DNA from: a virus
Taxonomy: Duplodnaviria > Caudoviricetes
Length of the DNA: 36,989 bases
Strand: one strand, 5' to 3'
IMG/VR virus record: IMGVR_UViG_3300033475_000096
Coordinates: 1 to 36,989 of that record
The notes beneath the pieces are model-generated. The model searched no databases, had not been told where the DNA came from, and was given only the letters and a program-made list of their open reading frames with translations. A program made the translations under genes and the position numbers. Below, piece by piece: positions 1-36,989 of this stretch; positions within the stretch are counted from its first letter, which is position 1, and each line of letters begins with the position of its first letter.

Positions 1-63
1 CCTAAGCTTGGAGGCGAGGCAATAAACCAAGGAACCAAAGCCGAAGTCTTCTTTGGTAGATAA
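1..63 (+). CDS. Probable extreme C-terminus of the large terminase (wraps from the window end)
   Basis: Frame 1 is open to TAA at 61-63 (PKLGGEAINQGTKAEVFFGR) and is followed by a terminator. TerL runs off the right end in a compatible frame. Confidence 0.45.
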   Translation, partial: PKLGGEAINQGTKAEVFFGR

Positions 64-89
64 TAACTAGTAAAATAAAATTTGTCATT

Positions 90-123
90 TGGAAATATGA
101 TTTTCATATTTCCATTTTTTTTT
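90..123 (+). terminator. Rho-independent terminator after terL
   Basis: TGGAAATATGA-ttt-TCATATTTCCA 11-bp stem followed by a T run. Confidence 0.7.
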
Positions 124-474
124 GTATAGGCAATTGCCGAACCGCTAAAGGGCGTGCACTCAGATTTGCACAAAAGCGTAAAAAAATCGACCTTTAAAGA
201 GGCAAATTTTTGTTATTCAAATAGATAATTAATTAAAAATCAGAATAGTTTATATTTATGGAACGTCTTTCTTTTTATTGTGCTGAAGAGAATAGTGTTT
301 TAACCTTAGGGTAAATAAATATATAGTTACCATAACTATTTTGAAGGTCAAATTCTATTAGGGAAAGACCGTTACGAGGAATGGCAGTCAATAAGTGGGA
401 ATTCTCAAGCGCAAAAAAAGTTTATTGAATCATTACAATTGATTTTTAGGAAAGAAATTAATTAAAAATTTTCC

Positions 475-519
475 TAACGCCTCCGTTACTAGATAAGCCT
501 ATCTAATTTTTGACATTTG
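475..519 (+). promoter_or_regulatory. Putative late promoter (copy 1)
   Basis: TAACGCCTCCGTTACTA at 475-491, then 20 nt, then GACATTTG (TAnnTTTG-like). The same layout occurs at 25614, 30870 and 34311. Confidence 0.65.
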
Positions 520-523
520 ACCT

Positions 524-826
524 ATGCAAATAGACATAGGTTCTGTCCTTAAGCAATCCCAAATAACTCACGAAAACGGTTCGCCCGTTTCATTTCGTTT
601 AGAATTCATTAAAGAAGATGGTTCTGTTCGCTTAATTACAAAAGCAAGGCGATTCGTTAAGCCAGAGCGCGCCTATGTTAATGCTTCTGAGAAATCAAAA
701 TCTAAAACGCTATATAATCTTAAAAAGAATAATGCTATTCTCATTTATGATGAAGAAGCGCAAACCCATAAGACTATAAAAATTTCTAGAATTACTAAGT
801 TCAACGGTATAACTGTTCGTCATTAA
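524..826 (+). CDS. Hypothetical phage protein preceding portal
   Basis: 100-aa ORF, coupled to the portal gene by a TAATG overlap. Confidence 0.8.
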   Translation: MQIDIGSVLKQSQITHENGSPVSFRLEFIKEDGSVRLITKARRFVKPERAYVNASEKSKSKTLYNLKKNNAILIYDEEAQTHKTIKISRITKFNGITVRH

Positions 827-2115
827 TGAATAGGGCTACTATAAATAAAAATTCCGGTCAGGCTATAGAAGTATTTTACTCTTCTAATCCTTATCCTGTT
901 GGTGTTTACGAATATGTAGACAGTGGTTTGCCTGGCGAAGTTGGCAAAAGGTTTAACGAAGGAAGGCCTTGGTATAATTGGGGCTCAGACAATCTTTTTC
1001 CAAATGAAATTTTTGAACTTGTTTATAAAAACGATATCAAGCCAGAGTTAATTAAACAGCAAGTTGATTTAATTCTTGGAAAAGGCGTTTTTACTTATAA
1101 GGAAGTTATAGATCCGTCCACAGGGAAAAAGGATATTCAGTTTGTTGAAGATCCTATTATTAAATCCTTCTTAAGAAGAAATAGAATTGCGCATTTCCTG
1201 CGCGAAAGGACGCATAACCTTGAGCTTTCAGGCAATGCCTTTACGCAAATGGTATTCGATGGCAACAATCATGTACAAGGGATTAAGAACGAACCCTTTC
1301 AAGATTGTAGAGCTGAATACATAAGCCCTTTACATGGCCGCATTATGAATTACTATCTATGCGGAGATTGGAGGAACCCACGTTGGGACCCTAAGAAGCC
1401 ACAGGAAGGAACTATTGCTAAGATTCCGGCCTTTGATAGGCACGATCCACAGGCCTATGATAAATGTTTGCATCATTCGAAGTACTATCTTCCTGGACAG
1501 GATTATTATTCTTTCCCAATATGGTACTTTGGAACCTTGCCTTGGGCACAGCTTAGTACTGAGATAAGTAAATTCCAGCTTGCTAACTTGAAAAACGGAA
1601 TGTCTATCCGCTTTCATGTTAAGATTCCTAAATCATACTTCGATCAGTTTGAGCCAGAGAAAAGAGAAGCTAAGAAAGGAGAGATCCAAGACCAGTTGGA
1701 CGACATGCTTTCAGGTTCAACTAACGCTTCAAAGACTTTCTTTAGTTATGTTGAATCAATTGGAGGTACTACGGTTCAGGGCTGGGATATTATACCAATT
1801 ACGCACGACAGTAAGGACGAAACTTTCTTAAAGACATTCGATGTTTCCAGCCGGGCAAATTCAAGAGGGCACGGCATACACCCGTTATTATCTGGGATTG
1901 ATATTCAAGGAAACTTAGGAAGCGGTTCGGAGATATTGAACTTATACAATTACCACGTATCTATTAAAACAGTTGGACAGCGCGACGTAGTTCTCGAGAT
2001 CCTATATGATATTCAAGAGATTAACGGCTGGGACCCTGATATTAAGTTTGGAATCGAATATGTGCAAATGACTACTACCGACAAAAACCCAACAGGCAAA
2101 CAACCTGTGGCATAG
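826..2115 (+). CDS. Portal protein
   Basis: 429 aa downstream of terL. Contains WGSDNLFP, LELSGNAF, YYSFPIW and GSTNASK segments typical of Bacteroidota phage portals. Confidence 0.85.
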   Translation: MNRATINKNSGQAIEVFYSSNPYPVGVYEYVDSGLPGEVGKRFNEGRPWYNWGSDNLFPNEIFELVYKNDIKPELIKQQVDLILGKGVFTYKEVIDPSTGKKDIQFVEDPIIKSFLRRNRIAHFLRERTHNLELSGNAFTQMVFDGNNHVQGIKNEPFQDCRAEYISPLHGRIMNYYLCGDWRNPRWDPKKPQEGTIAKIPAFDRHDPQAYDKCLHHSKYYLPGQDYYSFPIWYFGTLPWAQLSTEISKFQLANLKNGMSIRFHVKIPKSYFDQFEPEKREAKKGEIQDQLDDMLSGSTNASKTFFSYVESIGGTTVQGWDIIPITHDSKDETFLKTFDVSSRANSRGHGIHPLLSGIDIQGNLGSGSEILNLYNYHVSIKTVGQRDVVLEILYDIQEINGWDPDIKFGIEYVQMTTTDKNPTGKQPVA

Positions 2116-2118
2116 CTT

Positions 2119-2367
2119 ATGAGAATTAACTTAAATATTTTATTCCTCACTGTGTTTTTTTCCATTGCTTCTATTAGGGAAGTAGAGGCTAGTAAAAAAT
2201 TTGTTATGCAATATTTTTACAGCCACAAGAAAAATAAGCACAGCGACAAAAAGGTAAAAGATCTTAAGAGAAGGAAAAGAAGACAGGTTTATAGAACCTT
2301 GGGCGTTCCTACATTTTCATTTCTTACAAAATTTAAAATAGCAAGGCGCAATGTCTCTATTTATTAA
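2119..2367 (+). CDS. Small hypothetical protein with hydrophobic N-terminus and basic C-terminus
   Basis: Fills the gap between portal and the next gene. Signal-like N-terminus and KRRKRR tract. Confidence 0.5.
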   Translation: MRINLNILFLTVFFSIASIREVEASKKFVMQYFYSHKKNKHSDKKVKDLKRRKRRQVYRTLGVPTFSFLTKFKIARRNVSIY

Positions 2368-3331
2368 CACCGATCAGATAAAGGCTTATGCTTCTCGTAT
2401 TGCAAAGAATATGTCTTTCAATACCTTACAGCCTATTGTAGAGTATTGTGAGATACAATATATTATTCCTTATATCGGGCAATCATTTTTTGATGAATTA
2501 GACGCAGCTTTTGCCGCAACTCCTACACAACAACAAACTGATATTATAAAACAACTTCAAAGGGCGTTGGCGCATTATGTGTCATACGAGGCAATGAAAG
2601 AAACAAGTGCCACTATATCAGACGCGGGAGTACTTGAAAATCTTCCGGAGAAAGCAAGCCTTTCCCGCCAGTGGGTATTTAATTCAAGTCTTTGGAATTC
2701 ATTAACGAAGGCAGATCTTCTTTTTGATAAGGCTTTAAAATACTTAGAGGACAATGAAAACGATTATGCAACATGGAAGGCTTCTGACGAATATTCCATT
2801 TCAAGAGAACTGTTTATAAATAAAACTTCAGAGTTTTCAGAGTTCGTTCCTATTGGCGATTCCCGTAGGGCCTTCTTAAAAATTCGTCCGTTCATTGCAC
2901 TTGTAGAGGAAAAAGTATTTGTTTCCGCACTAGGACAGGATATGTACGACGAACTTAAGGCACAGCTTAAGACAGAGACATTAACCGCAGACAATAGCAA
3001 GCTTCTTTATAATTACATACAAAGGCCGTTGGCTCATTTCGCATTTGTAGAAGCACTCCCTAACATGACATTGGACATAAGCGGCAACGGCATTAAGATA
3101 GTAAGTTCTTCAGACGGAAATATTTCTTCCATGGTTGCCACTGATAACCAACGAATGGAAATAGGAACCTCTAACTTAAATAACGGAAATACATTCCTTT
3201 CTAAAATGAAAGAATTTATTGAAGCAAACGCCGCTTTATATCCTACATACCAGGCAAGTACAAGTTATAACAACGGACAGCCAAATATAAATATTTACGA
3301 CAATACAGGTAAGAAATCATTCTTTGTTTAA
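2351..3331 (+). CDS. Probable head-tail adaptor (DUF6712-like)
   Basis: Position after portal. Internally duplicated halves (IPYIGQSFFDEL...LQRALAHY and VSALGQDMYDEL...IQRPLAHF). Confidence 0.6.
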   Translation: MSLFINTDQIKAYASRIAKNMSFNTLQPIVEYCEIQYIIPYIGQSFFDELDAAFAATPTQQQTDIIKQLQRALAHYVSYEAMKETSATISDAGVLENLPEKASLSRQWVFNSSLWNSLTKADLLFDKALKYLEDNENDYATWKASDEYSISRELFINKTSEFSEFVPIGDSRRAFLKIRPFIALVEEKVFVSALGQDMYDELKAQLKTETLTADNSKLLYNYIQRPLAHFAFVEALPNMTLDISGNGIKIVSSSDGNISSMVATDNQRMEIGTSNLNNGNTFLSKMKEFIEANAALYPTYQASTSYNNGQPNINIYDNTGKKSFFV

Positions 3332-3335
3332 AACT

Positions 3336-3566
3336 ATGTCAAATCATTCAGAAGGTGCAAACAGCATATTTGCTTTTTTAAAAGTGGTAGGGATTTTTAT
3401 TATAAACCTTACTATATCAGAGATACATGAACTACTTGGTATTGTAAGCTTTGTTATTTCCATTGTCTATATAGCATTTAAACTTTATGTTGATTTCCAT
3501 AAATGGAAATTTTTCAAAAATAAAACACTTACTGAAAAAGAAGAAGACTATGACGGACAAGATTAA
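3336..3566 (+). CDS. Putative holin or antiholin
   Basis: Small protein with 1-2 TM helices and a charged C-terminal tail. ATG at 3336 is preferred over the TTG start at 3324. Confidence 0.6.
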   Translation: MSNHSEGANSIFAFLKVVGIFIINLTISEIHELLGIVSFVISIVYIAFKLYVDFHKWKFFKNKTLTEKEEDYDGQD

Positions 3567-4239
3567 ACACCGGGTAATAAAAGAACATCGTTCTTCAATA
3601 ATAGGAATAATAATATTCGCTTTCGACTTGCTTATGTTATTCTTACAGAAAATCGAATTTACTCATTTTCTTACTTTGTTAGGAGTTGCGTTTGTGTGCC
3701 TTGGTCTTAAAGATAAATGGCTTGGATTTAAAGGGCCTGCTATTGTTCTTTTATTTTTTATCCTATGCTCTTGCAATGCACAAAAGCACTGGTTAAGCCA
3801 TGGAATAAAAAAGGGATTTGTAAAAAAAGATTCTATTACGTCGGCCTTTGTTATTCCAGTTGATACTTCAAAAAATGATTCCCTTGTAAATAATGCTATT
3901 GATAGTATTGAAAGTAGGGTTACCAATATGCAGGAAATTGATAAAGACAGACCGATTATAAAGGCCGTGCTTAAAAAAGAACTTATTCCTGTCGCCGTTA
4001 AGATGGCCTACAAAGACACCGTTATTACAAAAGCAGACGGGACAATTATTAAAATTAAGTCTACAGATAAAGGGCTTGATGCTGAAATTATTTACCAGAA
4101 GCTTGAAGTAAAATCTATTAAAGAAATTCCTAAATGGATATGGTTTATTGTCATATTCCAGTTCGTTACTATTTTATTTTTAGGCTTTGTAATATTTAAA
4201 ATGTTTCAGGTAATTAATGCACAGCGTTATAATAAATAA
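3550..4239 (+). CDS. Putative holin-like domain fused to a unimolecular spanin-like lipoprotein
   Basis: Two N-terminal TM helices ending LGLKD, then an h-region with lipobox LCSC (Cys codon 3772-3774), a periplasmic domain and a C-terminal TM (WIWFIVIFQFVTILFLGFVIF). Confidence 0.55.
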   Translation: MTDKIKHRVIKEHRSSIIGIIIFAFDLLMLFLQKIEFTHFLTLLGVAFVCLGLKDKWLGFKGPAIVLLFFILCSCNAQKHWLSHGIKKGFVKKDSITSAFVIPVDTSKNDSLVNNAIDSIESRVTNMQEIDKDRPIIKAVLKKELIPVAVKMAYKDTVITKADGTIIKIKSTDKGLDAEIIYQKLEVKSIKEIPKWIWFIVIFQFVTILFLGFVIFKMFQVINAQRYNK

Positions 4240-5107
4240 GAAGCGTTACAAACTGCCTGCCAACTGGTCTGAGCTTTCTGAAGAAAAGCTATGTAAAATA
4301 ATATATCACATTATTTCAGAAACAGGGAGCGACATTTACAGAAAGCTTAATACGTTAGGGGTTTTTATTAAATTCAATAGAAGGGTTATAAAAAGCATTG
4401 CCCCTGTTAATGCGCCTTTGTTATTAAAGTTAATAACGCCCGTGCAAATGTATTCACTTATGGAGCTTACCGACTGGCTTTTCAATACCTTTCCGGATAG
4501 CCCTACTATAAAAGCATTCAGGATATTAGGAACTAAATATATTGCACCAAAGGCAAAGCTTTCAAACTGCGTGTTTGTGGAATTTGCCTTTGCAGATTCT
4601 TACTTTGAAAAGTATATCAGTACAAGAGATATTAAAGACCTTAATAAGCTCATAGCCTGCCTTTACAGGCCTCGTAAAAATTTAATATCAAGAATATTTA
4701 AACCCTTTTGTAAAGATCAAAGAGTTGCTTTCGACGATTCACAGATAGAACGGCACGCCAATAAAATTGACCGCTTCATATCTTTAGAAAAGAGATTTTG
4801 TATACTTCTGTTTTATATCGGATGCCGCAAGTTTATGTCAAAGCAATTTGCGGTATTATTTGAATCAGATTTTACAGACGATCCGGAATTACCAGAAGAG
4901 ATGAGGGCGCAGCTAAAAGAACAACAAAAGCAAAAAAGCAAAGAATATAATTTTGGTTGGCACGGACTTTTAAATAACATCTCAAAGTCCGGCCAGTATG
5001 GCGACTATGAGAAAACAAAATACGCAGATCTTCATACGGTTCTTTATAATCTTTGCATTGATTTAATCCAGGCTAAAAACAGAGAAGATAAAAATGTTAA
5101 TCACTGA
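4217..5107 (+). CDS. Tail morphogenesis protein (possible tail assembly chaperone)
   Basis: 296 aa with an LPANWSELS N-terminus, located in the tail operon. Confidence 0.45.
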   Translation: MHSVIINKKRYKLPANWSELSEEKLCKIIYHIISETGSDIYRKLNTLGVFIKFNRRVIKSIAPVNAPLLLKLITPVQMYSLMELTDWLFNTFPDSPTIKAFRILGTKYIAPKAKLSNCVFVEFAFADSYFEKYISTRDIKDLNKLIACLYRPRKNLISRIFKPFCKDQRVAFDDSQIERHANKIDRFISLEKRFCILLFYIGCRKFMSKQFAVLFESDFTDDPELPEEMRAQLKEQQKQKSKEYNFGWHGLLNNISKSGQYGDYEKTKYADLHTVLYNLCIDLIQAKNREDKNVNH

Positions 5108-5573
5108 TCCGGCTAGTTACGAAAGTTATTTTGAATCTATTGCAAAAACGGGAACGCCAAAACTTACCGCCTTGCAGGACTTCTATACAGGCGGCGTAAA
5201 TGAAATACAGCAATCTATTTTAAGTGATTTATCTTATCCGTGCTTATGGCTTGAAAGTCCTTCAGTACCTATGTCAGGCATAGGAAGGGATAACGAGAAT
5301 GTAATGTTCATGGGTGCCTTTGTTATTTTAATTAATTGCGATCCTAATGACTTTGCCTTAAAGAGATCCCTTCAACAGCAAGCTTTCGTTATTGCCTGTG
5401 ATGTTATTTCGAAAATGAAAGAAGACTATATAAACAGAGATTTAAATATAGACCCAAGCTTTACGCTCGATCCTATAGACTCAATGCTTATTGATTCATG
5501 CGCAGGGTATAGGGTAGAGTTTAAAATAAATAATTCCTTTAGTATTTGTTATGATGACTCTAAATGGTCTTAG
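5094..5573 (+). CDS. Putative tail terminator/completion protein
   Basis: 159 aa, acidic, with a YPCLWLE strand and GYRVEF near the C-terminus; tail operon context. Confidence 0.5.
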   Translation: MLITDPASYESYFESIAKTGTPKLTALQDFYTGGVNEIQQSILSDLSYPCLWLESPSVPMSGIGRDNENVMFMGAFVILINCDPNDFALKRSLQQQAFVIACDVISKMKEDYINRDLNIDPSFTLDPIDSMLIDSCAGYRVEFKINNSFSICYDDSKWS

Positions 5574-5577
5574 TTAA

Positions 5578-7170
5578 ATGCTTACAATTACACAACAGCC
5601 AAACGAAATAGTACAATCTAAGAATCCTGTAATATTTAAAATACAGACGGATAATTATGTTTTAACCCAAGGCGTAAATGCTGTTTACGGGTTTATTGGT
5701 TTTGATTCTCCTAATGTCGGAGATACCTTAACCCTTCAATGGGATTCCAAAACCGTTGTATTTACTTTTGCTACAGCATTAGATAGTTCAGGACTTAAGA
5801 TAAGAACAAATACGGGAGGGCTAGACTATAACGATTATGTTTCAAATATTCTTCTTCAGGATATTCGCACAAATAATGATTTGTATTCTGATTTTATAAT
5901 TGAAGTAGGAATAAACACTTATTTTGCCGTAATTATTTTTACAGCAAGAAACACGGGTACAAAGTACAACCTTACCATAACAAGTACAGTTAGCGGGTTT
6001 TCAACAATATCCCCAACCTTTGGAGTAGATAAAACGGTAAGAGATAACTTTAAAATATTTATAGATCTATATCTTATTGATAATAATATTACTTACGCAA
6101 ATCCACAACTTTCGCACTATGCAAAAATAGTTTCTCTAGAGCAGATTCCGGATAGCTCAAATATTTGCACCTTTGATCTTTCTTCTTTCCTGGACGATTA
6201 CGTTATCGCTTCAAAACCAAGCGACCCTTCAAAGAATATAGTATCAGGAATTAATTATTCAACCAAAACGGCTTTGAAATATTTTATAAGATATGGTGAA
6301 TCTTATAACAATCCGTCCGAAAACTTTATCACGCTAGATACCTCTTCTTCTCCTAAATATATTTGCAGAGGCGGGGTTGAAAAATTTACATTCCCTTCTT
6401 ATTCCTTCTATACCGATGCGGTAACAAACAAGAGATCACTTCTAACTACCCAGCCGGATACAAGGTATATTACACTGAATACTTATGCCTGGCTATACTT
6501 CCTTTGCCTTTCCTCCAATGGAGGACCTAAGCTTTATGTTAAAACTTATTATTCTGATAATACAACCCAGGACGGAACTATTACTTCAGCCTATACCTAT
6601 CAGAATAAATACAACGTTATTATTCTTCCGGTTGGCTACAATGCCCTTAAGGATGCGGGAATGTTTAATAGTGCGAAAACACTGGTTAAATATGAAGTAA
6701 CATGCTACGACAGCACGGTAACTATTCCGTTGTCTCAGACAATTACCTATATTATAGATAGCCTTAATTATGAATACGAAAGACTATTCAAATATGAAAA
6801 TAGTCGTGGAGGATTTGATATTCTCCGGTGCGTAGGTCCGCAATCTGTTACTTCTACTTATGACTTTGACGAAGCTATAAAAACAACACCTGCGGGTTAT
6901 ACTTCAGACTTTCAGGAAGAAGTTACTTTTAACAATACAAAAAAAGAAATATTCAAAATCTCAACTGGATTTCAAACCAAGGCAACAATACAGTCTTATG
7001 AAGATTTCTTTTTATCAAAGAATGTTTTTCTTATTAACAATCAAAATAAATATATCCCTGTTAAAGTAACCTCTAAGAAAACAGAATTACCGGGCGACCT
7101 TTCCGATACTTTTGCCATTGCATTTGAATATGAATACGCCTTTACAGACTTAGCTTATTCTAATATCTAA
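5578..7170 (+). CDS. Tail/baseplate structural protein (distal-tail-like)
   Basis: Beta-rich and T/S/Y-rich. C-terminal FKYENSRGGFD...STGF...DFFLSKNV segment seen in Bacteroidota phage tail proteins. Confidence 0.6.
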   Translation: MLTITQQPNEIVQSKNPVIFKIQTDNYVLTQGVNAVYGFIGFDSPNVGDTLTLQWDSKTVVFTFATALDSSGLKIRTNTGGLDYNDYVSNILLQDIRTNNDLYSDFIIEVGINTYFAVIIFTARNTGTKYNLTITSTVSGFSTISPTFGVDKTVRDNFKIFIDLYLIDNNITYANPQLSHYAKIVSLEQIPDSSNICTFDLSSFLDDYVIASKPSDPSKNIVSGINYSTKTALKYFIRYGESYNNPSENFITLDTSSSPKYICRGGVEKFTFPSYSFYTDAVTNKRSLLTTQPDTRYITLNTYAWLYFLCLSSNGGPKLYVKTYYSDNTTQDGTITSAYTYQNKYNVIILPVGYNALKDAGMFNSAKTLVKYEVTCYDSTVTIPLSQTITYIIDSLNYEYERLFKYENSRGGFDILRCVGPQSVTSTYDFDEAIKTTPAGYTSDFQEEVTFNNTKKEIFKISTGFQTKATIQSYEDFFLSKNVFLINNQNKYIPVKVTSKKTELPGDLSDTFAIAFEYEYAFTDLAYSNI

Positions 7171-7706
7171 TGAAGCCGACAGAAGAACAGATAAGAGATT
7201 TTGTAAATGCGACTCTTGACGAGTGGATTATTTACTGCATCTCACAGTTAAAGGCTTCTGCTAAAAAAAGAAAACTAGACCTTACGGAAGATACAATAAA
7301 CTCTATTGTAGGGCAAGTAATAAAATCAAGTGCAAGTGATCTTTCAGGGGCAGTAATTAGCTTTCTTCCTTCCGGAAGGATTAAGGACATGAAAGTTGTT
7401 ACACATACAAAACCCTTAAGCCGTGAAGTAATAGAAAATGAAATTTTAAAGTTCGTTCAGAAAATAGGCGTATCAAGATTTCAGAGAGTGCCAGGCTATA
7501 AGGGACATTTCCCTATTGAAAGCATTGCGGCGAAACGTATTGCCTGGGGCATTGGAAAGGGTATTATGAAAGGCAAATGGGTTCGCCGTGCCTGGTATGC
7601 AAAACGAATATCTGCTAATATTAAAAACCTTACCGAAAGACTTATTACCGACTATGCAACGGTAATACAAACCTCTACGGCTATGCAAATTCAAAATAAA
7701 AATTAA
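7170..7706 (+). CDS. Basic virion morphogenesis protein (neck/tail completion-like)
   Basis: 178 aa, basic, with GRIKDM and RRAWYAK motifs; directly before the tape measure gene. Confidence 0.5.
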   Translation: MKPTEEQIRDFVNATLDEWIIYCISQLKASAKKRKLDLTEDTINSIVGQVIKSSASDLSGAVISFLPSGRIKDMKVVTHTKPLSREVIENEILKFVQKIGVSRFQRVPGYKGHFPIESIAAKRIAWGIGKGIMKGKWVRRAWYAKRISANIKNLTERLITDYATVIQTSTAMQIQNKN

Positions 7707-7707
7707 A

Positions 7708-10245
7708 ATGGCACTTCAGAAAGAACAGGCACAGGTAGAAGTAATCATTAACGGCCAGAAAGCAACCGCAACTATTGCGGATATGGATAAGGCTGTCAAA
7801 ACCCTTAATACTCAAATAAGAAATCTTGAGCCAGGGACAGAGGCATTTATTAAAAAAACGGAAGAGCTACAGAAAATAAAAACTCGTCTCAATGATGTAA
7901 AAACCTCCGTGAATGGAGTAAAGCAGGAAACCGGGAATATGATAGGCCAGCTTGAAAAACTAGGACCTGCCGGGGCAATACTTGCCAATGTAAAGAATGG
8001 CTTTATGAATATTGCCGGAAGTGCGGGACAGGTTGTTAGAGCTTGCTTAACGGTATCAGGTGCAATGATTGCCATTCCTGTATTTGCTCTGGTTGCTGGT
8101 ATTACGGCCTTGGTCGCTTACTTTAAAAGTACAGACGAAGGGGCCGACAAAGTAGAACAGGCCCTTGCTGGCGTTAAGGCCGTATTTGATGTTTTGATAG
8201 GCGTTGTTTCTAAGTTTGGAGGTCTTATTGTTGATGCTTTTAAAAATCCTAAAAAAACAATAATGGACATTGCCGAATTTATAGGCAATAATATTATTAA
8301 TAGATTCACCGCCTTTAAAGTAATCCTTGAAGGAATTATTGATCTTGATTTTGAAAAATTAGCCAATGGCTTTATACAGATGGGGACAGGGGTTGAGGAT
8401 GCTACGGGCAAAGCGAAGAAATTAGGAGCCGCGCTAGAAGAAACCGTTGATAATGGCAAAAAAGCGGCACAAGCTGCAATTGATCTTACAAAAAGAACGC
8501 AAGATCTTGAAGACGCAGAAAGGGATCTGTCGGTTATAAACTCTAAAAGGAAAAATGAAATTGATACACTTTTATTAAAATATAGAGATCAGACACTTTC
8601 CGTTAAAGAGAGACAAGAAGCACTAAAAAGGGCCGGACAGATTGAGAAAGAAATGACGGAAGATTCTTTAAAGCTGGCCAATGAAAGCCTTGATATTATT
8701 AAGAAACAAAATAAACTTAAGACCGATTCGATAGAGGGCGCAAAAGTTTCTGACGAAGATAAGGATAAGCAAGCCGCGGCAGAGACTAGGATAAATGAAA
8801 TATTAGGAGAGAGAAATAAATTAAATCAGGAAATAAGAAATAGGGAATCAACATTTATAACCCAGGAGCAAAACCAAAGAAAAAAAGCGTTAGACGATCA
8901 GCAGAAGAAGGAAGAAGAGATAAGGAAAAATATTCTTAAGCTTGAAATGGATGCGCTTACCGATTCGCTTGAGGATAAAAAAAAGAAACTAAACTTACAA
9001 GCTACAGAAGAAATAAATCAGCTTAAAGGAACTGAAGAGCAAAAGGCTATTCAGAAAAAATCAATTGAACAAAAATTAGCCTATGATATTGCAGCCATTG
9101 AAAAACAAGCCGCAGACGATGCGCTAAAAGTAAAGCAAGAAAATGACAAAAAAGCCTACGATATAGAAAAGCGTAGCGCACTTGCAAAGGCTCAGCTAAT
9201 GGTAGACACCGCAGGAAACCCAGACGATCTATTAGCCGCACAAAAAAACCAATTGGAGCTTCAGCAAAAGTACGAGCTAGACAATACAGATCTTACAGAA
9301 AACGAAAAAGCTTTAATAAAACAAAAATACAGGCAACAACAAGCAGACGCAGAAGAGCAAGCCAGACAAGCCCGTATACAGGCAGAGAAACAAACAGCCG
9401 AACAAATAGGAGGCCTTGCACAACAAGGCATTCAGGATATTGAAGATTTTAGTCATATAAAAAATCAAAAGCAACTTACCGAAATTGATCAGACTAAAAA
9501 TAAAAGAATTGCCACTTTAGACGCAGATCTTAAGGCCCGTAAAATTACAGATGAACAATACAACAAAGCCAAAGCCGAAGCGGAGGCCGAAGCGGATAAA
9601 AAATCTAAAGCCATAAAGCAACGTCAGGCGCAAGGCGACAAAAGGGCCGCTGTTGTTTCGGCAATTATCAATACTTTTCTTTCGACAATAAAGGCTCTTC
9701 CTAATATTCCGTTGGCCATAGCCGCCGCCGCTACTGGCGCAGTGGCAACGGCTAAAATTATTGCAACACCATTGCCGACATTTAAATTTGGTGGATGGCT
9801 AAAAAGCGCATGGGCTGGGTTAAAATCTTTTTTCAATGGTGGAATTATAAGAGGATCAAAGCACGGGCCTACCTATGGAAGCGGCGGTATTGCAATGGTA
9901 GATAGAATTACAGGCCATGAAAAAGGAGAGCTACAGGGAGACGAGATTATACTTACTTCTGGTGTTACCAATAATCCGCGCCTTCGGGCCGAAGCAAGCC
10001 GCCTAAATGTTGCAGGCGGCGGCAGATCTTTTGCAAGCGGCGGCACGCTTGTCGATTCCCGCCTTCCTTCTGCAAATACTACCGATCAGGCCCAAAGCAA
10101 TATGGACGTACTTATTGCCTCTGTTAACCAGGTAAACAACTCTATTGTAAACTTCAATAGAACCCTTAAGGCCTACGTGGTACTTCAGGAGATCAACGAC
10201 GCACAGGATACCCTTTCCGCAGTTACGAACGATGCAAAATTATAA
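7708..10245 (+). CDS. Tail tape measure protein
   Basis: 845 aa with long A/E/K/Q coiled-coil regions, two hydrophobic Ala-rich segments and an F-x-x-GG-rich C-terminus. Confidence 0.9.
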   Translation: MALQKEQAQVEVIINGQKATATIADMDKAVKTLNTQIRNLEPGTEAFIKKTEELQKIKTRLNDVKTSVNGVKQETGNMIGQLEKLGPAGAILANVKNGFMNIAGSAGQVVRACLTVSGAMIAIPVFALVAGITALVAYFKSTDEGADKVEQALAGVKAVFDVLIGVVSKFGGLIVDAFKNPKKTIMDIAEFIGNNIINRFTAFKVILEGIIDLDFEKLANGFIQMGTGVEDATGKAKKLGAALEETVDNGKKAAQAAIDLTKRTQDLEDAERDLSVINSKRKNEIDTLLLKYRDQTLSVKERQEALKRAGQIEKEMTEDSLKLANESLDIIKKQNKLKTDSIEGAKVSDEDKDKQAAAETRINEILGERNKLNQEIRNRESTFITQEQNQRKKALDDQQKKEEEIRKNILKLEMDALTDSLEDKKKKLNLQATEEINQLKGTEEQKAIQKKSIEQKLAYDIAAIEKQAADDALKVKQENDKKAYDIEKRSALAKAQLMVDTAGNPDDLLAAQKNQLELQQKYELDNTDLTENEKALIKQKYRQQQADAEEQARQARIQAEKQTAEQIGGLAQQGIQDIEDFSHIKNQKQLTEIDQTKNKRIATLDADLKARKITDEQYNKAKAEAEAEADKKSKAIKQRQAQGDKRAAVVSAIINTFLSTIKALPNIPLAIAAAATGAVATAKIIATPLPTFKFGGWLKSAWAGLKSFFNGGIIRGSKHGPTYGSGGIAMVDRITGHEKGELQGDEIILTSGVTNNPRLRAEASRLNVAGGGRSFASGGTLVDSRLPSANTTDQAQSNMDVLIASVNQVNNSIVNFNRTLKAYVVLQEINDAQDTLSAVTNDAKL

Positions 10246-10248
10246 GCT

Positions 10249-12309
10249 ATGAGTTTTTTAGACCTAAGACTTAATAATATTTCTTTAGACCTTCCGGGAG
10301 GAGGACTAAACATATCCGGCGAGATAAACAACTCTATTATTTCCGATCAGGAAGAAGGCGTCTTTTCTTTTCCCTTCGACCTTCCGGCTACTCCTACAAA
10401 TAATAAAATACTTGGTTATCCACAATCCCTATTAAATAAAAATAACCTGTATAAAAAATATACAGGCCTTACTATTTTTATCGCTGGTAGTTTATGGAAG
10501 ACCGGAATACTTATTTTAAGAGGATATAAGGACGGCAAATTTACTTGTAACTTCCAGGCCGATATTTCTTTCTTCGCCTTTCAGACGCAAAGCAAAAAGC
10601 TTACAGAATATTCTTTAGGAGGCATAAGAGAAGTTACTAAGGCCCCTTATTTAAAAATGACTATTGATTTTGCAACCCCTCCTGATCATACAGCAAGTAT
10701 TTACGTCCCGGATTCTCCCAATGGAGTTGTGGGCGAAATTCTTAGCTATACCGTTTCAAATACCGTTGATGAAGCTACAACTATTATAGCCCTAAGGGAT
10801 ATGTTTTTGTCAACGCCAGACCTGGCCGATTATGGAATTCTGGATGTTGTTGCCGACGGGTCAGACATTTATTTTTATTCAAATACGCAGACAAAGCCTT
10901 TTGCTTTTTACCTTGGAAACGGAGTTGATCCTGTTACAGAAAATTTTATTTTAGGACCTAACGCAGATTATGACCTGGATCCAGACAATACCGGGTTTAT
11001 TTCAACACACATAAACGATCTTAAAAACGAAAGCTATCCAGCGACAGACTATGTTTTCTTTCCTGTTAAAAACGATGCTTTCTATTCAGACAATGCAAAC
11101 TATTCCGGAATTATAAATGATTTTAACAGTATAACCGGAAAGTTTAGAATAAACGACGGAACAAACCCGCTGACATATTCTATTACGCCATTCCCTTATA
11201 TGCTTTCAATCCTCAAATATATAATACAGGAATCAAATCTTTTTATGTATGGGAGCTTTACGGAGGATGCGGAAATTCAAAAGCTTGTTATTTATAATAA
11301 TTTCGCTCTCGACGATGTTGTTTATTCTTACAATTATGGAACATCTTATAACAGATGGATGGGGAAAATAAATCTCCAAAACCACGTACCGGATATATTG
11401 GCCTCTGATTTTGTAAAAGCCGTTAAGTCTTATTTTAGACTAGGCTTATTTTTTGATAATAAAGGGGAAAAAATCGAGATTACTACGCTTAATAAAATTA
11501 TAACTTCACCAGATTATGACGACTGGACAGGCTTTGCTCAGACATCGATACAGATAGACACTAATAACTATGATGGATATACCTTTTCAATAAGCAAAGA
11601 CGACGACGATGCACAGTATAAAAAAATGGTTTTTGATTTTAATAAATCAAAAATAAAGACTTCCGTAAATAAAGTTTCAGATCTTCCTACAACTGGCAAT
11701 TCCAGCGACGATGTAAGGCTGGTTAAAACTTTAAATAAATACTACAAGGCCACACAAAGCGGCTTTGCATCTGACGGTACCGCCATTTTTACCTGGACAG
11801 AATACGCCGAAAACCTTCAGTCTTATACGGTGGACAATGGTACGCAGAAAATAGAGATAGGAGCAGGAACATCGGTAACTTATAAGGATAATACTATTAT
11901 TCCTTATGTTTCACAGGCAGGAACATCTAACTTTTTTAACCAAGGTAAAAATAATTTCTCTTTGCGCTTTCTGTTTTACAGAGGCATGGACCTCGATGGA
12001 ACATTAAAAAGCTATCCATTAGGCACGCCATATAATTATAATTATAACGGCGCAAAGATTGGCAACTATTCTTTAGCCCTCGACCAGGACGCAGGCATTT
12101 ACAACCAGTTTCAAAAAGAGTGGGCCACATTTTTGGCAAATGCCAACCCAGTAACGTTGATACTAAACTTTAACCTCAACACCTTCTTAAGCCTAGATTT
12201 GCAGAAGAAAAAGAGAATCAACGACGTTACCTATATCGTTTCAAAAGTCACATTCAATATTTCAGACCAGGGATTAAAAGCCGCTACCGTTGTGTTATTA
12301 AGAGTATAA
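10249..12309 (+). CDS. Baseplate hub / tail tip protein
   Basis: Directly after the tape measure gene. N-terminal FSFPFDLPATPTNNKILG motif and LQNHVPD segment. Confidence 0.7.
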   Translation: MSFLDLRLNNISLDLPGGGLNISGEINNSIISDQEEGVFSFPFDLPATPTNNKILGYPQSLLNKNNLYKKYTGLTIFIAGSLWKTGILILRGYKDGKFTCNFQADISFFAFQTQSKKLTEYSLGGIREVTKAPYLKMTIDFATPPDHTASIYVPDSPNGVVGEILSYTVSNTVDEATTIIALRDMFLSTPDLADYGILDVVADGSDIYFYSNTQTKPFAFYLGNGVDPVTENFILGPNADYDLDPDNTGFISTHINDLKNESYPATDYVFFPVKNDAFYSDNANYSGIINDFNSITGKFRINDGTNPLTYSITPFPYMLSILKYIIQESNLFMYGSFTEDAEIQKLVIYNNFALDDVVYSYNYGTSYNRWMGKINLQNHVPDILASDFVKAVKSYFRLGLFFDNKGEKIEITTLNKIITSPDYDDWTGFAQTSIQIDTNNYDGYTFSISKDDDDAQYKKMVFDFNKSKIKTSVNKVSDLPTTGNSSDDVRLVKTLNKYYKATQSGFASDGTAIFTWTEYAENLQSYTVDNGTQKIEIGAGTSVTYKDNTIIPYVSQAGTSNFFNQGKNNFSLRFLFYRGMDLDGTLKSYPLGTPYNYNYNGAKIGNYSLALDQDAGIYNQFQKEWATFLANANPVTLILNFNLNTFLSLDLQKKKRINDVTYIVSKVTFNISDQGLKAATVVLLRV

Positions 12310-12366
12310 TTATTATACTTGTGGCATAAATATTGTTTAATTAAAACCCATATAAATTTTATAGCT

Positions 12367-12882
12367 ATGAAAAAGTTATTTTTTATTGCTCTGTTTTTTG
12401 TCTCCTGTTTTTCCTTTGCTCAGGACAATGCCATTGACTACCCAATGAATCACGAGACAATGAAGGCAGACTTCACCGCGTCAGATTCTTTACCTTTTAA
12501 CAAAGCAGAGCTTTACAGTAAGGCAATAGAATGGATTTCTACTAATTTTAAAAACGCTTCCGACGTAATCGAATATCAGGATAAGGATGCGGGAAAGATC
12601 ATAGTAAAAGGGACTTACCAGGTTTATTCCATGGGTGCAAGTGCCGGATTTTTCCATTTTAAATTAACGTTTAAAATAAAAGACAATTATTATAAATGCC
12701 ATATTACAGACCTAAGGCACGAAGACGTTAAAAACCCTAGTATAGGAGCTTTTGAAAAAGACAAGCCGGGGTACCCTTGGACTAAAGGCCAATGGAATAA
12801 AATGAGACAACAGGCCATTGCAGATGCAAATTCGACACTGGGAAGCATTGGCAAAGCAATGCACGCAAGTGACGAAGATTAA
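12367..12882 (+). CDS. Secreted DUF4468-like protein (moron)
   Basis: Sec signal MKKLFFIALFFVSCFSFAQ. The segment KAELYSKAIEW...VIEYQDKDAGKIIVKG...KIKDNYYK matches the DUF4468 pattern. Confidence 0.7.
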   Translation: MKKLFFIALFFVSCFSFAQDNAIDYPMNHETMKADFTASDSLPFNKAELYSKAIEWISTNFKNASDVIEYQDKDAGKIIVKGTYQVYSMGASAGFFHFKLTFKIKDNYYKCHITDLRHEDVKNPSIGAFEKDKPGYPWTKGQWNKMRQQAIADANSTLGSIGKAMHASDED

Positions 12883-12884
12883 AA

Positions 12885-12916
12885 TTTGGTCATTAAAATA
12901 TTTTTTCGCATCTTTG
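12885..12916 (+). promoter_or_regulatory. Candidate Bacteroidota primary-sigma promoter for the leader RNA and ORF 13055
   Basis: TTTG (12885-12888)-N20-CATCTTTG (12909-12916), one mismatch to TTTG-N19-21-TAnnTTTG. Confidence 0.45.
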
Positions 12917-12919
12917 ATA

Positions 12920-13065
12920 TGCGAGATTCTGGACGAATAGTCCAATTAAAATTTATCATTTAAAATATGACCATGCGAGTGGAGGTGAAAGTCCTCTAGC
13001 CTTCTCGGTTCGTCCGGAGTCTCGCACCACGCATGGGCGTTTACTATTGTATATATGCGAGACTT
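12920..13065 (+). ncRNA. Structured leader RNA with alternative folds
   Basis: 18-bp helix 12920-12937/13009-13026 with two G-U pairs. Competing helices 12971-12977/13030-13036 and 13017-13026/13056-13065. GAGG-TGAAAGT-CCTC hairpin. Confidence 0.65.
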
Positions 13066-13348
13066 ACAAGAAGCAAACCCAACCTTGCCAGGCGAGAGGG
13101 TTTCATTACAAAACGAGGGCAAAGCCAACTTTGTACACGAAAACAAAGGAACGCTTACCCAAAACATTTACACCTATAGCGGCCTTCGCCGAAAGGAAGT
13201 AAAAAAGCTTATAGAAAAAGAAGTCCGTAACCTTCCTTCCTATGACCAACTTTACGAGATCATAGAAGAAATAATTGAAAAGAAATCACCCCAAATGATC
13301 TGGCAAGAAAAATTTATTCGCCGTCAAAAAATAGTAAAAGGAAAATAA
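13055..13348 (+). CDS. Small protein sharing the repressor C-terminal motif (candidate antirepressor/repressor mimic)
   Basis: NEGKANFVHENKGTLTQNI (aa 20-38) followed by a helical segment; has its own terminator. Confidence 0.7.
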   Translation: MRDLQEANPTLPGERVSLQNEGKANFVHENKGTLTQNIYTYSGLRRKEVKKLIEKEVRNLPSYDQLYEIIEEIIEKKSPQMIWQEKFIRRQKIVKGK

Positions 13349-13381
13349 ACAATAAAGCCCTGCAAAGGGCTTTATTGTTTA
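13346..13381. terminator. Bidirectional terminator between the convergent ORF 13055 and integrase
   Basis: Perfect 16-bp inverted repeat TAAACAATAAAGCCCT-gcaa-AGGGCTTTATTGTTTA. Confidence 0.85.
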
Positions 13382-14635
13382 GAACGTTGGAAAGCTAGAC
13401 AAATCTTCATCTTCGGCATAACATCCCAAATCAGAAAGATAAACGTCTGTTATCTTAATATCTTCGTGTCTCTTCTGCCTTTGTACAAGCTTTATATCTT
13501 TAGTAGCTTTATACAAAGCCGCACAGCCTGAGTGAGCAAAGCCGTACATATCATAGTTATCGTAAGTAAGCTTTAAGTGAGCTAGTATTTTTTTAAGCCT
13601 TACATAAAAGTACTTATCATTTACCGGGGCCTCGCCTGGCGAACCGTCAAGGCTAAATAAATAATAACCATGCGGAAAGTGGCGCAGTCTGTTTTCTTCA
13701 ATAACATCCTCCAAACCGGGAGCAATTTTTATATAGTCTCCATGGTCATTTTTAGCCAAATCGGGAGGTATGTAAATTGTTTTTTCTTTTATATGTTCAA
13801 CCTTCAGTAATCTAAGCTCTGTCCAGGGCCTAAAGAAGCCATAGTAAACGAAAGATATAAAAGTCAACAGTTGTTTTTCTCCCAGCTTTACACACGCCTC
13901 TTTTATCTTCTCAAGCTGCTCTGGGCTATACTTTGTATGCTTATTTGTCTTCGTTCTTTTGTTCTTTACCTTTACCGGGTTTTCAACAAAGACCTTAGGA
14001 TATCTTTCTATAAAAAAAGTAAAGACGTGTTTTAAATCATTTTTCCTATTATTGTGCGTTTTCTTTGCCAGCCCCTTTTTTATTGTGCCGTCCTTCTCTT
14101 TAAATTTTGCCTCGGTAAGCAGATAATCAGAGAATTCAAAAGCCAGTCCGCTTTCAAAGCCAATAAGTAATATATGTTCTTGGTTCCTTTCCTTCAGGAA
14201 AATAGTTAGATGAGCTTTGAGCGAATTCATAGCGCGGACCTGCGCCTTTACCTGCGTCTTCTCCTTTATCTTTTTAACATACTCTATTGCGTCAAGCAAC
14301 GTAAGCTTAGTAATCTCTAACTTTTTATTTCCCTTGTCCGCTTCTTCTTTTATTCGTTTCTGATATTCTTCAATAGTGCCATCTAATCCAGTTGCCCCGC
14401 TTTCAAGAAGATCATTTATAAACCTAATTGCTTCTTCTGCGGCCCTGTAACGCTTGCGTTTTGAATCAGTATCGTTAATACCCTCAGAAAACTTTTTACG
14501 CTGAAGCTTACCCTTATCAACATTGAAGATATAATAAATAATAAACCAGTAACGGGAAGTGTCGCCGCTATAGTCAACAAGGCGCGCAGGAACGAAAGGG
14601 AATTTTTTATCTTTTATTTCGGAAGGTTGCAACAT
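13379..14635 (-). CDS. int: Tyrosine integrase
   Basis: FFRPWTELRLLK (Arg I), AKN (Lys), YGFAHSG (box II variant) and RHEDIKITDVYL (His, Tyr). Likely start is the ATG at 14635; the frame stays open to 14899 across attP. Confidence 0.9.
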   Translation of the reverse strand: MLQPSEIKDKKFPFVPARLVDYSGDTSRYWFIIYYIFNVDKGKLQRKKFSEGINDTDSKRKRYRAAEEAIRFINDLLESGATGLDGTIEEYQKRIKEEADKGNKKLEITKLTLLDAIEYVKKIKEKTQVKAQVRAMNSLKAHLTIFLKERNQEHILLIGFESGLAFEFSDYLLTEAKFKEKDGTIKKGLAKKTHNNRKNDLKHVFTFFIERYPKVFVENPVKVKNKRTKTNKHTKYSPEQLEKIKEACVKLGEKQLLTFISFVYYGFFRPWTELRLLKVEHIKEKTIYIPPDLAKNDHGDYIKIAPGLEDVIEENRLRHFPHGYYLFSLDGSPGEAPVNDKYFYVRLKKILAHLKLTYDNYDMYGFAHSGCAALYKATKDIKLVQRQKRHEDIKITDVYLSDLGCYAEDEDLSSFPTF

Positions 14636-14667
14636 GGAATCAGAAGCGCGCTTTTTAAGTTTTAAGC

Positions 14668-14702
14668 TTACTGCCCAAAACACCGGGATTACTGCCCAAA
14701 AC
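14668..14702 (+). repeat. Integrase arm-type sites (direct repeat)
   Basis: TTACTGCCCAAAAC at 14668-14681 and 14689-14702 (21-bp period). Confidence 0.7.
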
Positions 14703-14717
14703 GCTTTTGTAAGAGAC

Positions 14718-14753
14718 AAAAACGGCCTAATTTGTTCAATTAAGCCGCTTTTT
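14718..14753 (-). terminator. Terminator downstream of the tRNA-like att core
   Basis: Minus strand CGGCTTAATT-gaaca-AATTAGGCCG followed by TTTTT. G-U pairs form only on the minus strand. Confidence 0.7.
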
Positions 14754-14756
14754 ATT

Positions 14757-14777
14757 GTAGAGGGAGAGGGATTCGAA
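14757..14777 (-). other. attP core resembling a tRNA 3' end (tRNA-Ser-like)
   Basis: Minus strand TTCGAATCCCTCTCCCTCTAC corresponds to a T-loop, T-stem 3' strand and acceptor 3' strand. It lies upstream of int and between arm-type repeats. Confidence 0.75.
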
Positions 14778-14803
14778 TTCCAGTAATGCCCTCTAAAAAG
14801 GTC

Positions 14804-14832
14804 AAAAACCTGCGAAATTTCGCAGGTTTTTT
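14804..14832 (-). terminator. Terminator of the repressor operon (bidirectional form)
   Basis: AAAAACCTGCGAAATTTCGCAGGTTTTT hairpin flanked by A and T runs. Confidence 0.8.
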
Positions 14833-14842
14833 GTTCAAAGGT

Positions 14843-14865
14843 TATTTTGGGCAGTGCCCAAAATA
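14843..14865. repeat. Integrase arm-type sites (inverted pair)
   Basis: TATTTTGGGCA-g-TGCCCAAAATA, with the same TGCCCAAAA core as at 14668 and 14689. Confidence 0.7.
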
Positions 14866-14883
14866 TTGAGGTAACAAAATCTG

Positions 14884-15066
14884 TTATTTCTTTTTCCATT
14901 GCTCGTTGATTTCCATCACATTAATTACCAGGTCTAACTTCTTTTCAATTTCCTTAAGCCGGGATAATAAAAGCTCGTCGTCTTTATCGACAATGTTTTG
15001 ATAAATGGTACCGTAATTTTCATTTACAAAATTTTGGTTTCCAGAGTTGATTACATTCGGGTTCAT
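14884..15066 (-). CDS. Small protein downstream of the repressor sharing its C-terminal motif
   Basis: NSGNQNFVNENYGTIYQNI (aa 7-25) plus a short coiled coil LLSRLKEIEKKLDLVI. Confidence 0.7.
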   Translation of the reverse strand: MNPNVINSGNQNFVNENYGTIYQNIVDKDDELLLSRLKEIEKKLDLVINVMEINEQWKKK

Positions 15067-15116
15067 TGATTAATACTAGCGTTAAGTAAAAAATACATTT
15101 TGAACCCGCCCTTACG

Positions 15117-15485
15117 TCATTTTTTGCCCATTAGTTCTATTACCAAGGCGCGACAGTCCGCAAGGTCTTTGTAAGCTTGATTAAGTAATTGCCTGCATTC
15201 AGAATCGGACGTAGCAATATTTTGTGTACTATTTTCCGCGCTTTTGCCTATATAATTCATATTGCCCTCATTTACCATACTTAACGCTTCTTCTTCTTCC
15301 TTAAAAAATAAAGAAACAGGCACATTAAGTGCCCTTGCAATTTTTTCAAGCTTATCAACACGAAGAGTTTGGTTTTTCATTGCATCAATAAGACCGCCCT
15401 GAGTCATATCTAAATGATCTTCAGCCAAAACCTTAAGTGACATTTTTTTAATCTTTAATAGGCTTTTTATAATGCTGTAATTCAA
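15117..15485 (-). CDS. CI-like XRE-family repressor without an S24 peptidase domain
   Basis: HTH segment (MSLKVLAE...MTQGGL...VDKLEKIARALNVPVSLFF), then an N-rich linker and a C-terminal helix; divergent from the Cro-like gene. Confidence 0.85.
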   Translation of the reverse strand: MNYSIIKSLLKIKKMSLKVLAEDHLDMTQGGLIDAMKNQTLRVDKLEKIARALNVPVSLFFKEEEEALSMVNEGNMNYIGKSAENSTQNIATSDSECRQLLNQAYKDLADCRALVIELMGKK

Positions 15486-15510
15486 TTTGTTATAAGTTTT
15501 TATTAATAAT

Positions 15511-15622
15511 TAGGATACTTTTTTATTAAGAAATTTTTTATTTATAAAGAAATAGGTTAATCTTGTATTAAGATATTTCTTAATACAATAAGAAATATCT
15601 TAATCGACTAAGAAATATAATA
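15511..15622. promoter_or_regulatory. Operator array of the lysis/lysogeny switch
   Basis: TAAGA-N4-TCTTA perfect at 15569 and 15589, degenerate at 15527, 15546 and 15609 (about 20-bp spacing). 11-bp-arm palindrome at 15563-15588. Confidence 0.75.
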
Positions 15623-15639
15623 ACGAATTAATAAAAATC

Positions 15640-15945
15640 ATGCCAAAAACCCATAAAAAATTAAGTAGGTACCGATTAAATGAATTATTGAATTCAATTC
15701 CGCAGGGAGAATATAAGACTAAAAGGGCCGAATTGCTTAAAAGGCTTGACATTACCGCCCCAACATTAGGAGACTATAGAAAAGGAGTTCGGGACATACC
15801 AGGCGAAAAGCTTAAAATCATTGCCGACTTCTTCCAGGTCGATATTGAAGACCTTTATAATACCTCAAATACAACTATTGAGGTATCACTGAAAGCCCGC
15901 ACGCGTGAACAGAAATTTTTAAAAAGGCAAAAAATCCGCAAGTAA
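15640..15945 (+). CDS. Cro-like XRE HTH regulator
   Basis: LDITAPTLGDYRKGVRDIPGEKLKIIADFFQVDIEDLY; first gene of the early operon. Confidence 0.85.
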   Translation: MPKTHKKLSRYRLNELLNSIPQGEYKTKRAELLKRLDITAPTLGDYRKGVRDIPGEKLKIIADFFQVDIEDLYNTSNTTIEVSLKARTREQKFLKRQKIRK

Positions 15946-15946
15946 T

Positions 15947-16222
15947 ATGTATACGATAATAGTAGAAAACGGCGGGTCGGCTTGCATGCCTTTTAAATCC
16001 TACAGAGAAGCGGAAATTATGTTTGTCGCTAACTGCGTAGGCCTATCAATTGCTGAAGACGAATTTTCAAACGTCTTCCTTAAAGATTCCAACGGCAATG
16101 TATTGAAGAAAAGGCTTAATGTCTTAATGAAGCCACAAATCAACTACGAAGCACTGATAAAAGCACAGTCAGAACAAAGAGCCTATGCTTACACTAAAAG
16201 AAATACGGAAGACCTTAATTAG
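15947..16222 (+). CDS. Hypothetical early protein
   Basis: Tightly packed ORF in the early operon. Confidence 0.7.
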   Translation: MYTIIVENGGSACMPFKSYREAEIMFVANCVGLSIAEDEFSNVFLKDSNGNVLKKRLNVLMKPQINYEALIKAQSEQRAYAYTKRNTEDLN

Positions 16223-16484
16223 GTTTTCCAACCATAGACACTGGTTGTTTCAGCATCACAAACAGTTTGCTACTCCCGCAAAGGAAGCAAGTGTAGCAAA
16301 GCTTAAAAAGTATCTTGAATTCTATAAAAGGTCTGATTTGCGCGGACATTGCCAGTTAATATTAAGCCTTGAAAGTGATTTGTTATTACTTCTTCCTTCA
16401 GATAAAAGTAAGTATTACAATACTTGGAAGTCACAAATAACAAAGCTTATAGAGTTTTCAAAAGAGTATATCAATAAACCTTAA
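16185..16484 (+). CDS. Hypothetical early protein
   Basis: ORF in the early operon, 38-nt overlap with the previous ORF. Confidence 0.65.
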   Translation: MLTLKEIRKTLIRFSNHRHWLFQHHKQFATPAKEASVAKLKKYLEFYKRSDLRGHCQLILSLESDLLLLLPSDKSKYYNTWKSQITKLIEFSKEYINKP

Positions 16485-16489
16485 AATAT

Positions 16490-16714
16490 ATGAAGTCTGC
16501 CAATCTCATAATTAAAATAAGCGAACAATTGAAAGATTCACAGCAAGATTTTACCATAGAAGAAACTGAGGACCTTATAATAATTAGAAAGCGTTGCTTT
16601 TATTCCCTTGAAATAAATGTAGTGCTGGCGATAATACACAGGACAGGCAAGTCTTTTTGGTTCTCTTCTCTTAATTCAGAAAATCAGGTTGAGCTTAACA
16701 TTTCAAAATCATGA
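16490..16714 (+). CDS. Hypothetical early protein
   Basis: Operon packing, ATGA overlap with the next ORF. Confidence 0.7.
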   Translation: MKSANLIIKISEQLKDSQQDFTIEETEDLIIIRKRCFYSLEINVVLAIIHRTGKSFWFSSLNSENQVELNISKS

Positions 16715-16911
16715 ATAAGACACAGCAACTTATACTTCTATGTGACCAGTTCCGAAAAGAAGTTACCGACCTTATGGGAGAAGGCCATTGTCGCAATGAT
16801 GTAAATGTATATATACACAATGTGCCTACTTCATTCTTCACCCTTAGCGACAAAGAGCGCGAAGAGATAGACAAAGGTGTAGTAATTTTTAATAACTCTT
16901 TAAATATATAA
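16711..16911 (+). CDS. Hypothetical early protein
   Basis: Operon packing. Confidence 0.7.
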   Translation: MNKTQQLILLCDQFRKEVTDLMGEGHCRNDVNVYIHNVPTSFFTLSDKEREEIDKGVVIFNNSLNI

Positions 16912-16912
16912 T

Positions 16913-17455
16913 ATGGGAAACCTTGACAAAGTAATATCCCTTGCAAGAAAGCTTAAGGCGTTAGCAGAACAAGGCATTGGAGGGGAAAAGGAAAACGCAG
17001 ACGCACAGTTAAAAAGACTTTTAAAGAAGTATAATTTAACCATAGAAGAGATTGAGGGTGAAAAGCTTATAAGGCGGGAGTTTTTTTATAATACAAAAGA
17101 GAAAGACCTATTTATTCATCAAATAATAGGCAGTGTTATAGGCAAGAAAGAAGCAATAAAAAGGGGCACTTATTCAAGATATGGCAAAAAACATATTCTT
17201 GTAGACCTTGCCAATACCGAATATATAGAAGTGGCCGAAAAGATAGAGTTCTTTTGGAAACACTATCAGGAAGAAAAGGAAATTTTTTATTCAGCCTTTA
17301 TTCAAAAGAACCAATTATTCAGCAAGCCGGAAGAGGAAGACGAAGACCTGGAAGAAAAAGAACTTTCCACAGAAGAGGAAGCAAAGCTTTTCAAAATGTT
17401 TAACATGATGGAAGGCATGGAACAAGCGTCATATTTCAAAAGGCTTAATTCTTAA
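16913..17455 (+). CDS. DUF2786-like domain protein
   Basis: N-terminal KLKALAEQGIGGEKENADAQLKRLLKKYNL pattern. Confidence 0.65.
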   Translation: MGNLDKVISLARKLKALAEQGIGGEKENADAQLKRLLKKYNLTIEEIEGEKLIRREFFYNTKEKDLFIHQIIGSVIGKKEAIKRGTYSRYGKKHILVDLANTEYIEVAEKIEFFWKHYQEEKEIFYSAFIQKNQLFSKPEEEDEDLEEKELSTEEEAKLFKMFNMMEGMEQASYFKRLNS

Positions 17456-17465
17456 ATCTAATATA

Positions 17466-17651
17466 ATGAAAAACCTTGTTACCTCACGCAATTATTCAAT
17501 ACATCAAAGCGAAGTATTGAGCAAAAAGAAAGTAGTAGTAATGATTAATGAAGACTTTAATGTTTTTGACTTGCTATCTGTCTTTAAGCATGTAAAGACA
17601 AAGAGATTTACTACAAAAGTTAAGTTTCACACAGTAGAAAAAATCAGTTAA
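17466..17651 (+). CDS. Hypothetical protein
   Basis: 61-aa ORF in the operon. Confidence 0.55.
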   Translation: MKNLVTSRNYSIHQSEVLSKKKVVVMINEDFNVFDLLSVFKHVKTKRFTTKVKFHTVEKIS

Positions 17652-17680
17652 ATAAATTTTAATTAAACCAATTCAAAAAA

Positions 17681-17953
17681 ATGAAAAATGTTCTAATTAC
17701 CACAGCACACAGAGGCGTATTTTTTGCACAAGTTGACGAGAAAAAAGACCTTACCCAAAGAACCCTTACAGATCTTAAGAACTGCCGCATGGCCATTTAT
17801 TGGGGCACAACAAAAGGAGTAATGCAACTTGCCAACGATGGCCCAAATAATAATACTAGAGTAGGCGCGCCAGCAGATGTTGATGTAATGCACGACGTGA
17901 CAGCCGTATTTAACGTAACAGACCAAGCCGCAGAAAAATGGTTGACCGTCTAA
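17681..17953 (+). CDS. DUF6948-like protein
   Basis: VLITTAHRGVFF...LKNCRMAIYW...LANDGP pattern; followed by a Gly-X repeat gene. Confidence 0.6.
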   Translation: MKNVLITTAHRGVFFAQVDEKKDLTQRTLTDLKNCRMAIYWGTTKGVMQLANDGPNNNTRVGAPADVDVMHDVTAVFNVTDQAAEKWLTV

Positions 17954-18423
17954 TAACAATAAACGAGGTTATTCATAACGGAGCCTGTTATGATGGAGTC
18001 ATGGACTTTTATAAAGAAAATTTCTATGGCAAAACCGCGGTTCCCGTCTCTGAGATATTAGAGGCAGGGGCCGACCCCTCCCGGCTTAACCTAGACGGCA
18101 ACGGCTACGGCAACGGCTACGGCAACGGCAACGGCTACGGCTACGGCAACGGCTACGGCGACGGCAACGGCGACGGCTACGGCGACGGCAACGGCAACGG
18201 CTACGGCAACGGCTACGGCAACGGCTACGGCGACGGCTACGGCGACGGCAACGGCAACGGCTACGGCAACGGCTACGGCAACGGCTACGGCAACGGCTAC
18301 GGCAACGGCTACGGCAACGGCTACGGCTACGGCGACGGCGACGGCGACGGCTATGGCGACGGCTACGGCGACGGCTATGGCGACGGCGACGGCTACGGCT
18401 ACGGCGGTATGCAAGAAGATTAA
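17938..18423 (+). CDS. Gly-X (X = N/Y/D) repeat protein
   Basis: 53-aa N-terminal domain containing GACYDG, followed by 51 Gly-X dipeptides. Confidence 0.8.
   Translation: MVDRLITINEVIHNGACYDGVMDFYKENFYGKTAVPVSEILEAGADPSRLNLDGNGYGNGYGNGNGYGYGNGYGDGNGDGYGDGNGNGYGNGYGNGYGDGYGDGNGNGYGNGYGNGYGNGYGNGYGNGYGYGDGDGDGYGDGYGDGYGDGDGYGYGGMQED
18097..18402 (+). repeat. Hexamer tandem repeat GGC[A/T/G]AC x51
   Basis: Read directly; only two units end in TAT instead of NAC. Confidence 0.95.
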
Positions 18424-18448
18424 TATTAAATAATCCCTATTAGCAGAA

Positions 18449-18507
18449 GCCGGAACCTGCTTAAGTGTAATGTAAGGCAGACACAAAGCACTTTAAAATG
18501 TTCCGGC
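18449..18507 (+). ncRNA. Structured RNA element, possible pseudoknot
   Basis: GCCGGAAC/GTTCCGGC 8-bp stem, inner CTGCTT/AGGCAG stem, and loop AAGTGT complementary to the downstream GCACTT. Confidence 0.5.
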
Positions 18508-18512
18508 AAATC

Positions 18513-18579
18513 GAAGGAATAGATGAGGTGACTAGCTTAAATATTTAAGCCTATGCGGGTTCAACTCCCGCTTCCTTCA
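18513..18579 (+). ncRNA. tRNA-like RNA without a D-stem (tmRNA TLD-like)
   Basis: 7-bp acceptor stem GAAGGAA/TTCCTTC, T-arm GCGGG-TTCAACT-CCCGC, unpaired D-loop ending GAC, and hairpin GCTTAA-atat-TTAAGC. Confidence 0.65.
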
Positions 18580-18598
18580 CAATATAAAAAACCAGAAA

Positions 18599-18769
18599 GG
18601 GGACTAAGGGCGTATCAATAAGCTTTGAGGCCAAAGCTTTGAAGGCAAAGAATAGGACACAACATAAGACCCCTAATAGAAATAAACTTATTTGTGTCTG
18701 ACTGTCTCCCCGAGGTGGCAACTGTATATAGGGAAATTCTTGCAAGGCCTGACAGCATGGAAAGACAGC
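18599..18769 (+). ncRNA. Multibranch structured RNA candidate
   Basis: Stems GGGGAC/GTCTCC, AAGCTTTG/CAAAGCTT and GACACAA-c-ATAAG/CTTAT-TTGTGTC; GC(A)TG-GAAAGA-CAGC hairpin. Confidence 0.45.
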
Positions 18770-18798
18770 ACTTTTAAAGGAACAAACAAATTAACCTT

Positions 18799-18984
18799 AT
18801 GAAATATTCAAAATCACTTTCTTTTATAATCCTGGTCGTTATTACTACGCCGCTTTGGTATTTGTTTTACTGGCTTCTTAAATACTTCAATGTAAACGAC
18901 TTTATAATGTCGGTATTCTACATTTATGTAACCCTCTCTTATTCCCTGTCTCTTTTTGTAATAATTAAAAAAGCCAGAGCATGA
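18799..18984 (+). CDS. Small membrane protein (2 TM)
   Basis: Two hydrophobic segments; ATGA overlap with the next ORF. Confidence 0.6.
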   Translation: MKYSKSLSFIILVVITTPLWYLFYWLLKYFNVNDFIMSVFYIYVTLSYSLSLFVIIKKARA

Positions 18985-19322
18985 AAAATATAATCTGGAT
19001 CTACGGCCCGTCTTGTACAGGCAAAACCATGTTTGCAAACCTCATTGCAGGCCTTACAAATATAAATGAGAGCGAAACGCTATGTTTCCCTTTTAGCAAA
19101 TATTACTTTCTTAAAAAGCTTGTATTACCTACTACTAAGTGTCTGATAATTGACGGATTCTTTGCAGAAAAAGAAAAGGAACTTGAATTGTTAAATGAGA
19201 TTATAGACGTTCTTAATAGCTCCAAAAGGGACAAGGTTCTAATTATAATTTCTCAGAACACACCGCCGCAAGCTATTTACGATAAAGTGTTATTGCTTCA
19301 GTCATATAATACAAGCAAGTAA
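18981..19322 (+). CDS. Small P-loop NTPase
   Basis: Walker A GPSCTGKT and Walker B-like CLIIDG; only 113 aa. Confidence 0.7.
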   Translation: MKNIIWIYGPSCTGKTMFANLIAGLTNINESETLCFPFSKYYFLKKLVLPTTKCLIIDGFFAEKEKELELLNEIIDVLNSSKRDKVLIIISQNTPPQAIYDKVLLLQSYNTSK

Positions 19323-19327
19323 AAACT

Positions 19328-20077
19328 ATGATGAAGTTTAGCCTTCGACAATCGCTTGAATCTTCAATTATCTATGAAGCCCTTTACTCTTCACATGGAT
19401 TTACAGAAATGGGAAACCTGTTAAAACATACAAACTTTATTTACGGCCCTGAGATAGCGGAAGGTAAAAGGCTAAATACTATAGTTTGGCAATGTATTGA
19501 AGAAATGTTTCCACAGGAACCCATAAACCTGGTTACCATTACCAAAAAGATAAAGAGCAAATACAATAAAAACGTAGGCTCTGAACTTACCAGCTATACG
19601 GATCTTATTAACTGCGGATCTAACAGGCCGTACTTCTGCCTTATGCTTCTTGAAATGGATTTGCGCGCTAAGTTTATAAAGCTACTTGAGAAGCTTTACA
19701 ACAACATAGATCATAATTACGAAGTAAAAAGCGACCTGCTTAAGATTATAGACCATGCAAAGAACGAGACTAACGATATTTTCCAGTCCATCGCAGAAGT
19801 AGAAGATTACTTTTCAAAGTTCGAAGTATACGAAACCGAACTTGAAGAAGTAAAACAATTTAAAAGCAATATCAACGCCCGCGTTGCTGAGATTAAAAGA
19901 ATGTCATTAGTAAAAACGCTAATGAACAACTTTGACAATCTATATCGATTCAATACTCATAATAAAATTATAATGTCGCACCTTCTCGACATGCTGCGCT
20001 TTGTTATGACACAAAACAGCGTGCCGCAAGATTTTGAAGAAGCAATTACCAACTTAAGAAACAACCTTTTTAAATGA
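19328..20077 (+). CDS. DnaB N-terminal-domain-like protein
   Basis: LESSII...LLKHTNF...IVWQCIEEM...EPINLVTI...SNRPYFCLMLLE parallels the DnaB NTD; no RecA-type domain. Confidence 0.65.
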   Translation: MMKFSLRQSLESSIIYEALYSSHGFTEMGNLLKHTNFIYGPEIAEGKRLNTIVWQCIEEMFPQEPINLVTITKKIKSKYNKNVGSELTSYTDLINCGSNRPYFCLMLLEMDLRAKFIKLLEKLYNNIDHNYEVKSDLLKIIDHAKNETNDIFQSIAEVEDYFSKFEVYETELEEVKQFKSNINARVAEIKRMSLVKTLMNNFDNLYRFNTHNKIIMSHLLDMLRFVMTQNSVPQDFEEAITNLRNNLFK

Positions 20078-21480
20078 TAGGCTTTACAAGTTATTTAGAT
20101 AACAGCAAAAAGAAAGGCTCTGATCTTGCCACAGTATCAGACGAGGCACTTGCCGAAGAGCTTAAGACGCGCGAAGAGGTTAAGAATATATTTCCTTTGG
20201 AAGTATTTCACGACAGCATAAAGCCTTTTATAACTGCACTGAATAAAAACTACGACATCCCGCGCAGTTATATAGGCCTTGGGCTTCTATGTTGCTACAG
20301 CACGGCCATAGGTACTTCTTTTGCCGTTTCCCCGAACGGACATACCAAAATTCCTTTGCCCGTATGGGGTGCGCTGGTTGGTATTTCTTCTTCCGGTAAA
20401 ACACTTGCTATAGATCTTACCCACGATCCTTTATATAAAATACAGGCAGAGTTTGACAGGGACTACAAAGAGAACATTGCACCACTTCCAGAAGAAGCCA
20501 GGAGGCGCGCAAAGATAAAAACAGTAGTTTACCGCGATGCGGTTATAGCTACGCTTGTACGGTCTATAATGCCCGATAACCCCAAAGGTCTAACTAAGTA
20601 TGCGGACGAACTTATAGAATGGATTAATGGAATGAACCAAATGAGCAAGAAGGAAGGAACGGATGAGCAATTTTGGATTTCTTCCTGGAATTGTAAAAAC
20701 TATTCCGGTATACGATCAGGAAAGGAAAAGTTTAACGTGCCACGGCCATTTGTAAACGTTGTCGGAGGTATACAGCCCACTATTTTACATAAGCTATTTG
20801 CCAAAGACAGGGACACCACAGGATTTATATTTCGTCTTCTCTTCGCCGTACCTGAAGTGATAAAGATAGCGGAGCCGGAAAGCGGCTTTGCTATACCCAA
20901 AGAATACCTTGAGCTCCACGAAAAGACAGTAAGGAAACTATACTTCGACCTAAACATAGAAGATAGCTATGAAGAACAGCGCAGGTGTATACTTACACAG
21001 GAAGCATCTAAGATGTACGAAGCATGGGTAAAAGAGAAGATAAGGAAAATAAACAAAATGGAATACCTGCGGGACAAGGAAATACACTCCGGAATCCTGG
21101 GAAAGATAAAAGAATACGCCTACAGATTCGCGGGCATACTTCATATAGTGGACAAAGCAAGCCACGAAGACGATTCAAGAATATACGGTTGGTTTAATAA
21201 TGACGAATCAATACCAAGCGAAGTAATGGCGAGGGCTTTAAAGCTTGCAGACTACTTCTACCAGTCTGCCGCAGATGTTTATGAGACTGTAGAAAACAAC
21301 ATCATAGCCCCGCCGGACGTGGTCTTAGCCGCAAGCATGTTCAGACTTAGAGCTTCTGCCACAGACGTAGGCTATGCGCTTTATGGAAAGCGAAACGATG
21401 CTTCAAAACAAAGAGCCTGGCGCAATATTCAAAAATGGATGCGGCAATATCCAAGGCTTTTTGGAGCGAATGTAAAGTAA
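20074..21480 (+). CDS. DUF3987/YfjI-family P-loop replication protein (putative helicase)
   Basis: FPLEVF, LVGISSSGKT (Walker A), ADEL (Walker B), VVGGIQP and GFIFRLLF. Confidence 0.85.
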   Translation: MIGFTSYLDNSKKKGSDLATVSDEALAEELKTREEVKNIFPLEVFHDSIKPFITALNKNYDIPRSYIGLGLLCCYSTAIGTSFAVSPNGHTKIPLPVWGALVGISSSGKTLAIDLTHDPLYKIQAEFDRDYKENIAPLPEEARRRAKIKTVVYRDAVIATLVRSIMPDNPKGLTKYADELIEWINGMNQMSKKEGTDEQFWISSWNCKNYSGIRSGKEKFNVPRPFVNVVGGIQPTILHKLFAKDRDTTGFIFRLLFAVPEVIKIAEPESGFAIPKEYLELHEKTVRKLYFDLNIEDSYEEQRRCILTQEASKMYEAWVKEKIRKINKMEYLRDKEIHSGILGKIKEYAYRFAGILHIVDKASHEDDSRIYGWFNNDESIPSEVMARALKLADYFYQSAADVYETVENNIIAPPDVVLAASMFRLRASATDVGYALYGKRNDASKQRAWRNIQKWMRQYPRLFGANVK

Positions 21481-21615
21481 AAATTACTTAAAGCTATTAT
21501 TTATCATAAGCGCATCAAGTAACTAATAATCAATATAATAAGCATTTGTATTATCAAAACGGCCTTTTATCTAACGAAACAGGCCACTGGGCGAAATGGA
21601 AGGGTAAAAATGAAG

Positions 21616-21924
21616 TGTTACGGTTGAAAGTGCTCTGTTTCCATATAGTAAACTAAAACACAGTTGATTATAAGCAAATTAGCCGTAACACTTTCGTAAC
21701 AAGTTTCCATAACTATTTGAAAGTCAGTATAGATTTTCGAAAAAATCGTAACACGAAATGTTACGGTCACCGTAACACAAATCGTTACGGTATAACAAGT
21801 GTAAAGTAATTGACAGTCAAATAATTACAAGATACAATGTTACGATCGTGTTACGGCTGTTTTGGGGGTTAATAATCTGAAATATAATAAGTTATAATAA
21901 AAACATTGGCCTATGACCGTAACG
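21616..21924. repeat. Putative replication origin with GTTACG iterons
   Basis: Ten GTTACG/CGTAAC-core 8-mers at 21616, 21683, 21694, 21746, 21759, 21770, 21783, 21838, 21849 and 21917, in both orientations, directly after the replication gene. Confidence 0.75.
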
Positions 21925-22197
21925 CACGTAGTATTTTCTGATTTTCCAGGCTTCATAAAGGCAAACACCCTTACCGAGGTGTCTATGTCTTCCGAAGTTA
22001 TAGTGCTCGATTTGCTTACAAAAAAGGAAAAGAAGCGAAGCACATATAATGAACTAAGGAAAGAATGGAGCGACAACGAAGGCTTCTTAAAACGCCTTCG
22101 AGAAATGCTCGACGACGGCCTTATATATGTGAAGCTAAAGAAAACCGGAACGCTTTCAGACGAAGCTTATAATAAATTAAAATTTGAAAAGGAGTGA
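21913..22197 (+). CDS. Hypothetical protein (possible winged-helix)
   Basis: ORF after the origin; STYNELRKEW...LREMLDDGLIYV segment. Confidence 0.55.
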   Translation: MTVTHVVFSDFPGFIKANTLTEVSMSSEVIVLDLLTKKEKKRSTYNELRKEWSDNEGFLKRLREMLDDGLIYVKLKKTGTLSDEAYNKLKFEKE

Positions 22198-22201
22198 ATA
22201 T

Positions 22202-22399
22202 ATGAATTGGATTAAGGTAAAAGAAAAGCTTCCTATTGAAGATAAACAGCTTGTTATTTTCATTCAATATAAAGAAGAGTGGAATACTTGTATCTGTTAT
22301 TATATAGGAAAGTGGGAAGATGTAAAGTATTTCAGGAAATACGATTTAGAAAATAACTATAACTATTGGATGCCTTTTATTTCACCGGACAATGCCTAG
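22202..22399 (+). CDS. DUF551-like protein
   Basis: MNWIKVKEKLP...YWMP signature. Confidence 0.65.
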   Translation: MNWIKVKEKLPIEDKQLVIFIQYKEEWNTCICYYIGKWEDVKYFRKYDLENNYNYWMPFISPDNA

Positions 22400-22619
22400 A
22401 AGTTGGCGCGACATAGCGGCCCCGATTATTGCGGAGGTTCTTAAGGAAACGAAGGGAAAGGGCGATAAAGAAATTCGCAAAGCATTAAGAGAGGCCTACC
22501 CCTGGGGCGAACGTTGTTACCATCCTTATAAAATATGGTGCGACGAAATAAAGCGACAGCGCGGCCTTAAGAAGCCAAAGGGATATGTAAATAGTAAAGA
22601 TCAATTGAAATTATTTTGA
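22392..22619 (+). CDS. Hypothetical phage protein
   Basis: AYPWGERCYHPYKIWCDE motif; C-terminal QLKLF resembles a sliding-clamp-binding motif. Confidence 0.75.
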   Translation: MPRSWRDIAAPIIAEVLKETKGKGDKEIRKALREAYPWGERCYHPYKIWCDEIKRQRGLKKPKGYVNSKDQLKLF

Positions 22620-22621
22620 AT

Positions 22622-22825
22622 ATGTCAGAAGAACAAACCATTAACGAAGTACAATACATAATAGGTTATCAGATAGAAGATATATCTAAAAGGGAAGCAG
22701 GAATAAAAAGTGTTGAGGTTGTTGCAAAAGCAAAGGGCGGCAAAGATATATTGCTTCATTTCCATAGCGGTAAAACCTATAAAGTATCAATTGAGATAAA
22801 AGATTACTTAACAATTAACATTTAA
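22622..22825 (+). CDS. Hypothetical protein
   Basis: Operon packing. Confidence 0.6.
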   Translation: MSEEQTINEVQYIIGYQIEDISKREAGIKSVEVVAKAKGGKDILLHFHSGKTYKVSIEIKDYLTINI

Positions 22826-22850
22826 AACTTTACAATTAAACCTTATAAAA

Positions 22851-23297
22851 ATGAATCTAGGATTTTCAACACACATTAAAAAGGCGCGCTATGTGCGCAA
22901 CAAAAGGCAATGGATAAAGAAGCCGACGCACTTTGTTTCCAGAATAAAGAAAGATATTAAAATTCATACCATTCGCGAAGATAAAAAGAAGGTATGGAAA
23001 AAAGGAAGGCTTATACACTTCGCTACAGGCGTAAGAACTAAAAACTATAAGTGTTTTAAGAAAGGCGTTTGCACAGGCACGCAGAAGATTGAAATTAATT
23101 ATGTAGAAATAATTATAAGCAAAAAAATGCCTCCCGGCATTAATAAAGTTGTAAAAGTTAATAATAGAATACTTTCTTTAAAAGAGATAGGATTATTAGC
23201 TAAGAACGACGGCTTTGATTCTGTAAACGATTTCTTCGAATGGTTTAATGAAGACTTCAAAGGTAAAATTATTCATTGGACAGACTTTAGATATTAA
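22851..23297 (+). CDS. ASCH/PUA-like domain protein
   Basis: KIHTIRED...WKKGRLIHFATG...LAKNDGF...IIHW pattern. Confidence 0.7.
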   Translation: MNLGFSTHIKKARYVRNKRQWIKKPTHFVSRIKKDIKIHTIREDKKKVWKKGRLIHFATGVRTKNYKCFKKGVCTGTQKIEINYVEIIISKKMPPGINKVVKVNNRILSLKEIGLLAKNDGFDSVNDFFEWFNEDFKGKIIHWTDFRY

Positions 23298-23302
23298 TAA
23301 CT

Positions 23303-23680
23303 ATGGAAATTTATATAGAAAGACTTTATCATTTAAACCAGGTGAAAGTCTGGTTATATGAAGAGCAGGGAGACAAAGACCTTTTCTACGGTTATAAAGA
23401 AGGCGTACTTGTACAGTATACACTTCAGAGAGGCGAGCCAACTAATAGCGAAATGTTGCCATTCCTTCAGCTTCCTAAGTACTTCTTTGAAATTGTGTTA
23501 AAACACTTTGCAGAATTAGCAAGCAAAGAAGGTGTAAAAATGGAAAATGAATATAAAATAACCGGAATGCTTGAAGCGAAAGAAAAGCATATTGAAGACT
23601 TACAAAAAATTGCCCTTCAAATTATGCCAGAGATATTAAACAAAGTTGTAACCAAATCTAATATTGAAAATCATGGATAA
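23303..23680 (+). CDS. Hypothetical protein
   Basis: 125-aa ORF with a C-terminal LEAKEKHIEDLQKI helix. Confidence 0.75.
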   Translation: MEIYIERLYHLNQVKVWLYEEQGDKDLFYGYKEGVLVQYTLQRGEPTNSEMLPFLQLPKYFFEIVLKHFAELASKEGVKMENEYKITGMLEAKEKHIEDLQKIALQIMPEILNKVVTKSNIENHG

Positions 23681-24418
23681 GATAGAAGAGTTTCTTTAGT
23701 CTTCGGCGGCGTTGTTTATATCGCTTATAATGGTTCTTGCCTTCAGCACGCCTAATAATATTGAAGTTCTGGTAAGGATAAACAGGATTTTATATTTAGA
23801 CGAAATATCCCTTCGTATTCTTGTACTTAGTTTCGCGCTGGTTATTGAGTTTATTATTTTAATTCTAGCCTCTCAGGGAGAAGCGGCGCGGCAAAATATT
23901 ATGCATGGTGTAGCTTCTTCCTTCATTCCGCTTATTACCATAGATGGGAAGAACTTCTTAAGTTCGAAACCTGGCAAGATCCTGTTATAGCTTCGCACGC
24001 AATTTTCGATTTCTTAATATCTGAAGTTGTAAGTGCAATGATTGCAAGAAGTATTTACTACTTCTCTGAAAGGATAAAGGCAAAGATAGAAGAGAAGCGA
24101 CTTAAAAAAGGCCTGCCGGATATTCAACAGCAAATATTAATACATGAAATAAGAAGGTCGGAGCTACAACAGAAAATAACAAGCGGAGAACAAAGAATAA
24201 CAGACCAAGACAATAAAATTAAATTCAACATTGATTTATTGTCAAGGCAGAAGGAAAAAATATCAATAGGCAATCAACAGCTTGGCACTATCGCACAAAC
24301 TGTGTCAGAATACGAAGACAAGATAAGAAGCATTAAGAAAGCAAAGGCGCGCTTAAGTGCTGGCAACAACAGCGAAGAAGTAAAGGAATTGTTAAACGAT
24401 TTAAAATTTGAAGAATAA
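23673..24418 (+). pseudogene. Disrupted membrane/coiled-coil protein gene (in-frame TAG plus a 1-nt frameshift)
   Basis: ATG at 23673, TAG at 23697, continues in frame as ORF 23712. The -1 frame is open from 23849 into ORF 24038. Confidence 0.7.
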
Positions 24419-24739
24419 ATGGATAGAATAATTCAACTAGAAGAGATTGCAGTTTCTTTAGAAGAAGCAAAGCAACTTAATAACTCTGTGCCTTCTGCGC
24501 TGGCGTGGGCTTTTAATAAGTGGAAGAATACACAGGAATTTGAAATTATATCTGTAGAGCGACTTGCAAAAGAGCTTTCTACAGAAGAAACGCCTAAGCT
24601 TAATCTTACCATTACCGAACACAAAGGAGAATGGAAGCTTTACGAAAGCCAGGTGTTTGTTGGAATGGATCAGATTAAATTCATGATAGAGAAGGGAGAG
24701 TTTTATTATGCACCATTGAAAGTTGTAAGTAGTAAGTAA
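24419..24739 (+). CDS. Hypothetical protein
   Basis: Starts immediately after the previous stop codon. Confidence 0.7.
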   Translation: MDRIIQLEEIAVSLEEAKQLNNSVPSALAWAFNKWKNTQEFEIISVERLAKELSTEETPKLNLTITEHKGEWKLYESQVFVGMDQIKFMIEKGEFYYAPLKVVSSK

Positions 24740-24766
24740 TAAGTTTTAAGTTGAAAAATAAAAAAA

Positions 24767-25013
24767 ATGAGACACCAATTAGGAGCAAAAGCAAAAGACA
24801 AAGTAACAGGGTTCAAAGGAATACTTGTTTCAAATTACTTATTTAACTGGTTGCGATCAGTACGGAATTGTACCTGAAGCCAAAGACGGTAAAGTAGGAG
24901 ACGTACATTATTTTGATAAAGGAAGAATCGAAGTAATAGGCAAAGGCGTTTCTATAGACAGTGTTAGGTCTGAAAAAAATGGAGGTCCTAACAGAGATTG
25001 CCCGAAGCATTAA
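24767..25013 (+). pseudogene. Frameshifted small phage protein gene
   Basis: MRHQLGAKAKDKVTGFKGILVS (from 24767) joins ITYLTGCDQYG...(ORF 24825) through a frame change at about 24832. Confidence 0.75.
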
Positions 25014-25015
25014 AC

Positions 25016-25043
25016 AAAAAACCCGGCGGCTACCGGGCTTTTT
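25016..25043 (+). terminator. Terminator ending the early/middle operon
   Basis: CCCGG-cggcta-CCGGG followed by CTTTTT, with an A run upstream. Confidence 0.75.
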
Positions 25044-25059
25044 AGAATTGTGTGAAAAG

Positions 25060-25093
25060 ATGTTTGTTACCTCAGTTCAAAGGTAACAAACAT
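25060..25093. promoter_or_regulatory. 13-bp inverted repeat before the putative late activator
   Basis: ATGTTTGTTACCT-N8-AGGTAACAAACAT; contains TACCTTTG on the minus strand. Confidence 0.55.
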
Positions 25094-25101
25094 TTTAACC
25101 T

Positions 25102-25599
25102 ATGTCAATAATAACTATAGAAGTTCATGCTTTTGTTAAAAAAGTTTTAATAAAAGAATTCGGCGAAGAACCTATTTTTGCAGGTCAGAATAATCTTATA
25201 GGGATTATGATAAGGCCGCTTCTTACTGATAAGTATAATATTAAAGGCGGAAAATTTACCGGGAACATAAATGAAAGTCTTAAGATAATGCTTCCTGCCA
25301 GACTCAAACATCTTACCCATAATAAGCACGAAGACCAGGTTTTATTTCTTGAAGACTTTCAGATTTCTAAAATCAAATATTCTCTTAAAAAATTTGTTGA
25401 ATATTTAATCATTAGTAATATAATGATTTTAAAGAATGGAGGCAAAACAACAATGCAGGCTTTCAGGCAAATTTATATTGATTATGATTTAAATGAAGAT
25501 ATCCTTCCTACTGAATTATTAATGAGTATTTATGCCAGACACAAAAAAGCACTTCTTAAAAGTTATTATACAAGAATAAAAGAAAAAAAAATTAAATAG
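25102..25599 (+). CDS. Putative late transcription activator
   Basis: Last gene before the late operons; N-terminal IEVHAFVKKVL and a C-terminal HTH-like segment. Assignment is from synteny only. Confidence 0.45.
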   Translation: MSIITIEVHAFVKKVLIKEFGEEPIFAGQNNLIGIMIRPLLTDKYNIKGGKFTGNINESLKIMLPARLKHLTHNKHEDQVLFLEDFQISKIKYSLKKFVEYLIISNIMILKNGGKTTMQAFRQIYIDYDLNEDILPTELLMSIYARHKKALLKSYYTRIKEKKIK

Positions 25600-25613
25600 T
25601 TGGCGGGAAAAAA

Positions 25614-25649
25614 CGTCACTAGATTTTTTGATAAGGTAAAGTAGCTTTA
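25614..25649 (+). promoter_or_regulatory. Putative late promoter (copy 2, partial)
   Basis: CGTCACTA-N20-TAGCTTTA. Confidence 0.45.
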
Positions 25650-25655
25650 TTCCCT

Positions 25656-26138
25656 ATGGGAAAGCTTACCTATTTAGTAATTCATTGCACCGCCAGCCCT
25701 GAAAATATGGAAGTCTCTTCCAAACTTTTAAGGCAATGGCATACAAGTCCACCTCCACAGGGTAGAGGCTGGAAACAAGTCGGCTATTCCGATATGATCC
25801 ATTTAAACGGAAATGTCGAAAACCTTGTCCCTTATAATAATGACAATATTATAGAAGGCTGGGAAATAACCAATGGAGTTGAAGAAATGAATGGAATTTG
25901 CAGGCATATTGTATATGTCGGAGGGATGGACACCGACAATAAAAGGCCTAAAGATACCCGTACCAAAGAACAGCTTACAGCCCTTAGAAACTACTGTATT
26001 CAAACAATTGCCCAACACCCGGATATATTAATAGCAGGACATTACCAGTTTAATAGTGGTAAAGCTTGCCCTTCTTTTATTGTTCCTCCCTGGTTAAAAG
26101 CAATTGGCATTCCTGATAAAAATATCTATCAAAAGTAA
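25656..26138 (+). CDS. Endolysin, N-acetylmuramoyl-L-alanine amidase (Amidase_2, T7 lysozyme-like)
   Basis: VIHCTA, GWKQVGY, IVYVGG, DTRTKEQ and GH...KACPSF zinc-ligand motifs. Confidence 0.92.
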   Translation: MGKLTYLVIHCTASPENMEVSSKLLRQWHTSPPPQGRGWKQVGYSDMIHLNGNVENLVPYNNDNIIEGWEITNGVEEMNGICRHIVYVGGMDTDNKRPKDTRTKEQLTALRNYCIQTIAQHPDILIAGHYQFNSGKACPSFIVPPWLKAIGIPDKNIYQK

Positions 26139-26678
26139 GTGGATAGTCTTTTAGACATATCGAAGACCTTTACAGCTAATCCGGGAGGAATGAAGGAAAT
26201 AAATATGTCCCTGGTAGACGATATTATTTCCATCCCTTTAGTTTATGGCAATGTGATGAATAAAGGTTTTAAAATGAAGGCTGGAAAGTCTTTTCACAGG
26301 TTTTATTTTACTCCCGATTCCTGCGTATTTAAAGAAGGTTTTGCTAAAACAGACCATGGTAAAGAATTTACCTATACTATTTCATTCTTCTATCCAGGAC
26401 CTACGGCAGAAGTAATAAAGCAACTTGAAGACATGACCAGGGATAGGTTTATTATTGTTGCCAAAGATAATAACAATAACTATCGGGTACTTGGAAGTGC
26501 AGATTCTCCCGCTCGGTTTACTTATGACCATACCACAGATGTGGCTATTATAAATCTTAATCGTGCACAATGCACCTTTACGGCAAAGTCTAACCGTACC
26601 GCTTTGTATTATACCTCCAACTTTGATTCTGTGGTATACAGTGCAGGTTATAATTTTGGTTTCTTAAGAACTACATAA
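26139..26678 (+). CDS. Tail-tube-protein paralog
   Basis: ANPGGMKEI...KAGKSFHRFYFTPDS...YRVLG aligns with ORF 33488 (ANPGGLKKF...KTGKNFVTWYFTPDT...YRILG). Confidence 0.7.
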   Translation: MDSLLDISKTFTANPGGMKEINMSLVDDIISIPLVYGNVMNKGFKMKAGKSFHRFYFTPDSCVFKEGFAKTDHGKEFTYTISFFYPGPTAEVIKQLEDMTRDRFIIVAKDNNNNYRVLGSADSPARFTYDHTTDVAIINLNRAQCTFTAKSNRTALYYTSNFDSVVYSAGYNFGFLRTT

Positions 26679-26680
26679 AA

Positions 26681-28540
26681 ATGACAAAGCTTTCAAGAAC
26701 TGGCCTACAGACCAATGCGGCGACACGTTTTCCCGATCAGTTGGCAGAAGCAATAATGCCTCAAGATTCGCGCGACCAGGCTATAGATGAGTCTGATAGT
26801 CATTTAAATTTAACGGACGACGATTTTTTACTTCATAATATTTTTAATATCAATAGAAGTTATATTTCCGGTGATGTAGTATACTATAACAACGAATTCT
26901 ATATTTTCAACCAGGCACACGTAGGAGCCTGGGACGCTTCACATGTTGATATTTACAAAGGCATAAAGGCTTGGGTAACTGCTACAGATTATAAAGTAGA
27001 CTATATCGTAATACAGTCCAATAATCTTTATAAGTGTATTGTAGCCCATACTTCTACAACATTCTCCGCAGATATTGCCAATAATTATTGGGTACAAATA
27101 GGATCAACAACGGCTTCTGATGCGGCTTTTTCTTCTGCCTGGGAAGGAGATACAACAACGCCAGCAAGTAAAAACGCTTTATTTGATTATCTAATACAAT
27201 TATTAAATATCAACGGTGGAACTATGGCCGGGGATATTGATATGTCTAACCATGATTTATTGAATGTTAATAATATTAATGCAACTTCTTTAGATTATTC
27301 AGGGACTATAAATATAGGGGCTATAGATGCAACAATATTAAATATTGGTACAGGCTCAGGGAATACAAATATTAACATCGGAACTTCCGGAACCAATACC
27401 ATACAGATAGGAAATTCTAATTCTACTGTTAATATTTTAGGGAGTGTTATTTATGAAAATGTAACTAACCTTGAGGTTTCAGATAAATTATTTACAGTAA
27501 ATAAAGGAGGTGTATCTTCTTCTGCTGTTGGTGCAGGATTTGAAATTGAAGAAGGTGGTGCAATAGCTGGATATATAAAAACTACTGGCGGAAGAGATGG
27601 ATTTTTATTTAAGGCTCCCGCAAACGCTGCTGATAGTTCATTTATATTCTCCGCTACAGCCGCAAGGTCTTATACTTTTCAGGATAAATCATATACTATT
27701 GCCGATGATTCTGTAGTAGTGCATTTGGCTGGAGCTGAGACAATATCAGGGCAGAAAACTTTTAGTGCAGATATAGTATTTTCTGGCACGACTAGAACAA
27801 TTAGCAGTGTAACAGGCAATATTAATACAACTACTTTTAGTTCAGGGGCAACCATAACTCTCAGCACAGTGGGAGGATCGGCAACATCTGGAGGGGTTAT
27901 TATTGCTTCGGACACATCAAACATTAGCAATATATCTGGAACGAGATCTCAGCTAACAATAAACGGAACATTTGCCCCAACTTCAGGAGCAGGAATATTT
28001 AATTCAGTATTATCTAATGTTGTAATTAATCAAACAGGCGCCACAGGATTAATTTCTTTATTTAATGCCACACCTACTCTGGTTACAAGTGTTACGGGCA
28101 TTTTGGCTGGATTTACTTCTGATATATCTGATGCTCCGGCAGGAGGTGGACAAGCATATAACTTTTATGGATTAGGCACGGCCCCAAATTATTTTAACGG
28201 AAACATAATAGCTAAGAAAAGTATAATAAGCGATAGTAAACAAACTTATGCTTCAGGATCATCCGTAATTATTGCTTCTCAGGTAAGAGCTTTATATGTT
28301 AATCCCTCTTCAGCTATTGCTAGTTTAACTATAACAATGCCTGCAAGCCCTGTAGATGGAGAAGAAATTTTATTATCATTTGGTGGGATTATAACGTCTG
28401 GGACCGTGGTTACAGCTCTTACACTATCAGGAAATTCAGGCCAGGCAATTCTTGGAGGATCATTTATCACCAGCGCATCGGCAGGTGATGGATATACTTT
28501 AAAATGGGAAGCATCAACTAATCTTTGGAGGATCTTTTAA
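26681..28540 (+). CDS. Tail or virion fibre protein
   Basis: Two CBM5/12-like repeats (AWVTATDYKVDYIVIQSNNLYKCIVAHTS), INIG repeats, VVHLAGAETISGQKTF fibre motif and T/S/G-rich body. Confidence 0.8.
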   Translation: MTKLSRTGLQTNAATRFPDQLAEAIMPQDSRDQAIDESDSHLNLTDDDFLLHNIFNINRSYISGDVVYYNNEFYIFNQAHVGAWDASHVDIYKGIKAWVTATDYKVDYIVIQSNNLYKCIVAHTSTTFSADIANNYWVQIGSTTASDAAFSSAWEGDTTTPASKNALFDYLIQLLNINGGTMAGDIDMSNHDLLNVNNINATSLDYSGTINIGAIDATILNIGTGSGNTNINIGTSGTNTIQIGNSNSTVNILGSVIYENVTNLEVSDKLFTVNKGGVSSSAVGAGFEIEEGGAIAGYIKTTGGRDGFLFKAPANAADSSFIFSATAARSYTFQDKSYTIADDSVVVHLAGAETISGQKTFSADIVFSGTTRTISSVTGNINTTTFSSGATITLSTVGGSATSGGVIIASDTSNISNISGTRSQLTINGTFAPTSGAGIFNSVLSNVVINQTGATGLISLFNATPTLVTSVTGILAGFTSDISDAPAGGGQAYNFYGLGTAPNYFNGNIIAKKSIISDSKQTYASGSSVIIASQVRALYVNPSSAIASLTITMPASPVDGEEILLSFGGIITSGTVVTALTLSGNSGQAILGGSFITSASAGDGYTLKWEASTNLWRIF

Positions 28541-28541
28541 C

Positions 28542-30404
28542 ATGGCTTTTATACCTAGAACAAATAATACTTCTAAAAACCTCTTCTTCGATTCTGAGTT
28601 TAAATTCAGTGTCGACCAAGATAGTGATACTCTTTCATCTGCTAAATTTATTTATTGGGACGAAGGATTAACAGGCTCAGGAGTTATTGAAAGGCAGATC
28701 TCTCCAGTTCTTTCACAAGGCATAAAGGGAAGTCCTATAAAGATAATCGCAGGAGCTTCTGGTGGCGGTACTTATATCGAACAATATATTTGGTTCTGTA
28801 ATTTCCCTGAATTAAAATTTACAGATAAAATAAGCATTGGTGTATGGATAAAATCTGATACTGCAAGTTCTGCACGATTAGATATTGATTTCATGGATAG
28901 AAATAATGCTACTCCTGGTCAATTATCTTCAGGAACAAATTTTACTTCAAGCACTAATTCAACAACAGGAGGATACGAACTTTTAAAAATAGAGAATGTT
29001 TCAATTCCTATAGTTGGCAATTGGTCTGGAGTAACAGAGGTGCCGTTTGCTATTCGTGTACGACTGAAAGCGTTGGTAAATGGTTCAACAGTAGAATTTG
29101 CAGAGCCAATGGCTAATATAGGCAACATTTTACTTCCTTATCAAGCTTCAATCTTTGATTATTCAAATTTTACAGGAATTGAAAATATTGCAAATAAAGT
29201 ATTCAATAAAACAAATATTGAAATAAACGTATTAGGAGATAGCATATCTCGCAATACTGATACATCTCAAACAGCTACATCTGCCGCTAGTTATTCGACA
29301 CTAATAAAGCAATTCTTAGATACCAAGTTTGGAATTACAACAACGAAACGTAATAATGGATTTGATGGGTCTGCCGACTGCAATAGTATTGCTGTTATGG
29401 ATAAAATGTGCTTAACGCACAATCCCGATCTTGTAATACTTGCCAATGGCAGGAATGTAAATAGTGCTACTTCATTGGGAAGCGTTGCAGAAAATTATAC
29501 ATTAAGAGAATCACTAATCAGAAGAATAAGAAATCAATCACTTTATACCGATATAATAAATTTCCTTCCTACTTATAAGAGATTGGAAAGCGGTGGTTTG
29601 ACAGATGCCAACTATTATCAATTTCAAAGAGATAGATTAACAATAGAAAACAATCGGTACTTAAATAATAGATATAGGTGTGCGACACTTTATAGTGCTG
29701 ATGCAATAAAAGTATTTGGTGATAAGGGAGGCTGGTGGAATATATTCGGGAATAATTCAGTAAGTGGAACTGAAGTTACGCATCCTGGGCAAATGGGACA
29801 TCGTTGCATGTTAGATCAGTTTAAACATTTACTTATTGGATCATATCTTAATAACAAACAGATTCTTCATTATCCTATAGCAAGTATAGGCTATATAAAT
29901 GATGGCACTTTAGTAACAGACCTAGAAAGTATTGTTACAATTTATCCTGATCAATTTGCAAATGGAACATATTCGGGAGTAACGGTAACTACAACCGGAA
30001 CGTGGACCGCTGACACTAATATGGTTTCGGATGGCCGTTTATGTGGAACAACAGGATACTTGGGCAATACTGGCCTTGGCGAATATCCTCAACCAATGAT
30101 GACACAGGCGTTAGGAGATGCTATTCAACTTGATTGGACGGGAAGAAACTTTGGAATATGGTTTTTGAAATCAAATAACAGAGGAATAGCTACTATTACA
30201 ATAGATGGCACGCCTTACGATTTTGACACGAACCAAGCTAGTGCAGGAGTAGTAACAAACAGCTATCCTTCTTATTGCACCTTCTTGAGTTCTAATAATC
30301 CAAATAGTATCTCTCTTACAGAAGGAGCGCACACTTTAAAAATTGAACAAAAAAATAGTGCTGCAAACTCTAATGTGAGTATAGCAATGATTGTATTATT
30401 TTAA
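28542..30404 (+). CDS. Virion-associated SGNH/GDSL esterase with flanking beta-sandwich (CBM-like) domains
   Basis: Block I LGDSIS, block II NNGFDG, block III ANGRN, block V EVTHPGQMGH. Confidence 0.75.
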   Translation: MAFIPRTNNTSKNLFFDSEFKFSVDQDSDTLSSAKFIYWDEGLTGSGVIERQISPVLSQGIKGSPIKIIAGASGGGTYIEQYIWFCNFPELKFTDKISIGVWIKSDTASSARLDIDFMDRNNATPGQLSSGTNFTSSTNSTTGGYELLKIENVSIPIVGNWSGVTEVPFAIRVRLKALVNGSTVEFAEPMANIGNILLPYQASIFDYSNFTGIENIANKVFNKTNIEINVLGDSISRNTDTSQTATSAASYSTLIKQFLDTKFGITTTKRNNGFDGSADCNSIAVMDKMCLTHNPDLVILANGRNVNSATSLGSVAENYTLRESLIRRIRNQSLYTDIINFLPTYKRLESGGLTDANYYQFQRDRLTIENNRYLNNRYRCATLYSADAIKVFGDKGGWWNIFGNNSVSGTEVTHPGQMGHRCMLDQFKHLLIGSYLNNKQILHYPIASIGYINDGTLVTDLESIVTIYPDQFANGTYSGVTVTTTGTWTADTNMVSDGRLCGTTGYLGNTGLGEYPQPMMTQALGDAIQLDWTGRNFGIWFLKSNNRGIATITIDGTPYDFDTNQASAGVVTNSYPSYCTFLSSNNPNSISLTEGAHTLKIEQKNSAANSNVSIAMIVLF

Positions 30405-30424
30405 ACCTATATATCAAAAAAAAC

Positions 30425-30871
30425 ATGAAAACGAAGACAATTACATTTGAACATCTTTTTAATTTAAACATTTCTTCTTCAGTTTATGTAAAGTCATTAC
30501 CTAAAGGAAATAAGACAAAATTGTATTATGCAATAGATAGGATTTTAAGATCTATTCAAAAAGGATATGACTTGTATAATTCAAAAGTAAATGATTTACG
30601 TACTGATTACGCCTCTACAGATGAACAAGGTAATTTAATAATTAATGAAGGCAAAACAGGAAATGATAGATATACATTTAAACCGGAAAAAGAAAAGGCC
30701 TTAAGAAAGGCTATAGATAATTTAAAAAATGAAAAAGTTGAAATTAATATTTATATAACTACTGAAATTCCTGAAGGCTTATTGTTCAATCAAATAGAAG
30801 ATTTCAGGGGAATTTTAATTCCTGAAGATTTCGAATATAAAGAGGGAATAATAGAAGAAGTAAAATCCTAA
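30425..30871 (+). CDS. Hypothetical protein (fibre-module accessory/chaperone-like)
   Basis: Follows the fibre genes; YASTDEQGNLII motif. Confidence 0.6.
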   Translation: MKTKTITFEHLFNLNISSSVYVKSLPKGNKTKLYYAIDRILRSIQKGYDLYNSKVNDLRTDYASTDEQGNLIINEGKTGNDRYTFKPEKEKALRKAIDNLKNEKVEINIYITTEIPEGLLFNQIEDFRGILIPEDFEYKEGIIEEVKS

Positions 30872-30914
30872 ACGCCCCCGTTACTAAAGTTTTTTAGCTG
30901 TCATAGTATGTTTG
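30870..30914 (+). promoter_or_regulatory. Putative late promoter (copy 3)
   Basis: AAACGCCCCCGTTACTA-N20-TATGTTTG (exact TAnnTTTG). Confidence 0.7.
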
Positions 30915-30918
30915 TACT

Positions 30919-32229
30919 ATGACAGTTGTTAAAGTACCTTCTTTAAAAAATACCGATAGCCGTTTGTTTAAATCTTCAAGGGTTTCAGATCAGAAACAAA
31001 TGAAGGTTGATAAGGAAAACGGCATTATCCGTGATGTTGTCATAGCTCAGGTAGGACCCGCAGAAGGGCACGGTACAAATGTAGAACAGCAATTTATCAA
31101 CGGCCTTGTAGACCAGGGAAACACTTTTAAGCAAGGCGTTAAATCAAGATTCGGCCATCCTTCAATGAGCGCGGAAGCCTTGGGTACTTATGCCGGAAGG
31201 GCTTTTAATTTCAGAGTGCAAGGCATACAGGCCCTTGCAGATCTTCACCTTGATCCTGTTACGGCCAATTCTCCCAAAGGAAATATTTACAACTATCTTA
31301 TTGATATGGCAGACAAGAACCCCGATATGTTCGGTATGTCTGTTGTTACTTCTGGTAATTGGCTTTATCAGAAAGACGAAGAAGGAAATATTTATACAGA
31401 AATGGACCCGGACTGGAATTCTAAATATGATCCGGCAAAGCCATTGTATGAAATGTTTGAAAACTATCATGCTGTTGATTTTGTAGACGAAGGCGCACTA
31501 ACTCCTAATGGCCTGTTTAGCGCAGAAATAAACAAAGATAAGTTTGCGGTTACAGCTACTACCTTCCTTGATAGCAATCCGGCTATAGATAAATTCTTAA
31601 AAGAACATCCTGAAAAGATAATAGAATTCATGTCTAAAAGATTTGGCTTCAATATTTCCCTTCAGGACAAAGAAGGCTTTGTTTCATTTATGAAAAATTT
31701 ATTATTCAAATCAAATACTAATCCAATGACCAAACCTATAGCTAAGTTTGATATAAACGCAGTTACAACCGACGGCGCGGAACTGCTTGTAAAAACAAAC
31801 AACGACGCCGCCACAGTTGGCGACGAAGTACAAAACGCAGACGGCACGCCCGCCGCAGATGGTGACTACCAAATTAAAGATGGCGACCTAGAAGGCCAGA
31901 CCTTGACAGTACAAGGTGGAAAGATCACAGCTATTACACCAAGTGCTGAAGGTACAGGAGAAGGGGAAAACAATACCGGAATGTCCAGTGCTTCGACTCA
32001 GGAGCTATTTAATAAATTAGCCTCACTTGAAAGTAAGTTCAATACCCTGGCTGAAGAAAATACCAGACTTAAAGAAGAGCTTGCAAAGAGGCCAAAAAGC
32101 GCATTTGCCAGAGTTGTAAAACCAAGTGATGGAATGAATGGAAATACTTCGGCTGACAATAGAAAAAATGTAGCCGAGTACAATAAGAAGGCGCAAGACC
32201 TTTGGGATAAAAATAATCCTAAGAAATAA
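30919..32229 (+). CDS. Prohead protease/scaffold fusion
   Basis: Precedes the capsid gene. KSRFGHP, FGMSVV and AVDFVDEGA resemble HK97/assemblin-type catalytic motifs; C-terminal coiled-coil scaffold. Confidence 0.75.
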   Translation: MTVVKVPSLKNTDSRLFKSSRVSDQKQMKVDKENGIIRDVVIAQVGPAEGHGTNVEQQFINGLVDQGNTFKQGVKSRFGHPSMSAEALGTYAGRAFNFRVQGIQALADLHLDPVTANSPKGNIYNYLIDMADKNPDMFGMSVVTSGNWLYQKDEEGNIYTEMDPDWNSKYDPAKPLYEMFENYHAVDFVDEGALTPNGLFSAEINKDKFAVTATTFLDSNPAIDKFLKEHPEKIIEFMSKRFGFNISLQDKEGFVSFMKNLLFKSNTNPMTKPIAKFDINAVTTDGAELLVKTNNDAATVGDEVQNADGTPAADGDYQIKDGDLEGQTLTVQGGKITAITPSAEGTGEGENNTGMSSASTQELFNKLASLESKFNTLAEENTRLKEELAKRPKSAFARVVKPSDGMNGNTSADNRKNVAEYNKKAQDLWDKNNPKK

Positions 32230-32293
32230 TTAATCAAGTTTTAAATTTTTAAAACCATAATAAACCTATTTACCAAACTTTAATAAAACAAAC

Positions 32294-33424
32294 ATGAAAA
32301 AGTTTTCAGCTATTGTTATTAACCTAGCCCTATCCTTGATTCTTGCGGTAGCAATGTCAAGCTTCTTTGGTATAGGTTCTTTGGGCTTGTTATTAATTAC
32401 AGCCATTGTTTTTGCTACTTCATTTATTCCCAGGGGAGCGGGTGGAGCTGTAGCTTATGCAGGTAGTTTAGATTTATCCAATCTGGATTCTAAGCTTAAA
32501 GATTATGCTCTTGCAAATACAGATCAGATTCTAACACAAACCCTTGTAGACGATACGGGCTTTGAGAATTATATGTTTATGATCCCAGATGTTATTGACG
32601 AGATCCCTTTAACTCAATTAGTAATGGGTGATATCTTACAGCCCGGAGGAAAGGACGCATTCAACCCTACTAACAACGCACTGCAATTTAAAGACAGATT
32701 AGGCAAGGTAAGGCCTTGTAAAGTAGATCTTCAGTTTCCTAACTCTCAGGTAATATCTATCTATAAGTCTTACCTGGGACAGGTTAAGGGTAAACAGATC
32801 AATCCTTATGAACTTCCGTTTGAGGCCTTTTTTATGCAGCAAATAGCTAAGAAAGCAAAAGATAACTTAAGAAGGAAAGCGATCTTTAAAGGGGTGTATA
32901 ACGCAGCAGGCACTGCGCCAGCGGATACAATGGACGGTCTTTTGACGATCGTTACAAATGCCATTGCGGCCACAACGATACCAGCAGGGAATATTTATAC
33001 TGCAGGTGGAGCATTTACGGCTTCTAACGCAGTAGATCAGATCGAAGCTATTGCAGATATTGTAGACCCACTTTATGACGGCGACGATTTTATTTGCTTG
33101 CTTTCTCCTACTGTAATGAAATACTATAAGCGAGACTATAGGGCTTCATTTACTGCCGCGCCTTATAACAAGGATTACGAAAAGCAATACATAGACGGTA
33201 CTTCAATAGAGCTTATTCCTGAAATAGGAATGGCAGGAAGTAACAGGGTTATTATAACAAGAAGGCAAAATGCTTTCTGGTTAACCGGAGATACTTCGGC
33301 TGTTGAATCGATTATTGTAGAAAGGCAATTGAGAAACATAAACGTCCTTATGGACTTTGAAGCAGCCCCAGAGATCGGTATTGCTGAAATTGTTTACACA
33401 AACGATTACGCAGGTATCAGCTAA
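32294..33424 (+). CDS. Major capsid protein with a hydrophobic N-terminal extension
   Basis: Follows the protease gene; AIFKG...TMDGLLT HK97-fold pattern; followed by a terminator. Confidence 0.85.
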   Translation: MKKFSAIVINLALSLILAVAMSSFFGIGSLGLLLITAIVFATSFIPRGAGGAVAYAGSLDLSNLDSKLKDYALANTDQILTQTLVDDTGFENYMFMIPDVIDEIPLTQLVMGDILQPGGKDAFNPTNNALQFKDRLGKVRPCKVDLQFPNSQVISIYKSYLGQVKGKQINPYELPFEAFFMQQIAKKAKDNLRRKAIFKGVYNAAGTAPADTMDGLLTIVTNAIAATTIPAGNIYTAGGAFTASNAVDQIEAIADIVDPLYDGDDFICLLSPTVMKYYKRDYRASFTAAPYNKDYEKQYIDGTSIELIPEIGMAGSNRVIITRRQNAFWLTGDTSAVESIIVERQLRNINVLMDFEAAPEIGIAEIVYTNDYAGIS

Positions 33425-33433
33425 AAAAATCAA

Positions 33434-33464
33434 AAGCCCTGGTATTCTGCCGGGGCTTATTTTC
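33434..33464 (+). terminator. Terminator/attenuator after the capsid gene
   Basis: AAGCCCTGG/CCGGGGCTT stem followed by ATTTT. Confidence 0.65.
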
Positions 33465-33487
33465 AACCTTTTTAATTATAATAAAAA

Positions 33488-34033
33488 ATGAAAATAGGAC
33501 TTTCATCATTATTAAGACAGCTTAGTCTTCTTGATATCGCTCACGTAAGTGGGGCAAATCCGGGAGGACTTAAAAAGTTTTATATCTGCTTATTGGAAGA
33601 TGTTTTGGCAATTCCTACGGCAGATGTAGGTACAAACGTTGTATCAACGGCTATTACTTGTAAAACAGGAAAGAACTTTGTTACCTGGTATTTTACGCCA
33701 GACACCGGAAAGCTAACAACTAGTGTTGTTGGAGAAACAGACGGCAAAAGCAGAGAGTCGCTTATAGAAGCTCTTCTTCCTGGTTTAACTAAGGAACAGG
33801 AACTTGAGCTTGATAAAGTTATCAACTGTCCTGTAGTTATTATCCTTGAAACAAATAGGGGCGAATATAGAATCCTTGGAGACATGGACAGGGGTGCACT
33901 TATTGATAAAACCGATGCCACTACAGGCGGCACAATGGCAGAGCGCGGAGGAATTCCGGTATCATTTAAATATAGTTCACCGTTGGCTCCATTGTATTAC
34001 ACTGCGGCCATTCCTTTAACGCCTGCGGCTTAA
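33488..34033 (+). CDS. Major tail (tube) protein
   Basis: 181 aa after the capsid gene; NPGG, VVGETDGKS, YRILG and TTGG motifs. Confidence 0.7.
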   Translation: MKIGLSSLLRQLSLLDIAHVSGANPGGLKKFYICLLEDVLAIPTADVGTNVVSTAITCKTGKNFVTWYFTPDTGKLTTSVVGETDGKSRESLIEALLPGLTKEQELELDKVINCPVVIILETNRGEYRILGDMDRGALIDKTDATTGGTMAERGGIPVSFKYSSPLAPLYYTAAIPLTPAA

Positions 34034-34045
34034 TTTTAAAGATCT

Positions 34046-34249
34046 ATGTTGAAAAACTATAAAATTGTCGGATTGTCGCCGGACAAAGCGAAGATTCGAT
34101 TCCGTGGCAAAGATTACGATCTTAATAAGATAGACGATGAAACCGCAAAATTTCTTTATGAAAATAAATGCGGCTTTATCGATAAAGCAGACACGCAAGT
34201 AACTGCGTCTTCCAAGAAAGATAAAACGGCCACAGATCAGCCTTCTTAA
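34046..34249 (+). CDS. Small hypothetical virion-associated protein
   Basis: DLNKIDDETAKFLY motif; followed by a terminator. Confidence 0.7.
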   Translation: MLKNYKIVGLSPDKAKIRFRGKDYDLNKIDDETAKFLYENKCGFIDKADTQVTASSKKDKTATDQPS

Positions 34250-34275
34250 TTTTTTATAGGGTTTAATTAAAAAGC

Positions 34276-34306
34276 AAAAAGCTCCGCAGAAACGCGGAGC
34301 TTTTTT
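34276..34306 (+). terminator. Rho-independent terminator
   Basis: AAAAAGCTCCGC-agaaac-GCGGAGCTTTTTT. Confidence 0.9.
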
Positions 34307-34310
34307 GTTG

Positions 34311-34355
34311 TAACGCCTCCATTATTAAAAATGGCAATTGCCAATAGTAATTTTA
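34311..34355 (+). promoter_or_regulatory. Putative late promoter (copy 4)
   Basis: TAACGCCTCCATTATTA-N20-TAATTTTA, right after a terminator. Confidence 0.6.
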
Positions 34356-34389
34356 ATTCACTTTAATCTCACAACCTAAATAATTCAAA

Positions 34390-35100
34390 ATGACAAAAGA
34401 ACCTTTAAAGAAATGGCTTGAAGATCCTAAAAAGGAATATCAGGAAGGACTTAGGCTATATATACAATATGGCAAGAACGACAATTTAAAAAAGCAGTTC
34501 CTTGTACGTGAAAACAAGTTCAACAAAGAAAAAATTGTCTATGAACTTGAAAAGATGTTTAGGCATAGCTTCCCGGATGAAAAAATTAAAGTAAAGCAAT
34601 TCGTTGAGGCAGTTGTACAACAACCTGCGGCTTCCAATAAAAAAAATAAGAAGGCCGAAGCACAAACCGAAAAAGAAGGCAAGCTTATAGAAATACCTAA
34701 AGAAGTTTTGCTTGATGCCCTCAACAATGACAGGGCCGCACTTTTTAATAAAAAAGGAATATTATCTAATAAACTTCAGGAGGCGAAAACGAACAAAGAG
34801 CGCAAAGCCTTGATAGCTGAAATCGATCAATTAGAAAGCGAATTGTCAGATATCTATGAAAAAATAAAGCATGTTGAAGAAACCGGATCATTGCCAGTAG
34901 TTATTGAGAAAAAAAAAGAAGATGTACTTCCGGAAGACCGTGCAAAGCTTGCGCAAATGCTGACAAATGCAAGGTCCAGGATAAGCAAGAACCGGAAGAA
35001 GCTGGAAAAGTTCGGAAATAGTCCCGCAGGCAAAGAGGCAAAAGCCAAAATTGATAAAGACGAAAAATTAATAAGCGAAATTGAGCAAAAGATCAAATAA
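34390..35100 (+). CDS. Hypothetical coiled-coil protein of the packaging operon
   Basis: K/E-rich 236 aa; WLEDPKKEYQEGLRLY N-terminus. Confidence 0.8.
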   Translation: MTKEPLKKWLEDPKKEYQEGLRLYIQYGKNDNLKKQFLVRENKFNKEKIVYELEKMFRHSFPDEKIKVKQFVEAVVQQPAASNKKNKKAEAQTEKEGKLIEIPKEVLLDALNNDRAALFNKKGILSNKLQEAKTNKERKALIAEIDQLESELSDIYEKIKHVEETGSLPVVIEKKKEDVLPEDRAKLAQMLTNARSRISKNRKKLEKFGNSPAGKEAKAKIDKDEKLISEIEQKIK

Positions 35101-35662
35101 AAAATCCTCCGAAGAGGATTTTCCAAAGCTTCCTTTCCCTAAAGGTGTAAAGCCATTTATCCCGCGCAAGGCCTCGGCACTTGATAAGATAAGGTCACAC
35201 TATTTAGAGCAAAGGAAGCTTTCTCCAAAGCTTGAAGAGCTTAAGCAGCTTTATGAATACACAAACTCCCTTCTTCGTTCTGGTTACTCCAAACAGCAAA
35301 CAGTTAATTTTTTAGCCTCAGATCCTAATATTGGAATAAGCTATAACCACGCCTATACTATTGTTACAAAAACAATGGATCTTTTCGGCGATATCCATAA
35401 AAGCAACAAAGAAGGCCTGCGTCAAATAGTAATAGATAACCTTTGGAATGTTTACAGGCGATCAGTTGAAAGTAAGGACCTGAGAGAGCAGAATATAGCA
35501 TTGAAGAACATTGCAAGCATAGGCGGGCTTTATTCAGGTCAGGAAATAGACTGGTCTAAGATTGTATTGCCCGTTCCGGTGTTTTCAACCGACCATAATG
35601 TTTTAAAAGAGCAACAAACAATTGATATAACCGGGGAAGATGCTGAAGAAGATATATCTTAA
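35081..35662 (+). CDS. Probable terminase small subunit
   Basis: Directly upstream of and overlapping terL; HTH-like segment followed by two helices. Confidence 0.6.
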   Translation: MSKRSNKKSSEEDFPKLPFPKGVKPFIPRKASALDKIRSHYLEQRKLSPKLEELKQLYEYTNSLLRSGYSKQQTVNFLASDPNIGISYNHAYTIVTKTMDLFGDIHKSNKEGLRQIVIDNLWNVYRRSVESKDLREQNIALKNIASIGGLYSGQEIDWSKIVLPVPVFSTDHNVLKEQQTIDITGEDAEEDIS

Positions 35663-36989
35663 TCCCAAACAGCTTCAGTTCGTCCAGGCTCAACAAAAAA
35701 TAAAAACCTTTGTTGGGGGCCGTGGCTCTGGTAAAAGTACCGTGGATGGTGTAGAGGCTTATATTAATGTCGTTACAATGCCGCGCTCAAAAGGCTTTAT
35801 CCTTGGGCTTACATATAAACAGATCCTTGACTTTATCCTTCCTTCAATGCTTCAGATATGGGATACAATGGGGCTTAAGGAAAATGTGCATTATGTAATT
35901 AACAAAACTCCAAATCCTTCCTGGCCTAAGCCTTACCACCAAGTAAGAGACTATTCGACTTGTATAAGCTTCTGCAATGGCTCTGTTATACAGCTTATCG
36001 GATTCGATAGGCGAACAACTACACCAAGGGGAGGTTCCTTTGATTGGTGCATTGTGGATGAGGCCGCACTTATAAACAGAGAGCGACTAGAGAAGGAATT
36101 GCTTGCCTCTATCAGGGGTAATATTTATAGATTTAAATCCCATAGGCTTCATAGTGAGATTTACACAACCTCAATGCCCTGGGACCCTTCAGGCTTTTGG
36201 GTGCCGGATATGTCAGAAAAGGCCTTGGAATATCCTAAAGAATTCTTTTACCTAGAAAGCACTGCAAGGGATAATGAAGAAGTTTTAGGTAAGGATTACT
36301 TAGAACGCGCAGAAAGGAAAACCGATTACCTGGTCTTTCAGGTGGAATATATGAATCAGAGAATAGGCAAGATGCCTAACTCTTTTTATGATTCATTTGA
36401 TATTGGAAAACATTGTTACGTTGCCCTATCCTATGAAGATCATGAAGACTGGAGGCAAACCAAAGTAAAATATACAGACTACAACGAGAATAAAGAATTA
36501 GACCTAAGCTTTGACTTTGGAGGTAACTTTAATTGTATGGTAGTGGCTCAGGACTTCAGAAGAGAATCAAATGAATTGAAGATTTTAAGAAGTCTTTATG
36601 TAAAGAACGAACGCAAGCTTCTTGATAACCTGGTTAATGATTTTTGCGAATTATATAAAGATCATAAGAAGAAGCTCGTTTATATCTTTGGCGACAGGAA
36701 CGGAAATAATAGAATGCCGAATTCAAACCTTACACTTTATCAACAGATACAGAATAAGCTTCGACTGAAAGGTTGGGAATCGGTTCTAACGGTGAAAGGA
36801 TTGGATAGCCTTCATTCATTAAAGCATATTACTATTAATAAAATACTTGCCGAAACGGAGCCATATCTTCCCAAGGTTAGGATAAATAAGCTTAATAATA
36901 AAGAGCTTATTATTTCTATTCAAGCGGCTGGCATAACTTCTGAGTTTAAAAAAGATAAGAGATCCGAACGCCAGGACATACCACAAGAA
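35640..36989 (+). CDS. terL: Terminase large subunit (3' truncated; absent from the ORF track)
   Basis: Read from the ATG at 35640: MLKKIYLNPKQ...VGGRGSGKST (Walker A), WCIVDEAA (Walker B), LSFDFG and YIFGDRNG (nuclease Asp motifs). No stop seen before the window end. Confidence 0.93.
   Translation, partial: MLKKIYLNPKQLQFVQAQQKIKTFVGGRGSGKSTVDGVEAYINVVTMPRSKGFILGLTYKQILDFILPSMLQIWDTMGLKENVHYVINKTPNPSWPKPYHQVRDYSTCISFCNGSVIQLIGFDRRTTTPRGGSFDWCIVDEAALINRERLEKELLASIRGNIYRFKSHRLHSEIYTTSMPWDPSGFWVPDMSEKALEYPKEFFYLESTARDNEEVLGKDYLERAERKTDYLVFQVEYMNQRIGKMPNSFYDSFDIGKHCYVALSYEDHEDWRQTKVKYTDYNENKELDLSFDFGGNFNCMVVAQDFRRESNELKILRSLYVKNERKLLDNLVNDFCELYKDHKKKLVYIFGDRNGNNRMPNSNLTLYQQIQNKLRLKGWESVLTVKGLDSLHSLKHITINKILAETEPYLPKVRINKLNNKELIISIQAAGITSEFKKDKRSERQDIPQE

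Follow-up and report, generated by a model that had tools for sequence, protein, structure and literature searches.

How a prophage is induced when its repressor does not cleave itself is the general question addressed by this locus. According to the accessible text of 10.64898/2026.06.25.734096, prophages of gut Bacteroidota include 429 with repressor-domain-only CI-like proteins and 197 with complete ones, and the activators of the former are unidentified. The window, by which we mean the whole stretch of 36,989 nucleotides that was analysed, carries a temperate phage's repressor and two small HTH-less proteins (ORFs A and B) that share a conserved, asparagine/glycine-rich motif of 19 residues, and through this motif the small proteins likely bind the repressor, tuning or ending dormancy. 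The three genes and the repressor's surroundings are as follows:

13055..13348, plus strand: ORF A, 97 aa, HTH-less, with a predicted helical part after the motif; candidate antirepressor gated by RNA
14884..15066, minus strand: ORF B, 60 aa, N-terminal motif and conserved helix; candidate co-expressed modulator
15117..15485, minus strand: XRE-family repressor, 122 aa (PHROG 3 repressor, E 1e-6; AF2 model)
15569..15602, no strand assigned: two TAAG-N6-CTTA palindromes between repressor and cro, likely operators
15640..15945, plus strand: Cro-like HTH gene, divergent, heading the early lytic operon (Pfam HTH_26 and HTH_3)

The repressor was dissected using an AF2 model, in which residues 1-60 form the HTH, residues 67-89 an N/G linker and residues 90-120 a long C-terminal helix. 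Matches to Pfam HTH_3 and HTH_26 were weak and below cut-off, and the folds nearest to the model in Foldseek were XRE DNA-binding domains, e.g. that of SinR, none of them at E <= 0.001. There is no S24 peptidase domain, the C-terminal half consisting of linker and helix (Pfam, model), and the protein as modelled consists of an HTH of XRE type, a disordered N/G linker that holds the motif, and a coiled coil. The Pfam and PHROG searches bore out the claim of an earlier note on this DNA that the repressor lacks S24 and alone possesses an HTH. That note had also placed a short helix after the motif in all three proteins; the repressor does have a helix there, but at 31 residues it is not short, and in ORFs A and B, whose Atlas models are of low confidence, the helix was read from the sequence pattern only. 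The linker had no beta structure in two monomer models, which are a weak test. Of the SOS box patterns taken from PMC8565304, CTAA-N5-TTAG is absent from the whole window and GGA-N5-TCC from positions 12800-16300. In L001 two TAAG-N6-CTTA sites lie at the same place as the candidate operators, one of them identical to that in the window. Close relatives of the repressor were found in 1 of 351 genomes, and a search of 50,697 GenBank phage records with the repressor, an ORF B homologue and the ORF A leader gave no match apart from one 29-nt chance match.

Translation of the window returned the three 19-residue segments as quoted in the earlier note, with the coordinates and identities given there (ORF A-ORF B 12/19, ORF A-repressor 8/19, ORF B-repressor 7/19):

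13112..13168, plus strand: motif copy in ORF A, residues 20-38
14992..15048, minus strand: motif copy in ORF B, residues 7-25; N1, G3, N6, G13, I15 and Q17 invariant in 3/3 homologues
15216..15272, minus strand: motif copy in repressor, residues 72-90; N72, E73, G74, N77 and Q88 invariant in 3/3 close homologues

When the whole proteins were compared pairwise, the best ungapped 19-residue BLOSUM62 window was the motif in each case, with scores of 63, 43 and 39. Of 5000 whole-protein shuffles, 0, 1 and 8 scored as high, and shuffling within the motif gave equally good scores in 0, 0 and 14 of 100,000 trials; because shuffles so seldom reach these scores, composition alone is insufficient to account for the likeness. 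When the whole window was scanned in all six frames, the three copies were mutual top matches, the next best scoring 24-29. Profile comparisons among the motif proteins gave E values of 4e-6 to 6e-5, and hhalign against the repressor alignment (ORF A, E 4e-6; ORF B, E 6e-5) indicated that both HTH-less proteins are homologous to the C-terminal region of the repressor, the likeness of ORF A extending about 5 residues further upstream of the motif. Between the motifs of ORFs A and B, 13 of 19 first, 16 of 19 second and 8 of 19 third codon positions are identical. An exact degenerate DNA pattern of the motif had 0 matches in viral contigs. The motif is conserved in the close homologues of the repressor, the absence of which conservation the earlier note had named as grounds for rejecting its proposal.

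ORF B follows the repressor in the same orientation after 51 nt, an arrangement that fits the suggestion made beforehand that one of the small proteins is probably a co-transcribed modulator. It has two homologues, 49% and 52% identical, and in the three phages the ATG is at the same place and a helix of its own is conserved. The motif of ORF B differs from that of the sister phage at 14 of its 19 third codon positions, the change being synonymous at 6 of 8 shared residues, and this synonymous bias holds for motif and helix. Four of the six invariant ORF B motif residues lie among the 6 common to all copies in the window (P 0.046). By these comparisons the motif is kept at the protein level in the ORF B homologues. 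NCBIfam NF033604 matched all three of them, below cut-off, and had no match across 4 plus 14 genomes. A PDB sequence search with ORF B gave nothing below E 0.068, a scan found no further ORF B, and the Atlas gave no usable match.

ORF A lies on the opposite strand with elements of its own, and the new result of this analysis is that it stands behind a seqA/seqB/seqC-like leader, which by sequence is the layout of the antisense-controlled operons of P4 and P1:

12885..12916, plus strand: promoter-like site of Bacteroidota type (TTTG, 20 nt, CATCTTTG), ORF A leader directly after
12919..13064, plus strand: structured leader of ORF A, with seqA-like, seqB-like and seqC-like segments
12920-12937, plus strand: seqA-like arm, 89% complementary to the seqB-like arm over 18 nt
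12973-12999, plus strand: uORF of 8 codons within the leader
13009-13026, plus strand: seqB-like middle arm, complementary to the upstream and downstream copies
13056-13064, plus strand: seqC-like copy, overlying the ORF A start codon
13346..13381, no strand assigned: perfect 16-bp inverted repeat between ORF A and integrase, likely bidirectional terminator

The promoter-like site was called by the Bacteroidota consensus. The pattern has 2 matches in the window, one being this site, and the reversed pattern has 3 in the 36-kb sister phage, so that the site is informative only by its position, 3 nt before seqA. The leader folds at -53.5 kcal/mol (z -3.55; 1 of 200 shuffles equally good), and its duplexes were computed at -33.6 kcal/mol for seqA:seqB and -17.0 kcal/mol for seqB:seqC. 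Among 8802 ATG ORFs from 208 loci the layout occurred at 4, including ORF A; it was absent from 2946 ORFs of wide regions and 252 of the sister phage, and was not seen before the 29 ORF6N genes and 1 ANT gene examined in Bacteroidota. An exact leader pattern, whose first gap would have needed one more base to match even the window, had 0 matches in viral contigs, and in 301 genomes there were likewise 0, with one unrelated match elsewhere. Rfam returned no family at gathering score and no c4 match at E <= 1 for the leader, and ORF A matched no family of Ant, Icd or ORF6N type and no Pfam family; its best Atlas feature score, 0.77, is a lead only. Apart from ORF A itself the protein index contained no homologue, nor did the sister phage, and because of this absence ORF A is dispensable for this phage type. 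The promoter-like site and the leader of antisense type before ORF A and the terminator after it fit an antirepressor under separate control; the earlier note had proposed a separately controlled antirepressor or nucleator for one of the small proteins.

Loci of Bacteroidota type with N/G-rich linkers were searched for ORFs resembling the linker of the cognate repressor. In 6 of 48 loci, the window included, the score of an ORF against the linker of its own repressor equalled or exceeded the 99th percentile of scores between loci, so that 5 other loci have an ORF repeating the linker of their own repressor; the remaining 42 fell under the cut-off, many loci being no longer than 1-10 kb, and among wide regions 8 of 14 had no partner ORF. 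Of the other partners, that of L104 has no start codon ahead of the motif, that of L114 could be read only from a TTG start or after a frameshift within a run of T, those of L093 and L034 resemble decayed repressor copies with a decayed HTH, and that of L068 runs into the end of the contig and may itself be a complete second repressor. An ORF of L092 begins in the end of the HTH and has no linker. Partner-bearing lineages carry different motifs. The repressor linker of L001 scored 28 with its own ORF B and 49 with ORF A of the window, and the P0002 repressor scored 39 with its presumed partner and 57 and 51 with ORFs A and B of the window; by these scores motif matching is lineage-level, not phage-level. 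The co-occurrence and covariation of repressor and small ORFs that had been proposed as a check are seen in part: such ORFs recur beside related repressors, but most repressors are without a partner and the covariation is at lineage level only. The pattern G-x-x-N-x-hydrophobic was present in 31 of 79 linkers against 11 expected (0 of 500 shuffles), and a fixed glycine period of 10 residues was not family-wide (22 observed, 20.8 expected). As a separate observation, not made in the earlier note, the N/G linker is common in repressors without a partner, and a linker of this type was present in 44 of 144 relatives of the repressor.

The reading that we prefer, to which an even chance is given, is a mimicry like that of SinI in which a beta-type motif mediates assembly, ORF B being a modulator expressed together with the repressor and ORF A an antirepressor gated by RNA. 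In the repressor the motif is a conserved stretch that links the DNA-binding head to the C-terminal helix. It would be disordered alone and zip into intermolecular beta strands beside the coiled coil to give small closed oligomers, which the headless ORFs A and B likely join, and they would so lower or reshape repression. ORF B, made with the repressor, would set the amount of active repressor. The leader would keep ORF A off in the lysogen; released early after infection or on some signal, ORF A would poison the repressor oligomers and free the cro promoter, an action that would replace RecA-driven cleavage. Against this, a constitutive inhibitor beside its own repressor needs a control, and none was found; moreover, a point missed in the earlier note, several of the partner ORFs at other loci resemble repressor duplicates in decay.

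Known systems provide parts of this scheme. In the accessible text on SinR/SinI of Bacillus subtilis (PMC3163267) and AimC/AimX (10.1101/2025.11.23.689978), the XRE repressor is likewise without a protease domain and the small HTH-less protein shares or covers its oligomerisation region; the ORFs of the window would similarly break oligomers. SinI has residues in common with SinR (PMC3163267), and the available text does not present AimX as an AimC copy. The part shared by SinR and SinI is a helical hook, whereas here it is N/G-rich, predicted to be disordered, of beta-turn pattern and followed by a coiled coil, and one phage has two mimics, unlike the SinI and AimX systems. The SinI Pfam family matched neither the window proteins nor 41 repressors, and the shared region is a low-confidence linker. 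For the leader, the available text on P4 CI RNA (PMC4825925) and P1 immI C4-icd-ant (PMC8201110) describes, as here, a promoter followed by a leader with a middle arm complementary to two copies, one upstream and one downstream at the first gene, and with a small upstream ORF, the P1 antirepressor being placed under C4 antisense RNA in a separate immunity region (PMC8201110). The ORF A leader, for which processing and antisense action are putative, differs in that Rfam c4 does not match it, that homology to Ant, Icd or ORF6N is lacking and that the host is of Bacteroidota type, and the gene behind it is a repressor mimic, unlike those of P4 and P1. RstC (RS1/CTX) and Qtip (VP882) are small proteins that inactivate a phage repressor with aggregation, and RstR, like the window repressor, has no catalytic domain; a motif shared by antirepressor and repressor is not reported in the accessible text (10.1101/2019.12.16.877910), and neither protein is homologous to ORFs A or B.

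Aggregation leads to an unlikely but distinct reading, in which the motif stacks into an open cross-beta polymer and ORF A (or B) nucleates inactive, self-propagating repressor aggregates, so that induction would be all-or-none and possibly heritable. In its length of about 20-25 residues, its bias to N/G/Q/I/V, its proline content of about 1% and its pattern of glycine turns the motif matches the general features of BASS motifs (10.1101/2020.01.06.895854, accessible text), and both BASS1-10 Bell/NLR there and BASS11 Bab/Agp (10.1101/2024.11.07.622273, likewise) use N/G-biased motifs common to linked genes and co-varying by lineage. Two N-x-G units spaced by 10 residues are present in each of ORFs A and B, the motif is doubled in one homologue (P0047), and the available text of 10.1101/2019.12.16.877910 gives repressor inactivation through aggregation as a precedent. 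However, the RHIM/BASS3 core G-hydrophobic-Q-hydrophobic-G is absent from the three copies and an RHIM-like pattern is not enriched (12 of 79 linkers, 11.9 expected); no amyloid-motif family was among the Pfam families shown for the window proteins or 41 repressors, and no BASS matched in a comparison made by text. The RHIM- or BASS-like design suggested earlier thus holds for length, N/G/Q bias and linked genes, and fails for the RHIM core and for a match to a catalogued family. BASS partners are an NLR/TPR sensor and a death effector, whereas here they are a repressor and small helical proteins, the candidate amyloid motif being internal and coiled-coil-flanked rather than terminal on an NLR or death effector; there is no oligomerising sensor as nucleator, Pfam found no such sensor-effector pair in the 44 window proteins, and PADLOC had no match for ORFs A and B. 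Monomer models, a weak test, showed no beta structure even with the doubled motif of P0047. Slightly less probable is a prion-like lysogeny switch, in which a beta-arch amyloid motif and an antisense-RNA-gated seed, ORF A, would convert the repressor into an inactive polymer, ORF B setting the nucleation barrier; related prophages with the same motif could then be cross-induced. In searches of main texts, with few subscription papers among them, no literature was found that joins amyloid and prion with phage repressor and lysogeny, nor any on a truncated dominant-negative repressor as phage antirepressor; the text of PMC12261475 has no HTH, phage or Bacteroid content.

CapH-type regulators are cut by a partner protease, and the repressor HTH weakly resembles theirs. 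This is consistent with the motif being the place at which a host or phage factor, such as a protease or an adaptor, binds or cuts, the small proteins competing for that factor instead of binding the repressor. Also consistent are the predicted disorder of the linker, usual for recognition sites, and the missing S24 domain, on account of which an outside trigger is needed. Such a decoy is improbable: no metalloprotease family was found by Pfam in the 44 window proteins, and motif and partner vary in step between lineages, a pattern more in keeping with self-recognition than with a host factor that stays the same. Still more doubtful is that the ORFs are leftover 3' ends of repressors, from duplication or end-plus-cargo recombination, with a functionless motif. 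The ORFs of L104, L092, L093 and L034, which lie behind one or two cargo genes or adjoin the repressor and align with the whole C-terminal half, look like such relics, but in ORF B the ATG is fixed, the helix is conserved and change is biased towards synonymous, ORF A lies 1.8 kb away on the opposite strand with a leader and a terminator dedicated to it, and third positions between the motif copies have largely diverged. Equally low is the probability given to an ORF A aimed mainly outward, inactivating the repressors of related resident prophages (superinfection anti-immunity or cross-induction). ORF A scores 57 with the linker of P0002, 49 with that of L001 and 55 with that of its own repressor, N-K-G is common to ORF A and the linkers of relatives and is lost in its own repressor, ORF A is an accessory cassette, and antirepressors acting in trans are already known (PMC3121763); the score differences are small, however, and this reading is compatible with the SinI-like mimicry, not exclusive of it.

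The locus offers concrete small parts: the shared motif, the two mimics, the leader RNA and the operators. If the proposed binding is true, it would be a beta-type counterpart of SinI mimicry and would give a sequence rule predicting antirepressors and prophage cross-talk, and if fibrils form, amyloid signalling would serve gene regulation rather than cell death. Integration functions lie between ORFs A and B:

13379..14635, minus strand: tyrosine integrase (PHROG 1, E 3e-21), likely start 14635, the mechanical ORF running to 14899
14756..14780, minus strand: stretch like a tRNA 3' end, likely attP core
14804-14832: hairpin preceding the attP-core-like stretch

The likeness to a tRNA was judged by the T-loop consensus, and a near-identical stretch lies at the same place in L001, the only match in integrase scans. 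From start 14635 on, the integrase is 58% identical to that of the sister phage.

The window encodes a cleavage-less repressor and two proteins that lack an HTH, and all three carry a 19-residue N/G-rich motif that is under selection; of the two HTH-less proteins, one is placed for co-transcription and the other lies behind a structured leader of its own. The three 19-mers described in the earlier note were recovered at 13112-13168 (+, ORF A, 97 aa), 14992-15048 (-, ORF B, 60 aa), and 15216-15272 (-, repressor, 122 aa), and their identities of 12, 8, and 7 of 19 were confirmed. Across the whole proteins, no ungapped window scored better (0, 1, and 8 of 5000 shuffles did as well), and within-motif shuffles reached the observed scores 0, 0, and 14 times in 100,000. 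In a six-frame scan of the window, the copies were mutual best matches with scores of 39-63, the next-best scores being 24-29. Between the ORF A and ORF B motifs, identical bases were found at 13, 16, and 8 of the 19 first, second, and third codon positions, and 5 of the 12 shared residues used different codons, so it is the peptide that is conserved and the similarity does not come from recent copying of DNA.

The window is a whole virus record, 36,989 bases long, in which the portal, capsid-like, tail, amidase, replication, and integrase genes follow a permuted order. The module for immunity and integration comprises ORF A (+), a terminator, the integrase (-), an attP-like stretch, ORF B (-), the XRE repressor (-), two palindromes, and a divergent cro (+). 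A TAAG-N7-CTTA palindrome at 14656-14670, 21 nt upstream of the likely integrase start, resembles the repressor operators. The occurrence of repressor relatives and a promoter-like site suggest a Bacteroidota host.

Synteny was found with a single phage, L001 (record G946, 36,486 bases, terminal repeats), which has the repressor, integrase, and twin palindromes as in the window and an ORF B homologue at the equivalent place. Between the tail genes and the integrase lies a slot with variable cargo (window 12319-12882; L001 4115-5475), containing a DUF4468 protein and ORF A in the window and three unrelated genes in L001. P0155, a third homologue of ORF B, and P0002, a third repressor, were each recorded from two contigs (longest 1823), and their genes are probably neighbours. 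N1, G3, N6, G13, I15, and Q17 were invariant across the three ORF B motifs while the remaining positions varied, and four of these residues belong to the six common to all three window copies (P 0.046). Between the window and L001, the ORF B motif differed at 14 of 19 third positions, with synonymous changes at 6 of 8 shared residues, and the helix that follows was biased in the same way. In line with the earlier reading of the motif as a shared module, the homologous repressors had also kept it, with N72, E73, G74, N77, and Q88 present in all three and a 2-residue insertion in one. No ORF A homologue was found in the protein index searched, and L001 had no third motif copy. All three ORF B proteins (P0153-P0155) matched NCBIfam NF033604 (CJH_07325 family, 66 aa) below its cut-off (E 0.0007-0.018), and that family may share the motif-plus-helix build.

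Searching 1.84 billion representatives returned 324 repressor matches; of the 144 HTH proteins that could be parsed among the best 150 of these 324, 44 combined an N/G-rich linker with a short tail. In the AlphaFold2 model of the window repressor, the HTH is followed by a linker (67-89), whose pLDDT is below 50, and then by a helix (90-120); a homologue with a doubled motif was modelled likewise, without beta strands. The pattern G-x-x-N-x-hydrophobic occurred in 31 of 79 distinct linkers, compared with 11 expected (0 of 500 shuffles), and proline made up about 1% of residues, so that the linker is ordered in sequence and has the appearance of beta strands joined by glycine turns. Such strands fold only upon assembly, and the repressor linker, judged from its sequence, would do the same. 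Among the same 79 linkers, neither an RHIM-like pattern (12 vs 11.9 expected) nor a 10-residue glycine spacing was enriched.

Partner ORFs were surveyed at 175 loci with related repressors, leaving out two L001 duplicates and a single locus from an unpublished genome. These loci yielded 135 distinct parsed repressors, 104 of them short-tailed, and 48 of the latter with at least five N/G in 20 residues. A partner was defined as an ORF within 3 kb whose score against the cognate linker reached at least the 99th percentile of cross-locus scores. Partners passed at 6 of 48 loci (the window, L034, L068, L093, L104, and L114), and 8 of 14 regions widened to 10-40 kb, hand-chosen and including known positives, had none. 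L001 itself fell below the cut, and the linkers of L001 and P0002 gave better scores with ORF A of the window than with the ORF B of their own phage. The motif sequence varied between lineages, and the own partner gave the repressor's best score in the window, L034, L093, L104, and L114. The survey indicates that repressors mostly carry the linker in their own right and that partners are optional.

Partners appear to originate from repressor copies whose head was lost, and window ORF B is clearly such a copy maintained as a gene. In L034 and L093, the alignment with the repressor reaches back into a decayed HTH; L092 holds a relic without the linker, the L104 partner has no start codon ahead of the motif, the L068 partner is cut by the contig end, and the L114 partner requires either TTG as its start or a frameshift within a run of eight T. 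At L114 1910-1990, an ATG upstream of the motif-bearing ORF is one base out of frame across this run, inside an 8-bp inverted repeat, possibly reflecting phase variation or an assembly error. In L104 (1860-2557), L093 (386-1479), and L092 (451-1404), the repressor is followed by cargo genes, which look alike in L104 and L093, and then by an orphan repressor C-terminus, as if recombination swaps the repressor 3' end plus cargo.

The control region of ORF A, which the earlier note does not mention, contains the following features.

12885-12916, + strand, promoter-like site, one of two in the window, a number similar to the chance level
12919-13064, + strand, ORF A leader, seqA/seqB/seqC-like, with an 8-codon upstream ORF

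The leader begins directly after the promoter-like site, and its first 18 bases pair with 13009-13026 (fold z -3.55; -33.6 kcal/mol). The 3' arm of this pairing can also bind 9 bases that span the ORF A start codon (13056-13064; -17.0 kcal/mol). In both alternative folds, the start codon is predicted to be paired. The layout occurred at 4 of 8802 scanned ATG ORFs, namely ORF A and three short ORFs whose matches resemble chance. The P4 CI RNA is described as pairing with flanking seqA and seqC (PMC4825925), the same layout as in the ORF A leader, and the P1 antirepressor is controlled by the C4 antisense RNA (PMC8201110). The leader did not match Rfam c4, and its layout was not found upstream of 29 ORF6N genes or one ANT gene in the Bacteroidota genomes examined. 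It is possibly an uncatalogued Bacteroidota counterpart of the c4/CI antisense RNAs, of which this is the single example found. No Bacteroidetes SOS box was detected using motifs from PMC8565304 (CTAA-N5-TTAG in the whole window, GGA-N5-TCC in 12800-16300).

We give about even chances to a mechanism in which the motif serves, next to the coiled coil, as a segment for like-with-like assembly. In this mechanism, the headless products of ORFs A and B would join repressor oligomers and leave them with fewer DNA-binding heads; ORF B would tune repression, and ORF A would act as a gated antirepressor. SinI acts on SinR (PMC3163267) and AimX on AimC (10.1101/2025.11.23.689978) in a similar way; ORFs A and B are not SinI family members. 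An amyloid version, as raised in the earlier note, is unlikely: the motif resembles BASS motifs (10.1101/2020.01.06.895854; 10.1101/2024.11.07.622273) and aggregating antirepressors are known (10.1101/2019.12.16.877910); tests for two features that define BASS found neither of them. A prion-like lysogeny switch is slightly less probable still.

It is quite unlikely that the motif is a site for a third factor, for which the small proteins compete as decoys. That the small ORFs are leftover repressor ends is improbable; such decayed copies occur at other loci, and the ORF B motif of the window is under selection. An equally low probability is given to ORF A being aimed outward, at repressors of related prophages. 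The literature searched, which covers few subscription journals and was searched partly at the level of abstracts, gave no case of a phage repressor whose regulation depends on a shared N/G motif. The locus would add two soluble mimics within one genome, one of them RNA-gated, and adds a visible route of origin in decayed repressor copies.

A second, tight HTH plus coiled-coil subfamily (L132-L157), with a conserved Y-Y-N-V-N-I-W linker, was present in many Bacteroidia genomes and had no matching partner within 1.5 kb. Directly behind a DUF6948 gene, window 17938-18423 encodes a protein of 161 aa that contains a long tract of G-N/D-G-Y repeats.
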